A stretch of 63,360 bases of DNA, counting the filler, from Bigelowiella natans CCMP2755 (Eukaryota; Protista; Cercozoa): assembly GCA_000320545.1 (NCBI GenBank). It is 4 parts of 4 records of this genome, joined end to end, with 100 filler letters (N's around TTAATTAATTAA, not from the genome) between each part and the next. Parts side by side here need not be neighbours in the genome. Positions count along the whole stretch, not along the records: positions 1 to 27,250 come from ADNK01000263.1; 3 more parts are not named here. The stretch is one strand, 5' to 3'. Of the stretch, positions 1 through 63,360 are shown in pieces; within the stretch, counting starts at the first letter, position 1; each line of letters starts with the position of its first letter. The notes below the pieces were generated by a model. That model was not told the origin of the DNA. It saw only the letters and a list, made by a program, of their open reading frames with translations, and did not search any database. A program made the translations under genes and the position numbers.

Positions 1-36
1 TGTTTTTTTTCCCCCCCCTTTTTCCACTTCGGGCAT

Positions 37-234
37 TTAAATACTCCACCCCCCGGGACCTAATTTGTTGTTGTTGTGGATGGATGTTCCCGTTTCGGGA
101 TAGATAATAGGAACGGCTTTATCCTCCGTGCCGGGGGAGGGGTTCTCCTCCCCCCCTTCCGGGGGGATTATATTTCTTCCCCATGTATTTTGGTTGTGGG
201 GGTGGGCCGGGGGAATTGGCCCCCCCCCCCCCAC

Positions 235-275
<41 letters not shown>

Positions 276-435
276 GTGGGTGTGTGTGTGTGTGTGTGTG
301 AGTGTGTTGTGTTTTGACTACTGCAACAACTACCATTCCAATCCGGTCCACGATGAAGAAGCGTCTTGGCACATTCAAGCGCCTGTTTTCTAAGCTTTGA
401 TTCGGATAAAGATGAATCGAAGATGGCGAGGATTC
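37..435 (-). CDS. ASNS: Asparagine synthetase (glutamine-hydrolysing), N-terminal exons, partial
   Basis: Exon 334-435, bounded by AG/GT, reads GILAIFDSSLSESKLRKQALECAKTLLHRGPDWNG, matching the AsnB N-terminus (MCGILA...L.HRGPDW.G). Bases 37-234 read like an error-ridden next exon (IIPPEGGE..P...EDKAV). The start exon encoding Met-Cys was not located. Confidence 0.8.
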
Positions 436-516
436 CTAGGAGATAGACAGAAACATACACACGCGCACGCACGCACGCACGCACGCCCACAGATTAGGTT
501 TGCGTTTGTGTTTGTG

Positions 517-576
<60 letters not shown>

Positions 577-1509
577 TTATGTACATTATGAAGTGAAAAT
601 GTAGACCAACACAACACCCCCCCACCTTCCTCATATTAGACCAAAAAAAGTTATCGACTCTCGATATACAGCAGCAGAGGACACAGCTGCACATTACCAC
701 AGGCCGTTGGCCTGGTCGCTCGAAAGTCGCGAGCCAGAAGAGATGCATTTGGCCTTAGGCTGCGAGGCTTGAAAGCCCTACAGGTCCGAGAAAGGAGTGC
801 TTGCATCTAGCTGAGCATAGACAAGAATTTATAAAAGAACGAATAATATGGCTATGGCGCCACGTAAGATTTAGGCAGAAATTCTCCATGTTTTCCAACA
901 GCAAGGAAACCACACACAAAGGCGTCGTGTCGGTGGTGGCATGTTGTTCCCACTCAAACATGCAGCGCGAGGACATAGGACAGCCCAAACTTTCCCCAGC
1001 CTACGCTTATTCCCTAAAGTGAAAATATGTGCCGTAGACATGCAGGCTTGGACTCTACTTACAGAATGCGGACTACTTTCTAAGTTGATTACGTTGAGGG
1101 GGGGTTCTTCTGCGTTCTGTCTGCGAACTAGGTCCACAAACGCAGCAATTTTAAAGTTGTCGCATAGATAAAATGCAATGCGTTTTTGCCTAACTACGTC
1201 GACTAGCGCCACGTGGTTTTCTTTCCTGAAACGGTGGATGCATTGGAACTAAGAATTCCAATTTCGCAAGTCGTATTATGAAAACCGCAAGCGATTTCGA
1301 ACACATCTGTGTGCGTAGGAGATCTCCTGGAAACTTCCTTACGACGAGATTGGATTTTTGAATTTGCGACATGGCTTTTATTGTCGCAGATATAAATTAG
1401 CAAAATAGGTTCCGTCCATCACCAGGGCCCCGAGACATAACCTACTCCTCCCTCCTCCTCCCCTCCTTCTCCTCTCCCCCTCCTCCTCCTCCTCCTCCTC
1501 CTCCTCCTC

Positions 1510-5949
<4,440 letters not shown>

Positions 5950-6484
5950 CGATGAAAGTGATATTTGAAACAGGACTAATAAATGTGCGGATGCGTAGGG
6001 GCTGCATAATATGCGCATTTATTATGGAAACACGCATGGCAATAATGAACTATCTGCTCTGCTATGTTGCGAATAATGGAGTTTCATACAACACATAACA
6101 TTGCTAGATTATAGTTTGGGAATATGATGTCTCTATGCGTTGGACACAGTACATGCATTGGGAATGAATGATCACAGGCCAGGTAACGTTCACTACCACG
6201 AGCACACATCGCAACCGCGTAAAAAAAGTATCGGCTCAACCAGCCAACAGTAGACATCGCAACCACGGAGCAATGGGCATCGGCTTGAGCTAGCTAGCAA
6301 GCCACGTACATATAATACAATGTGTAGCATCAGAAATAGAGTGTGTGAACACGGCTTGAATTATTTGATCAAGCTAGCAATCAACACAATCTTTGTGCTA
6401 GTTGCATGCTAGCATGATTCAATTGGCATGCATGACTCGGACTAGCTAGCTAGCAAGTGGGGCTCCTCTGCTTATTCCTGCTCC

Positions 6485-6539
<55 letters not shown>

Positions 6540-7019
6540 TCTGTGTGCATATATTGCAAGCTAGCAAGCAGTGCGCTGCGCCCCCAACCGCCATGCCTAC
6601 TGCCCTGAGGTCCTGCTGGACAAACGATGCTAGGATGCGCCGCAGTGCGGCACAAATCTAGAAATCACACATGTCCAGACTCAATGAACGAAGCAATGTT
6701 GCGACGTGAACCAAATGGTCGATGTGCTGTCACTCTAGCACTGCGCGCACCCGACTTTGGGACTTCCAGGTGCGAGATAGCATCACGAGGACCATGCATT
6801 TTTGTTCTTGCAAAGTGCAGACTTTCCAGAACATTGAACTTTGAACTTCGCATCTGGACTGTCCACGTGTTTCAGACTTTGCAAAATGTCCGATGGTAGC
6901 GATTTGTCACTTACACACATGATTTTAAAATTTTCAAGTTGCAATATCAAGAAATGCCATTAGTCTTTTTGTCTAGCTTGTCGTCGTGATCCACATTAAT
7001 TGATTTGTTTTCACTCACT

Positions 7020-8448
7020 CATTCCAACAGGATGTGAGCGATCAACAAACCAACCCAAAGCGAGACAAATGGAGAATTCAAGCTCTGCACTCTAGACGGT
7101 GCTGAGGCTATAGACCACAGCACACCTTGTTTACATGTCGTCGCGAAAACCATCATCATCAACGCTCCAGGCATCATACAGCTAATCGATGATTTGACAT
7201 GTCCCTACTAATCCAACGGTGTCGGTTTTGGCCAGGTTGTTCCCATAGTATGGGAGTCCAAGGAGTCCCCACCAGCTATATCTATTACAAGCATTATGAT
7301 CATAATAAACCGAGATCGCAGGCCTTAGGAACAACAGTGGTAGATAATGTAACGGGCCATTTCTATCAGGAAGTAGTTTGTTTTCTGGATCTACGAAAAC
7401 AACATCCCTCCACACCCTACTAAGGAGACATATGAGCGAAGATAACCACCTGGCACTGAAGAAACTGAAGAATGTCTCTTTCTCTAGTTTTTGGATGGCA
7501 GCCTCGTTATCACGGGTCTGTGTATTATTAGTCCTTTGTGCTTGTTTCTACTACAAGTGCTGCCACTACTGCTCTCGAGGGAAGGTGAAGATGTCATTTC
7601 GCCACATACAACGAAAATAACGTTTCCAAAGTTATAGCAAGATTTCGAGAATGCATCGGCTATTCATATCGTCAAAAGATAAAGCAGCTTTCAAAGTGTT
7701 GTTATCAGGTTAGTCGAAGTAGTGTAACAACGTCCACACTCCCTCATTTTCCTCTGCCACCTTAACTCTGGACAACGTTACTACAAATAAATAACATAAA
7801 GCATACCTCAAGCCCAACGAGGCACTTGTGAATTTCGCGGATAATGTTCCAACGCTGGCCCTGTAGTATCAAAGCGTCATAAGGTAGGAGCAGGAAGGGT
7901 GAGGTGGATGAATTCGTCGGCGTCCAAGAGCCCCACGCATCATACAAAGGAGACCACTTAAAGCGAGGATGTTGGGACGGGCATGATAATCACGAGCTTT
8001 CAAACCTGAACAGTATCTCCGTCGTGCAGATGCTCCGTTTTCCGTGATGCAATGTCCTCTACAACTGCCTACCAATGAATGAAGCACTACTGCATGGGTG
8101 TTGCTGATCGGTATATCAATCTATCCTTTCATTTGATGGAAGGAGATAAGTACTGTGAATCCTTTTCCATCTATCCATCATAATCACCACAACTATCGTC
8201 GTCGTCGTCGTCATCGTTATGATGATGATGATGGCCATCATCAAAGGCAACAGTACTCACTCTATCCACCACGAGAAGGCCAACTTTCTTGCAGTTTATC
8301 TTGGAGTTGTCGCCCCCAAAATGCACAAGAGCGAAGACAAGCTGCTTGTGATCCGTATCGTTGTTCGTTTTCAACTGTTGATGATGATAATGATGACGAA
8401 CAGGGTGCTTGAGAGGAAGATCGGAAGAGAGTTAAGGTAAAGTGAGAG

Positions 8449-8492
<44 letters not shown>

Positions 8493-9141
8493 CGCTTACA
8501 GATATTTATTTATTCAATACAACCTCACTTCGGACGATGATTTTCAACGCTGTCTGATTTGGACATACGAAAGAGAGACAGCGCGTGTGAGGGAGCATCT
8601 ACTCATTCCTCCTTATGAAATTGATCTTAAAAACAATCTACGGGTGGACATTGGTGAGAACAACTTACTAGCACTCGGGTAGCATCACTTTCTGGTAGGT
8701 GAATCACGGTCAGATTTTCGGTATCCTGCAGGAAATAATTCGAAAAATGTGAGACCACGTTGTGCTCGTTTAGTGTCCCCCCTCTTTGTCACCTCTCCTT
8801 CCCACACTCTCCCCCCACCTCCTTGGTTAGTTGAATTATTATTTTCCACTTTGCTGCAAGAGTCGTGAATTGCATCAACTCCAAACAGCGGGTAATAGTC
8901 CTACATTCAAAGGAGAAGGGCAGAGAGTATTAACCAGGTTTCAATCAGGCTTAAAGCAAGAAGGGGTTGAGCGTATTGCTATCCGTTTTACCGACAAACG
9001 CCCTTCGACGAGGCAATAAGAGCGAATTTCGGGAGGATTCCTGCATAGTTGTGTGAGGAAGGAACAGGGGCAAGGAAAAAATTACTACTAAACGATGAAT
9101 ATCCATCTTTTCTCTATTACTCAATTACCCCCCCCTCTCCT

Positions 9142-9180
<39 letters not shown>

Positions 9181-9978
9181 TCTCTCTCTCTTTCTCTCTC
9201 CTTCACACACTTTGTTACGTCCTCTGCCAAGACAGAAAGCTGGAATAGCTCTTCGTAGTTGTGGTTATACCAATTGTAGCAGTCTACTAACCTGATATTA
9301 TTTATCATAAGAAGGGAGGGGCAGGATAACGATAACCTGTGTACAACTCGTGCATCAAAACGACACCCTCATGTCCCCTCTTGGAGCACACAGTATCCTC
9401 TCGTTATCCCCCATTCTCACACCAACATCATACGCTCGAGATTTTGTTGTTCAGACCAAATGTAATTTTGCGTTCCGATGTATATTAATGCCGTCGCCAC
9501 AGTCGTCAAGAGTGGATTGTTTAACTGAAGTTTAAGGTATAGCGGGGTCACGGGAGGGGGGTGAATATGCACTAAAATATTGATACTTACGTATACTAAC
9601 TTAAGTATAGATACTTACGTGTAGAACATCGTGTTCCTACATTTTAACACTCTCAAACGATCACGATATTGGTTGATTGATATGTCGTCTTCAGGTTGGT
9701 TCCGTGATAATCCAACAGATACTTAGAGTTGTATGTGTCTCAAACGAGTGCTCTGAAGTGTGGTATACTGACACAAAGAGATAGCGAGAAGGTAGTACCA
9801 TCTTATCGACGATGTCCTTGATTTTTGGACGTGCTGTCTTGGATGAAAAAACCCTGCCTGGCTGTCCTGCCTTCAGGATTGACCGATTTCTTGCTAACTG
9901 ACGAGGAAACTGGAGGGTTCTAAGGCACGAGAAATCTCGTCTCCTTCCCGCCTGAAGTACATGTACTACCCTCCTCAT
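7020..9978 (-). CDS. Uncharacterised multi-exon protein with Arg-rich N-terminus (possible mitochondrial presequence)
   Basis: Chain of AG/GT-bounded open segments: MRRVVHVLQAGRRRDFSCLRT..., RLVDCYNWYNHNYEELFQLSVLAEDVTK, DTENLTVIHLPESDATRVL, DHKQLVFALVHFGGDNSKINCKKVGLLVVDR, QRWNIIREIHKCLVGLE. The 3' end is approximate and no family was recognised. Confidence 0.45.
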
Positions 9979-10463
9979 ACTGAGCGAGAACCGGGGCACG
10001 TGCTGGGCAGTATGTATTTGATTCGGCTCGGGTGGAAATCCTAGGAAATCCTGTAAAATATAGTTAATTTCTTCTCTGCGACAAGGTAAAATGATGGATT
10101 TTAGTGATCAGAGTACTCAACATATCATTGCCTCGGATTCTCAACAATGAGTAAAACTATAAAAAGGATGCGAAGAGAATGGGCAGACGACCCAAAGGAT
10201 GGTTTCCGCCGATTTTCACCTTAAAATAACCGAGGAGATAAAAAATATTGATAGCTCCTGTGAGAGACCCCTTTAGACAAGAACTTCGCTCCTTTTTTAT
10301 ACGAAAACGGTACTGCAGGCGCGCAACCAAAGTCTTCCTCGTTTACCACCAATAAGTTCACTACTTTCTTTGTCGCAATCGAAAATGGAATTACGAGAAA
10401 TGCATGGATTCTGGATTCTGCGACAAGAGTTTTGCACTTGCCGCAGCGTAAAACATCTAAAAA

Positions 10464-12216
10464 ATGGCGCCCGGAACGGCCCGACCCCTAAAGAGCACGG
10501 CCGTCTCCCTCGCACTCCTTCTTTTTACCTTATACTCCGTCCTAATCAATACATCGAATAGAAATACTAATTCTAAATTGGAGGTGGCCTTTTCAAAGAG
10601 AGGAGGAGTTAATGGAGCACCAAGATGCCGAATCGCCAGCAGAATTTCTACATTGCCCATACATACCACATCTCCACATCGCTACCATAGTCGTCCCTCT
10701 CTTCGCCTCTTTCCCGTTCAGGCAGGAGATCCGATCGACAAAATGAGGGTATTTTTTCCTCTTAGAAGTCATTTGGAACATCATTGCTGTGCTGACTCTT
10801 ACCCCTTCGTTACTAGAGCGCAGACGTACGGAAAACACAATTTACACGTCGAGTGAATGCATCGAATTTGAGTGGATGCTTCGTGATGCCTATGAATTTT
10901 TCAGAAGAGTAGCTCCAGATCATTGATTCTCTTCCTTCGATCCTCTTTGTTCTGTACGTTTGTCTACATTCTAGGCTTCAAGCATTCGAAAGGAGTTAGA
11001 TGATCTTGGCGTCACCTACACAGACTGCTTCGGTAAACGTTATGCACCACACGTCCACATCGTTAAGTTAGCTCATCAGGAAAAAGTTCATGAAGAGTAA
11101 CTTGTATAGATAAGTAAATATGTTACATATATATGTAAATATACTTGCAAATAGACAAACAAGATCTGGTGAAGAGACTTGACGAAGCTAGGAATGGCAG
11201 AATAGACCCTAAATTCAAGAAGAAGGCATCTTCATCATCATCCGCTGCTGCATCGCCATCAACATCATCATCATCATCATCACCCGTTGAAACTGTCGTC
11301 GACGTGATAGAACCAGAGGTTTGATCACAATGAACTACGATGCCACAGACTAAAATGTGCTAATTTGATCTAAAATGGCCTCCTCCTCCTCATCATCCTA
11401 TTCCTCCTTCTTTTTTTTTCCTACTACCGCCGCCACCACAACCCATCACCTATATCCATATTTCAGGTTATCGAGCCAGACTACTACAAATCGGGATCAT
11501 CATCATCATCATCGTCGTCGTCGTCATTCGGGTCTTCCTCATCAGGATTTGATCAGCAAACGTTCACTCAAGAGAGCTACAGTAGCAGTAGGAGGGGAGA
11601 AAGGGACGCTAGAAGTTCATTTGATGCCGACGACTACGTTCAGACCGAAACTAAAAAATCGGGTGAGTTTTACGACAACAAATGAAGACCAAATAAACGA
11701 TTGTTAGAGCAAGGCAGATATAATAATATATTGGTACTGTTTGTGAAGAGGTGTGATTGTTCATCTAACAAAGCGATGATGTTATCGTATACGCACATTA
11801 GAATGGGGAAGCTACCCAGATAGTGAGGACTTCTTTACTCGAGGCAGAGTTGGCGGCTCAAGATTCGAGTCGCCTCCAATAAACAGGTATTATTGGTTCA
11901 ATGCACCTTTGTTCTGTGTACAATTCAAATGTAACATCTACTTGTATGTCTGCGTGTTTGTGCCTGTCTCCCTCTCCCTCACTGCTCTCTCTTGTGAGTG
12001 TGTGTGGTGTAGTTCCATCATGCGCAAATATACGTTGAAATTGTGGCGTTCTCTGCCTCCCTTTTTCTTGGCCTGTGCACGAATAGAGGGCTAGAATCAG
12101 AAGAGGCAATGAGTTTCTTGGAAACATTCTACAAAGAATTTCCCGAGGTAGTTGAGTTTATGTGTACTGTATTTGTGTGTGTGTGTGTGTGTGTGTGTGT
12201 GGCTATGTGCTGCACA

Positions 12217-12254
<38 letters not shown>

Positions 12255-12893
12255 TATATAATTTTCAGTATACATGTGATGTTTATTTAAAATACTGTTT
12301 TGGGTGCCTGCACGGGTGGAGCGAAGATTTTGTATGAAATGACGCAGCACGTGTACGTAATGACGATGGCGACGAAAATGAATTGACAGTTATAAGAAAA
12401 TGATTTCCCTTAATCAAGCTTTTCTTCTGTTGACGGATCATAGGTGCGAAAGGTCGTCGACTTCTTCGAGAATCCCTGGGTTGTTTGTTGCTCCAACCCC
12501 CTCCTTATGAAGCATTAACACGCGGACGCTATGGGATCTATTTCTTAGTCATCATCCGATTTCATTTGGAATATTGCCGCTAATCTAGCCCATAAATCTT
12601 GCGTTAAACATGCACACTGCGTACAATACACATCAGGTTAAACGTGTTCTATCGGTGATAAGCAATCCCATTGTTGCGATACCCCTTGGCCTCATCGTCG
12701 GCTTCTATATGCTCAAGGTATTTCCAAAACCTGAGGAAGACAACACTCACACTACCGAGTTTTATTATATACGCTGTTGACATAAACTCATCGATGATGC
12801 CTCTCATGTTATGTTCATCGATTATCTTGATTTGAGACCTATTGTGGTGGGGCGACGCTTCCAGTGATACACGAACGATTTCAGCCCTCTTGA
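10464..12893 (+). CDS. Probable plastid-targeted protein with SAP/ARMET-C-like motif and C-terminal transmembrane helix
   Basis: Signal peptide (AVSLALLLFTLYSVLI), then a basic Ser/Arg-rich transit-like segment ending RLFPVQA. Exons read MRASSIRKELDDLGVTYTDCF-DKQDLVKRLDEAR, a TM segment ISNPIVAIPLGLIVGFYML, and a last exon TYCGGATLPVIHERFQPS* (TGA 12891-12893). Confidence 0.65.
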
Positions 12894-13668
12894 GGGAATC
12901 CTAATGTCGTTGTTTATTTGCTTATACCTTCTCTCAGTTTTTCTTCTTCTTGCCGACGTTGCTCTTTCTGTGTGTGGGAGGAGGTGCTGCTTATGCTTAC
13001 ATTCGCAGCAAGTTCAAGTTGTGATGCATGTACTAGCGAATGTAACTTTAAATAGCCGTGGGTAAAAGTGAAAATAAATATCTAGGTGTAATTAGTATCG
13101 CCGATTATTACATGTTGCACCTAGCTGGCGGCATTGAGACATCGCTGCGGTCGATCATGCATGTATATGTCAAGTAGCCATATCTAGACATAGAAATTGT
13201 TCTCATGTGTGTATACATATATGCTTTAACCAGAGACAGGCAGCGCAGCAGCCTTGGAGCCTAGCTAGCTAGGTATGCTGACTGACCGGTGGCACAGGCT
13301 AGCAGGCAACGTACAACGCGTACATCTAGATATACGCATACGCTACGTCAAACCCATGCGCTTATGAGACACGATATGCGCATATATGAGCTTAGTTAGA
13401 AGTACTACGCGACACAAAAAGTTATAAGTCCACAACGCATGCGGTCTTTCCAACTTAGCGTATATAAATACGTACCGTCCGGCCGCGCACTATTAGTCAG
13501 CTAATGCTGGCTTATAAGGCGCAGCATTAAAAAAGAAGCTACGGCAACGCATGCGACAGTATCGTTACAATATGCACCAAAAAGAATCTAAAGACTGGCA
13601 TTGTAATGGTTGTATTTGTTGAACTTGCAAGCCATATATTTATACAAAGCTATGGTATAATGGACGTA

Positions 13669-15779
13669 CTAACCGTCAGAATCAGAGTCAAAACATACTT
13701 CATCGAGGCATGGACCTACGCTACACGAGGATACGCACGTGTTGTAGCTGTAACAGTTAGAACCGAGTTGCGGATGAAGCTCTCTCATTTCCACTGCTTC
13801 CCACAGTCTTCGTGCAATTTCTTGATCTCGACGGACGCGCTGGCGTAACGCATTGATGCTATCAAACTTGATTGCGTCTCTGATCTTCATGATGGGATTT
13901 ATGAGAACTTTGCCATTCCACACCGAGCCAAGACCGTAGCACTCAAAGCAGGCCATGACTTCTACTTCCGTCCTACTCGCCCAGCACATTAGCACCGGTG
14001 TAGTTTGCAGACTCGTATGTCGGCAGCGACTCGGGTCGACTTGCCACTGAATCAACCCTGCGACAACGTCGCCCGGCCGTGGAGAGTGCAGCGCATGCCG
14101 CTCTGAGATCCCGTTCTTTTCGTCGACTGAGAGCAGAAGTGTTTCGAACCCGAGCGACTTCATAAATCGTGTGCCTGTGTAAGACACTACGTGTGCGGAG
14201 CAGAAAACCTCGGAGGTACCATACCGTTCTCGCGTCTCTGTGCTCTCTTTACTAGTAAGAGGCTTGGTGCAGCTATTAGCGTAATTTTCAGCAGTATTTC
14301 TTCCGCCGCTGATGCTACTGCTAATGGGGGGGCTACCGACCTTGCCGATAACATCGTTAGTCGCTGTCGTCAGATGGTCAGCTGAGATGCATGGTATGTC
14401 AATTGGAGAGCTCGACGCCCTAGTTCTAGTTCTTAACGAAGTTGCCTCGATAATAGGTAGATAGGTCCCCTTGAAGGTCTGCTCTATCGTGTCGCGCAAG
14501 CACTTTACGTATTCATCGCACTTTATCTGTCCATGTCGACACTCCTTCGAGCAAAAGCTCATATCACGGTACATGTGGATTGTGCATCTTCCCTTCAGCA
14601 CGCGCTTGCATCGGAAACACGAATCCGAATCTCTCTCCTTCTCCTCCTCCTCCGGCTTATGCTGCAGTGTTGTCTGTGGACGTGAAGAGGAAGACGACGA
14701 CGGTATCTTCTCCTTTGCGATACTACAGGGACTATCGCTGCTTGACGTCTCATGATGACAAAGACTTTTCCCCTCTGCTGTGTGCTTTTGGCTAGATTTT
14801 GAAGATGTTTGTTGCGATCGCCATTTGCCCCTTCTCCTCTGCCCTTCCTGTGCCGCTGATGGGCTCGAAATTCCATCATGACCACTATGTAAGGACCCGT
14901 GTCGCTGTTGCTTGTTCTCCTGTATAGATATAGTTGCATAAAAGTAGGAGTACCCTTGTCAGTAAGAATTTGGCAATTAAATCTTGTTCGTGTACACCAT
15001 TACTGCAATTCTATGCAATCTTACTATTTCAAAGGCAAATGCAATATTTATTGAGTCTTCTTTTGTCTACCAAAGGCCGATTTCGACATCAGCTCTCTTA
15101 TTTTTTTTAAAGGATGGAAAATATCTTTTAAAATGACCTTCTTTTTATTTTCCAATGTGAGTACGGGTGCTGTATCGTCCTCTTCGGGAAGTTTATCGGC
15201 TTCCGCCCAATTAGATTTAGAATTATGTTGATGTGGGTGATCAGAATCATATGGAGAAACAATCAGCTTCGGCGAGGGCATCTCATTGCCTTCATCATTA
15301 ACAGTGCTAATGCACCCGACTTTAAGATGTTCTCGGCAATAATCGTTAGGCCCCAAAAGTTCCTCCTCCTCACTCTCCTCCTCCTCCCCCTCCTCCTCCT
15401 TCTCGCCTCTCTTCGTTGCAAACAATGGTGTCGTAGCCGCAGTCGTTACTGCAGCACCGTTGCACTCGTCTGAAGGATCCATATGGAAATTGTTGGTTGC
15501 AACTGGTACGCTGGTGTCTTTTAGACTCCCGTCCATAGCGGCACTAAAGCTCTCACAAGATGATTGCGGAGAAATTGTCCTCCCTACCCTTGCATGTTCA
15601 TCGAGCTCCTGTTCTTCATCGCTGTAGAATGAATCTGGCTGCGATGTGACCGTAATTGGTGTGCCGCCGCCAATCCATGAAGCGATATACCCAGGGCTAA
15701 TCTGGAAACGTGGCCTAGACTCGTTCCCTTCCTTTCCAAGATTCATCTTGAGCCACCGCAGACGTAAGTCCTCCATCAT
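13669..15779 (-). CDS. FCS-like zinc finger (FLZ/DUF581) protein with C-terminal degenerate riboflavin-kinase-like domain
   Basis: The frame is open from an AG acceptor near 14920 to 13669. It contains CFRCKRVLKGRCTIHMYRDMSFCSKECRHGQIKCDE (CX2C...FCSX2C), and the C-terminus IRDAIKFDSINALRQRVRRDQEIARRL resembles the RFK C-terminal helix. The upstream acidic ORF 15048-15779 is probably exon 1; splicing is inferred. Confidence 0.7.
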
Positions 15780-15788
15780 GTTTGGGAA

Positions 15789-15845
<57 letters not shown>

Positions 15846-16428
15846 CCTCTCTTCTCTTTATGTCCCCTTTCGACTCAATTGGTGGGATGATGACAGCTTT
15901 CGAAATTTTGGGGGGGCTTTAAAGGAACCAATTCTCTCTTTGTCATCAACTTTCTCGTACCCTTTTCGGTCCGTTCAGAGTAGGGTATACTTCAACCGTA
16001 CAACTTCTTGTGTTTTCGTTTTATGGGCTGTTCAGTTGTAAAAGGCACCAATTTTATTCAAGAAAACTTGCTTGAAGCTCGTCTTTCTTCTAAACACCCA
16101 TACATTCACCATCCCGCCATTTTATGAACGGCCTTTTTTTTTTGGCTGTGTGAACTATATTTCCCCTTGTCGCAGAATGCAATTAGATCTAGATCTACAA
16201 ACAGATTTCTGAGTTTTCTTGTCCATGGTTGGCCACTGTGACATCAATTTCTGACTTCTTGTGTGTTGGATCGATCTCTTTTCTGTTCGTGGCTGCCTAT
16301 TTTTCTGATGTAGTCGGCTTTTGTGCATGTCGTAGGCTTTTAAATTCTTGGAACGAATCGCTGAGGGAGATTTATCCGTCTGTACCCCGAATTCTCCGTT
16401 AGTATCCGAAGTTTGTGTGTGGTGGAGC

Positions 16429-16683
16429 CAGAGATGTCTGGAGATGCTCTGGTAGGAACACCCAGAATCCCCTTGTCACTTTTCGGCCATATCCTTTCAG
16501 CTTGGGCTGGGCAGTGTGCCCTTGGATGATTTGCTTGTTATTTCACCTAAATGAAATGGAGGGCACTCTGCCCAGCCAAGGTGACAACTTTTCAAATGTA
16601 ACTTTGTCGAAAAGTGGATTCAGAGATGACTGGAGATGCTCTGGTAGGAACACCCAGATACCCAGATACCCAGATACCCAAAT
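16429..16683. repeat. 38-bp direct repeat plus (ACCCAGAT)4 tandem
   Basis: CAGAGATG(T/A)CTGGAGATGCTCTGGTAGGAACACCCAGA at 16429-16466 and 16621-16658 (1 mismatch). 8-mer tandem at 16652-16683. Confidence 0.85.
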
Positions 16684-17325
16684 GAGATCTCTGGTAAAGC
16701 TCGAAACTCCATGTAACTCTCGAACTAAAACACTCTATATTCTGAGGATATTTTACTGCAGAGACAAGGGTATAACGTATCTTGTTTACCCACAGGGAAT
16801 CTCAATTTCATTTAGGTGAAATAAGTGCAAATCATCCAAGGGCACATTGCCCAATCTACAGTAGATCTATGGCCGAAAAGTGACATCTCGTTAAAGCGCG
16901 CAAAATTTCTCGAACTAAAAAATTAATAAAACGGCCTTTGGAAAAATTCGCATATTCCTGTCGCACATTTAATTTGTACTTCATTCTCAGATCTAAAATA
17001 CCCTGCAATCTCATGGAACTTGCAAATTCCACCGTATCTAAAACAGATAGTGATTTTGTTGGGATTTTCAATTCCAGTGTGAAATAGAGTCCTTTTAAGT
17101 AATAAATTCCATATTGAAGCCATTAATCATGGAAATCATCAAGGTGGTAGCCCCTTTTTCTGTAATATATAAGTCTAAATATTATTGTTTATTCCCCCTG
17201 CATGTACTGTATGTATGCAGGCAGCATGCAGTAACGAACAAGCAACTACCAACGACATGAGTTGGATCAGTGATCGAGAGGATCCACACCCTCATCATCC
17301 CCTGCGAGCTGTAGGGGTAGCAAAC

Positions 17326-19898
17326 ATGATCTATCTCGTTGTTGCCCTTCTTCTCCAAGATTGCTGCGCTCTTCGAGCTAGTATAAATGAAGAAGAAGAC
17401 AACACCGCCTTCACCTTTGGGGGCGACCCAGGCACCGCTGTTCTTCCAACGATCCCGGTAAGATAGAGGAGTCTAAGGAGTAGTCTTGGTTAAGCAAGAG
17501 AGATCTCACAATCGTATATTTTCAACTCACACAAATTTACTATGATTGATCAGTTCGAACGGAGTGAAATTCCAGAGATATTAAACTTAATCCACGTCGG
17601 GTCGCATCGCAAATGGATGAATACAAGCCTCAGCCGGGATGCGTATGTCCCACCCCTCGAGTACATCCAACAAGTAAAAACAAAGGATGCCTTCGGGGTT
17701 CAATATGATATTTGGAAAATCCAAAATTCTGAATCTTGGTACTCTGAGAGGAAGGTTGCATTATCTGGAAATCCAAGGGGTCAAATAGACCCCATCTACT
17801 TTTCTAGTGACTTCAACATGCACCTTACCCACTACCCTTTGGGAAAGAATCTTCCAATGATGGGACTTCGACTGGGAACTCTACTCCCGCACAAAGGAAT
17901 TTTGAAGTCCGGGGTACAGTTCCAAACACATGAGTATCCCCACTTGCTTACCGATCCCGAGTATGTACTAACATGTATTCTACGTCTTATTCTAACAGGT
18001 TGTGGCTAGTAGCCTCATCCCTGGCCTGAAAAGGGATCCATGGTCTTGGAGCCGCATTAGAGAATGCCAGCTAGATAATATAGAGTCTGGCCTTGACAAT
18101 GTCGAAAAGTCCTGGGGGTGCTATTTCCAATATCTGGACGAACGCCCACGACCACCAAGTAGTTTTATGAAACGTCTTTGAATGAAACGTTAAATCACGC
18201 CAACCAAAACGCTAGCTATAACGCAGGAAGACTATCATAATGGTATGTGAGTCTTAACTTTTATCTCCATGGTGTATATTCTTAGGAGATACAACAAATA
18301 AATACAAGCTCACGCAGCTCACCAGCATGAATCTGAGGAAGGGCTTCTGGGCAGGAACAAATAGGGGGAAGCTGAGCGGAGCGTACTTAGCAGCTCAATC
18401 AACATGGTATGCTTTCCAGTTTAATAAACATACCAGATTGGTCGTCGACGAAGCACTCGCAGAAATTCCATGGCCTACAGGTGAACAATTTAGAGACAGT
18501 ACAAGCAAAATTTGGTTAGTAGAAAACGATGTTAGATAGATGGGGTAAAATACGAAGCTACCTGCTATATTTTTGACAATGATTCTCTTTTGCTTTTGGC
18601 CTCGCTATCAACGTTGCAACTCAAATCTTAATTAGTTTATCCTTCGCATTCAACTGTTTCCTTTGACAATACAGCTTCCATTTCTCCAAAAACTGACTAG
18701 TGTCTTAATATCCTGTTCAATTATCTGCATGTCTTCTCCGGTGCAAAGATGGCAAGGCTGTGATTGCTAGCATCCATCTTCAAAGGGGGGATGTCGCAGG
18801 ATTCAATTGTAGCACATCTTCTCGCAATTTCACTACGTGTGATACAATTCATGACAAGCTCAAACAGTTGGAGTTGTACAAAGAATTTGGCGTGACGCAC
18901 GTCTATCTTTCAACCCAAGACCCGAGAGAGGTTTCGTATGCTAGAGAAATCGCACCACAATATACATGGATCTCAGCCGCAGAGGCTCCCTCGCGCCCGA
19001 AGAAAAGATTCTTGGTAAATGAGTGTACATACTGATTTGATTTTGAAGAGGTGTTCATTGTAATATCATTTTCGAGAATGACGCGGTATGTCTTGTCTAT
19101 GTACTCTCTCAGGGAGATTGCGATGAAGGAATAGAAGTCTGCCTCCTGAAAAATTCAAGAATGGAAGATTTAGACAATTTCGATGATACTAGACTGAAAG
19201 ACGAAATGACCTATCTCCTTGTGGATTTTGAGTTGAGTTCAAGAGCCCACATCAACATATTAGAGATGAACTCGTGTAACTCTTTGTCGATATTTTTATT
19301 GAGTTATGGGAGAAAAGGGTATATACCGCCGCACACTCCTTCACAATACATCCACGAAAGACTGCAAATGTGTGGGTCGATGCCTAGTGATACCTACACC
19401 GATCCATCGATCAAGCCAGTATTCCCATACTACCCAGACTTCAGTGCAGAAAATGAAACAGTAAATACAGAATTTGAAAGAGCAACTAATCAAACCACTC
19501 TTGATACGGCAACGGGTGGTTCAAATTTGGGAAGCAGAAATTTGGACGAAATTGAAAGATTAGCTAATCAAACAACTCACAACACGACAATAGAAGATGC
19601 AAAGTTGGGAGGCGAATACTTGGCTAATCGAACCGCTGTTAATAACACAATGGACGACTCAAAGTTGGGGGGCAGAAATCTGGTTGAAATTGAAAGATTA
19701 GCAAACCATACTGCTGCCAATATCACAATGGACGAGTCAAAGCTGGGGGGCGGAAACCACACCGCTCTTAATTTAACAAAGATCGATACAGAATTTGGAA
19801 GCAGCAAAGAGAATGACAAAACTGAACAAATTACAGACAATACTAGATTTTTTATTACATCTCCGCAACTAGAGGAAAGCCTAATCGCAGTGTCTTAA
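17326..19898 (+). CDS. Secreted/Golgi alpha-1,6-fucosyltransferase-like (GT23/FUT8-like) protein with C-terminal N-glycan-rich repeats
   Basis: Signal peptide MIYLVVALLLQDCCA. Motifs SWGCYFQ, IASIHLQRGD (cf. HVRRGD), HVYLSTQDP and YLLVDFELSSRAHINILEMNS occur in GT23 order. The C-terminus has imperfect ~26-aa repeats IERLANxTxxNxTxxDxKLGG. Confidence 0.55.
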
Positions 19899-20599
19899 TT
19901 TGACACTTAACCGCCATGATTAACAAATAAGTATTGGTTACTAGTTTATTGAATAGAATTCATGCACATCGGGCACAAACTCGAGTACAAACACAATGAC
20001 ATTATTTTAAGTTATATGAGTAACAACCGAAGCCTGGTAGAGTAAGGCGAATTAATCAAACTGTGTGTTCATGCAAGGTCTAATTGTCATGCTCCTTTCG
20101 CCCTCCACTTTTCCCAAGCATGAGCCGATGAGCATGCCATTTCCCAACATCATCAACGCAACAGATGACATCATGAGCTGCAGGTTCGCTCTGGGCGGCG
20201 TGATGGGCTGCTTAGTCAATTCGCATGCCCCAGCCATGCGGGCCCGAGATGCGCCATGGAGCGCATCTGCTAGTCGTGTTGACGACGTGTGTGCGTGTCT
20301 GCACAAGCTGGCATTCATCGATCGCCACGAGCGCTAGAGCGCACGAGATTTCATGCACAAAGCACTGGTGCGCAGCCCTAGAAATGCACTGTCAGACTGG
20401 CGCAATCATGTGCTGACACAACCCCGCCGCCGTGTTGCGACCACATGCCCCACACTTCATTTCCCTGCCAATCAATCAATTGATTTCGATGGTGCAGCTG
20501 GAACAAATGAACAAATGAACATGATGATGGACTGCATTTCCAAAACGTTGCAAGACATTTGCAAAGCACGAAACGCAGTGCCTCGAACTAACTTCAGTG

Positions 20600-21990
20600 A
20601 AGGATGACTGGCAATGAACAATGAACAATGAAGAAAGCGTTGATCAAAACTGCATGCGCCAGAACCACATGGGAGACAGGCATTTGCACGCAGCAGAGCC
20701 TCAACAACACTCGTTGCAAGGACTTGTCAGCACCCTGTTGGTGAGAGACACAAAAAATCAGCCGCATCCCCTGAAATTGGCATGGATGCCGATCAATGGT
20801 GCCGTTGAGATGTGAATTGGTTGGAACTGAAGCTGGCATCTTGGATGCCGAACCGCAGCAAAAGTGTCAAGCAGGACAATGGTTCGACGGAAAGCCCTGT
20901 CGATTTCTTTGTCAGTCGAAGGGACACCAGATGTGGCCCCCAAAGCGAGGCAAAACTTGTCATGGGAAGACATGGCAGAGAAAGCACGCAACGTGACCAC
21001 GTCATCATTGGCATCAGGTTGATGACGAGACACCAGGTGACGAATCCTGGTCCAAAAACGGTCTCTGATGTCACACGTTCCTTGGCAGGAGAACAAAAGG
21101 TGCATCAGGGACATGTCTTCGTGAGAATCGCACAAGGAGCACAAGCCCTCATGTTGCTCCAGTGCGAAGAATCTGGCAGTGTTGTGACGCCACCACAAGG
21201 CTCCACAACGAGCTTGGAATTTGAGGGACACACCACGGGCATCGTTCCATTCATCGAGGCACTTGGAGCAGTGAAGATGGGCCGGTTTGCCCACTTCCCC
21301 CTGGCTCCAAAATTGCAGCTTGGAAATCGGCTCCCACGACCGAACTTCCAAAAGATGCCGAAGAGAATGCATTCTGCTCACCTGGGCACGCACCAAACGA
21401 GCATCGCGAGATGCAATTGAGGAGGTTACAGACTGGCGAAGCCAGCAAGATTTGAGAATTGGCAAAATGGAAGCATCACCAAGGACAAGTTTTTCGACCG
21501 CAGCGCTGAGAAAGGACGAGTTGGAGACAAGAGGAAGTTTTTCCAAGATGTAAGCGATTCATAGTGAGCGACATGATGAATGGGTTATTTTTGGTGTTTT
21601 TTCACCTCGCAAGAAGTGGACATATAATCCAAAGGACAAGCTTCCTCCTCCATCCCGAGACTCTAGTGGCGCCGCTGCATCGCTGGTTGTGCCTCCGCTG
21701 CGGCTAGCTTGAATGGACCATTTCGAAAGTTTTGTAAAACAAATTAAATCCGAACTTGTTACATACGAGTGAAGATCTACCCTCCGCACTTGTCGAGGAC
21801 ATAGTAGACGGGCGGTGGTGTTCGCAATTTCCAAGAAGGGTCTTGCTTCGAGTCCGGTTCACCCGGGCTGGACCTGCTAAAGCACCTCCTTTCGATTTTC
21901 CTCCATGGATTCGAATGTGTTTTCGAATCTGTGGGTGAGTTCGGAATCGAAATATCATCAAAGTGTGCAATATTTCTCCATTAGTAATTT
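20600..21990 (-). mobile_element. 5'-truncated, degenerate non-LTR retrotransposon (LINE ORF2 C-terminus)
   Basis: ORF 20758-21546 has the post-RT zinc knuckle LKFQARCG...CSLCDSHEDMSLMHLLFSC (CX2C..H..C). The upstream part is frameshifted. A simple-repeat tail lies at 20613-20632. Boundaries are approximate. Confidence 0.75.
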
Positions 21991-22079
21991 TGATGACATC
22001 TAAGTTAAGTTGAAAGAACCAAGCGAGGAGAAGTAAATCCTGTTATTTTTCCTGATTTAGCGACGAAAAGCAAGGAATC

Positions 22080-23237
22080 ATGGGTAAGGGACGTATGAGC
22101 TTGATCGATGTAAGGGCCATGGTCAAAGGTAGTCTACCCACGTTTTGCACGTTGTTTGCAATGTAAGAAAGTGTTGATTTGATAGTAGCAGGAACATAAA
22201 TACACTGAGTTTGAAAATGCTATACGTCACTAAAAAAAAACATCAGAGTTGAAACAGAGGATCGAAGGGATGCGCGTGCAGAATGTTTACAACATCAACC
22301 AGAAAACCTACATGTTTAAGATCCAGAGCTCAAATGGAAAGGTGTGATAACGAGTGAGAAACACAGAGGGGACATAGACCATGAGCAGCAGCACATTCGC
22401 CACTTTTGTACACTGATTGCCGCAAATTGATGAAAGGATCTAGTGAAATGATGGAGGGTGGAGGGAGCAAATGAAACCACCCCATCCCCCCACTTCCTCA
22501 ACACCCCATTTCATGTTCTCCCCGGCCATGCTGAGGCTGCTCTCATATGGGTGCTATTGGTTTTACAGGAAATACTTCTGATAGAATCCGGGATTCGCAT
22601 CCACCTCACCAAGTAGCCACAATTTAGAACAACAATAAACATAGGATTTATCGCATATCTATCGGGATTTTCGGTTCCGTGATGATAGTATGCATTTTCA
22701 TGGTTGCTTGCATGTGCTGCTCATTAGCTACACAATTGTTCGATAACGGTGAAAACATAAAAGGTACAACCGACCAAAGGATTCAATGCCTAATAGCTTC
22801 GCATCAAAGCTCAGAAAGCACATCCGAAATCGAGTGCTGAATAAGATTGAACAGGTGTGTATCACCACCTTCAATAGCACAGTGGCACTACTTCAACGCA
22901 GTGAGATCGATACACACTTTTGCTTGGTAGCGAAAACACCAACGAACATATCTTTCAATGCGGCCTTTGTGTTGTATCCAAATTTCATACCAGGTGGGCA
23001 CTGACCGTGTCATCGACATGGAGTTCGGGTAGTATTAGTTTACCACCAGAATATTGATGTTTTATTTAATATGTAGCTGCAGTGCGATGAAAAGAAAGCA
23101 ATTTAGAACTACCGAGGGGGGAAAGAAGACTTGGGATTTTGGAGCCATAGCAATGATGACGTTTTCCCGGTTCTTCTTCATGGGATTTGTTAGAAATAAA
23201 AGCAATATCAAAATACTATTGATGATAATGAGGACGA

Positions 23238-23286
<49 letters not shown>

Positions 23287-23430
23287 TTCTGATTCTCAGG
23301 CAAGGCGAGAGGGCGAATCACATTATCCTCGAGATGTATGCACAAGGGTAATGATGATAGATTGTTATTGAGGTGGATGAGGCGGAGGAGGAGGAGGAGG
23401 AGAACAACATTTTATAATAGCAATATGTAA

Positions 23431-23469
<39 letters not shown>

Positions 23470-25553
23470 TGTTTGTGTGTTTGCGTGCGCGCGCCTTTTC
23501 ACTCGTGACATATTCGATACTGTGATATATATAATGGAACTATGTGCTCAAGTAATTGCAATGTACTTCTCTTCTCTCTCTTTGAAAAGGAACATCATAC
23601 TGACGGACTACGACTACAAGATTCTAATGGTGCTACGATCGCATGATCTAGGTGGGATGATGATGATGAGGCATGATGTCTAACAATGTTGATGACCGTC
23701 CAAAAATGAACATCATTAATATTAATACTGACATAATATGAAGTTAATGTCAGTTATTATGTGCTGCTGTGTGATGATGTACGCCCGACAAGCCGCTTTC
23801 TTGTGTGCGTTTGTGTACATTTGTGGGTGGGCGCTGTAACTAATGGATCTATTTTTCTGTCTCTCTTCAAAGGGGAAAATGAAATATCTGTTGGCAAGAG
23901 GTATATACAGAGAACCTCTGTCTTAGTCAGGATTCCCGTACATCGTTATAGAGATCTCCGCCGATTCTCTTCGTTTGCGTATTTTGCACTGTTCTTACAA
24001 CGATTATGGTAATGCAACTGCTCTTTGCTTCAGGTTTGAATTTTCATCTCGCACTACGCAAAGTACTGATGAGGTATCAGCCATTGTGCTGTCGCCGAAA
24101 TCTTTGGCCATGACAATACATCGAGGTGCGGTGCTAGTGATGCTGGTTGTGATGATGATGATGATGCCCATAATGGTGAATGGTGAGGAGAATGAGGAGG
24201 AAGAGGAAGGATGATGATGACGATGAAGACAAAGACGACTGTGACGTTTCTAAATTGAAGAAAGTAGCACATTCGTCCTGTTCCCCTGTGCTACCGCGCT
24301 ATGATGCAACTTCTTAAAATGGTGAGTCTGACGATCGATCGATCGACGATTATGCTGCAGGATTAATGCCCAAGCGTGCCAACAACGATAACGACGACGA
24401 TGATGATGACGAAGGCGATGAAAAGAAGCTGGGAGTCAAACAAAAGGACGGAAGCAGGCAGAAGAAAGAAAACGATGAGGAGGAATATAGGCGCCAGCAA
24501 CAGGCCTACGAAGCTGCAAAGGTTGATTGCTGCTTCTATCTAGATAACAAATAACCATCACTACTACTACTGCCACTGCTGCTGCTGCTTCTGCTGGTGC
24601 TCCTAGGCATCATCTTTATTTCGCCATTATGACCACCATCATGGTCACCACTATCTGCAGGCTAAAAACCCCGCATTAATTGAAAAACTGGAGGCTTTAG
24701 AGGTGCAGATCCAACGCACGCAAAAGTAAGGACACGAGGATTGGATAGCACACAATAAGACATGACTAGATACCATTATTCGCTTACTTGTACCTGAAGC
24801 TTGCTTCCATTCGACAACTACTACCCTTGTCAATCATTTCATCAATTGATGAAAAGCTATTTGTAATCTCCTCAGCAGACTCATGGACGTTCTCACCCCC
24901 CCCCCCTCCTCCTCCTCCTCCTCCTCCTCCTCCTCCTCCTCCTTCCTATCTTCTTGTTATTAGGAACAAAGCCACGAATGCCCATCTCTGTCAGGTGATA
25001 TATCCATCGCCCCCTTCCCCCCTCCTTTGTGTGTGCGTCTGTATTCAACACAAATAAGCATATTCCGTGCATATAGCAGTAGTAGTAGTAGTAGTAGTAG
25101 TAGTTGTTTGTTGATGTTGCAGAAGCAAAGCTGCTACATCGGCGACACATCCATCATCGATCTCCATCCATGCATCACGGTGTTCTGCTGCTCTCTTCTA
25201 TTGCACATGATGATGTTCTCGTCGTTTGCTCGTCTTCCTCCTCCCCCCAGGTGCGTTCTCGCATAGCAAAGATACGACGTGCTCTGGGCCTAGGCTCATC
25301 ATCGTTGCCACCACCACCGGCCAGCAACAACGACAACAAGCAGAAAAACAAGAAGAAAAAGAATCAGGATGATGACGACCCAGACAAAGAGACGGATGCT
25401 GCTGATAGCAGTGGCGGGAGGAAGAAGAAGAAGAAGAAGAAGAAGAAGAAGAAGGGGCTTAATAAGAAGAAGGAGGGCCGTGGAGCACCGAGTATTTGGA
25501 GCATTCTCTGCACGAATCTTCCGTGAGAACGATTACAACGACGAAGATGAATG

Positions 25554-25587
<34 letters not shown>

Positions 25588-25681
25588 AGTGATTATGGTG
25601 AGATGATGGCGATGATTTTAAAGTGTTGATGAACCTAACTCTTTTTTTAAGGTCACTACCCTTTGTTGTATATCGACCACA

Positions 25682-25723
<42 letters not shown>

Positions 25724-27250
25724 ATATATCGTTATACATTGTCAGATTCGGACCTTCAGTGATAGCGCACTGCCTCACTAAAGCAGGTCACCATTGAAGC
25801 CAATGATAACTAATCGACCATAGAGCACTTCTCGGTTCAGCGAGGCGGAATATGTCGTCGCATGATAGAGAATCAACGCAATTTCTCGAAAGATCCTGCT
25901 CCGTATTAACACTGCGGCGTTTGGGTTGTTTGTTTTCTGTCACCGTTACTGTTATTGTGGTTGTTGTTGTTGTTGTTACTTCACAGGTTATACTACAGCG
26001 AATCTGACCGCGGCCTCTCTCGCATACGACCCGCAAAAAGCTCTTCGAGGGGGGGGGTTGGAGGGAGTAGAAGTTGCTGCTGAAGCCAGGGAGGAAGGAG
26101 AATTAGGAGAAGGAGGAGGAGGAGGAGGAGGAGGAGGAGGAGGAGGAACGGAGCAACATGTTTCCACTGCTTTTTCGAGTGAGAAGCTGATGGAGCTGTC
26201 AACTGCTCTTCAACCAGCGAAAGACATTCTAAACCGCGTCACAACCGATGTACGTTGTGTACAACACACACAACAACAAACAGCATTCATTCCTTAATTT
26301 TGCCGATCGATTCATCTTCAGCAATGCCACCTCGCATGATCACCTCCCACCCCCCTTCTCAGGTTAAAATGCCGGCCTTTGTTGTTGAAAAGTTCCGCAA
26401 GTTGCAGGAGCAGAAGAAGGGAGGGGGCAAGAAGAGCATGAGTACTACTGTCTTGCTGAGTGCTTTTCAATTGTGTTGTAATATCCGATGTAGTTGTTGT
26501 TGTTGTTGCCAATGACGTAGATAGATATGTGGTAATATATCTTAAAGTCGTCGCCGTCATCGTCGTTTTTGTCGTCGTGATCGTTGTCATTTCCTTCATC
26601 ATGATTCAACACATGCGCACAAGCACCGTCCACATCACGTCACCGTCACCACCATTTCCATCGTCCAATCAACGTCGATGTCGTACATCGCATTCATCAC
26701 TAAAACGATGACGCGCGACATCACTCACCAGGTAAGGCCGAGCGGCGTGCCGCATTCAAGGCGCAGCAGGCGAAAAAACAAGCCGAGGACGACCGAAGGA
26801 AACGCGGATGGACTGACGACGTCATTAATATCAACAAAGGAGGAGAAGGAGGAGGAGGAGGAGGGGAGGGGGGGGGGGATAATGCAACATCTAAAGCTGC
26901 TCAAGGATCTGCGAAGACGTCTCGAGAGAGGAGGGAGCGGACGATCAAAATGAAGCGAAAGTTGTTGGGGTAACATTGATTTTCAGCATGACGAGACGCG
27001 AGAGAGGGGCTCCTTCCCCCCAATAGTTAGAATTCTGTTTTTTATCACTACATTTTCTTTAACGAAGGAAGGACGGAGGTGACCTCTCCTTCCCGCCTCA
27101 TTTGTGTAATAACCCTCTGGATGCTGATAATGAGTCAAATCAGATCTACACGGAGTTTATACCGATGAAGCTTGCCGTGCACGCGTCTAGCGCTTATGAC
27201 CCTAGGACAACCCAATTCTACCAGTAAGAGGAGGGGGGGGGGGGGGGGAC
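22080..27250 (+). CDS. NEMF: Ribosome quality control protein NEMF/Rqc2, 3'-truncated by gap
   Basis: Exons read MGKGRMSLIDVRAMVK-ELKQRIEGMRVQNVYNINQKTYMFK, LLIESGIRIHLT, MPNSFASKLRKHIRNRVLNKIEQ-VGTDRVIDMEFG, HIILEMYAQ-GNIILTDYDYKILMVLRSH and FGPSVIAHCL, the NFACT-N signature. Confidence 0.9.
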
Positions 27251-27350
27251 NNNNNNNNNNNNNNNNNNNNNNNNNNNNNNNNNNNNNNNNNNNNTTAATT
27301 AATTAANNNNNNNNNNNNNNNNNNNNNNNNNNNNNNNNNNNNNNNNNNNN
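27251..27350. other. Artificial contig spacer (N44-TTAATTAATTAA-N44)
   Basis: An identical 100-nt spacer with six-frame stops occurs three times in the window. Confidence 0.97.
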
Positions 27351-27414
27351 CATACACCAGGCAACATGTACATTCATAGTATCTTGAGGCATGCTTTCAT
27401 CCATCCCTTGGCAG

Positions 27415-27488
27415 ATGGTAACCCAGCCACGGATGATCACTTCTTTAAAAGAGGTATGACTCCAAAACATAATAATATACACATATAT

Positions 27489-27523
<35 letters not shown>

Positions 27524-28454
27524 CATTTAAATTCGTAGTATCAATCTCCTCCTGCTCCCTGCTAATTCGTCGTCATTCCTCGGTCATCGCGACCCGCATT
27601 TCCGCTACGGTCCCCTTCAGTATCGCTACACGAATGTCACCAACGAGGGTCACCGTTGGATACCGGAGCTGGAAGAATTGCGAAGGAAGGTGGGCCTTCT
27701 GTTTTGCATCATAGCCGTCTCGATGGTTGTCATCAGAGGTTTATCCTGTTATTGTTAGCTGGAAGCGTTCGTGGGACAAGGGAAGCGCTTCAACTTCTGC
27801 TTGCTCAATCTTTATAGGTCGCGCACTCCACGCCATCTTCGCTACCTTGAAAACCAGCTGCAGTGGATGTGTTCTGCATGCCAACCTTGCATAGTCTCCC
27901 TGCGCAAAAACAAAAAGGAAACGTTGTTTTTTGGTACTTACCGCTCGATGTTTCGCACAGGAACGGCAGCGATTACATGGGCTGGCATTGCGACGACGAG
28001 CGAGTAATTATGATAAATCACAATCAGATACCGTATCTACCCGCACCACCCACAGCAGTCCGTACAAAACTAACACAAACGTGTGATGTAAAGGAGATGG
28101 AAGGGCCGATTGCTAGTGTCAGCCTCGGAGAGACTCGGGACTTCGTATTCAAGGAAAAGGCAAACCGCACCAGCAAGCACTTTCTAGAGCTCGAAAGCGG
28201 TAGAACCATTTTTTAGAAGAGCTGCTTTTCTGGTTTCCGGGATTTGCATTACAGTCGGTACCATGCTTCTCGTTCTTATGGTATCGATCTGACAACTTTC
28301 AGGCAGCCTCCTAGTCATGAACGAAGAGACGCAGAAGCTGTTTCTTCATTCGTTGCCCCGCCGCGCAAAAGTGCAAAACTGCAGAATAAATCTCACTTTC
28401 CGATGCATCGTCGATCCCAGGCATGATGAAGAGCCGAATCAAACAACTGCCTAG
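27415..28454 (+). CDS. AlkB-family 2OG-Fe(II) dioxygenase (ALKBH2/3-like), 5'-partial
   Basis: Exons read QPRMI, YRYTNVTNEGHRWIPELEELR, FNFCLLNLYRNGSDYMGWHCDDE (HxD), PIASVSLGETRDFVF and SLLVM...HSLPRRAKVQNCRINLTFR. Stop TAG at 28452-28454. Confidence 0.9.
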
Positions 28455-29076
28455 CGATATGATGCGAGAAAGTGTCATGGCCTTCTATTTGGATGCCGAA
28501 GAAATGAGATGTCGCAGCACTACAGCATATATGTAGCAGCGGTGTCCATCTGTTCGTGAACAGGAATAGAAGTATATACGTGTTATGCTAGTATGCCTAG
28601 TGACACATATGAATAAGCACTTGCTCTACCCATGCTAGCATGCTGGGTCAGTGTTGCCTTCTCAAAATGATATTGCTCATCATTGTAGCTTAATTTGTTT
28701 TGACGGTGACTCGATAATGGCATTTGTTCATGGCCCAATATGCTGCTACGTACACAAAGAGTAGCAGTGCGATGCATAGCAATGATAACGAAATACAGCT
28801 GCACATTACATATGGAGTATATATATGTTACATTTAAAGGTGCGGGCTGTCGCGCATCGTCGTCATGACGAGCCACATTGTTGCATGTAAATACATCTGC
28901 CATATGTTCATGTTGTAACCCACGTAGTTTCCGCCTTACATGCACTACAATGACACAATCGTGCGTGAGCAAGCAGCCTGTAGCGTCGCTACGTGACATG
29001 TAGCATATCTAGATATCCATCTGCCATGTTTTTCAAATGCTGCTCTACTTCGCGTTTTTAATTACTCGTTGCCAAC

Positions 29077-29214
29077 TTATTCAGCAGCCCCGCCATCATT
29101 TTCACTATCATCACTGCGCCTGCGTTTTCGCTTCGACTTCTTGCTGCTCCCGGACTTGTCCTTCTTCGCTTTTTTCTTCTTGCTCTTCTTTTCTGCTCAA
29201 GGAAAACAAGTGCA

Positions 29215-29256
<42 letters not shown>

Positions 29257-29596
29257 AATCTCGTGTCAAATCTCTCGACAACAGACAGTTTTGCACGAAG
29301 AGAAGAAATCAACGTTAACACCTTCCCCGCGACAGATCACATCGCAGGGCAGTCGTTCGCAATGGCAATACGGTGTCATGCCTTTTTATTCATACATCGT
29401 TATTTGGTTATTCGTACTTGAAGCTTTCTTTTCCAGTTTCTTCTCGAGTTTCTTTATCTTCCTGTAGTTCAACTGCGATGACAACGACAACAGACGCAGG
29501 GGTCAAGAGACAGCGGCAAGATACGCGTCACATCCCAAGATACTATTTCATGGGGGAAGACAGAGTAAACTCCTTCTGGGCCGGAGTGGGATGTGC

Positions 29597-29632
<36 letters not shown>

Positions 29633-29840
29633 AAAAGGGAGTTTCGATGCAATGTTCCGTCCCCCGCCCCCCTCACCTATCCGCTCACAATATAAACTAA
29701 GCATAGGAAGTTAAGAGGAAGACCTTGTACGCGCATTCTGGGCATACCCTCAGCTTCACTAGAGCTTGTTTCTTCCCCCCCCCCTCCTCGTAGGCAAAAT
29801 TCACCTCGTAGCTTTTCAGATCCTCCGTCTGGCTATTTAT

Positions 29841-29886
<46 letters not shown>

Positions 29887-30114
29887 CGTCGTGCGCCACA
29901 TTCGGATGGTTACGGTGGTTGCAAGTCCATGCTAACATCGCGTGCTACGTGTCCAATTTTCAATTTGAAGACGAAAAAAATACAAATCTGCCGCTGTTCT
30001 CCCCCTCCCTCTCCCCGTCCTCCTCCTCCTCCACCTCCTCCTCTTCGAAAGGGTTGTGTTACTGTACCCGCACGAGTTGTTCCCACACACGAACTGCCCC
30101 TTACCGCGAACCAC
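29077..30114 (-). CDS. FRA10AC1: FRA10AC1-like spliceosomal protein, 5'-partial
   Basis: Exons read VVRGKGQFVCGNNSC, KSYEVNFAYE and ALVKLRVCPECAYK, followed by a Lys-rich tail ending DGGAAE*. Confidence 0.85.
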
Positions 30115-30186
30115 CTGCAAAAAAGTCGACAAGGCAACGATCAGTACTTCTTCTAATATCTATTTTGCAAGTGTATGCATTTCTCT

Positions 30187-30235
<49 letters not shown>

Positions 30236-30249
30236 GTGTGAGTGGGTAT

Positions 30250-30349
30250 NNNNNNNNNNNNNNNNNNNNNNNNNNNNNNNNNNNNNNNNNNNNTTAATTA
30301 ATTAANNNNNNNNNNNNNNNNNNNNNNNNNNNNNNNNNNNNNNNNNNNN
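30250..30349. other. Artificial contig spacer
   Basis: N44-TTAATTAATTAA-N44. Confidence 0.97.
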
Positions 30350-30587
30350 CCGTAGCAGGGACGTGTGTGCTATTCTGGTTAAGGCAAAGGCAGATGTAAA
30401 TTTGCTAAACAAGGAGGTCGGTAGTAGTAATACATGATTATCATCATGATCACAGGTGCAATCTTCTGTCCTTACTAATCAAACAGTAACACAACTTCAT
30501 TTCTGACTCACTAAATCAGAATAATACATGATGTATTTCAGGGTGAAAGTGCATTGATTGTTGCGACACGAATGGAGGTAAGAGTTA

Positions 30588-30623
<36 letters not shown>

Positions 30624-31186
30624 GGTGGCAGCTCGTTATCATCATCATCATCATCATCATTATCATCATCACCCATCTTTATTTCTGAACAACACGAACA
30701 AATGAACGAATTCTAAGCGTAAGAGCATAGCAAGTTTAAGGATCGCACAGTAGTAGCAGCTAAATCTTAAAATTGATCATGATGACAATGATGGTAGTGA
30801 TGACGATGATTATGATGATAAGGATGATGATAACGATTTTAGTAACGACGACGATGATGATGATGATGATGATGATGATAATCACCTTCCTGCAGGCTGC
30901 TGGCTGTGTGAAAGAGCTGTTGGAAAATAAAGCTGATCCAAATTTAAAAAGTCAGTGAGTCGTTGCGTAGTAATGCTGGTGCTGGTGCTGCTGCTGCTGC
31001 TAATAAAAATAGATGATCGTCGTCCTCTGGCATTACATTACATTGTAGGCAGCAGGGCTGATGTTGACTCTCCGCTGTTTCTTTCCATTCTTCACAACAA
31101 TTCTCGGTAGAAGCATCATTCTCACAACCATGGCTACTTATTATCAATTCGCCGTGCTAATACTCAACTTCCAAGCCTAAAAACAA

Positions 31187-31223
<37 letters not shown>

Positions 31224-31387
31224 GTGATTCGAAGATATATGGCTCCTCCTCTCCTCCCCCTCACCCTCTTCCTCATTCTCATCCTTTTGTTTTCACTATT
31301 ATTATCGTCAACAACATGATCGAAACAGCTGCTTTGACCTTCTCGTCAAGATGAAAGCAAACTTAAACGCTCAGGATAAGGTAGTTG

Positions 31388-31423
<36 letters not shown>

Positions 31424-31912
31424 CACTACTACTAGTAGAATAGCTGTAGTAGCAAAGCAGTATTTCTTGATGTGTCGGTGGTAGTGGTGGAGGTGTTGTG
31501 GTGATTTGAGAGGTCCAATCACAAGGAGTAATGATGTCATCATCGTCGTCATTTACAGTACAACTACTACTACTACTACAACTACTTCCTTAGAAAGGAG
31601 ACACGCCTCTTGGAATTGCGTGCATGAGCAACCATGATATCGCTAAGGTAGTAAGTAGTAGCTACAAGTAGAACCCTCTGTGCTGCTCGCTGTAGCACGT
31701 ACACCAACAACACAACAAGCTGCTCTCTTACAACAAGTGGGAAGGATTGCATCTTATCATCACGGTGCTAAATTCTCTAAAAAATCTAACCCTTGTCTCC
31801 CCGCCCATCAATCAATAGAAATTGATAGCAGTAAAAGCAGACCTTGACAAGGTAGTAGCACTAACAAATGCAGGCCTGACCTGCAATAGCACAAACGAAA
31901 GCATAGATAATA

Positions 31913-31956
<44 letters not shown>

Positions 31957-32679
31957 AATTCGTGTGTGTGCGTGTGTGTGCGCGGTAGCACAATTCTATA
32001 TGTCCGGGGGCATCATCACCGTAATAATATTCATTCCTTCTTCCCTCCTCCTCCACCCTCCTCCCTCTCCTCTAATCATCCTTCATCGTTTCATTCACCC
32101 CCTGGAAATAAGAGCAATTTGCGCGGTGACACCCCTTTGATGCTTTGTGGGATGTACTCTGCTCCGGCAGTTGCAAAGGTCGGTAGGTCGGTCAGCAGTA
32201 GCGACGAATTGAATGATAACGATGATGATGGTAACAAAGAGTTTCATACTCTTCGATTGTCTTTGAGTCTGTTTTGCCTCCTCCTCCTCCTCCTCCTCCT
32301 CCTACTACTACTATTACTACCATTCCCTTGCTCTCGATAGCTGTTGGTGGAAGCAAAATGCGACGTAAATTTAAAGAACAAAGATGGGCAGACAGCTGGT
32401 GAGTTGGCTTCTCAGGCGTCATTTACCGAGACAGACAAAGAAGATCTCTTAATAAAGGTAATGTCTTTTTAAGTAGATAGTGATGATGACGATGACGACG
32501 ACGATGATGCTTGCCGCTCATTTCCATCAAGTACAGTAACGAATACCTGGCCGAACAAAGACAATGATATGTGCACAAACATAATATAGGTTCGTAAAGC
32601 CCAGGCTAGGGGTGATCATGAGGAAGCTAGGGAGTTTCTGCAGGCATGGAAAGAAAGCAGGGGGGTCTTTTCGTCATAG
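30350..32679 (+). CDS. Host ankyrin-repeat protein, multi-exon, 5'-partial
   Basis: Exons read VCAILVKAKADVNLLNKE-GESALIVA, CVKELLENKADPNLK, GDTPLMLCGM and LLVEAKCDVNLKNKDGQTAGELA, ending SRGVFSS* at 32679. Confidence 0.8.
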
Positions 32680-33562
32680 TAATGAGGATTCATTATGACG
32701 GTGCATAAACAAAGGGATGCAAACAAGTTTGTTCGATGACAGCGTATCAATGCTGATCGACACAATCCTGAAGCTATGAAATTGCATGTGCGCCGAATTC
32801 ATAGACGGATCGAATGCAGCACACATACCTGCCCATGACGGATGAGCGCTGCGTGCTGTGTCTAGATGTACACGCTACATGTACACGTACCATTCATCTC
32901 TAGCAGCAGCCTCTTTGATTCGGCATTGAATGTTGTGCAGATGTCATTGAACACTTTCAGGTGTGGCCAGCATGCAATGAGCGAAGAATGATGATGTCCA
33001 ATGAGATGTGCACGGTGACATGGCGCGATGCATTCGCTTGCTAGCTTGTGCTGTGTGTGGCAACAAATACAAGGCTAAAGGCTACGTGTCCATCCATGCG
33101 TGGCATGTCACAAGTTGATGCTACGCCTCTAGAAATCCTCATTGCCGTTGCATGTGCTAGTAACCACAGTCTAGATGCCAGTGTTCATTGGCTCTTGCTT
33201 TGAAATGCATTTGTTTGCAGTCAAATGGAAGACAAAACAATGTGGGGAAAATGCTACTAGGAATCTCATGCACTACTGTGCAGCTACAACACGGAGACAC
33301 CAGCAGGTCACTTTTTTAGCATTGCGACGCGCAAATCAAACCAAATTTGTACACACGCCTTATCATTGATTGTTTGTTTAATTGGCATTTGCCGATTCTA
33401 CAGCACATCTCATTAATATGAGCGTAGCGTACTGAGGACTTCACACAGCTAGACAGTCATGTCGCATGCAAAATTTACTTTGCATTTACTTTCCGTGAAT
33501 ATCACGCAAAAATTATGACTATCAGTGGATCTTGGTTTCATGATTAACGAATTTAAAAGTTG

Positions 33563-33789
33563 TCATCTATCAAATAACCATTCAAAGGCATCGCCTAGGT
33601 TATCATTCGTATCAGTATCGTTTGTTCCCTTTTTCCTGCGCGCTTTGATTTCATTGCAAGTTGAAATAAAGCCTTCCGGTAAGTCTCTGACAGCGAACAC
33701 TCGACCAGCATTCGACTACACAATAATAATCCCATTGACAATATTATACCCGTGAATAATAACTCAAAGATGATGATGATGCCAACAAT

Positions 33790-33822
<33 letters not shown>

Positions 33823-34982
33823 TGAAACGAAGTAAACAATGGAACACTGTTCGAAATATTTAGTAGTCGAGAATTATAGCACGCAACAGCAGCAACAACA
33901 ACATAGACGACACTTATTGATTGTCCAATAATCACCTTTAATCCCACAACATATCGCGTCAAGAATCGTTTGAAGGCCTATAGAATTAATTTATAATGCA
34001 GCCACAATATTAGTTTCTTTTTGTATAATGAGAAAAACAGTTGTTTATTATTTGTTACGTAGTATTACCCTTCGTTTATTCTTATCCCCAGGTTCATTGA
34101 TGATTGTCTTTTCAAGATTGATGATTTCTTGAGGAGGAATTCCTGGAATCTGCTGCAGCAGCTTTCGTAGGCCATCCAGACCGAGTGGTACAAGTATCTC
34201 GTACATCTAAATGGTGGTGGTGGTGGTGGTGGTGATGAGAATCAAATGATGTTGTAAACCATAACAATAATGATGATGATGATGTGATGATGATGATAAT
34301 GATGGTGATAATAATGATAATAATGATAATGGTGGTGATGATAATGATAATGATGGTTGTGGTACTTTGCTCTACTTCATTCTTGATTTCCTCCCTTTTA
34401 TCATCCCTTTGTTTCGTTTGATTCAAATAGCTACTACTACTGCTACTACTACTGCTACTACTACTACTACTACTACTACTACTATTGGCATGCTAGCACC
34501 TCTTTAAGAAGTCCCATATGAGCTCCGTGAGTAGCTTCTTCCAGCTCTTTTCTTAATCTTTCAAGTACCTCCAAAGAGGTCTGGAACACCTTTATCATGA
34601 GATGTCCTGTGTTTTGACGAGCCACTGCAGACTTAATCATTGGAGGGACGAATCGAAGAACTGACATGTTAAGAAGGAGGGGGAAAGAGGAAATGATGAT
34701 CAGGAGGAGGAGGAGGAGGAGGAGGAGGAGGAGGATGAGGTGGTGGCAAGGAGGACGAAGAGGAAGAAGAAGTTATTCATAGAAAATGAGAATCGTTCAT
34801 GATCAAGAAAAACAACAAAGTCCAGGCTACCAAAGGTACACGCATTGACGCTTGAAGGGCTATCTGGCCATATCATAAGTGCCATGAATATTGCCATTGT
34901 TAACTACCATAGAAGAGAGCATTCGTCGTTAAATATATTGATGATGATGATGCACAAACAAGCAAGAAATCAAGCAAGTGAC

Positions 34983-35017
<35 letters not shown>

Positions 35018-36091
35018 AGCAAAATGATAGAGATGTTGCTACGATCTGTTGTTGGCAGCAGACAAAAGTGTGAATAATACGGTGTTCGCTTGTTAAGCAG
35101 TAAATCATCATTGTATAGTATGGAAAACACATCCTTTTCAACCACGAAGATAGATAGATAGATAGATAGATCATATATCACAACAAAATACTCTCAATGA
35201 TAGTTATATCATGAATCGATTACTACATACATTGAGAAGGTTCCTGTCCGTGATGATGAGCTCTAACACCATATTGGATCTTTGGATTTGTTCTTTCGAA
35301 GGCACGTGAGGGTTGGTCTGCTGCTCCTTGATTCGTTTGGTTTCACCCGTTTTGCCTTCATCCAGTAGGTTTTTAGCTCCCTGAGCAAAGGCAAAGTAAG
35401 CAAACAACACATAGGAAGGAAGGAAGGAAGGAAGGATCAGCAACAAGGCTGATGATGATGATGACGAAATGACGATGGCACGAGGAAGAAGGGGGTTGGT
35501 GCTGGTGGAGCTCAGAAAAACAATAGCAGTAGGCAGCAGCAGCAGGTCGCTTCGCATTGTTGTTGCACATTCTCCCCCACCCCCCCCCGCCTCCTGTTCT
35601 AGTGACACATATATGTTGTTCTACTAGGTCTAGTGACGTGTGGTAGTAGGTAGCTATGTTGGGGTAGCAGTAGTAAGAGTACCGATGTCGCTGTTGGAGG
35701 ATAGAACGTATTCCTCACAGAACGAATACCGGAGATTCCCATTGGAACACACAATAGTGTACTTATACAATGGACAAACGACCTCTGGACGTCAGTTAGA
35801 GTTGACACCTCACGTATCTCATCCTGATGATGATGATTAATGATGATGATGATGATGATGATGATGATGGTGATTGATCACATGAGAGAGTAAATCGCAT
35901 ATGATTAGTTTGTATTCGTAACTAGTAACTGGCAAAGAAAGCTGCCTCTCGGACATCATAATTAAGAGACTACTATCAACATCATCTCAAATTTCTCTTC
36001 ATCATCGTCATCATCATCTTCTTCCCTATTTATCGCCTCCTTTGGAATAATGAAGAATAGTCATCTTTGAGTATCTAATATCACTACTACT

Positions 36092-36129
<38 letters not shown>

Positions 36130-37228
36130 ACCACAGCACTAGAAGACGCTGCTGCTGCCTCTTTTCGATCATCACAACCGGCACGACCACCCTGTGTCTG
36201 CTGCTGCTGCTGCTGCTGCTGATTGAGCCGTGCGGCGCATTGAGCCCAGCCTTGGCCTAATCTAGAAAATATTCCGTGGAAGATAGATCCAAGAAGCCGC
36301 TGAAAGGCCACAATCTGACCCTTGTTCTAAGGTGGTAATAGTAGTAGTAGTAGTAGTTCATCAAACATGTTTTTGTTGTTGTGACTGTTGTCGTGAAACC
36401 GCTGCAATAAGAGGTTGAACGAAGAAAAGGGTGGTGATAGATAGTAACAACGTAGATTTGTAATACAGGTGTGATGATGTTCGTACATGGATGAATGTAT
36501 GGATGTGTATGTGTGTGTGTGTGCGGATGGATGGATGGATGGATGGATGGATGGATGGTGCTGGTAAATTCAACTTGCTTTGTTTCTCATCATCACACAG
36601 TTAAGGGATGATGACTTTCAAATAAGTTGTTAGAGACTCTAATAATACAAATGATAATAACAACAATAATAATGGTAATAAATAACAATTCTAATAATAC
36701 CGTGAGCGGGAAATATTTGAGAAGGTTGGGAAGCAGCTGATCTGTGACGACTTTGAGGTATATCGAAGGCATTGTCTTCAAACTACCGAACGCTGTTTGC
36801 CCCAAAAGGCCTCCATCCATTGCGACCTTGCAAGTAAGGTGTAAGTTAGTAGCAGTAGTAGGATTATATTACTAAAGCATAGAAATGATCCTACTTACTG
36901 GTTACAAATTCATCATTTACCAACATATAAACAGCATTACATTTTCACTCCATTCTTCCCTTTCCCAGTAGCTATCATCCTTACGTTTCCCTTGTTTTTC
37001 TCCCCCCCCCCCTCTCTCTCTCTTATATAGGTCTCAACCTTAGTTCCCCCTCGTTTGCCCCTCTCTCACTCTCTTATATATTAAGATTAATTTCATAGCT
37101 GCATGTATTTTAACGGCACCACCACCACCACCGCCGCCGTCAATACAAGCAACAACAACAACAACAACATAGTATATTAATGTTGCATCTCTTCCTAGTA
37201 AAGCAGTGGATTGCATAGAAAAATGATC

Positions 37229-37260
<32 letters not shown>

Positions 37261-37954
37261 CCGGGAATAAGTCCTGTGGTACATACTTTGCTGCATATCC
37301 AAGGAGCACGTAGGCGCATGCTCTTACAGTCCGAAACCATGTATGCATTTCCCTTACAATTAATTGCTGCTTCTGATATTGGTGCTGCTGGATCTGATCT
37401 TTGGCAAGGAGCTTGCGCAATGCCTCTTCCATCATTTCTCGTGTTTCTTTCAATGATGCTTGCACTTGTGGCGGCAACTTCGATGATATAGAAGGGTCAA
37501 GTGCCCTATTGGTACACCCTGTAAGCAGCATTAATGCTCTTATACGCTCTTTGCTGAGAAGATGTCTTATCACACCCCTCAGGTGTTCTGGAATATGTGG
37601 CAACGATGAACTACTAGAGCTCTTTTCTTCGTTCTTGTCCCTTCCCAATGCAGTGTCTGCATACCCCCTCTCCACACTCCTCGTCTGTTTTGAAGCAATT
37701 AGCGTGTGACGTATCAAGCCGCGTAAAAGATCTAGAGCCCACCTGAGAATAAATGACACATAAAAAAAAAAAATAATAATAATAAAGCTCATTATATCGT
37801 CAATCAATCAAACAACCAAGCAACCAATCAATTACGTAGTCGAAGGAACATAGGAAGATCTACTCCTACTACTATTACTACTACTAGTAGTACTACTAAC
37901 TTACTATGGTTATACCACCCCAATACAATACGATTACTTCATCACTCTCCTCAC

Positions 37955-37988
<34 letters not shown>

Positions 37989-38261
37989 TAGTATACCATA
38001 TTTCCTGACGAATCTTTCTGCAAGAAGCATCATGGAGTGTCTTGAGACTAGGAAGGCCAGTTGCCTGTACAAAGGACTTGACATCCCTAAGTAGTAGCCG
38101 TCATAGATAGGAGGAGGAGGAGGAGGAGGAGTAGTTGCAATGAAAGGGGGTACGAGTGTCAGTAGTAAATAACATGACGACGACTTGTAGATAGATAGAT
38201 AGATAGATAGATAGAAGATGGTGAAGTGATCATTTAGACGACGATGATGACCGATTATGAT

Positions 38262-38300
<39 letters not shown>

Positions 38301-39089
38301 TACTACTACTACTTGAACAATGTTGTCGCATGGTGGTCAAATCTCTTGAGCGGGTCCACGATGATGAACTTGATGAAATTCACTTGCTCGGCGTTAGGAA
38401 TTTCGTTAGAGATTGGCATAAGACACTCTATCAAGCTCATCTTCTCTTCGTCTCTAACCCATCCATGGCCTTTCTTCATGATAGACTGTACCATCTGCGA
38501 CAACACCTTGAAGGAGCGGGCTAGATTTGATCGATGTCTTTTGGTAATTTTGATCAGTGAATCTAAAGCCCGGCGACGACAAATCATTGTGTCCTGCGTA
38601 GCAACAGCAACAGCAACAGTAATAGGAAGATCATATATATATAAACTTCTCTACTAATTATTACTACTACACTGTTATAACTCTCCAACTACCTTATCTA
38701 AGTGATCTGCAGGTATCTTTGCTTGATTGGGTGTCCTATATTGGACACCTAAAGATAATAATAGTAGTAGAAGGAGAAAGGATAATTCATAACAAGAGGC
38801 GTGAATCGGTTATACATACTACAAGTCAATCACCCGCTCATTTAATTCCTGGTACAACTACTTCCGTGTCAAAAGCATACATCGAAAGCATTACTCTCAC
38901 ATGATCGTCGATTTTGTCACAATGCACGATATGTTCTTCTCTGGTTTATCAGTATTCTGAACATTATTATGCGTCCATCTTTGTCCACATCGTCCAGACA
39001 TCACTATCATCATCATCATCATCGCCATGTAACAATCCATTTGATTATTTGTCTTGGTCATAACAACCAGTAACACTCAAAGCATGATG

Positions 39090-39121
<32 letters not shown>

Positions 39122-39615
39122 CTTCTCTTCTAATACCTTCCAGGAGGGTCTTTAGGGCAGCTGTGATCGCGTCTTGGTTGACTTGGTAAAGAGGATGCAG
39201 CAAGCCAAGAGTCACATACTGAAAGCATCGTGTCGAAGATTTCAAGTTCTTGGCAGCTAACAGCCCTCGCAGCAGGTTCCCAAGGCTACTCAAGACTTTT
39301 TGGTCGTTTTGGGATTTCTTAGGAATTGCACGGACTACATGCTCAGTTCCAGAGGTAAAGTTCTTTCAGGAGGTGATGTGATGGAATGGAAGAAGATGAA
39401 AAAGAAGAAGAAGAAGAAGAAGAAGAATACGGGAAAGGAAGGAGGGAGAGGAGAAGGAGGAGGAGGAGGAGGAGAAGCAGTAAGATAAGCATCGGCACAT
39501 TAGTAGTACACAGTATAAACAACAACGCATGTTGCAATTCATAGTCATATTCTCTCTGTTGGTGGAATCTTTGCAACATCCTTTACTACCTCAACACTTC
39601 TTCGACTACTACTAT

Positions 39616-39654
<39 letters not shown>

Positions 39655-40682
39655 AAATTACTACAAATTCTGTTATTCTGTCATACGATGACTGACCTCA
39701 AGGAGAGCCTCGAATTGCTGCTGCTGCTGCTGCTGCATGCTGTGGAGCAGCTTGAGGTAACCACACACCAAGTGATTAACAACCAACGGAGGATGTAATC
39801 TAACGAGATTTTCCATCAACACATGAAGTTGACTACGAAGACCGGCAAATGCATGGTGATGATCCTTCTCAGTCCCATATTCACTAGACATACTCTTCCA
39901 GCTACGGCGTGTGTTCTGCTTCAAACAGGCGTCGAAAATCTTTACAGCAAGATTTTCTCGCCATTCAGAGTCCACGACCTATGAATATACATAAATTTAC
40001 CAATCATCGATAAGGCAAGATGTTACATATGTTACTCCTCGAGCTATCAATATGACAATAAATTATGATAACAGCAACGATGACGACAACGATCAATGTT
40101 TCATAAATTTGTCACATGGCTGTTGTTGATGTCTTGATTCTCGATGTTGGCGCACCACTACCTTGTTCCATTTGTAACGTAGAAGATGCATACACATTTC
40201 TATCCCTCGCCTCGCAATGGAGATCAAGCTGCAATTATATACATATGGTGGAACACAGAAGAACAACAACATATTTTACTTATGCACCGGCTGTGTAATC
40301 GCTCGTCGATAGTTTTCTTCTGAATGACTTCATAAATTATGATTGCATCTGTTTCTTCCCCCCTATCATCTCCCTCTCTTGAACAATATAAGGCAGTACG
40401 ATGTATACTTAATTCCTAACGTAGTACTCGTGATTAAGCAGCTGCAACGTAAGATTGAGAAACTTGAATCTCATCTTCTTGTTACTGTCTCCTCCCCCTT
40501 CCACAATAAGGTCTACATGATTACGCATGAGCTTATTGAGAGGCGAGATGACAGCCTGTAGCAGCAAGCTCCTTCTCTCAACATCGGTGATTTTAGTCTT
40601 CAATAGTGTCTCGTTTGTGTTCAACATAGGGGCCCACAATTTGTACAGAATGGGATTGTATCTGAACAATAACACATAAGAC

Positions 40683-40714
<32 letters not shown>

Positions 40715-40799
40715 ATTATCACAGCATGGCTACATTTTTACTATGTAATTCTATTCATTCCTGCGTCCTTGTGCTACTACATATTTAGTAATATGTGTT

Positions 40800-40835
<36 letters not shown>

Positions 40836-43414
40836 GCATAATTCCTCTAGTAGCTCTACATCAACAAGAACCAGTAAAGCACTTCTACTAATAACAACAG
40901 TAATAGTGACACTAGGAGTAAAACTAGTACTGCTAAGACGATAGGCAACGACGGCATGGCATAGTAGTAGTACTTGGTCATGGTGTTCTTCATGCAGATT
41001 GTGGTTAGGATTCCACTTGCGCTTACACAGAAATCCCCCATATTGAATGCCGAAAATACCTATCAACGACATCACATCAGTGAGAACAAATTTGCAGAAT
41101 ATGGAGTGATAACATTCTGTCACTTGTGCTGATACTTCGAATCAACATCATCATCGTCACCATCGCTATTGTATATTTGTTAAGCTACCAGCTCTAGAAC
41201 TCCGTCGTTATTTATGGTTTTCCCTTCATTTGGAGTGGTCCCGTAGATGAATACTGGGTCAACCCTGCAGATGATGATGATGATGATGATGATTATGATG
41301 ATAGTGATGATGACGATGCGGTGATTCATCGATATAAACGTTAGCAATACAATTTATGTGTAATCAACCAGTATTACACCCATTGCACATTATTAATCAT
41401 GTATCAGGATTATAGTAATCATCATCATCATTCAGCATCATCTTGCCACCATTACATCTGTTTTATATGATTGTCGTTGTACCAATCAACCACAGCACCG
41501 ATCGATTCGATACTTAATCCAATGGCCCTTTTACGCACGTTCGTTTCAGCTAGAAAAGGATTCATGTTGTTGATACTCACAAAATTTTGAAAGCTTCTAT
41601 CTCATTTTCCTTCTATTTTTATCATCATTCTTCATCATCATTATCATCATCCTCATCATCATCATCATCATGTTTTTGTTTCCTCCTTCTCATTCTCTTT
41701 GTCCTTCTTCTTCTTTCGCGTAATTCGGGAGTGTGGGAAGAAGGTAGTCGGTGCAAATTGTTGGGGAATGTCGTTTGTATGTTGGTACATGTTGAGGTTG
41801 ATTGGAGGTGATATTTAAGTATCGAGGCAATAAGGAAACTTATGGGTCCCATTGAGGCCTTTAACCCTTCCTGTCATCACAAATAATACACCGATTGATT
41901 GACGACGCTCTACCATGGATAAGAGACAGAAAATAAATATTCTACACCTATATCTATGGCTGTGGCAAAAGATAACAGATTCTAATCTGCTCATTATTGC
42001 CCCATCACCTGAATTTCTCGACATCGCTTTTCCGGAACATTGGGGTCAAAAGCAATAATCTGTTGTTATAACGGTGTACGTAGGGTGTAATGTTAATGAT
42101 AACGATGACGATTAAAACCGACGATGAAGATTTGATGATTCAGTGTTAACTTCTTCTGTCTTATATCTTGCTTCAATAGAAATACTACCTGTGCTGCGAG
42201 ATTTCTAATTATCATAAGTAGTGTGAGGCCAAGCCACCCTCCCATGGCTCCACCGTTTTGCTGCCCTCTTTCAGGTTTTATTCCAGCGATTTGGAACAAC
42301 ATTGGCAGCTTTGAAATTAATAAAACAATTGTACTCTCATTATCGCCAAATCATGTGGATCGGGAATGCTCTTCATGAATGGAGATGTGGAACTAAAATT
42401 AAAAAGACCCCGTTTGTTTTGACAACACATACCCCCTCGCGATGCGCACACAGAACAGAACAGAACACAACCACACACCGCACGTACGCACGCAGAGAGT
42501 AGAGAGAAAGCGATCCACGAATGATTAAGTGGAAATTTTATCAACACACAAAGGATTGCATTGTGCAATTGATTTTATGAAAAAAAATGGTCAATATCCT
42601 ACTGAATGAATTGCGTATATACCAATTTTGGCCATCTCTGCGGCCATTCCCTCAATGCTATCTGGGTTACAACATCGGCTATCTTTTCTCTAAATAATTG
42701 TACAATTTTTTAGCAGCTGCATATCGATGAACAAAATGAAAGGTAAAAACTTTATTGGTGTATCTCTTCCTCTGTTTTCCTCACCTTAGGAAGTGCGCTT
42801 TCACCTTTTGGCTAAGAGGGAACATGTTTCTGTATGTGATAGTTAGCAAGCTCAGATTTGGAGGAAAATAGGCAGCTATTTGAAAGAATAACTGTCATAC
42901 TTCACGGTGAACTCCTTAAGCTTTTCCTTCTGTGTTGAATCTAATTGATTCCTGTAATCATGCAAATACTTCACACTCTCCAATCATCTAAAGCGATTGT
43001 GTGATTCGTACCATTTTGCCTTCACTAACATCTCGAGACTGTGGAATGCTGAAAAGCGTAACAAATATTAGGAGAGGAGACAATAAGTTGGAGAGTACAG
43101 AAGTAAATAGTGCCTGCCACAGCAGCCAAAAAATCTTTTTAATTTGGATAAGAATTTGTGTGCTATTTGGAATGCGACCTACATACCAAAGTGCTTGATG
43201 ATGGGATTCGAATGTGCTAAGAGCTGGGTGGAAATTTGAAAGTTTTCTCCAACATTGTTCTTCACCCGCTCCAGTAATTCCAAAGCCTAAAATTGTTCAG
43301 CATTACCTCATTCGCCTAGTTAGATGGGTTTTTTATTACACGCACCTGAACCCTCTGCTGATTTGAAGTTGAAGGATCGTGGGATGCCAGAATTGCTCTG
43401 ACCACGTTATCCAT
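33563..43414 (-). CDS. XPO5: Exportin-5-like karyopherin, intron-rich
   Basis: N-terminus MDNVVRAILASHDPSTSNQQR, Xpo1-domain motif QIALREWPQRWPKL (about 42621-42665), many helical HEAT-like exons, and last exon ...LGDAFEWLFDR* at 33563. Not all exons were traced. Confidence 0.7.
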
Positions 43415-44515
43415 GTTCTTCTTCTTTCAATTATGAGAACGACGCTCACGGAGGTGGCGGGTAGATCTCCTTTTACTTGTTATTCTTCCTTCTTCTCCCT
43501 CGTAGGTGTTGTTGTTGTCGCCGTCGTCGTCCGTCTCTTCTTTTGCTTTCTTCTCTTTCTCCTCCCCCTTCTCCTCCTCGAGGAGCCTCTTCTTCTTCTT
43601 GTTGTTGTTGTTGTTGTTGTTGTTTGTTGTTGTTCTTTTTCCTCTCCTTCTTCTTCTTCGACAACAAAATGATTAATATTTCAACGCAATAGTATCAGAG
43701 TCTAGAAATTCATGGACATTAATCCAACAATTTCTACGCTTTCGCAATGTCCGTTCTGAGACAACATCAAGTGGTAGTTGGAGTAGCATAAAACTTCTCT
43801 ACAACAACAACAACAACAACAACAACAACTACGGTACAGGCCTGTAGGAAATAGCAGCTCTCATTACATTTCACATTTCATCCTGGCCTGGATTCACGCG
43901 AAATTTGGTAAGAGAGTTTATATTTAATAATTCGGTCAGCGGCTCTCGGCTTTTGTCATTTCCTCCGTGCGTAGATTGCTAAGATCAAGACGCTCTCCAC
44001 ATCTGAAGCTTATTTTTCAATTATAAAGATAATATGGATTGCATCTATATTAAATTCTCCACTATTTTCTCTACTTCGTAAATATCAAGCTTATCGAATG
44101 TGTGATCCTGCCGATGTGATTTTCAATTAAAAGAGGATCTGTCTGAATTTATACGACATGAATTTGAGGCAGTCGTATTAGTCCCTTATCCTATATTAAA
44201 TTTCTATTTAAATTTATTGCACATTCGTCAGTCTTATTAGTGCTTTGAGAATAGTTCTCACTGCTGGCAGGGACAGGCTCCACTAACATGAGTCACGGTT
44301 CTCCCCCTCCCTTTTTTGTCTCTCCATTTTCACTCATCTAATGTATGATTAAATAATGGCCTCCATGTAATGATCATTGTTGGAAAAATTGTGGCAGTGG
44401 GTGATGCGTAGAGATTCGCTGAAATCTGATTGGGCGATACCCATGTTGCTGGAAGCGATGTGTTAGGAGTGGCATTTTAGATGCACTGCTTTTTGGAACC
44501 CTGACTTTATCTAAT

Positions 44516-47500
44516 ATGGAAAATTCAACCCATTTAGCTCGCGTCACCCCCGATACTGCTTTGCAAAAAGCGAAGAACTTCCTCAAAATCAATGAAGCTC
44601 AGAAAGCTCTAGACCACTTAGAAAAACTTCTTGGATCCAAGCGTCATCGATCATGGGTGAAGACGCACGAAAAGATTATGCTTTTATACATCGAGCATGC
44701 AGTCAATCTGCGGAAGAGCATGAGGTATATAACTGTTATAAAAGAAAATAGCTCCTGGAGCAAAAGTGATTGTGTTCTTTCTTCAGGTTCGTATTCATCC
44801 AATACCGGATGATAGCCAGCAAACATGGGCCCTCTATGGCTGCAATCACAAGATTTTTTCGAGATCTTGTCGAGAAGAAAGCAGCAGAAGCAAAAGCCGA
44901 GGCTGTGAAGGCAGGGGATGCGGTGGACAATGTCGAATTGGAAGAGACACCTGAGAGCATCATGCTCAAAGCTGTGAGTGGTGAAGACGCAAAAGCCAGA
45001 AAGGATCGTAAGATCCTTGTGCCGTGGTTGAAGTATGTATGGGAATCTTACCGAACTATACTTGACACTTTAAAAAGCAATGGAGAGCTCCAAGAGGTAA
45101 GACATTTACAAATTACTAAGATTCACGTCCACGTGCGCATTTCATTTGGAGTGGTGCGTTCGAAAAGACTAGCGGTTTATTATTGTTACTAACCTGCATT
45201 TTGCTTCTATATTCAGCTGTACCATGAGACCGCAAGACATGCATTTGCATTTTGCCGTGAACATAAGAGACAAAACGAACTACGAAAGCTGGCAGATCTG
45301 CTACGGCACCATAGATCGAGCATAGCCAACGCCAAGTACAATCACTCAGATCCCGTCGATCTTTCTTCAGTTGAGACAAGGGCATTATACCGAACTACAA
45401 GATTTCACCAGCTCAAGGCAGCCTCTGAGCTTAAGATGTGGACGGAAGTAAGTTTCAAACATAAATACAATTAGATTGCATCATAAGTTCAAGCTAAATT
45501 CTTTACATGTTAAGTGTGCACGAAAAATTTACAATTAAATTCACTTTAAATTTTGATGACCTTGATGCGAAGTGGATCATCCAGTTGTAACAGCATGTCA
45601 ACTCTCATATAAAATTTTTAATTATCGTTTGTGATTTAATCGTAGGCTTTCGACACGATCTCTGATATTAAGAAAGACGGCTTTGACGATCAAACAATCG
45701 GTTCTGAAAAATTCCGCATCCTCTACTTTCATCGTTTGTCTGAGATTTTCTGGGCCTCCAAAAATTATCATCTCCACGCGTATTCTCTTGGGGAATGTTA
45801 TTCCCTTTCGTCGAGTACCAACGCGTACACTGAGGAAGAAAAATGCCGCATGGCCTCTGCCGTTGTGCTTTCCGTACTTGCAATTCCGGCAAAGAAAAAA
45901 TCTGCTGCTGCTGAGGTTTTTGACCAGCAAAATGAGAACAATCTTCGGGTAATTGAAATGCTTACATTTGGCACTGAAGCGGTTGAAATTCCGACTAGGG
46001 AGCACCTCATGGAAACTATCAAGCAGAGAAACTTGATCGATGCTGCACTGCCATCCGTCAAAAAAATTTACCATCTTCTCGAAAAGTCATTTATGCCTCT
46101 GAAGCTTTCTGCTCAGCTTGAAAAAGAATTCAAGCAGCTTAGTGAGGAGGGAAACAAGGGGAAAAACGCAGAAGAAGAAAAAAAGATCAAGATGGCTGAA
46201 GAGAAGAAAGATGATGATGGGCAAGCAGTTGGGGAGCCCCGGCAAGACACAGACGTTGAGCCTTCGGACCTTGAGAGATATTCTAACCCTCTCAAAAAAC
46301 TAGCATTATTACGACTGATACAGCAGCTCTCAAACATATACAAAAGCGTACGTTTGGACCACTTCTACGATCTCATTCCAGCGGGAATCTCAAAGTACGA
46401 AGTGGAGCGCTTTATCATGAAAGGTATACGTGACGGGCTTCTTTCCCTTCGACTCGACCATCAGGAAAGAATCATATACTTTATGGAACGTGACATTGAA
46501 AGTGGTCATGTAAAGCACCAACTAAGAAACCTGGCCTTGGCGCTCCGTAAAGTCGTAAGGATCATCAGGCCGGACGATCCTCAGACACAGGCCCAAACTA
46601 GAATAAACTTTTTTAAAGCTTGTTTAGATGGGGCCCAACAAGAGCATGCAGATGTTGTCACTCGTCGGGAGCTCATCTACAACCTGAAAAAGAGGAGGGA
46701 AAAAGAAAGAGAGGACCGTAGGGTAGCGAAAGAACGTAAGCAACAACAGGAGAAGGTTCTTCAGAAGCAATTAGAGAAAGATAAGCTGAAGGAATTCGAG
46801 GATAGGAGGAAAAAGAAAAAAGATGAAGATGAGCTGGAAGAAACTCGCAAGAAGGAAGCTAAAAAGAAGCAGGAACAGGTGAGAGCTGAGAGAAAGATTG
46901 AGGCTGAGAAAAAGAAGCTCCTGTATGCTCGCAAACTTCTGGATTACGCAACTCGCGCTACACGATGTGAAGAGCAGAAAAAGCTAGGAACACATGTGGA
47001 GAATATGATGAAAGAACGAGTTGAGCGTATTACCAAGACTTATGAGGAAGATGAAGCTAGTAGGAAGAGAATATGGGATAACAAGAAGCAGAACAAGGTC
47101 CGGTTAAGTAAGATAAAGCAGCATATTGATAAAGTGCGCGGTGACATCGAGGGCGATGAGAAGGAGATGGTAAAGAAACAGAGAGAAACCCTCGAGAAGA
47201 AAGTAGAAAATGCGCGTTCGAAACGTGAGGATATTGACCGCGCTCTTCAAGAGGAAAACAAGAAACTCGACGAGTTGGACGAGGAAATTGAACGTCTGAG
47301 AAACCAGCTGCAAGAAAAACAGGAGATGTTAGCGGAAGCTAAAGCCGAAGCAGAGGCGAAGGCTCGGGAGGAGGAACGAAAGGAGGAGGAACAAAGGAAG
47401 GCTAAAGAGGATGAGCTTCGCCGTGAGAAAGAGGCTGTCGAGAAAGAGAGGTTGAGAAAGTTAGACGAAATTGAACAAAAGAAAAGAAAGAAAGAGGCTG

Positions 47501-48192
47501 AGCTAGAGGAGAAAGAAAGGAAGAAACGAGAAGATCGATCTAAGGGACCAGATCGTGCCCGTCCAGGTACTCGAGATTGGGATGGGTTGAGAAAAGACCG
47601 AGACAGGACGGATCGCTATCGCCCTGGGGGTTTCCGTGATCGTGATAGTGGTGATAGCGGTGACCGTTATCGTCCCGGAGGCTTCTCCCGAGATCGTGGA
47701 GATCGCGATAGTGCAGACCGTCCAGGCAAATATCGACCAGGAGGATTCAGCAGCAGCCGGGGCGAGACTTCGGGCGAAAGAGGGGCCTGGCGATCTCAAC
47801 GCAGAGAATCAGGATTTGGTGGTCGCGGGAACATGGGTGACGAAAGAGGGGGAACTGCTGGCGGTGGATCATCGCGCTTTCCCAGAAACGATAGATATCG
47901 TGATGGAGCATCCTCACGTTTCCAGAGAAGCGGCGACAGGGATCGTGATAATGATAGATTTGGATCGTCAGGATCGTCAGGCGGTTCTTCACGATTCTCT
48001 GCGAGGGGGGAGAACAGGGGTAGCCGCTTCAACAGTAGTGAAGCTAGGAGAGGGGGAGAGGATAGGCAGGATAGGTGGCGACGGCCTGCCGCTGCCGAGA
48101 AAAAATCCGATCCCTCAGCTTCTGCAAATAATGACGATGATGGATTCCAAGATGCTCCTGGCAGACGTCGAACCAGAAAGAACAAGTCTTGA
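44516..48192 (+). CDS. EIF3A: Eukaryotic translation initiation factor 3 subunit A
   Basis: TPDTALQKAKNFL...KRHRSW...HEKIM, EETPESIMLKAVSGEDAKARKDRKILVPWLKYVWESYRTILDTLK, a PCI region, a long E/K/R coiled coil and an RDR/YRPGG tail. The last exon is about 2.5 kb. Confidence 0.93.
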
Positions 48193-48620
48193 ACACACGC
48201 TTAGTAAACAACGGTTGTCTAACAGAATATGTTAGGTGTTTTGAAGTGGACGCGTAAAGGCAAAATACAAGGCATGATGTATAATTCACGCAACTCGTAC
48301 TTGTAGTCATTACAAGGCTACGACATCGCTGAGTGTGACGATGTAAGCTCGCATGCGTATGTGCCAGGATATCCACATCTAGATATGCATGATGCGTAGC
48401 GTTTAGCATTGCAATGTGACACACATTGCAACACTCGCATTGCCATCAAGGCGAGTTCTCGCAAGCATCTCATCTTGTCAGATCGCCTTCCGCTACTCCT
48501 ATCAGTAGGCGCTTAGGGCGATCCGCCGTGCATGGAGGCTATTTGTGTGCGTGTTGTCAACAATGTTGTGCGATGATGCGATGAGCATGCCAGCGCTAGC
48601 TGCAGCTAGCGGGCGCCCCA

Positions 48621-48908
48621 GAGCTCAAGGGGGGCTAGGGGCGGGTTTGCGGACACAGCAATCGCAGGCGCCCTGCGGCCCTGCCAAGCGCCGCTGGCCG
48701 AAGCTGACTTGCGGAAATGGCTTCTCTTGGCGCGTTGCGCCATTTCCGCATTTCACCAAGCCAAAACACAGCATTTTTCTGAGATTCAGTGAAATCTGCA
48801 ATGGAAACTTGCAAACTTCACTGCAACCACCCGCAAAATTTCTCGCGCGGAGCGCGAGAAAAACACTCTTTTGGCCGCAAAACCCTCATTTCCGCCCCCA
48901 TTGAGCTC
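48621..48908. mobile_element. Putative MITE (288 bp) with imperfect terminal inverted repeats
   Basis: Left end GAGCTCAAGGGGGGC...GGGTTTGCGG vs right end (reverse complement) GAGCTCAATGGGGGC...GGGTTTTGCGG. Flanked on both sides by CA (48619-20, 48909-10). Internal stems at 48710-48750 (12 bp) and 48839-48861 (10 bp). Confidence 0.6.
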
Positions 48909-49237
48909 CACATGTGTGTGATGTGTAAGTAATAATAATAATAATTATTATAACCGCCAATGGCGGTATCTGCGATGTGGGCAGAGCCCACCTGCTTCGC
49001 AAAGCGATGCGACAGCTTCATTATGCTGTATCATATTACCTTATTATACTTATGTTTCCAAGGGGTGTTTTTCAAGGGAGGGGGTATATATATATATATA
49101 TATATATATTATAAAAAAAAGTTTGTTTTTTTAAAGTACCTATAATTTCTCATTAACAATAAAATGAATGAGGTTAAGAAAAAACACTAATTAAAGTGGG
49201 GGTCTAAAAAAAAATGAAGAAGCATACGATGTCATTA

Positions 49238-49321
49238 TGTGCCGTGCCGTGCCGTGCTGTGCCGTGCTGTGCCGTGCCGTGCGAAGCGATATGCCGTGTT
49301 ATATGCCGTGCCGTGCGAAGC
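49238..49321. repeat. (GTGCC/GTGCT)n pentamer array near virophage left end
   Basis: gtgccgtgccgtgccgtgctgtgccgtgctgtgccgtgccgtgcgaagcga, followed by a partial second block. Confidence 0.8.
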
Positions 49322-49381
49322 GACATATATGTATGTACATAAAGCGAAGCAAAAGGATTTTAGCAAAGTTTTATATGATGA

Positions 49382-50461
49382 TTAGATTTCTAATGCTTCA
49401 AACAACTGGATGATTTTATCGCATTTTCGTTCGTTTGCGATTGTCATTGCGGATTTTCCTTCATTGTTGGTTTCTTGCAAATCAGCATTTTTTTCAAGCA
49501 ATAACTGAAACACCTTTGCTTTTCTCTTTCTACTTGCCCATATGAGTGGAGTGTTGCCTTTGTTGTCTTTCACATTGATGTTGGCATTGTGATTCAGCAA
49601 GAAATTGACGACATCGTTTGTGTGTTTTTCTCCTCTTGAACTTTTGATGACTGAATGAAGATCAGTGTTTACATCCGCTTTTTCCTCAATTAACATCTTA
49701 GCAGTGTCAGTATGTTCTATCTCAAATGCTACTCGCAATGGAGACTCCCCCTTCTTGTTTTCAACATTCACATCCGCTTTTGCCTCAATCAATTTCTTGG
49801 CAATATCGGTGTGTCCCTTCCAACTTGAAATGTGAAGCGGAGTATCACCATCCTCATTCTTCACATTGACATCCGCTTTTGCCTCAATCAATTTCTCAGC
49901 AATATCTGTGTGTCCTTCCAAACTTGCGATATAGAGCGGAGTCATACCATACTTGTTTTTAACATTTACATCCGCTTTTTCCTCTATTAACTTCTCAGCA
50001 ATGTCGGTGTGTCCATTTGAACTTGCTATATGAAGCGGAGTATCACCATCATCATCCTTCTTCGCATTCACATCCGCTTTTTCCTCAATCAATTTCTTAG
50101 CAATATCTGTGTGTCCTTTCCTACTTGCCCAATAAAGCGGAGTAGTACCACCCCCCTCATTCTTCACATTGACATCCGCTTTTGCCTCAATCAACATCTT
50201 AGCAATATCTGTTTGTCCTTCCAAACTTGCGATATAGAGCGGAGTCATACCATATAATCCCTTCGCATTCACATCCGCTTTTTCCTCTATCAATTTCTTG
50301 GCAATATCGGTGTGTCCCTTCCAACTTGCGAGGTGAAGCGGAGTGTGACCAGTCAACTGATTCTTCGCATTCACATCCGCCTTTTGTTCAATCAGTTGTG
50401 TGGCGAGTTCCAAATTTCCATCCTCACAAGCAGAGATAAGGTCCTTGTTCAAATTTTCCAT
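49382..50461 (-). CDS. Virophage ankyrin-repeat protein (about 9-10 repeats)
   Basis: Tandem TPLH/Y.AS..GHTDIA..LIE.KADVN units. Likely start is MENLNKDL (ATG 50461), just downstream of the integrase stop. Confidence 0.92.
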   Translation of the reverse strand: MENLNKDLISACEDGNLELATQLIEQKADVNAKNQLTGHTPLHLASWKGHTDIAKKLIEEKADVNAKGLYGMTPLYIASLEGQTDIAKMLIEAKADVNVKNEGGGTTPLYWASRKGHTDIAKKLIEEKADVNAKKDDDGDTPLHIASSNGHTDIAEKLIEEKADVNVKNKYGMTPLYIASLEGHTDIAEKLIEAKADVNVKNEDGDTPLHISSWKGHTDIAKKLIEAKADVNVENKKGESPLRVAFEIEHTDTAKMLIEEKADVNTDLHSVIKSSRGEKHTNDVVNFLLNHNANINVKDNKGNTPLIWASRKRKAKVFQLLLEKNADLQETNNEGKSAMTIANERKCDKIIQLFEALEI

Positions 50462-50501
50462 TTTGAGAGGTGGGGGAAGATATTTCCGTTTTTGTTGAAA
50501 A

Positions 50502-51602
50502 TCAACTAACAAAGAATCCCCTATCAACTTGCTTTCTTTTTCGCTTACTTGTCCGTATTTCAACAGGTTCATCGGTCCACTTCTCCCTCGGTTTCGGTGT
50601 TTTTTTCTCAATTGCTTTTTTCACTATTTCGTTTTCAGCAGGTTTCAGTTGATTCTTGCTGAAAGTTTTGTCTAAAACACCTTCCAAAATATATCTTACT
50701 GGTCGGTCAGGTAACAATAATATGTTTTCAATTTTATGCGGTTTCAACGAATATCTTATGTCGCCCTCCCTAAAATTGCCTATTTGTTTCTCTCCTTTAA
50801 AATTCACAGGATAATCCAATTTGTATCTCACCTTCCTACCGACCTCGTACAAATCACAATCACCTCCCTCCTTACAAGGAACTTTTCCTGTCTGCTTCAA
50901 CTTCTTCACCTTAGCATTCTCGTTCAACTTCTTCAATATGTCAGGTAATAACTTTAACCACTGCTTACTTACTTTATCGTTCTCTAATTCTTTTACCAAC
51001 TGAGTTTTAATGATGATACTACCGATACTCTTATTTCGTGCTTCCACATTTGCCTGTTGACTATGCCTAGCAACACCTGCTCTTCTTAAATATATCCCTT
51101 TCTCTCTCAAATACCCATCCAATCCTTTTTTAAACTCACTACCAGCATCTACCTGAAGGATTTTCGGCGGTTTTAACACCTTGTTCTCGTAATACACCTT
51201 GTCTATCGCTTTTCTTACCGCTTCAGCAGTTCTGTATCGTAGAGGTATAGCATCAGTTTGTTTAGTATGATTATCTACTGCTACTAATAAATATCTAAAC
51301 CCACTATCATTAGGTAGATAGAGCAAGTCCATCTGTCCTCGCTTACCTGGATACCCATAGGCATCGTTGTGGGTTGCTTTTACTTCAGGGTCTTGCTTTT
51401 TCTCCCTGGTCAGTTCATCTACTAAATCCTTACTCTTCTTGCCGATTAAACTTCCCAGTATGGTTGGTTTCTTCTTTCGTTTGACTATCTTTTTCCGTTT
51501 GACTATCTTTTTCACTATTTTCTTTTTAGGCATTTCAGTTTCAGTATCAGTATCATCATCATCACTACTGCTTTCACTACTATAAGGTTCTTTCTCGTCC
51601 AT
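50502..51602 (-). CDS. Retroviral-type (rve) DDE integrase, Polinton/mavirus-like
   Basis: QMDLLYLP...YLLVAVDNHTK, LQVDAGSEF and QANVEARNKSI give an intact D-D-E triad. The N-terminus has an acidic tract and a tandem basic tract. Confidence 0.92.
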   Translation of the reverse strand: MDEKEPYSSESSSDDDDTDTETEMPKKKIVKKIVKRKKIVKRKKKPTILGSLIGKKSKDLVDELTREKKQDPEVKATHNDAYGYPGKRGQMDLLYLPNDSGFRYLLVAVDNHTKQTDAIPLRYRTAEAVRKAIDKVYYENKVLKPPKILQVDAGSEFKKGLDGYLREKGIYLRRAGVARHSQQANVEARNKSIGSIIIKTQLVKELENDKVSKQWLKLLPDILKKLNENAKVKKLKQTGKVPCKEGGDCDLYEVGRKVRYKLDYPVNFKGEKQIGNFREGDIRYSLKPHKIENILLLPDRPVRYILEGVLDKTFSKNQLKPAENEIVKKAIEKKTPKPREKWTDEPVEIRTSKRKRKQVDRGFFVS

Positions 51603-51644
51603 ATATACATAATGTGAGATATAAAATATATGTAGTTTATTTTA

Positions 51645-51839
51645 ATGGATAAAGAAATAGAACGAATACTCATACACAAGGGATTAAGCAAAGGAATAAT
51701 AAGTATGATAGATGAATACCTACATCAAAGTTATTTAGTGTGTTTAACTCACAATTTCCGCAGACTTAACAATAGTCCTAAACTTAAGTTCATCAACAAA
51801 TTAAATTTTAAAAAAAAAATATGTAAATTAATAATATAG
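51645..51839 (+). CDS. Small hypothetical virophage protein (64 aa)
   Basis: ATG-started ORF divergent from the integrase, in a gene-dense viral region. Confidence 0.5.
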   Translation: MDKEIERILIHKGLSKGIISMIDEYLHQSYLVCLTHNFRRLNNSPKLKFINKLNFKKKICKLII

Positions 51840-51843
51840 AAAT

Positions 51844-52020
51844 ATGATAAAGTTAATATATGATTTAATCGTAAATTTGCTACCAGACAATTTTACAACA
51901 TACAGAAATGATGATGCTGTTGTGGTTTATGACAGGTCAGTGTGGAAGATGGAAAGCAAAGACGATGCTATCTTATTGATTAAGAAGAATATATGTAATA
52001 TGTCAATAATAAATTGTTAA
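51844..52020 (+). CDS. Small hypothetical virophage protein (58 aa; not in ORF track)
   Basis: MIKLIYDLIVNLLPDNFTTYRNDDAVVVYDRSVWKMESKDDAILLIKKNICNMSIINC*. Starts 4 nt after the previous stop and is followed by a hairpin. Confidence 0.5.
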   Translation: MIKLIYDLIVNLLPDNFTTYRNDDAVVVYDRSVWKMESKDDAILLIKKNICNMSIINC

Positions 52021-52043
52021 TATATATTTATTCCAGATTTCAT

Positions 52044-52078
52044 TTTCAACACTTTAGACACCCTTAAAGGTGTTGAAA
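52044..52078 (+). terminator. Hairpin, candidate giant-virus-type 3'-end/polyadenylation signal
   Basis: TTTCAACACTTTA...TAAAGGTGTTGAAA, a 13-bp stem with one bulge, 24 nt after the stop at 52020. Confidence 0.5.
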
Positions 52079-52120
52079 CACAATATTAAATTAAATATAA
52101 AAATATATAGTATAATATAT

Positions 52121-53080
52121 ATGAATAGTATACTCAAAGATGTTGATAGAACTTCTCTCTTTCCAATCAGGCACAAAGACATATGGAATGCCTACAAGAT
52201 ACAACAAGCAGGATACTGGACTGCCGAAGAAATAGATTTCAGTAATGATGCCGATGACTTCTCCAAATTAAGTCAGGACGAACAAAAGTACTTAAAATAT
52301 ACCCTCATCTTCTTTGCGAATAGTGATATTGAAGTGAATGAAATGATAAATAGGAATCTATACGAGGAGTTTAAGGCATTAGAAATTCGTATGTGCTACG
52401 ACTTTCAAAGGCAAATGGAAAATATACACACAGAAACATACAATCTACAGATAGATACTTTGATAAAAGATAAAAAAGAAAAAGAGGATTTAATAAATGC
52501 TGTAAAGAATAATCCTATCATAGAACAAAAGATTAACTTCTGTAGGAAACAGGTCTTGTTGTACAACTCCATACAGCATAAATTGATATGTCAGGTCATC
52601 TTTGAAGGCATATTCTTCGCTTCCTCGTTCGCTTGTATTTACTACTTCAAGCAGAAAGGTATATTGAAAGGTCTAACTTTATCTAATGAATTTATCAGCA
52701 GAGATGAGAACCTACATTATAGTTTCAGTATTATGCTATACAATAAGTTAGAGAAGAGACTATCACAAGCAGAAGTAGCGGTCTTGTTTGATAAGGCACT
52801 ATGTATTGAGCGAGACTTCATCACACAAGCATTGCCTGTTAGATTGTTAGGAATGAATGCGGATATGATGTTAGACTATATCAAATTCACAATAGACAAC
52901 ATATTACTCAAATTAGGTTATGATACAATCCACAATGTGAGTAATCCTTTGACCTGGATGGAAAGACTGGATTTACAAGGCAAGACCAATTTCTTTGAGA
53001 GTAGAGAAAGCAACTACCAATCTGCTAATGTATTAAACGAGAACAAAGAAGACATCTTTGAAGTAGATTTCAATTTTTAA
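52121..53080 (+). CDS. Class Ia ribonucleotide reductase small subunit (R2/beta)
   Basis: LFPIRHKDIW, YWTAEEID, FFANSD, ENIHTETY (Fe ligands and radical Tyr), EGIFFASSF, SRDENLH and KTNFFE..YQ. ATG 52121 preferred over GTG 52070. Confidence 0.95.
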   Translation: MNSILKDVDRTSLFPIRHKDIWNAYKIQQAGYWTAEEIDFSNDADDFSKLSQDEQKYLKYTLIFFANSDIEVNEMINRNLYEEFKALEIRMCYDFQRQMENIHTETYNLQIDTLIKDKKEKEDLINAVKNNPIIEQKINFCRKQVLLYNSIQHKLICQVIFEGIFFASSFACIYYFKQKGILKGLTLSNEFISRDENLHYSFSIMLYNKLEKRLSQAEVAVLFDKALCIERDFITQALPVRLLGMNADMMLDYIKFTIDNILLKLGYDTIHNVSNPLTWMERLDLQGKTNFFESRESNYQSANVLNENKEDIFEVDFNF

Positions 53081-53095
53081 TCTAAATTATTATAG

Positions 53096-53305
53096 ATGCT
53101 ACTGGAAATAGTTAGACTATTACAATTACAACTACGATTAACAAGATTAAGAAAAGAGATAAACAAATTGATAAAGCAAAACAAGAAACTGATAAAAGAG
53201 AACAGCAAATTGTTGATACAATTAAATATTATGAAACAACCCTTTGATGACACTGGTGATTTAACTGATAGTGCTTTTAGGATGTTGATGGACGACGAAA
53301 AATAA
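53096..53305 (+). CDS. Small coiled-coil virophage protein (69 aa)
   Basis: Heptad-like L/I pattern; TCTA 11 nt upstream of the ATG. Confidence 0.6.
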   Translation: MLLEIVRLLQLQLRLTRLRKEINKLIKQNKKLIKENSKLLIQLNIMKQPFDDTGDLTDSAFRMLMDDEK

Positions 53306-53320
53306 TCTAATCTTTATTAA

Positions 53321-53431
53321 ATGATTGTAGTGTTATTAATATTAGGACTTATCTTTTCCATAGGATATACGATAGGAAAGATAGTAGCAAGGAACACGGA
53401 TTTAGACCCCACCAACGATATTAGAGTATAA
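53321..53431 (+). CDS. Putative 36-aa single-pass membrane microprotein (not in ORF track)
   Basis: MIVVLLILGLIFSIGYTIGKIVARNTDLDPTNDIRV*; TCTA 11 nt upstream of the ATG. Confidence 0.5.
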   Translation: MIVVLLILGLIFSIGYTIGKIVARNTDLDPTNDIRV

Positions 53432-53732
53432 TGAGATTAAATTTATCAGCATAGTCCTCTAAACTATCCTTCAAATCAGGTTTATTCCACAAGACCCAAC
53501 GAGATAATGAACCAGCAGTCAGGAATTTGCTCCAATCTTCATTCTTCATATGCCTTGTCAGGTATCTATCTTTTCTGTTTATATCTTTATGTATCGTAAA
53601 GTCGCTATACCGACTATCTCCAAAGTCGGTGTGTTTTACTTTTATTATCCTTCCACCCTTATCAACATAAAAGAGCATCCTATGCTTCTTATTTTTAAGA
53701 GGTGATTTCATTAGTTTAATATATATTTTCAT
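53421..53732 (-). CDS. Tlr6F-like/DUF5754-like conserved protein of virophages, PLVs and giant viruses
   Basis: KHTDFGDSRYSDFTIHKDINRKDRYLTRH...W...TAGSLSRWVLWNKP motif. Likely start MKIYIKL. Family name recalled, not searched. Confidence 0.75.
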   Translation of the reverse strand: MKIYIKLMKSPLKNKKHRMLFYVDKGGRIIKVKHTDFGDSRYSDFTIHKDINRKDRYLTRHMKNEDWSKFLTAGSLSRWVLWNKPDLKDSLEDYADKFNLIIL

Positions 53733-53747
53733 ATTATAATGATTAAC

Positions 53748-53832
53748 ATAAAATAAATTGTTAAAAAACAATTTATTTTATATTAAGAGGAAAAATAAAT
53801 TTTTATTTATTTTTTCTTGTTCTTAACAAGAA
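53748..53832 (-). terminator. Tandem hairpins downstream of MCP stop
   Basis: Perfect 15-bp stem ATAAAATAAATTGTT-aaaa-AACAATTTATTTTAT (53748-53781), a 10-bp stem at 53791-53814 and an 8-bp stem at 53814-53832. Confidence 0.65.
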
Positions 53833-53848
53833 TATTATAATATAAAAT

Positions 53849-55672
53849 TTATAATAATGAAGAGAGTTTCTTTTTCATTCCACCACCACTTACGGATGCT
53901 TTACCTCCCATCTTTTTCTTGAGCACATTTGCTCCCATTTTAAGAACGGCATCTTGAACTTTAGGATTAGAGGCAATATTTTTCACAGTTTTCCCAACTT
54001 TAGATGCTAAACTGCTAAAGAACCCTGAACCGACTAATTTGTTTTCAACATCACTTCCTCCAAATTGTGCTGATAATACATCCTGTTCTGTAATAAGGTT
54101 CTTAACAATCATAGAAGAACCTGCTACAGTCTTGAAAAATCCTGATTGAGGGGTCATAACTACAAGTTGAAGGTTTGGAATAGCAACATCACCCATTGCT
54201 GTAGGTTTCATACAGGTTGCTTGGAGTTGTAATGTGTAGTTTCCAATCACACCTGGTGCTTGAGAAGGGTTTAATTCAATATCTTTACCCATTTTAGCAA
54301 TGACAAAACCACCACTGGTGTGGATTTTTCTGCCTTTACTTCTACTGCTTCCAATATAGGTGTGGAAATCAATTTCTAATCCATTATCATAACTCATCTT
54401 GTATAATTTATCCACAGGCATTGTGTTTAAAAGACCGCTTCTGTTGTCAAAGGTAATGTTTAAATTTGTGATAGGAAAATAGAATTCGTTTTCAGTCGCA
54501 TCATATGTTGTTTTCTTAACAGCAATAATTAAACTATCAGGGATACTTGGTAATGTTATGGTGGATGATAATATGGTTTTACTGTTGTTTATCCCTTGAG
54601 GAAAACCATTACTATCAATAGTTCTATATGTAGGAAACTCCATATATGGGACAATATTTTCAGGACTGACTTTGAGGTCTAAAGCAGGAGTTAAATACAC
54701 AACATCTATATAACTTTGTAAAAATGGTCCTGGTTTATTCGCTAATGTAACGAATTCTGCTCTACAGGTTACATCACCTGCTTGAGTGCCGATTCTGTTT
54801 CCATCGTAGCAGATTGCTCTGCTTGGGTCTTTAAAATTGATTTGGAGGGTAGCATTATTAACACCATATAAACCTACACTATGATAATTTCTCAGGAACA
54901 TAGCATAAAGGACTAATCATAAGTTTCTCTTTGGATGTAAATTTTAGGAAAAATTTATATTCTGTTTGGACAGCATCGCAACTGCTCTTGCGACTGGTTC
55001 ACCATCTACATATGGATAAGCAACACCACCTATGGTCACATTTCCATTAAAGTTGTCCGCTAAAACATCGCCATTAGCATCTACAAAGTTCACATCAAAA
55101 TGTGCTCCATTCTTGTGGTAGAATTTATCGCCGTCAAAGAACCCAGTAATACTATTATTGAATGCCCCTTTGCCTTCGCTATATTTTCCATAAGGTGATA
55201 AATAGGAAGGGCAAATCGCACTGCTACTGTCATATTTTGGGTCAGTAGTCATTAGAAGCAACTGCTCGTTGATGGATTGGTCTAAATTGGTTGTGGATAC
55301 TGTATCGTTGATTTGTAGACTCATTGTGGAAACCATTCTGTGTAAAGGGAAGTTGTTTAATGATAAGATTTCACTTAAGGTTGCGATTTTAGCATTAGCA
55401 GCAGGGTTTCCACCAGCACCAAAATCAGCATTAGTATTAAAATCACCTCTATTTAAGGTGACTAAAAGGGTGACCTCGCTAGTCCAGTTTATCTTACGGT
55501 CAACGAAGACATTTAAAGAAGGTATGGTAATGTTATAGTTTTGATTACTCGCACTTGCGGATAAGGATTTAATCTGTTTGTTATTGACTGACATAGAACT
55601 CTTAGAGATTTTGTATTCAGGTGGTAACTGAACTGTTCTAGCATCATAAACTGCTTTCTTACTTAAATTCAT
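53849..55672 (-). CDS. Virophage major capsid protein (about 607 aa), interrupted by two compensating 1-nt indels
   Basis: The 242-aa and 350-aa ORFs are in the same frame. They carry YNITIPSLNVFVDRKINW, FPLHRMVSTMSLQIND, GLYGVNN, SIPDSLIIAV, ITFDNRSGLL and PGVIGNYTLQ. The bridging TSKEKLMISPL lies in another frame. Confidence 0.9.
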
Positions 55673-55702
55673 ATATAATTACACCGAGAAAAAAAATTTA
55701 AA

Positions 55703-56992
55703 CTATTTTTGCTTTCGTTGAAACATTAGTTTTAGATGGATGCTACTTTTGTTAGGCATTCGTATAGGGACTAAATCACCTGTCAACCGATGCTTCCAAA
55801 ATGCCGAAATCTGTATACTTTTTAAGGGGATGTTCGCAGAGGTAAAGTTAATATATCTGTATTCACCGCTTGGGACATAGGTAATCGTTCCGCTGTAATC
55901 ATCGGCACTACTAATACCTACTGTCATATCACTAATAACCTTTTGGGATGTATCTTGCCTACTATCGCTTACTTGCTGTTTGTCCACAAATTCTAAAGGT
56001 GTTCCCGTAATTTCACTCTCAATGGGAATGATATTGGTAGTAAATACAATCGCACTGACAGGACACCATAAACTGCTTACACTCTCATAGTCTTGGGATA
56101 AAATACTATATGTTTTATTTCCTTTGGTGAGTGAATGAATGTCTAAATCATCCTCAATTGGTAGAATATCGTAGGCACATCCTGGTATAGACATATTTTC
56201 TACTATATCAGTAATCGTGCCTCTGTTATATTCTATAGTGTTTTTAAGGTCGCCTCCTATATAGTTGTGATGAAAATTGCTAAACAGTAAAAAGAGATTG
56301 CTGTTAAAAAACAATCTACCTTTCACATCAAAAATGGTATTGTTGAACCTGTTGTTTTTCTTTCCGTGTACATCCTTGTCTAAATAAAGTTTAAATAACT
56401 GCGAACTCTCTTCATAATAAAGTATAGGTGCTTTGAGATTGTCTAAATGTGTTATTTCATCAGGAAGAAGACCTGGGACTTCTGCTTTACATTTAGCAAT
56501 CAGGTTGTCGTGACATCGTTTAAGAGTTTTGTTTATCAAGTGTGCTATATGACTATATGTAGAGACATAGTAATAATTCGTAGATAAATCCATCTGCTTC
56601 CCTACAGTTGTAGGTGGACTGGTGTTTTTGTTCTGGGTTTCAAAATAGACAGTTTCGGTCTGAGACTTTTTGTGATGTATCCCATTTTGAATAAAGTGGT
56701 AGAACAGAGTTATCTTGTAAATGGTCTTATTCGCATCGCTCTGGTCCCGCTCAATTTCAGGTATGAATATAGGGATTTCTCTACCTACACCATTTAATTG
56801 AAACCGAATGATGGAGAAATACCAACTGCTGACATCGTCTAATAATGCCTTTGATAGGGTGTCTGTATAACTTACCACAGGATTATCCTTATTGCTGTCT
56901 ATGGTCTCGTTATTTACAATATCTAAATTGTAATAAAGGTGGTCTTGATGCTCCTTGTTAAAATTGTTCATAGCAAATACATAACTATTCAT
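55703..56992 (-). CDS. Virophage minor capsid (penton) protein
   Basis: HLYYNLDIVNN...WYFSIIRFQL..IPIFIP at the N-terminus and YVPSGEYRY...IQISAFWKHRLTG...LKLMFQRK at the C-terminus. Directly upstream of MCP, the usual virophage arrangement. Confidence 0.92.
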   Translation of the reverse strand: MNSYVFAMNNFNKEHQDHLYYNLDIVNNETIDSNKDNPVVSYTDTLSKALLDDVSSWYFSIIRFQLNGVGREIPIFIPEIERDQSDANKTIYKITLFYHFIQNGIHHKKSQTETVYFETQNKNTSPPTTVGKQMDLSTNYYYVSTYSHIAHLINKTLKRCHDNLIAKCKAEVPGLLPDEITHLDNLKAPILYYEESSQLFKLYLDKDVHGKKNNRFNNTIFDVKGRLFFNSNLFLLFSNFHHNYIGGDLKNTIEYNRGTITDIVENMSIPGCAYDILPIEDDLDIHSLTKGNKTYSILSQDYESVSSLWCPVSAIVFTTNIIPIESEITGTPLEFVDKQQVSDSRQDTSQKVISDMTVGISSADDYSGTITYVPSGEYRYINFTSANIPLKSIQISAFWKHRLTGDLVPIRMPNKSSIHLKLMFQRKQK

Positions 56993-57017
56993 TATTAATA
57001 AAATTTAGAAATTTTTT

Positions 57018-57908
57018 TTAATATTTTAAATTGTTTTTTTTTATGTATTGTGATGCTTCAATAAACTTTAGTCCCTTATCTTTCATCAATTTCTTAATCA
57101 AAGCACCCCTTCGTTTCCTTGGGTCGTTTGGATTTGTGGATTTGACCCTTGACTTAACAATCTTAAATCCTTTATCACATTGGATGATGTTGCTTCGGTT
57201 TGTTTTCCTTTTCTTTTCTGTACTGATGATGGTGGGTGTGATACGACGAGACGGTTTGGATTTTTTAGTTTTCCTTCCTTTTGTAACATCTACCTCATTG
57301 ATTTCATCCAGCGATTTGCCTGTGTATTTAAGTGCGATGTTGTTCAGTCTTTCTCGTTCTGCTTCCTGTGCTTTTGTTCCACCTACTCGTTTACCTTTCC
57401 CTGATTTCTTTTCTTCGTCTATTATCACATTTGTTTTCTTATTCCCTTTGCTACTTTTCAACTTTTTATTTACCCTATCCATTATCCTTTTCTTAAATTC
57501 TTTGTTGCTTTCTACCCACTGAAATAGTTCTTTTGGAGGTTTGTCTACCACTACCCAATCGTCTTTATTGTTGTCAGCACCTCCATAGTGGTATCCTTTT
57601 CCTTTGACTTTTTGAATGAGTGCCTTCACATTAATCTTTTTCTTCTTCTTCTTCTTTTTGTGTTTTACTCCAGATGCTTGGACGACTTCATTCGCTACAT
57701 CCAGGACAGGTGCTATCTCAGGTAGTAATTTTTTACCTACTTTCATAGGTATTGAAAACCCCTGTTTAAAACCTTTGTGAAAGTCTTTCCAAAACCCAGC
57801 ACCCATTAAATTCTTTAGTTGTTTAACTTCGTCATCCATTTCCATAATGTTTTTAGCATAGTGTAATCCTAACTCTGATGCTCGTGATTTATCAGCATTC
57901 TGTGTCAT
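57018..57908 (-). CDS. Basic, Lys-rich putative virion core protein
   Basis: Very basic, with GG/GxG motifs. C-terminal RGALIKKLMKDKGLKFIEASQYIKKNNL resembles a motif of ORFs near virophage capsid genes (recalled, not searched). Confidence 0.7.
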   Translation of the reverse strand: MTQNADKSRASELGLHYAKNIMEMDDEVKQLKNLMGAGFWKDFHKGFKQGFSIPMKVGKKLLPEIAPVLDVANEVVQASGVKHKKKKKKKKINVKALIQKVKGKGYHYGGADNNKDDWVVVDKPPKELFQWVESNKEFKKRIMDRVNKKLKSSKGNKKTNVIIDEEKKSGKGKRVGGTKAQEAERERLNNIALKYTGKSLDEINEVDVTKGRKTKKSKPSRRITPTIISTEKKRKTNRSNIIQCDKGFKIVKSRVKSTNPNDPRKRRGALIKKLMKDKGLKFIEASQYIKKNNLKY

Positions 57909-57970
57909 ATATATATATAAATCATTAGATATTATTTTTTCTCAATAAAATTTTCTATATAATAATTAAT

Positions 57971-58738
57971 ATGGTGAAAAAATTTAAAGATGTCATTGAT
58001 GAGAAAGAGTATTACATAGGTTCTGTGAATTCCTATAAGCAAACACCTACAGACATAAACGAAAACCTAAAATTAAAGTATGATAGTGATACTTTTGATG
58101 TATACATAGATGAGAAACTAAAAGTGATATTAATAACAATTAGAGGGACTAAACCTACAAGTCTCGGTGATTTGTATGCGGATTACAAGATTGCTTGGAA
58201 CAATCTACAAGCAAGTAATAGATTTAAAACTGACATAAAGAGAATGGACGAAATAATAAAGCAATATAAACCCAATCAATATCTGTATTTCATAACAGGT
58301 CATTCTTTGGGTGGAGCGATAGTGAATGAATTTATAAGGAGGTATCCTTTCATTAAATATGCTACAACCTTTAATGGAGCATCTCAACCCCAAGATATAA
58401 AGATACAGAACAACGATAAGGTGAAGAGAATATACATAAACAAGGACTTTTTATATAGACTTAACAACGGATACAGATATGATAGGTTGAAGGTGTTGAA
58501 ATACAATCCTGAACAAGTTAGAAGTTTCTTTGATTTTGTGAAAAGAAGGTTTGACTATACCCCAACTATGCTAAAGGCACACAGTTTAGACCAACCTGCT
58601 TTCAGGAAACTATATAATTACGAAGATGGAAATCCAACGATAATACGGAACGACTATGTAGAAGGCGGATGTAAAAAGAAGAAGAAATGTAAGTGTAAAT
58701 ACAAAAAGATTATTTCTAAAATTATAAATCTCAAATAA
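57971..58738 (+). CDS. Lipase class 3 (alpha/beta hydrolase)
   Basis: ITIRGT oxyanion segment, ITGHSLGG nucleophile elbow, and candidate Asp (NKDFL) and His (AHSL). Confidence 0.9.
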   Translation: MVKKFKDVIDEKEYYIGSVNSYKQTPTDINENLKLKYDSDTFDVYIDEKLKVILITIRGTKPTSLGDLYADYKIAWNNLQASNRFKTDIKRMDEIIKQYKPNQYLYFITGHSLGGAIVNEFIRRYPFIKYATTFNGASQPQDIKIQNNDKVKRIYINKDFLYRLNNGYRYDRLKVLKYNPEQVRSFFDFVKRRFDYTPTMLKAHSLDQPAFRKLYNYEDGNPTIIRNDYVEGGCKKKKKCKCKYKKIISKIINLK

Positions 58739-58745
58739 TATATAT

Positions 58746-59291
58746 ATGAATTTATGTAAGAATGTAGATTTCCATAAAAGTTTAGATAATCTTGTTAGCA
58801 GTCTAAAATCCTACCCTCTTTCCAATTATGATTTAACAAATGCTCACCCTAATATCAGGATAACTACATCTGCCGACTTACCGAAATTGCGATTTGCCGA
58901 CCAACTATTTAATGGTAATATCGGTGTCTTGTTGTGGTTGAATGAGGAGAATTCAGGACACTGGTTGGGTTTAATACGGAAACAGCACACCATAGAAATT
59001 TTTGATAGTTATGGATTTCCTTTTAAGAATATCAACAAGCACCTAAACTCCCAAATGAACATCTCGCCTGATGTGTTGTTAAACCTCATTAAGAAAAGCG
59101 GATACAAACCTATATTTAATAAGAAAATATACCAAAACAGGACCGATAAAAGCAATGCTACATGCGGAAGATGGGTTCTCTTAAGGTTCGCCTTCTCAAA
59201 ATACAACCTTAAAGAGTTTGATAGGATTTTAAAACATATAAAAAATAAAACCTGTATCAATTCATTAGAATTGAGTGTTTTATATACAAAT
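58746..59291 (+). CDS. Virophage maturation cysteine protease (adenain/Ulp-like), 3'-truncated by gap
   Basis: SGHW, EIFDSYG, YQ and ATCGRW give the His-Asp-Gln-Cys order. Confidence 0.92.
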
Positions 59292-59391
59292 NNNNNNNNN
59301 NNNNNNNNNNNNNNNNNNNNNNNNNNNNNNNNNNNTTAATTAATTAANNNNNNNNNNNNNNNNNNNNNNNNNNNNNNNNNNNNNNNNNNNN
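59292..59391. other. Artificial contig spacer
   Basis: N44-TTAATTAATTAA-N44. Confidence 0.97.
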
Positions 59392-59506
59392 TTAAGTAGA
59401 ATAAAATTGTTTTTTTCGATGATCGCCCAGAGACATACAAACGAGGAAATAAGATGATGATGATGATGAAGGAACATCAAAGAGCCGATGAGGGACAAAA
59501 TGATAT

Positions 59507-59542
<36 letters not shown>

Positions 59543-59941
59543 GTACGTATGTACGATATAACATATATATTGTATGAATATGATAATTTGATGGAATCAA
59601 GAGAATTCACCAAAACGAGAAAATTAACCAGGCGAGAATGACGAAGAATAACACAAACAATGACGCGGGGACGGTTTACAGGGCATGATGTCAATTTGTT
59701 GCCAATTGTAGAGAATAGAAGAGACGTAATTGCGGCCGCCATTTCACAAGCAATATCACAAAGCAACCAACACGCATTAAAATATATCCAATGGCCAGAG
59801 AGGCAGACGAAAGATCAAGAAGAAGAGGGGAAGAAGAATACCAAAAGGAAACAATACGCCACAAACACAAATACATTCAAGAGTGAGAGAAGATAAACGA
59901 ATCATTTGCAATATGCCCCCCCTCCCCCCCCCACACAGAGC

Positions 59942-60174
59942 CTAATTGTTTATTTCTCGTGGGATGACTCCCTCTTTCCCCCTCCTCCTCCTTCTTCTTC
60001 TATCACGTCCGCCTTCGCCACCCCCCTCCCACCGCTCTTCGTTCCTCCAAATACGGAGCTACGAAAAGAGGTGCGGGGAGGATGCGACTCGGATAAGGAC
60101 CGCGCCTTGGTTATGGCCTCCCACTTCTCTGCAAGCTACCAACCGCAACGACAGCACCAGTGAAACAGACGATG

Positions 60175-60231
<57 letters not shown>

Positions 60232-63200
60232 TTATATATATAATCTACCATCACAATAAGATACAATGATGACGGCGGAAAGATACAGACATGATGGAGT
60301 GGGGCGGGTGGGGGTGCTGCATGTACGAACCGATGACCAGCAGTGCTTTTGATGTGGATGGATGACGACGTGCAAAATCACATATCTATTGACTTTCTGT
60401 TATCTTGATATCCCCCCCCCCCCCCCCCCCCTCCCCCCGATAATGAAATAAAATGGTCGACTTACGGAATTATTAGCGGTTCTTGCCCTTCGCTTCGGCT
60501 TGCCACCTGATAATAGAGTATGCACGTGTGCTTTTATGGCATATCACACCGAATTGTCGTGATCATCATCGTCGTGTACGTTCCTGTGGGTGCTGTTTTA
60601 TGTATGCGTGCGGTACCGTGTCGCCGCCTTGAATAGATTGCTTTCTTGTTTAGCAGCATCTTAATATGTGCAAGAAGGGGAAGAGGAAGGAGGAGGAGGA
60701 GGAGGAGGAGGAGGAGGAGACCATCAGGCATCACAATACAATATAAATGTGAACATAATACTACGTGTGTGTGCATGATGATGATTTACCTGGTCCTCTG
60801 CTAGCAGCTGCGCTAGCTCAGCCTTTGCCTTGTGATGTTATTGATTTCATCAGTTTGTTGTTGTTTGTTTGCAGCAGTTGCAAAGAGGAGGAGGAGGAGG
60901 AGGTAGGAAAAAGCACACCAACATCTATCCACATGGGCACGTCTCCCCCCTCCCCCTCTCCTCCTCCCCTTTCCACTGCTACCCTGAGTGCTTTCACGTT
61001 GAACTGGGGCAGACTTTGGATGAGCGTCTCTAATTTGTGAATCTTTTCCTTTCTTTTCCTCGCCTTGACCATCGTCGGACTCTTCACTTCATCGACGTCA
61101 TCAACGTCGCCAGGGGAAGAGGAGGAGGAGGCGTTTGAGGAGGAGGCGGCTGTTGCTGGTGTTGATGATGTTTCTCCTCCTCCTCCTCCTCCTCCTGCTG
61201 CTGCTGCTACTGCTGTTGGTTCTACTTTCTTCGCCCCTTCATCTCGTGCTTCTTCTGGGATTAGCGCTGCGCTATTTTGCCTCTTAATCTCTACATGCAG
61301 ATCGTGACTTTGATGATGCCTCATTTTATCACCAGACGGTATGGCTGCTGCTGCTGCTGCTGTGCTATTATCCTCGGTCTTACTACTTGTGTTGTCATTG
61401 GTGGGTGACGCTATTTCTTCGCCCCCCCTACCCGCTAGTGCTGATTCAGAATCTTTCCCCTCTTCCTCTTCCTCCTCCTCCTCCTCCTCCTCCCGCGCTT
61501 CTTGGGCCTGATTCTTGCGCCTGCTCGCTTCTCCTGGGGGAGGGGTGGGCGCTGGCTTCGAACCTGTGGAATTATATCGTCGCCATTGTCTTTGAATGCA
61601 CCTTAGTGGTGTGCATATAATAAACATATATATATATATATATATATATACATTATATGATACTCTCGATCTCTATCACACCGGCGGTGACACTTCCGTC
61701 ATCATCATCATCATCATCATCGCTGCTAAATCAGACGAAAGAAAAGAAGGAAAAGTCCCCTCCTATGGACAGCAGGAAGAGGTGGATAAATGGGGGGGGG
61801 GGGGAACTTTTGCAGCTCTTGCATTTTTTAAAAGACGTTATCTGGTTAGTGGGGCACCACTACTATTGATGATCTTCGCGCCCATTTTTATTATATTCTT
61901 GAAGTGTGATGATGATGATGATGAGGAGGAGGAGGAGGAGGAGGAGACTGTGGAAGAGGCTGAATGACGTGGTGGAGGTGCGGAGTGACTGGAGTTGCCG
62001 CTTGATCGGCGAGGGGACTTCAAGGGGGGAGGGGGGCTACCAGAAGAGGATAACACTGTACAAAAACAAGCAGCAGTAGATTAGTTGTTGTTGCAGTAGT
62101 AGTAGTAGTAGTAGTAGTAGTAATAGTAGTAGTAACATGTATTCTCATGTCAGTTCATAATTGTGTATCTACATATTTTGTATATTTTTTATGAGCGAAT
62201 TCGTGCACTCAGTCGAATTCCTCCCCTTCCCCCTCGTCCCGTCTCGTTCACCTGACTTCCTTGGCGGCCTTGGGGGAGGCACAGGGGGGGCCTTTACTAC
62301 TTTCTTGCTACTACTACTGGTGCTGGTGCTAGAGCTGCTTCCCACCCCCACATCCTTTGTTCTAAGAGCATTTTGGAGAGCACTCTTCCTCTTGGGAGGG
62401 GGGGGGGCCTTCTTAGCGTTATTATTCGTAATACGCCTTGGGGGTGGGGGAGGGGCTTTGCTCTTGGCGTTGTTGCTGCTGTTATGATCATCATCATTGT
62501 TGTTGTTATCTGGAATGGAAGGAGGGAGAGTGTTGGGGACAGGAGGCGGCATTGAGGTCGGAAGAGTGGGGAGAAGGGCCGTCCTCTTTTGCTCCTTCAA
62601 CGGTGACGATGATGAGCTAGCAGCCATGGATTCTGGGAGAGATTTGGGCTGAGACAACGTCGCCTGTTGCGGTGATGATTAACAAGGTGAATAACAAACG
62701 AAGAGGACTTTTACAACTCAAAGCCATTAAGAATATGGAAGGAGTACGACTGGGAAGATAACACTATTGTCGTGGGTGAATGGTCGCTGATTGGTGTCGT
62801 TCAGCATCCTCATCTCAGCGAATTCACGTAGATTTATTGTTGCTACGAATTGACACATTTTAACAGCGACTCTTACCGCTCCACGAAGTTGCTTAATCGT
62901 CAGGCGTGACTGAGAGGGGGGGGGGGGGGGGGGGCAAGGAAATGGGAAGGTAGAGCAAGAAGATATTTGATCTTATGTCTTCTTCATGTATCGGTTACAC
63001 GCGTGAGCTGCAAACTCTTACATGATGATAGTGAGGCCTATGGTGCTTATGCTGCTGTTTTGCATTATGCATGTGCGCACGCGCGTGTATTTAAGCATGC
63101 CTTCTTGTGTCCAGTTTCGCCGTCCTCATCCTCAGAATCAGATGAGCTATCGTCCTATCACATGGAAGATGAAGATGAAGATGTTGTTGACGACGACGAT

Positions 63201-63360
63201 GATGATGATGATGATGATGATAAAAACCGTCAGACGTAAGAATTGAGAAAATAGGGTGAAAACGATGTTCTCCACCTTCTCATCATCATTTACTTCATGA
63301 GCAGACACACGGCCTTCCTGCAGCGCCTGAGGGAGTGTAAGAGTGAGTCACGTCAGCACA
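59942..63360 (-). CDS. 3' exons of an uncharacterised low-complexity, proline-rich host protein
   Basis: AG/GT-bounded segments with KAPPPPPRR, KKAPPPPKRK and VKAPPVPPPRPPRK (SH3-ligand-like), an acidic exon, and a probable last exon ending GVIPREINN* at 59942. Confidence 0.5.

What the first reader, a model, noticed from the sequence alone, without database searches (positions are those of the whole stretch)
20591..21426. 836 nt with zero TpA in a LINE remnant: candidate RIP-like A-to-G genome-defence system
Seen: by manual scan no TA dinucleotide occurs from 20591 to 21426, where tens are expected at about 50% GC. CpG and ApT stay common. The 262-aa LINE ORF has no Tyr but has His/Cys where Tyr would fit (KSCW, SLRHL, KPAHL), the products of TAY to CAY/TGY. 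Long ORFs appear in several frames because TAA/TAG are gone. In the flank 20080-20590 surviving TAs are CTAG/CTAA/TTAG. Established: fungal RIP and 5mC deamination are C-to-T and create or ignore TpA, so they cannot do this; TadA-derived adenine deaminases favour A preceded by T. Inference: a both-strand A-to-G hypermutation of TpA (DNA adenine deamination or a modified-adenine pathway) targets transposons or silent DNA. I know of no described mechanism for this.
Basis: partly seen in the sequence, partly recalled or inferred. Interest (0 to 1): 0.9.

Follow-up and report, generated by a model that had tools for sequence, protein, structure and literature searches.

The report
TpA-erased LINE copy in Bigelowiella
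The stretch without a single TA is a truncated jumping-gene (LINE) copy in the alga Bigelowiella natans. Its TA sites were converted to TG or CA by a TA-specific hypermutation of foreign DNA, which a 2026 preprint has already shown experimentally in this species.

Summary
Window 20590-21426 holds no TA where 46 are expected; TG and CA are enriched (observed/expected 1.72 and 1.47). The stretch is the 3' 816-927 bp of a 5'-truncated LINE on the minus strand of the Bigelowiella natans nuclear genome.

- **Outgroup:** a related LINE with normal TA content has 52 TA sites; in the B. natans copy these read TG (23) or CA (19). Its Tyr codons became His or Cys, never Phe.
- **Sister copies:** in 96-99% identical copies, three sites vary between TA, TG and CA in a mosaic. 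This indicates conversion after insertion, at roughly 90 times the private substitution rate.
- **Flanks:** the single-copy flanks (20081-20500, 21428-21550) are TA-depleted too.

The phenomenon is not new. Preprint 10.64898/2026.01.13.699255 shows, with mutation-accumulation lines, TpA-to-TpG/CpA hypermutation of integrated viral DNA in this species. It also reports TpA-poor genes enriched for reverse transcriptases. The enzyme is unknown.

Details not in the preprint's main text: CTAG is strongly refractory (69 of 129 surviving TA in 67 kb), depletion extends into unique flanks, ApT shows weak secondary loss, and the Tyr-free reverse transcriptase keeps its FADD motif.

The parts
20590..21426 (.). 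TA-free interval (0 TA, 46 expected; TG and CA enriched)
20612..21427 (-). 5'-truncated LINE copy, the 3'-terminal 816 bp of the element. The 3' end is shared with more than 100 genomic matches, whose 5' ends vary. The 3' tail is (CAATGAA)3 on the plus strand at 20612-20632. The terminal 159-bp unit (20612-20770) is tandemly repeated in other copies.
   Evidence: k-mer depth falls from about 1000x single-copy depth at the 3' end to about 2x at the 5' end
20501..20611 (-). Extra repeated 3'-terminal unit of the same family, with (GAACAAAT)2.6 at 20501-20521. It is contiguous with the main body in some other copies.
20758..21546 (-). Tyr-free open frame of 262 codons. 20758-21427 encodes the C-terminal region downstream of the reverse transcriptase, near-identical to P0001/P0051 (JGI Bigna1 82453). 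21428-21546 is open only because the flank also lacks TAA and TAG.
20081..20500 (.). Single-copy flank next to the LINE 3' end with the conversion signature: TA observed/expected 0.24, TG 1.77, CA 1.68, GC 55% against 41% outside. The edge at 20081 is sharp. No RNA reads were laid on 20072-20473.
21428..21550 (.). Single-copy flank next to the 5' truncation point: 0 TA in 123 nt, with normal TA density from 21551 onward
20651..20652 (.). TG here; TA (6), TG (9) or CA (4) in sister copies. This site was converted after the copies separated.
   Evidence: A at 20652 is also seen in other copies in the reads
20828..20829 (.). TG here; TA (8), TG (13) or CA (5) in sister copies
21260..21261 (.). 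CA here; TA, TG and CA in roughly equal numbers in sister copies
20271..20380 (.). Three surviving TA, all in CTAG (20271, 20335, 20379). The other survivors of the block are CTAA (20081, 20589), TTAG (20213) and TTAC (21427, at the LINE/flank junction).

Best explanation
The TA-free stretch is the 3' part of a 5'-truncated LINE in the Bigelowiella natans nuclear genome. The LINE carries a reverse transcriptase (RT); a related element also carries an APE-type endonuclease. A host process has stripped the copy, and a few hundred bases of single-copy DNA on both sides, of TpA. That process converts TpA to TpG or CpA, an A:T-to-G:C transition on either strand, in foreign, mobile or silent DNA.

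Shown:
- The direction and the two-strand symmetry of the change.
- Its near-restriction to TpA.
- That it continued after individual copies had inserted.
- That it reaches non-repeated flanks.
- That CTAG is hit much less than other contexts.
- In the preprint, that it happens de novo in DNA during vegetative growth, at about 1000 times the background rate.

Inferred:
- The progenitor lineage of this family was depleted step by step. It kept transposing with a Tyr-free protein, so this copy inherited most of its TA loss and lost its last TA in place.
- The chemistry. My best guess (about 0.45) is enzymatic deamination of adenine to hypoxanthine at 5'-TA-3' on either DNA strand, read as G at the next replication.
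- The targeting. It is presumably chromatin- or RNA-guided, with sharp domain edges.

The stated confidence is for the DNA-level TpA hypermutation, not for the enzyme.
For: Identity of the element:
- The window ORF matches P0001/P0051, a JGI B. natans gene model.
- Longer copies carry RVT_1 with an intact FADD motif and no Tyr.
- The 39%-identical relative P0003 carries an APE-type endonuclease domain as well as RVT_1.
- More than 100 genomic matches share the 3' end and have variable 5' ends.

The whole family is TA-poor, including about 12 kb on contig C1194.

Polarity:
- The outgroup contig L039 is 81% identical at the DNA level, has TA observed/expected 0.67 and an intact ORF with 8 Tyr.
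- Of its 52 TA sites, the own-genome copy has TG at 23, CA at 19 and TA at 1.
- Its Tyr codons became His (2-3), Cys (3-4), Asp (1) and Arg (1), none Phe.
- A-to-G conversion is about 46% per A in the TAN context against about 10% elsewhere.

Action in place:
- Thirteen alignment columns are polymorphic for CA/TG, against at most 5 for any other double-transition pair.
- Three sites are TA/TG/CA in a mosaic among 96-99% identical copies.
- 38 of 56 copy-sites are converted, about 90 times the private substitution rate per nucleotide.

Flanks:
- Both window flanks are single copy and TA-depleted with TG/CA excess.
- Across 30 copies, the median distance to the first TA beyond the 5' junction is 69 nt against 19 nt for the null (p = 1e-5).

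Context: 129 TA survive in 66.9 kb of depleted DNA and 69 of them are CTAG, spread over 28 of 31 sequences.

Independent experiment (preprint 10.64898/2026.01.13.699255):
- 230 of 231 de novo mutations in two viral inserts are A>G or T>C, which the authors place on TpA.
- TpA-depleted coding sequences are enriched for RT, endonuclease-RT and DDE domains.
Against: - No change was seen at this locus. Contigs of runs from 2021 and 2025 are identical to the reference in the unique flanks, so activity here is historical, as expected once targets are exhausted.
- Private substitutions that create new TA in the copies occur at close to the expected number (19 against 25.3, p = 0.08). Purging of new TA is therefore not fast, or not constant.
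- The unique flanks could be old relics of other foreign DNA rather than host DNA reached by spreading. One copy (C927) has sharp edges with no shoulder.
- Against deamination by an ADAT2/3- or ADAR-type enzyme: from general knowledge, their natural substrates favour or tolerate U-A-G. Here TAG/CTAG is the least mutated context (preprint Table S2).
- The deaminase census shows nothing conspicuous.
Confidence: 0.85

Rival explanations
1. The composition is intrinsic and maintained by selection. The LINE lineage evolved to avoid TA, for example to escape a TA/UA-specific nuclease or TA-targeting transposons, or as an escape from the hypermutation itself. Copies simply inherit it.
For: The family majority has only 2 TA in 816 columns, and 99% identical copies are equally TA-free. 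The Tyr-free ORFs remain long and keep FADD. The family is transcribed. New TA arising by private mutation are not obviously purged.
Against: - Selection on an active master cannot produce mosaic TA/TG/CA states among near-identical dead copies.
- It cannot deplete single-copy, non-coding flanks.
- Outgroup Tyr became His or Cys (transitions), never the conservative Phe.
- A mutational process with exactly this signature is measured directly in the same species.
Confidence: 0.06
2. RNA-level A-to-I editing (ADAR-like) of the LINE transcript, or editing of the cDNA during retrotransposition, fixed by reverse transcription. There would be no action on chromosomal DNA.
For: ADAR prefers a 5' U (general knowledge). 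The LINE has an RNA intermediate and is transcribed. The genome has one A_deamin-domain gene.
Against: - Outcomes are symmetric: TG 23 against CA 19 on the sense strand. Sense-RNA editing would give only TA-to-TG.
- Unique genomic flanks are converted.
- Copies differ after insertion.
- The preprint's main target is a transcriptionally silent single-copy DNA insert.
- ADAR favours a 3' G, whereas TAG is the least converted context.
Confidence: 0.04
3. The phenomenon is the same, DNA-level and TpA-specific, but the chemistry is not adenine deamination. One option is targeted nicking or excision followed by error-prone patch synthesis, as polymerase eta makes A:T-to-G:C changes at WA motifs in antibody hypermutation. 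Another is a modified thymine or adenine that mispairs.
For: - No dedicated DNA adenine deaminase is evident.
- The TAG/CTAG aversion does not fit ADAT2/3 or ADAR substrate preferences (general knowledge).
- There is weak secondary loss of ApT: the outgroup has 83 AT, the own copy 45, mostly AT to AC or GT. The four non-TpA T>C mutations in the preprint's scaffold-10 table all sit at ApT.
- Polymerase eta's known hotspot is WA with A-to-G predominant (general knowledge).
Against: AA contexts are not elevated, unlike a WA hotspot. The near-exclusive transition outcome and strict dinucleotide specificity (210 of 211 in the giant-virus (NCLDV) insert) are more typical of a base-editing enzyme than of a sloppy polymerase.
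Confidence: 0.2
4. Assembly or sequencing artefact, or contamination by foreign DNA with an odd composition.
For: None found.
Against: Independent DNA runs carry the same unique flanks joined to the repeat. More than 100 matches lie on many contigs, embedded in normal DNA. Transcripts exist in the MMETSP marine protist transcriptome collection.
Confidence: 0.01

Closest known systems
TpA hypermutation of integrated viral DNA in Bigelowiella natans (Mettrop et al., bioRxiv 10.64898/2026.01.13.699255, 2026)
   Same: Same organism and same signature: TpA to TpG or CpA on both strands, TpA depletion with TpG/CpA gain, and foreign or mobile DNA as target. The preprint already lists RT and endonuclease-RT domains among TpA-depleted coding sequences.
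   Different: The preprint measures de novo events in a giant-virus (NCLDV) insert and a virophage insert that still hold many TA. Here the target is a LINE family driven to near-complete TpA exhaustion. The evidence here is comparative (an outgroup and paralogous copies), not experimental. CTAG refractoriness, depletion of unique flanks, Tyr-free but otherwise intact RT frames, and secondary ApT loss are not in its main text.
Repeat-induced point mutation (RIP) of fungi
   Same: A host-driven, dinucleotide-specific transition hypermutation that degrades transposons in place and can leak into flanks.
   Different: RIP is C-to-T, mostly at CpA, and creates TpA; here TpA is destroyed. RIP needs duplicated sequence and acts before meiosis. 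Here single-copy DNA is hit, and in the preprint during vegetative growth.
ADAR A-to-I hyperediting of repeat-derived double-stranded RNA (animals)
   Same: A-to-G outcome and a preference for a 5' U/T.
   Different: ADAR acts on RNA and favours a 3' G. Here the change is in chromosomal DNA, symmetric on both strands, and TAG is the least affected context.
APOBEC3/AID editing of retroelements and viruses
   Same: Deaminase-type innate defence that leaves context-specific hypermutation in integrated copies.
   Different: It deaminates cytosine (G-to-A or C-to-T), mostly on single-stranded cDNA, and is strand-asymmetric.
TadA/ADAT2-ADAT3 tRNA adenosine deaminases and TadA-derived DNA base editors
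   Same: They act on A preceded by U/T. Engineered or unusual members can deaminate DNA. The preprint proposes the ADAT2 homologue Bn78255.
   Different: Natural ADAT2/3 substrates are mostly U-A-G (general knowledge), the context least converted here. No link between any B. natans deaminase and the signature has been shown.

Membership tests
B. natans TpA-to-TpG/CpA hypermutated foreign DNA (preprint 2026) | Sequence belongs to the Bigelowiella natans nuclear genome | tested here: met
   A protein of the family clusters with the JGI Bigna1 82453 / EukProt Bigelowiella natans entry. The assembly is 91.4 Mb, and the window maps to G000:C3474.
B. natans TpA-to-TpG/CpA hypermutated foreign DNA (preprint 2026) | [quoted passage not shown] | tested here: met
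   TA 0.00; TG+CA 163 observed against 103.5 expected, ratio 1.57. For the cut-offs.
B. natans TpA-to-TpG/CpA hypermutated foreign DNA (preprint 2026) | Changes are TA-to-TG and TA-to-CA transitions, on both strands | tested here: met
   Outgroup TA sites read TG (23) or CA (19) out of 52. Sister copies show TA/TG/CA trimorphism.
B. natans TpA-to-TpG/CpA hypermutated foreign DNA (preprint 2026) | Target of viral, transposon or other foreign origin | tested here: met
   RVT_1 in longer copies. LINE-like copy structure.
B. natans TpA-to-TpG/CpA hypermutated foreign DNA (preprint 2026) | De novo mutation at this locus in mutation-accumulation lines | tested here: inconclusive
   There were 0 differences in the unique flanks in contigs of three DNA runs. 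Only 7 refractory TA remain, contigs drop rare variants, and the repeat part is collapsed.
Non-LTR retrotransposon (LINE) | Reverse transcriptase domain of the non-LTR type | tested here: met
   RVT_1 E = 1e-19 in L035:1984-3870, which continues into the region homologous to the window ORF. FADD motif present.
Non-LTR retrotransposon (LINE) | Common 3' end, variable 5' truncation, more copies of 3' parts | tested here: met
   Matches start at query 532 and end between 600 and 1347. Only 5 loci reach the RT region. Depth gradient.
Non-LTR retrotransposon (LINE) | Endonuclease domain (APE type) in the full-length element | tested here: inconclusive
   Exo_endo_phos_2 is seen in the 39%-identical relative P0003.
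Non-LTR retrotransposon (LINE) | Target-site duplication | tested here: not met
   Read by eye only: no obvious duplication at 20501 or 20612 versus 21427. Not tested systematically.
Fungal RIP | C-to-T at CpA, creating TpA | tested here: not met
   The direction is the opposite: TpA is lost, TG and CA are gained.
Fungal RIP | Dependence on sequence duplication | tested here: not met
   Single-copy flanks carry the signature. The preprint's giant-virus (NCLDV) target is single copy.
ADAR-type RNA editing | Edits the transcribed strand only; 3' G favoured | tested here: not met
   TG:CA is 23:19. TAG/CTAG is the least converted context.

The most novel reading that the evidence does not exclude
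The sequence preferences found here are a strict TpA target, strong protection of CTAG and a weaker one of CTA/TAG, and a minor ApT side-activity. Together with sharp-edged domains that include 50-400 nt of single-copy flank, they do not fit ADAT2/3, TadA or ADAR substrate rules. If so, the activity belongs to an undescribed double-stranded-DNA adenine (or thymine) editing pathway guided by chromatin domains. LINE lineages would survive it by running out of target sites, carrying Tyr-free proteins.
Probability: 0.35. Interest if true: 0.8.

Novelty: already known. Interest (0 to 1): 0.5.

Why it matters
A TpA-specific A:T-to-G:C hypermutation aimed at foreign DNA is a genome defence mechanistically unlike RIP, APOBEC or ADAR.

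This window adds the end state of the process:
- A whole LINE family, and apparently other element types, is driven to zero TpA.
- The encoded proteins have no tyrosine yet keep long frames, the RT catalytic motif and transcription.

It also adds constraints useful for finding the enzyme: CTAG protection, an ApT side-activity, symmetric strands, sharp domain edges and the inclusion of unique flanks. A natural TpA-specific DNA A-to-G editor would interest the base-editing field as well.

Tried and rejected
- **Pfam on the window ORFs** gave nothing useful. The LINE identity came from longer copies.
- **Rfam** found nothing in the window.
- **An unmutated copy** was sought in the own genome with the outgroup DNA. 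None is closer than 81-88% identity.
- **Deaminase census** (A_deamin, MafB19/TadA fold): one ADAT1-like gene on C2414 and about six CDA-fold loci. By eye these look like two GuaD/TadA-like paralogues, a TadA-like gene, a dCMP deaminase, an ADAT3-like gene and a fragment. No fusion to chromatin or DNA-binding domains was seen, and no conclusion is possible.
- **Context availability for the preprint's mutation table:** Only 3.5 kb around the capsid gene was available (TA observed/expected 0.50).
- **Genome-wide CTAG excess in normal DNA:** not seen in the normal part of the window (CTAG observed/expected 0.72, like TA overall). An earlier hint was dropped.
- **Read-through transcription as a guide for the 3' shoulder:** no RNA reads on 20072-20473 in the one RNA run laid, of which about 6% was read. 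Not supported, not excluded.
- **Strand-coordinated clusters:** a hand runs test on the preprint's line 19, using positions read, gave 19 runs against 22.8 expected. No clustering.
- **Source organism of the Tyr-free transcript P0007:** not identified.

Majority states were used only inside scripts to polarise substitutions.
Full report
**1. The observation**

The piece (27,250 bases, GC 45%) has TA observed/expected 0.73 overall. Between the TA at 20589 and the TA at 21427 there is none. In 20591-21426 the count is 0 against 46 expected. TG is at 1.72, CA at 1.47, CG at 0.67 and AT at 1.04. This is by far the longest TA-free gap in the piece (838 nt; the next are 210 and 175). From a random start in normal DNA of the window, a gap of 120 nt or more has probability 0.003.

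It runs from 20081 to 21551 with only 7 TA. It is the only such block in the window.

The 262-codon frame at 20758-21546 on the minus strand has no Tyr, and several other frames are open. The six TA in 20081-20590 are CTAG (3), CTAA (2) and TTAG (1). Contigs of independent DNA runs from 2021 and 2025 reproduce the unique flanks without a single difference. The composition is therefore not an assembly artefact.

**2. What the sequence is**

The genome is Bigelowiella natans. A protein of the family clusters with JGI Bigna1 82453 / EukProt Bigelowiella natans. The assembly has 91.4 Mb.

Window 20612-21427 matches more than 100 places in the genome. These share one end (query 532, window 20612) and stop at variable points on the other side. 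Only five loci reach the upstream region. K-mer depth in DNA runs falls from about 1000 times single-copy depth at 20608-20741 to about 2 times at 21412-21545. This is the pattern of a LINE on the minus strand with 5' truncation.

- The 3' end carries (CAATGAA)3 as read on the plus strand, and a 159-bp unit that is tandemly repeated in other copies.
- 20501-20611 is a further repeated terminal unit.
- Longer copies encode RVT_1 (E = 1e-19) in the same frame as the region homologous to the window ORF.
- A 39%-identical relative also has an APE-type endonuclease domain.
- The family is transcribed: there is an MMETSP (marine protist transcriptome collection) transcript at 97% identity, and RNA reads cover the 3' end.

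**3. The whole family is TA-poor**

All 30 loci fetched show TA-free or nearly TA-free blocks that coincide with the element. Contig C1194 has about 12 kb with some 15 TA. It includes two RT fragments and four long Tyr-free frames without Pfam matches. One of these resembles P-element/THAP9-type transposases by language-model features, which is a lead only.

The RT frames have no Tyr but keep the FADD catalytic motif. The majority state of the family over the 816 columns has only 2 TA.

The second half, the bias among copies, decides the matter.

**4. Direction of change, from an outgroup**

The closest protein hit outside the genome (P0002) is 83% identical at the protein level. It lies on a 2.7-kb contig filed in a Bacteroidota metagenome bin, which is evidently a misplaced eukaryotic contig. 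That contig (L039) is 81% identical at the DNA level to the B. natans element. It has normal TA (observed/expected 0.67), and its ORF carries 8 Tyr.

- Of its 52 TA sites aligned to the own-genome copy on C927, 23 are TG, 19 are CA, 1 is TA and 9 are other.
- Every other dinucleotide is 41-86% conserved; TA is 2% conserved.
- A-to-G, folded over both strands, is about 46% per A in TAN contexts against about 10% elsewhere.
- Outgroup Tyr codons are now His, Cys, Asp or Arg, never Phe.

Tyr at conserved RT positions must be ancestral, so the polarity is TA to TG/CA in the B. natans lineage. The near-equal TG and CA counts on the sense strand argue for a double-stranded DNA target, not editing of the sense RNA.

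Where two diverged own copies can be compared at 18 ancestral TA sites, they share the outcome at 11 sites and differ at 7. Depletion therefore went on while the family diversified.

**5. Action on copies in place**

In the query-anchored alignment of 30 copies, 13 column pairs hold both CA and TG in at least two copies each. No other double-transition pair has more than 5.

Three sites (window 20651, 20828, 21260) are TA in some copies, TG in others and CA in others. The states are distributed as a mosaic even within the closest group, which is 98.5-99% identical to the window copy. A master can lose a given TA only once, so independent conversion after insertion is the economical reading. 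The window copy lost its last TA in this way: TG at 20651 and CA at 21260.

Overall, 38 of 56 copy-sites are converted. This is about 90 times the private substitution rate per nucleotide (0.006). The figure is rough, because some conversions may be shared by descent.

Private substitutions that create new TA are near expectation (19 against 25.3). Old copies such as L027 have regained TA. The purge is therefore neither constant nor everlasting. This fits the preprint's finding that the process is active only in some lines.

**6. Flanks**

Window 20060-20530 and window 21428-21620 are each single copy in the assembly. Yet within them:
- 20081-20500 has TA at 0.24, TG at 1.77, CA at 1.68 and GC 55% against 41% outside.
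- 21428-21550 has no TA.

TA density returns to normal abruptly at 20081 and at 21551.

Across 30 copies, the first TA beyond the 5' junction lies a median of 69 nt away. On the 3' side it is 248 nt, and from random starts 19 nt (p = 1e-5 and 6e-12). These boundaries rest on my limited set of loci.

There are two possible readings. Either the process reaches beyond the element by something like a nucleosome or more, or the LINE tends to sit in older depleted relics. One copy (C927) has sharp edges without a shoulder. Either way, non-repeated DNA carries the signature, so duplication is not what triggers it.

**7. Context rule**

In 66.9 kb of depleted DNA from 31 sequences, only 129 TA survive, and 69 of them are CTAG, spread over 28 of the sequences.

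| Context | Survival: TA / (TA + TG + CA) |
|---|---|
| CTAG | 0.11 |
| CTAA/TTAG and CTAC/GTAG | about 0.013-0.015 |
| All other contexts | 0.008 or less |

Regeneration of CTAG from CCAG is not favoured: C-to-T at CCA is 0 of 44 in the outgroup comparison.

The preprint's Table S2 points the same way. I counted by hand, on scaffold 10 only. A>G at TAG is 3 of about 97, and T>C at CTA is 17 of about 115. Availability in a 3.5-kb sample of the giant-virus (NCLDV) insert is about 20-24%. The difference between 3 and 17 is unexplained.

The preprint's main text does not mention tetranucleotide context.

A weaker loss of ApT is also visible. The outgroup has 83 AT and the own copy 45, with 21 AT-to-AC and 13 AT-to-GT changes against 6 in reverse. 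The four non-TpA T>C mutations in the scaffold-10 part of Table S2 all sit at ApT.

**8. What is already known**

Preprint 10.64898/2026.01.13.699255 (Mettrop et al., version of April 2026) reports 15 mutation-accumulation lines of B. natans.
- 231 of 302 nuclear single-nucleotide mutations fall in an integrated giant-virus (NCLDV) insert of about 186 kb and a virophage insert of about 25 kb.
- 230 of these are A>G or T>C. The authors place them on TpA, at about 1000 times the background rate, and only in some lines.
- 324 TpA-poor coding sequences are enriched for RT, endonuclease-RT, DDE and a zinc-finger domain.
- There are 124 genomic clusters of TpA-poor, CpA+TpG-rich windows.
- An ADAT2 homologue (Bn78255) is proposed as the candidate enzyme.

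Further literature searches found only RIP and APOBEC work. The enzyme and the targeting remain unknown.

**9. Mechanism**

Shown:
- DNA-level, two-strand TpA to TpG/CpA conversion.
- Confinement to sharply bounded domains of foreign or mobile DNA.
- Independence from copy number.
- Refractoriness of CTAG.

Inferred: adenine deamination to hypoxanthine on either strand (my estimate about 0.45). From general knowledge, ADAT2/3 substrates are mostly U-A-G and ADAR prefers a 3' G. This sits badly with TAG being the worst context.

The alternatives are error-prone patch repair or a mispairing modified base. AA contexts are not affected, unlike the WA hotspot of polymerase eta. The census of deaminase-fold genes in the genome is unremarkable.

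**10. Verdict**

- Observation: confirmed.
- Interpretation: supported in substance, with three caveats. 'RIP-like' holds only by analogy, most of the depletion in this copy was inherited, and the process is no longer undescribed.
- Novelty: already known, with new details (sections 5-7).
- Interest: 0.5.

Noticed in passing
P0007 (MMETSP transcript, 604 aa): A second LINE reverse transcriptase with no Tyr at all, carrying SNCRGIT and HDCVWRK where the outgroup has SNYRGIT and CDYVWRK. It is not encoded in this assembly (best match 42% identity). It may come from another strain or another chlorarachniophyte, which would extend the process beyond this genome.
   Followed up: partly
L039 (GCA_039817665.1 contig JBCBVK010000623.1, 2695 bp): A contig filed in a Bacteroidota metagenome bin is a eukaryotic LINE, 81% identical in DNA to the B. 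natans family, with normal TA content and an intact Tyr-containing ORF. It is probably a mis-binned contig from a relative in which this element is not hypermutated.
   Followed up: partly
G000:C1194:10000-22000 (L035, L036): About 12 kb with roughly 15 TA. It contains two RT fragments plus Tyr-free frames of 780, 468, 426 and 404 aa without Pfam matches. The 780-aa frame resembles P-element/THAP9-type transposases by language-model features only.
   Followed up: partly
L039 versus L023 alignment; preprint Table S2: There is net loss of ApT in the hypermutated copy (83 to 45, mostly AT to AC or GT). The four non-TpA T>C mutations in the scaffold-10 part of the preprint's table all lie at ApT. 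This may be a weak secondary target.
   Followed up: partly
preprint Table S2: Among de novo mutations on scaffold 10, A>G at TAG is much rarer (3) than its strand-symmetric equivalent, T>C at CTA (17). The asymmetry is unexplained.
   Followed up: no
window 19536-20071: RNA reads (first mate on the plus strand) cover the end of the 245-aa ORF 19161-19898 and its downstream region. They stop just before the TA-poor block begins at 20081. The ORF encodes a repetitive Asn/Thr-rich protein with no Pfam match.
   Followed up: no
window 20608-20741: The terminal 159-bp unit of the LINE has about 1000 times single-copy k-mer depth in DNA runs. It occurs in tandem arrays of variable number at other loci, far outnumbering the rest of the element.
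   Followed up: no
G000:C980:65313-65621 and G000:C3623:2918-3217: Two paralogous small deaminases of the GuaD/TadA-like type (HAE ... PCPMC motifs). They are untested candidates, alongside the ADAT2 homologue named in the preprint.
   Followed up: no
window 5416-5949 and 13669-14601: Ordinary host gene fragments: an adenylosuccinate lyase C-terminal domain, and a frame with weak FLZ zinc-finger and riboflavin kinase hits. Both have normal TA content.
   Followed up: no
several loci near LINE copies (e.g. L006 1-600, L023 400-1200): TA-rich microsatellite-like stretches (up to 43 TA per 200 bp) lie untouched close to TA-free blocks. A 2026 paper (PMC13746701) notes that AC:GT repeats are unusually common in B. 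natans. Any link to TA-to-TG/CA conversion is pure speculation.
   Followed up: no
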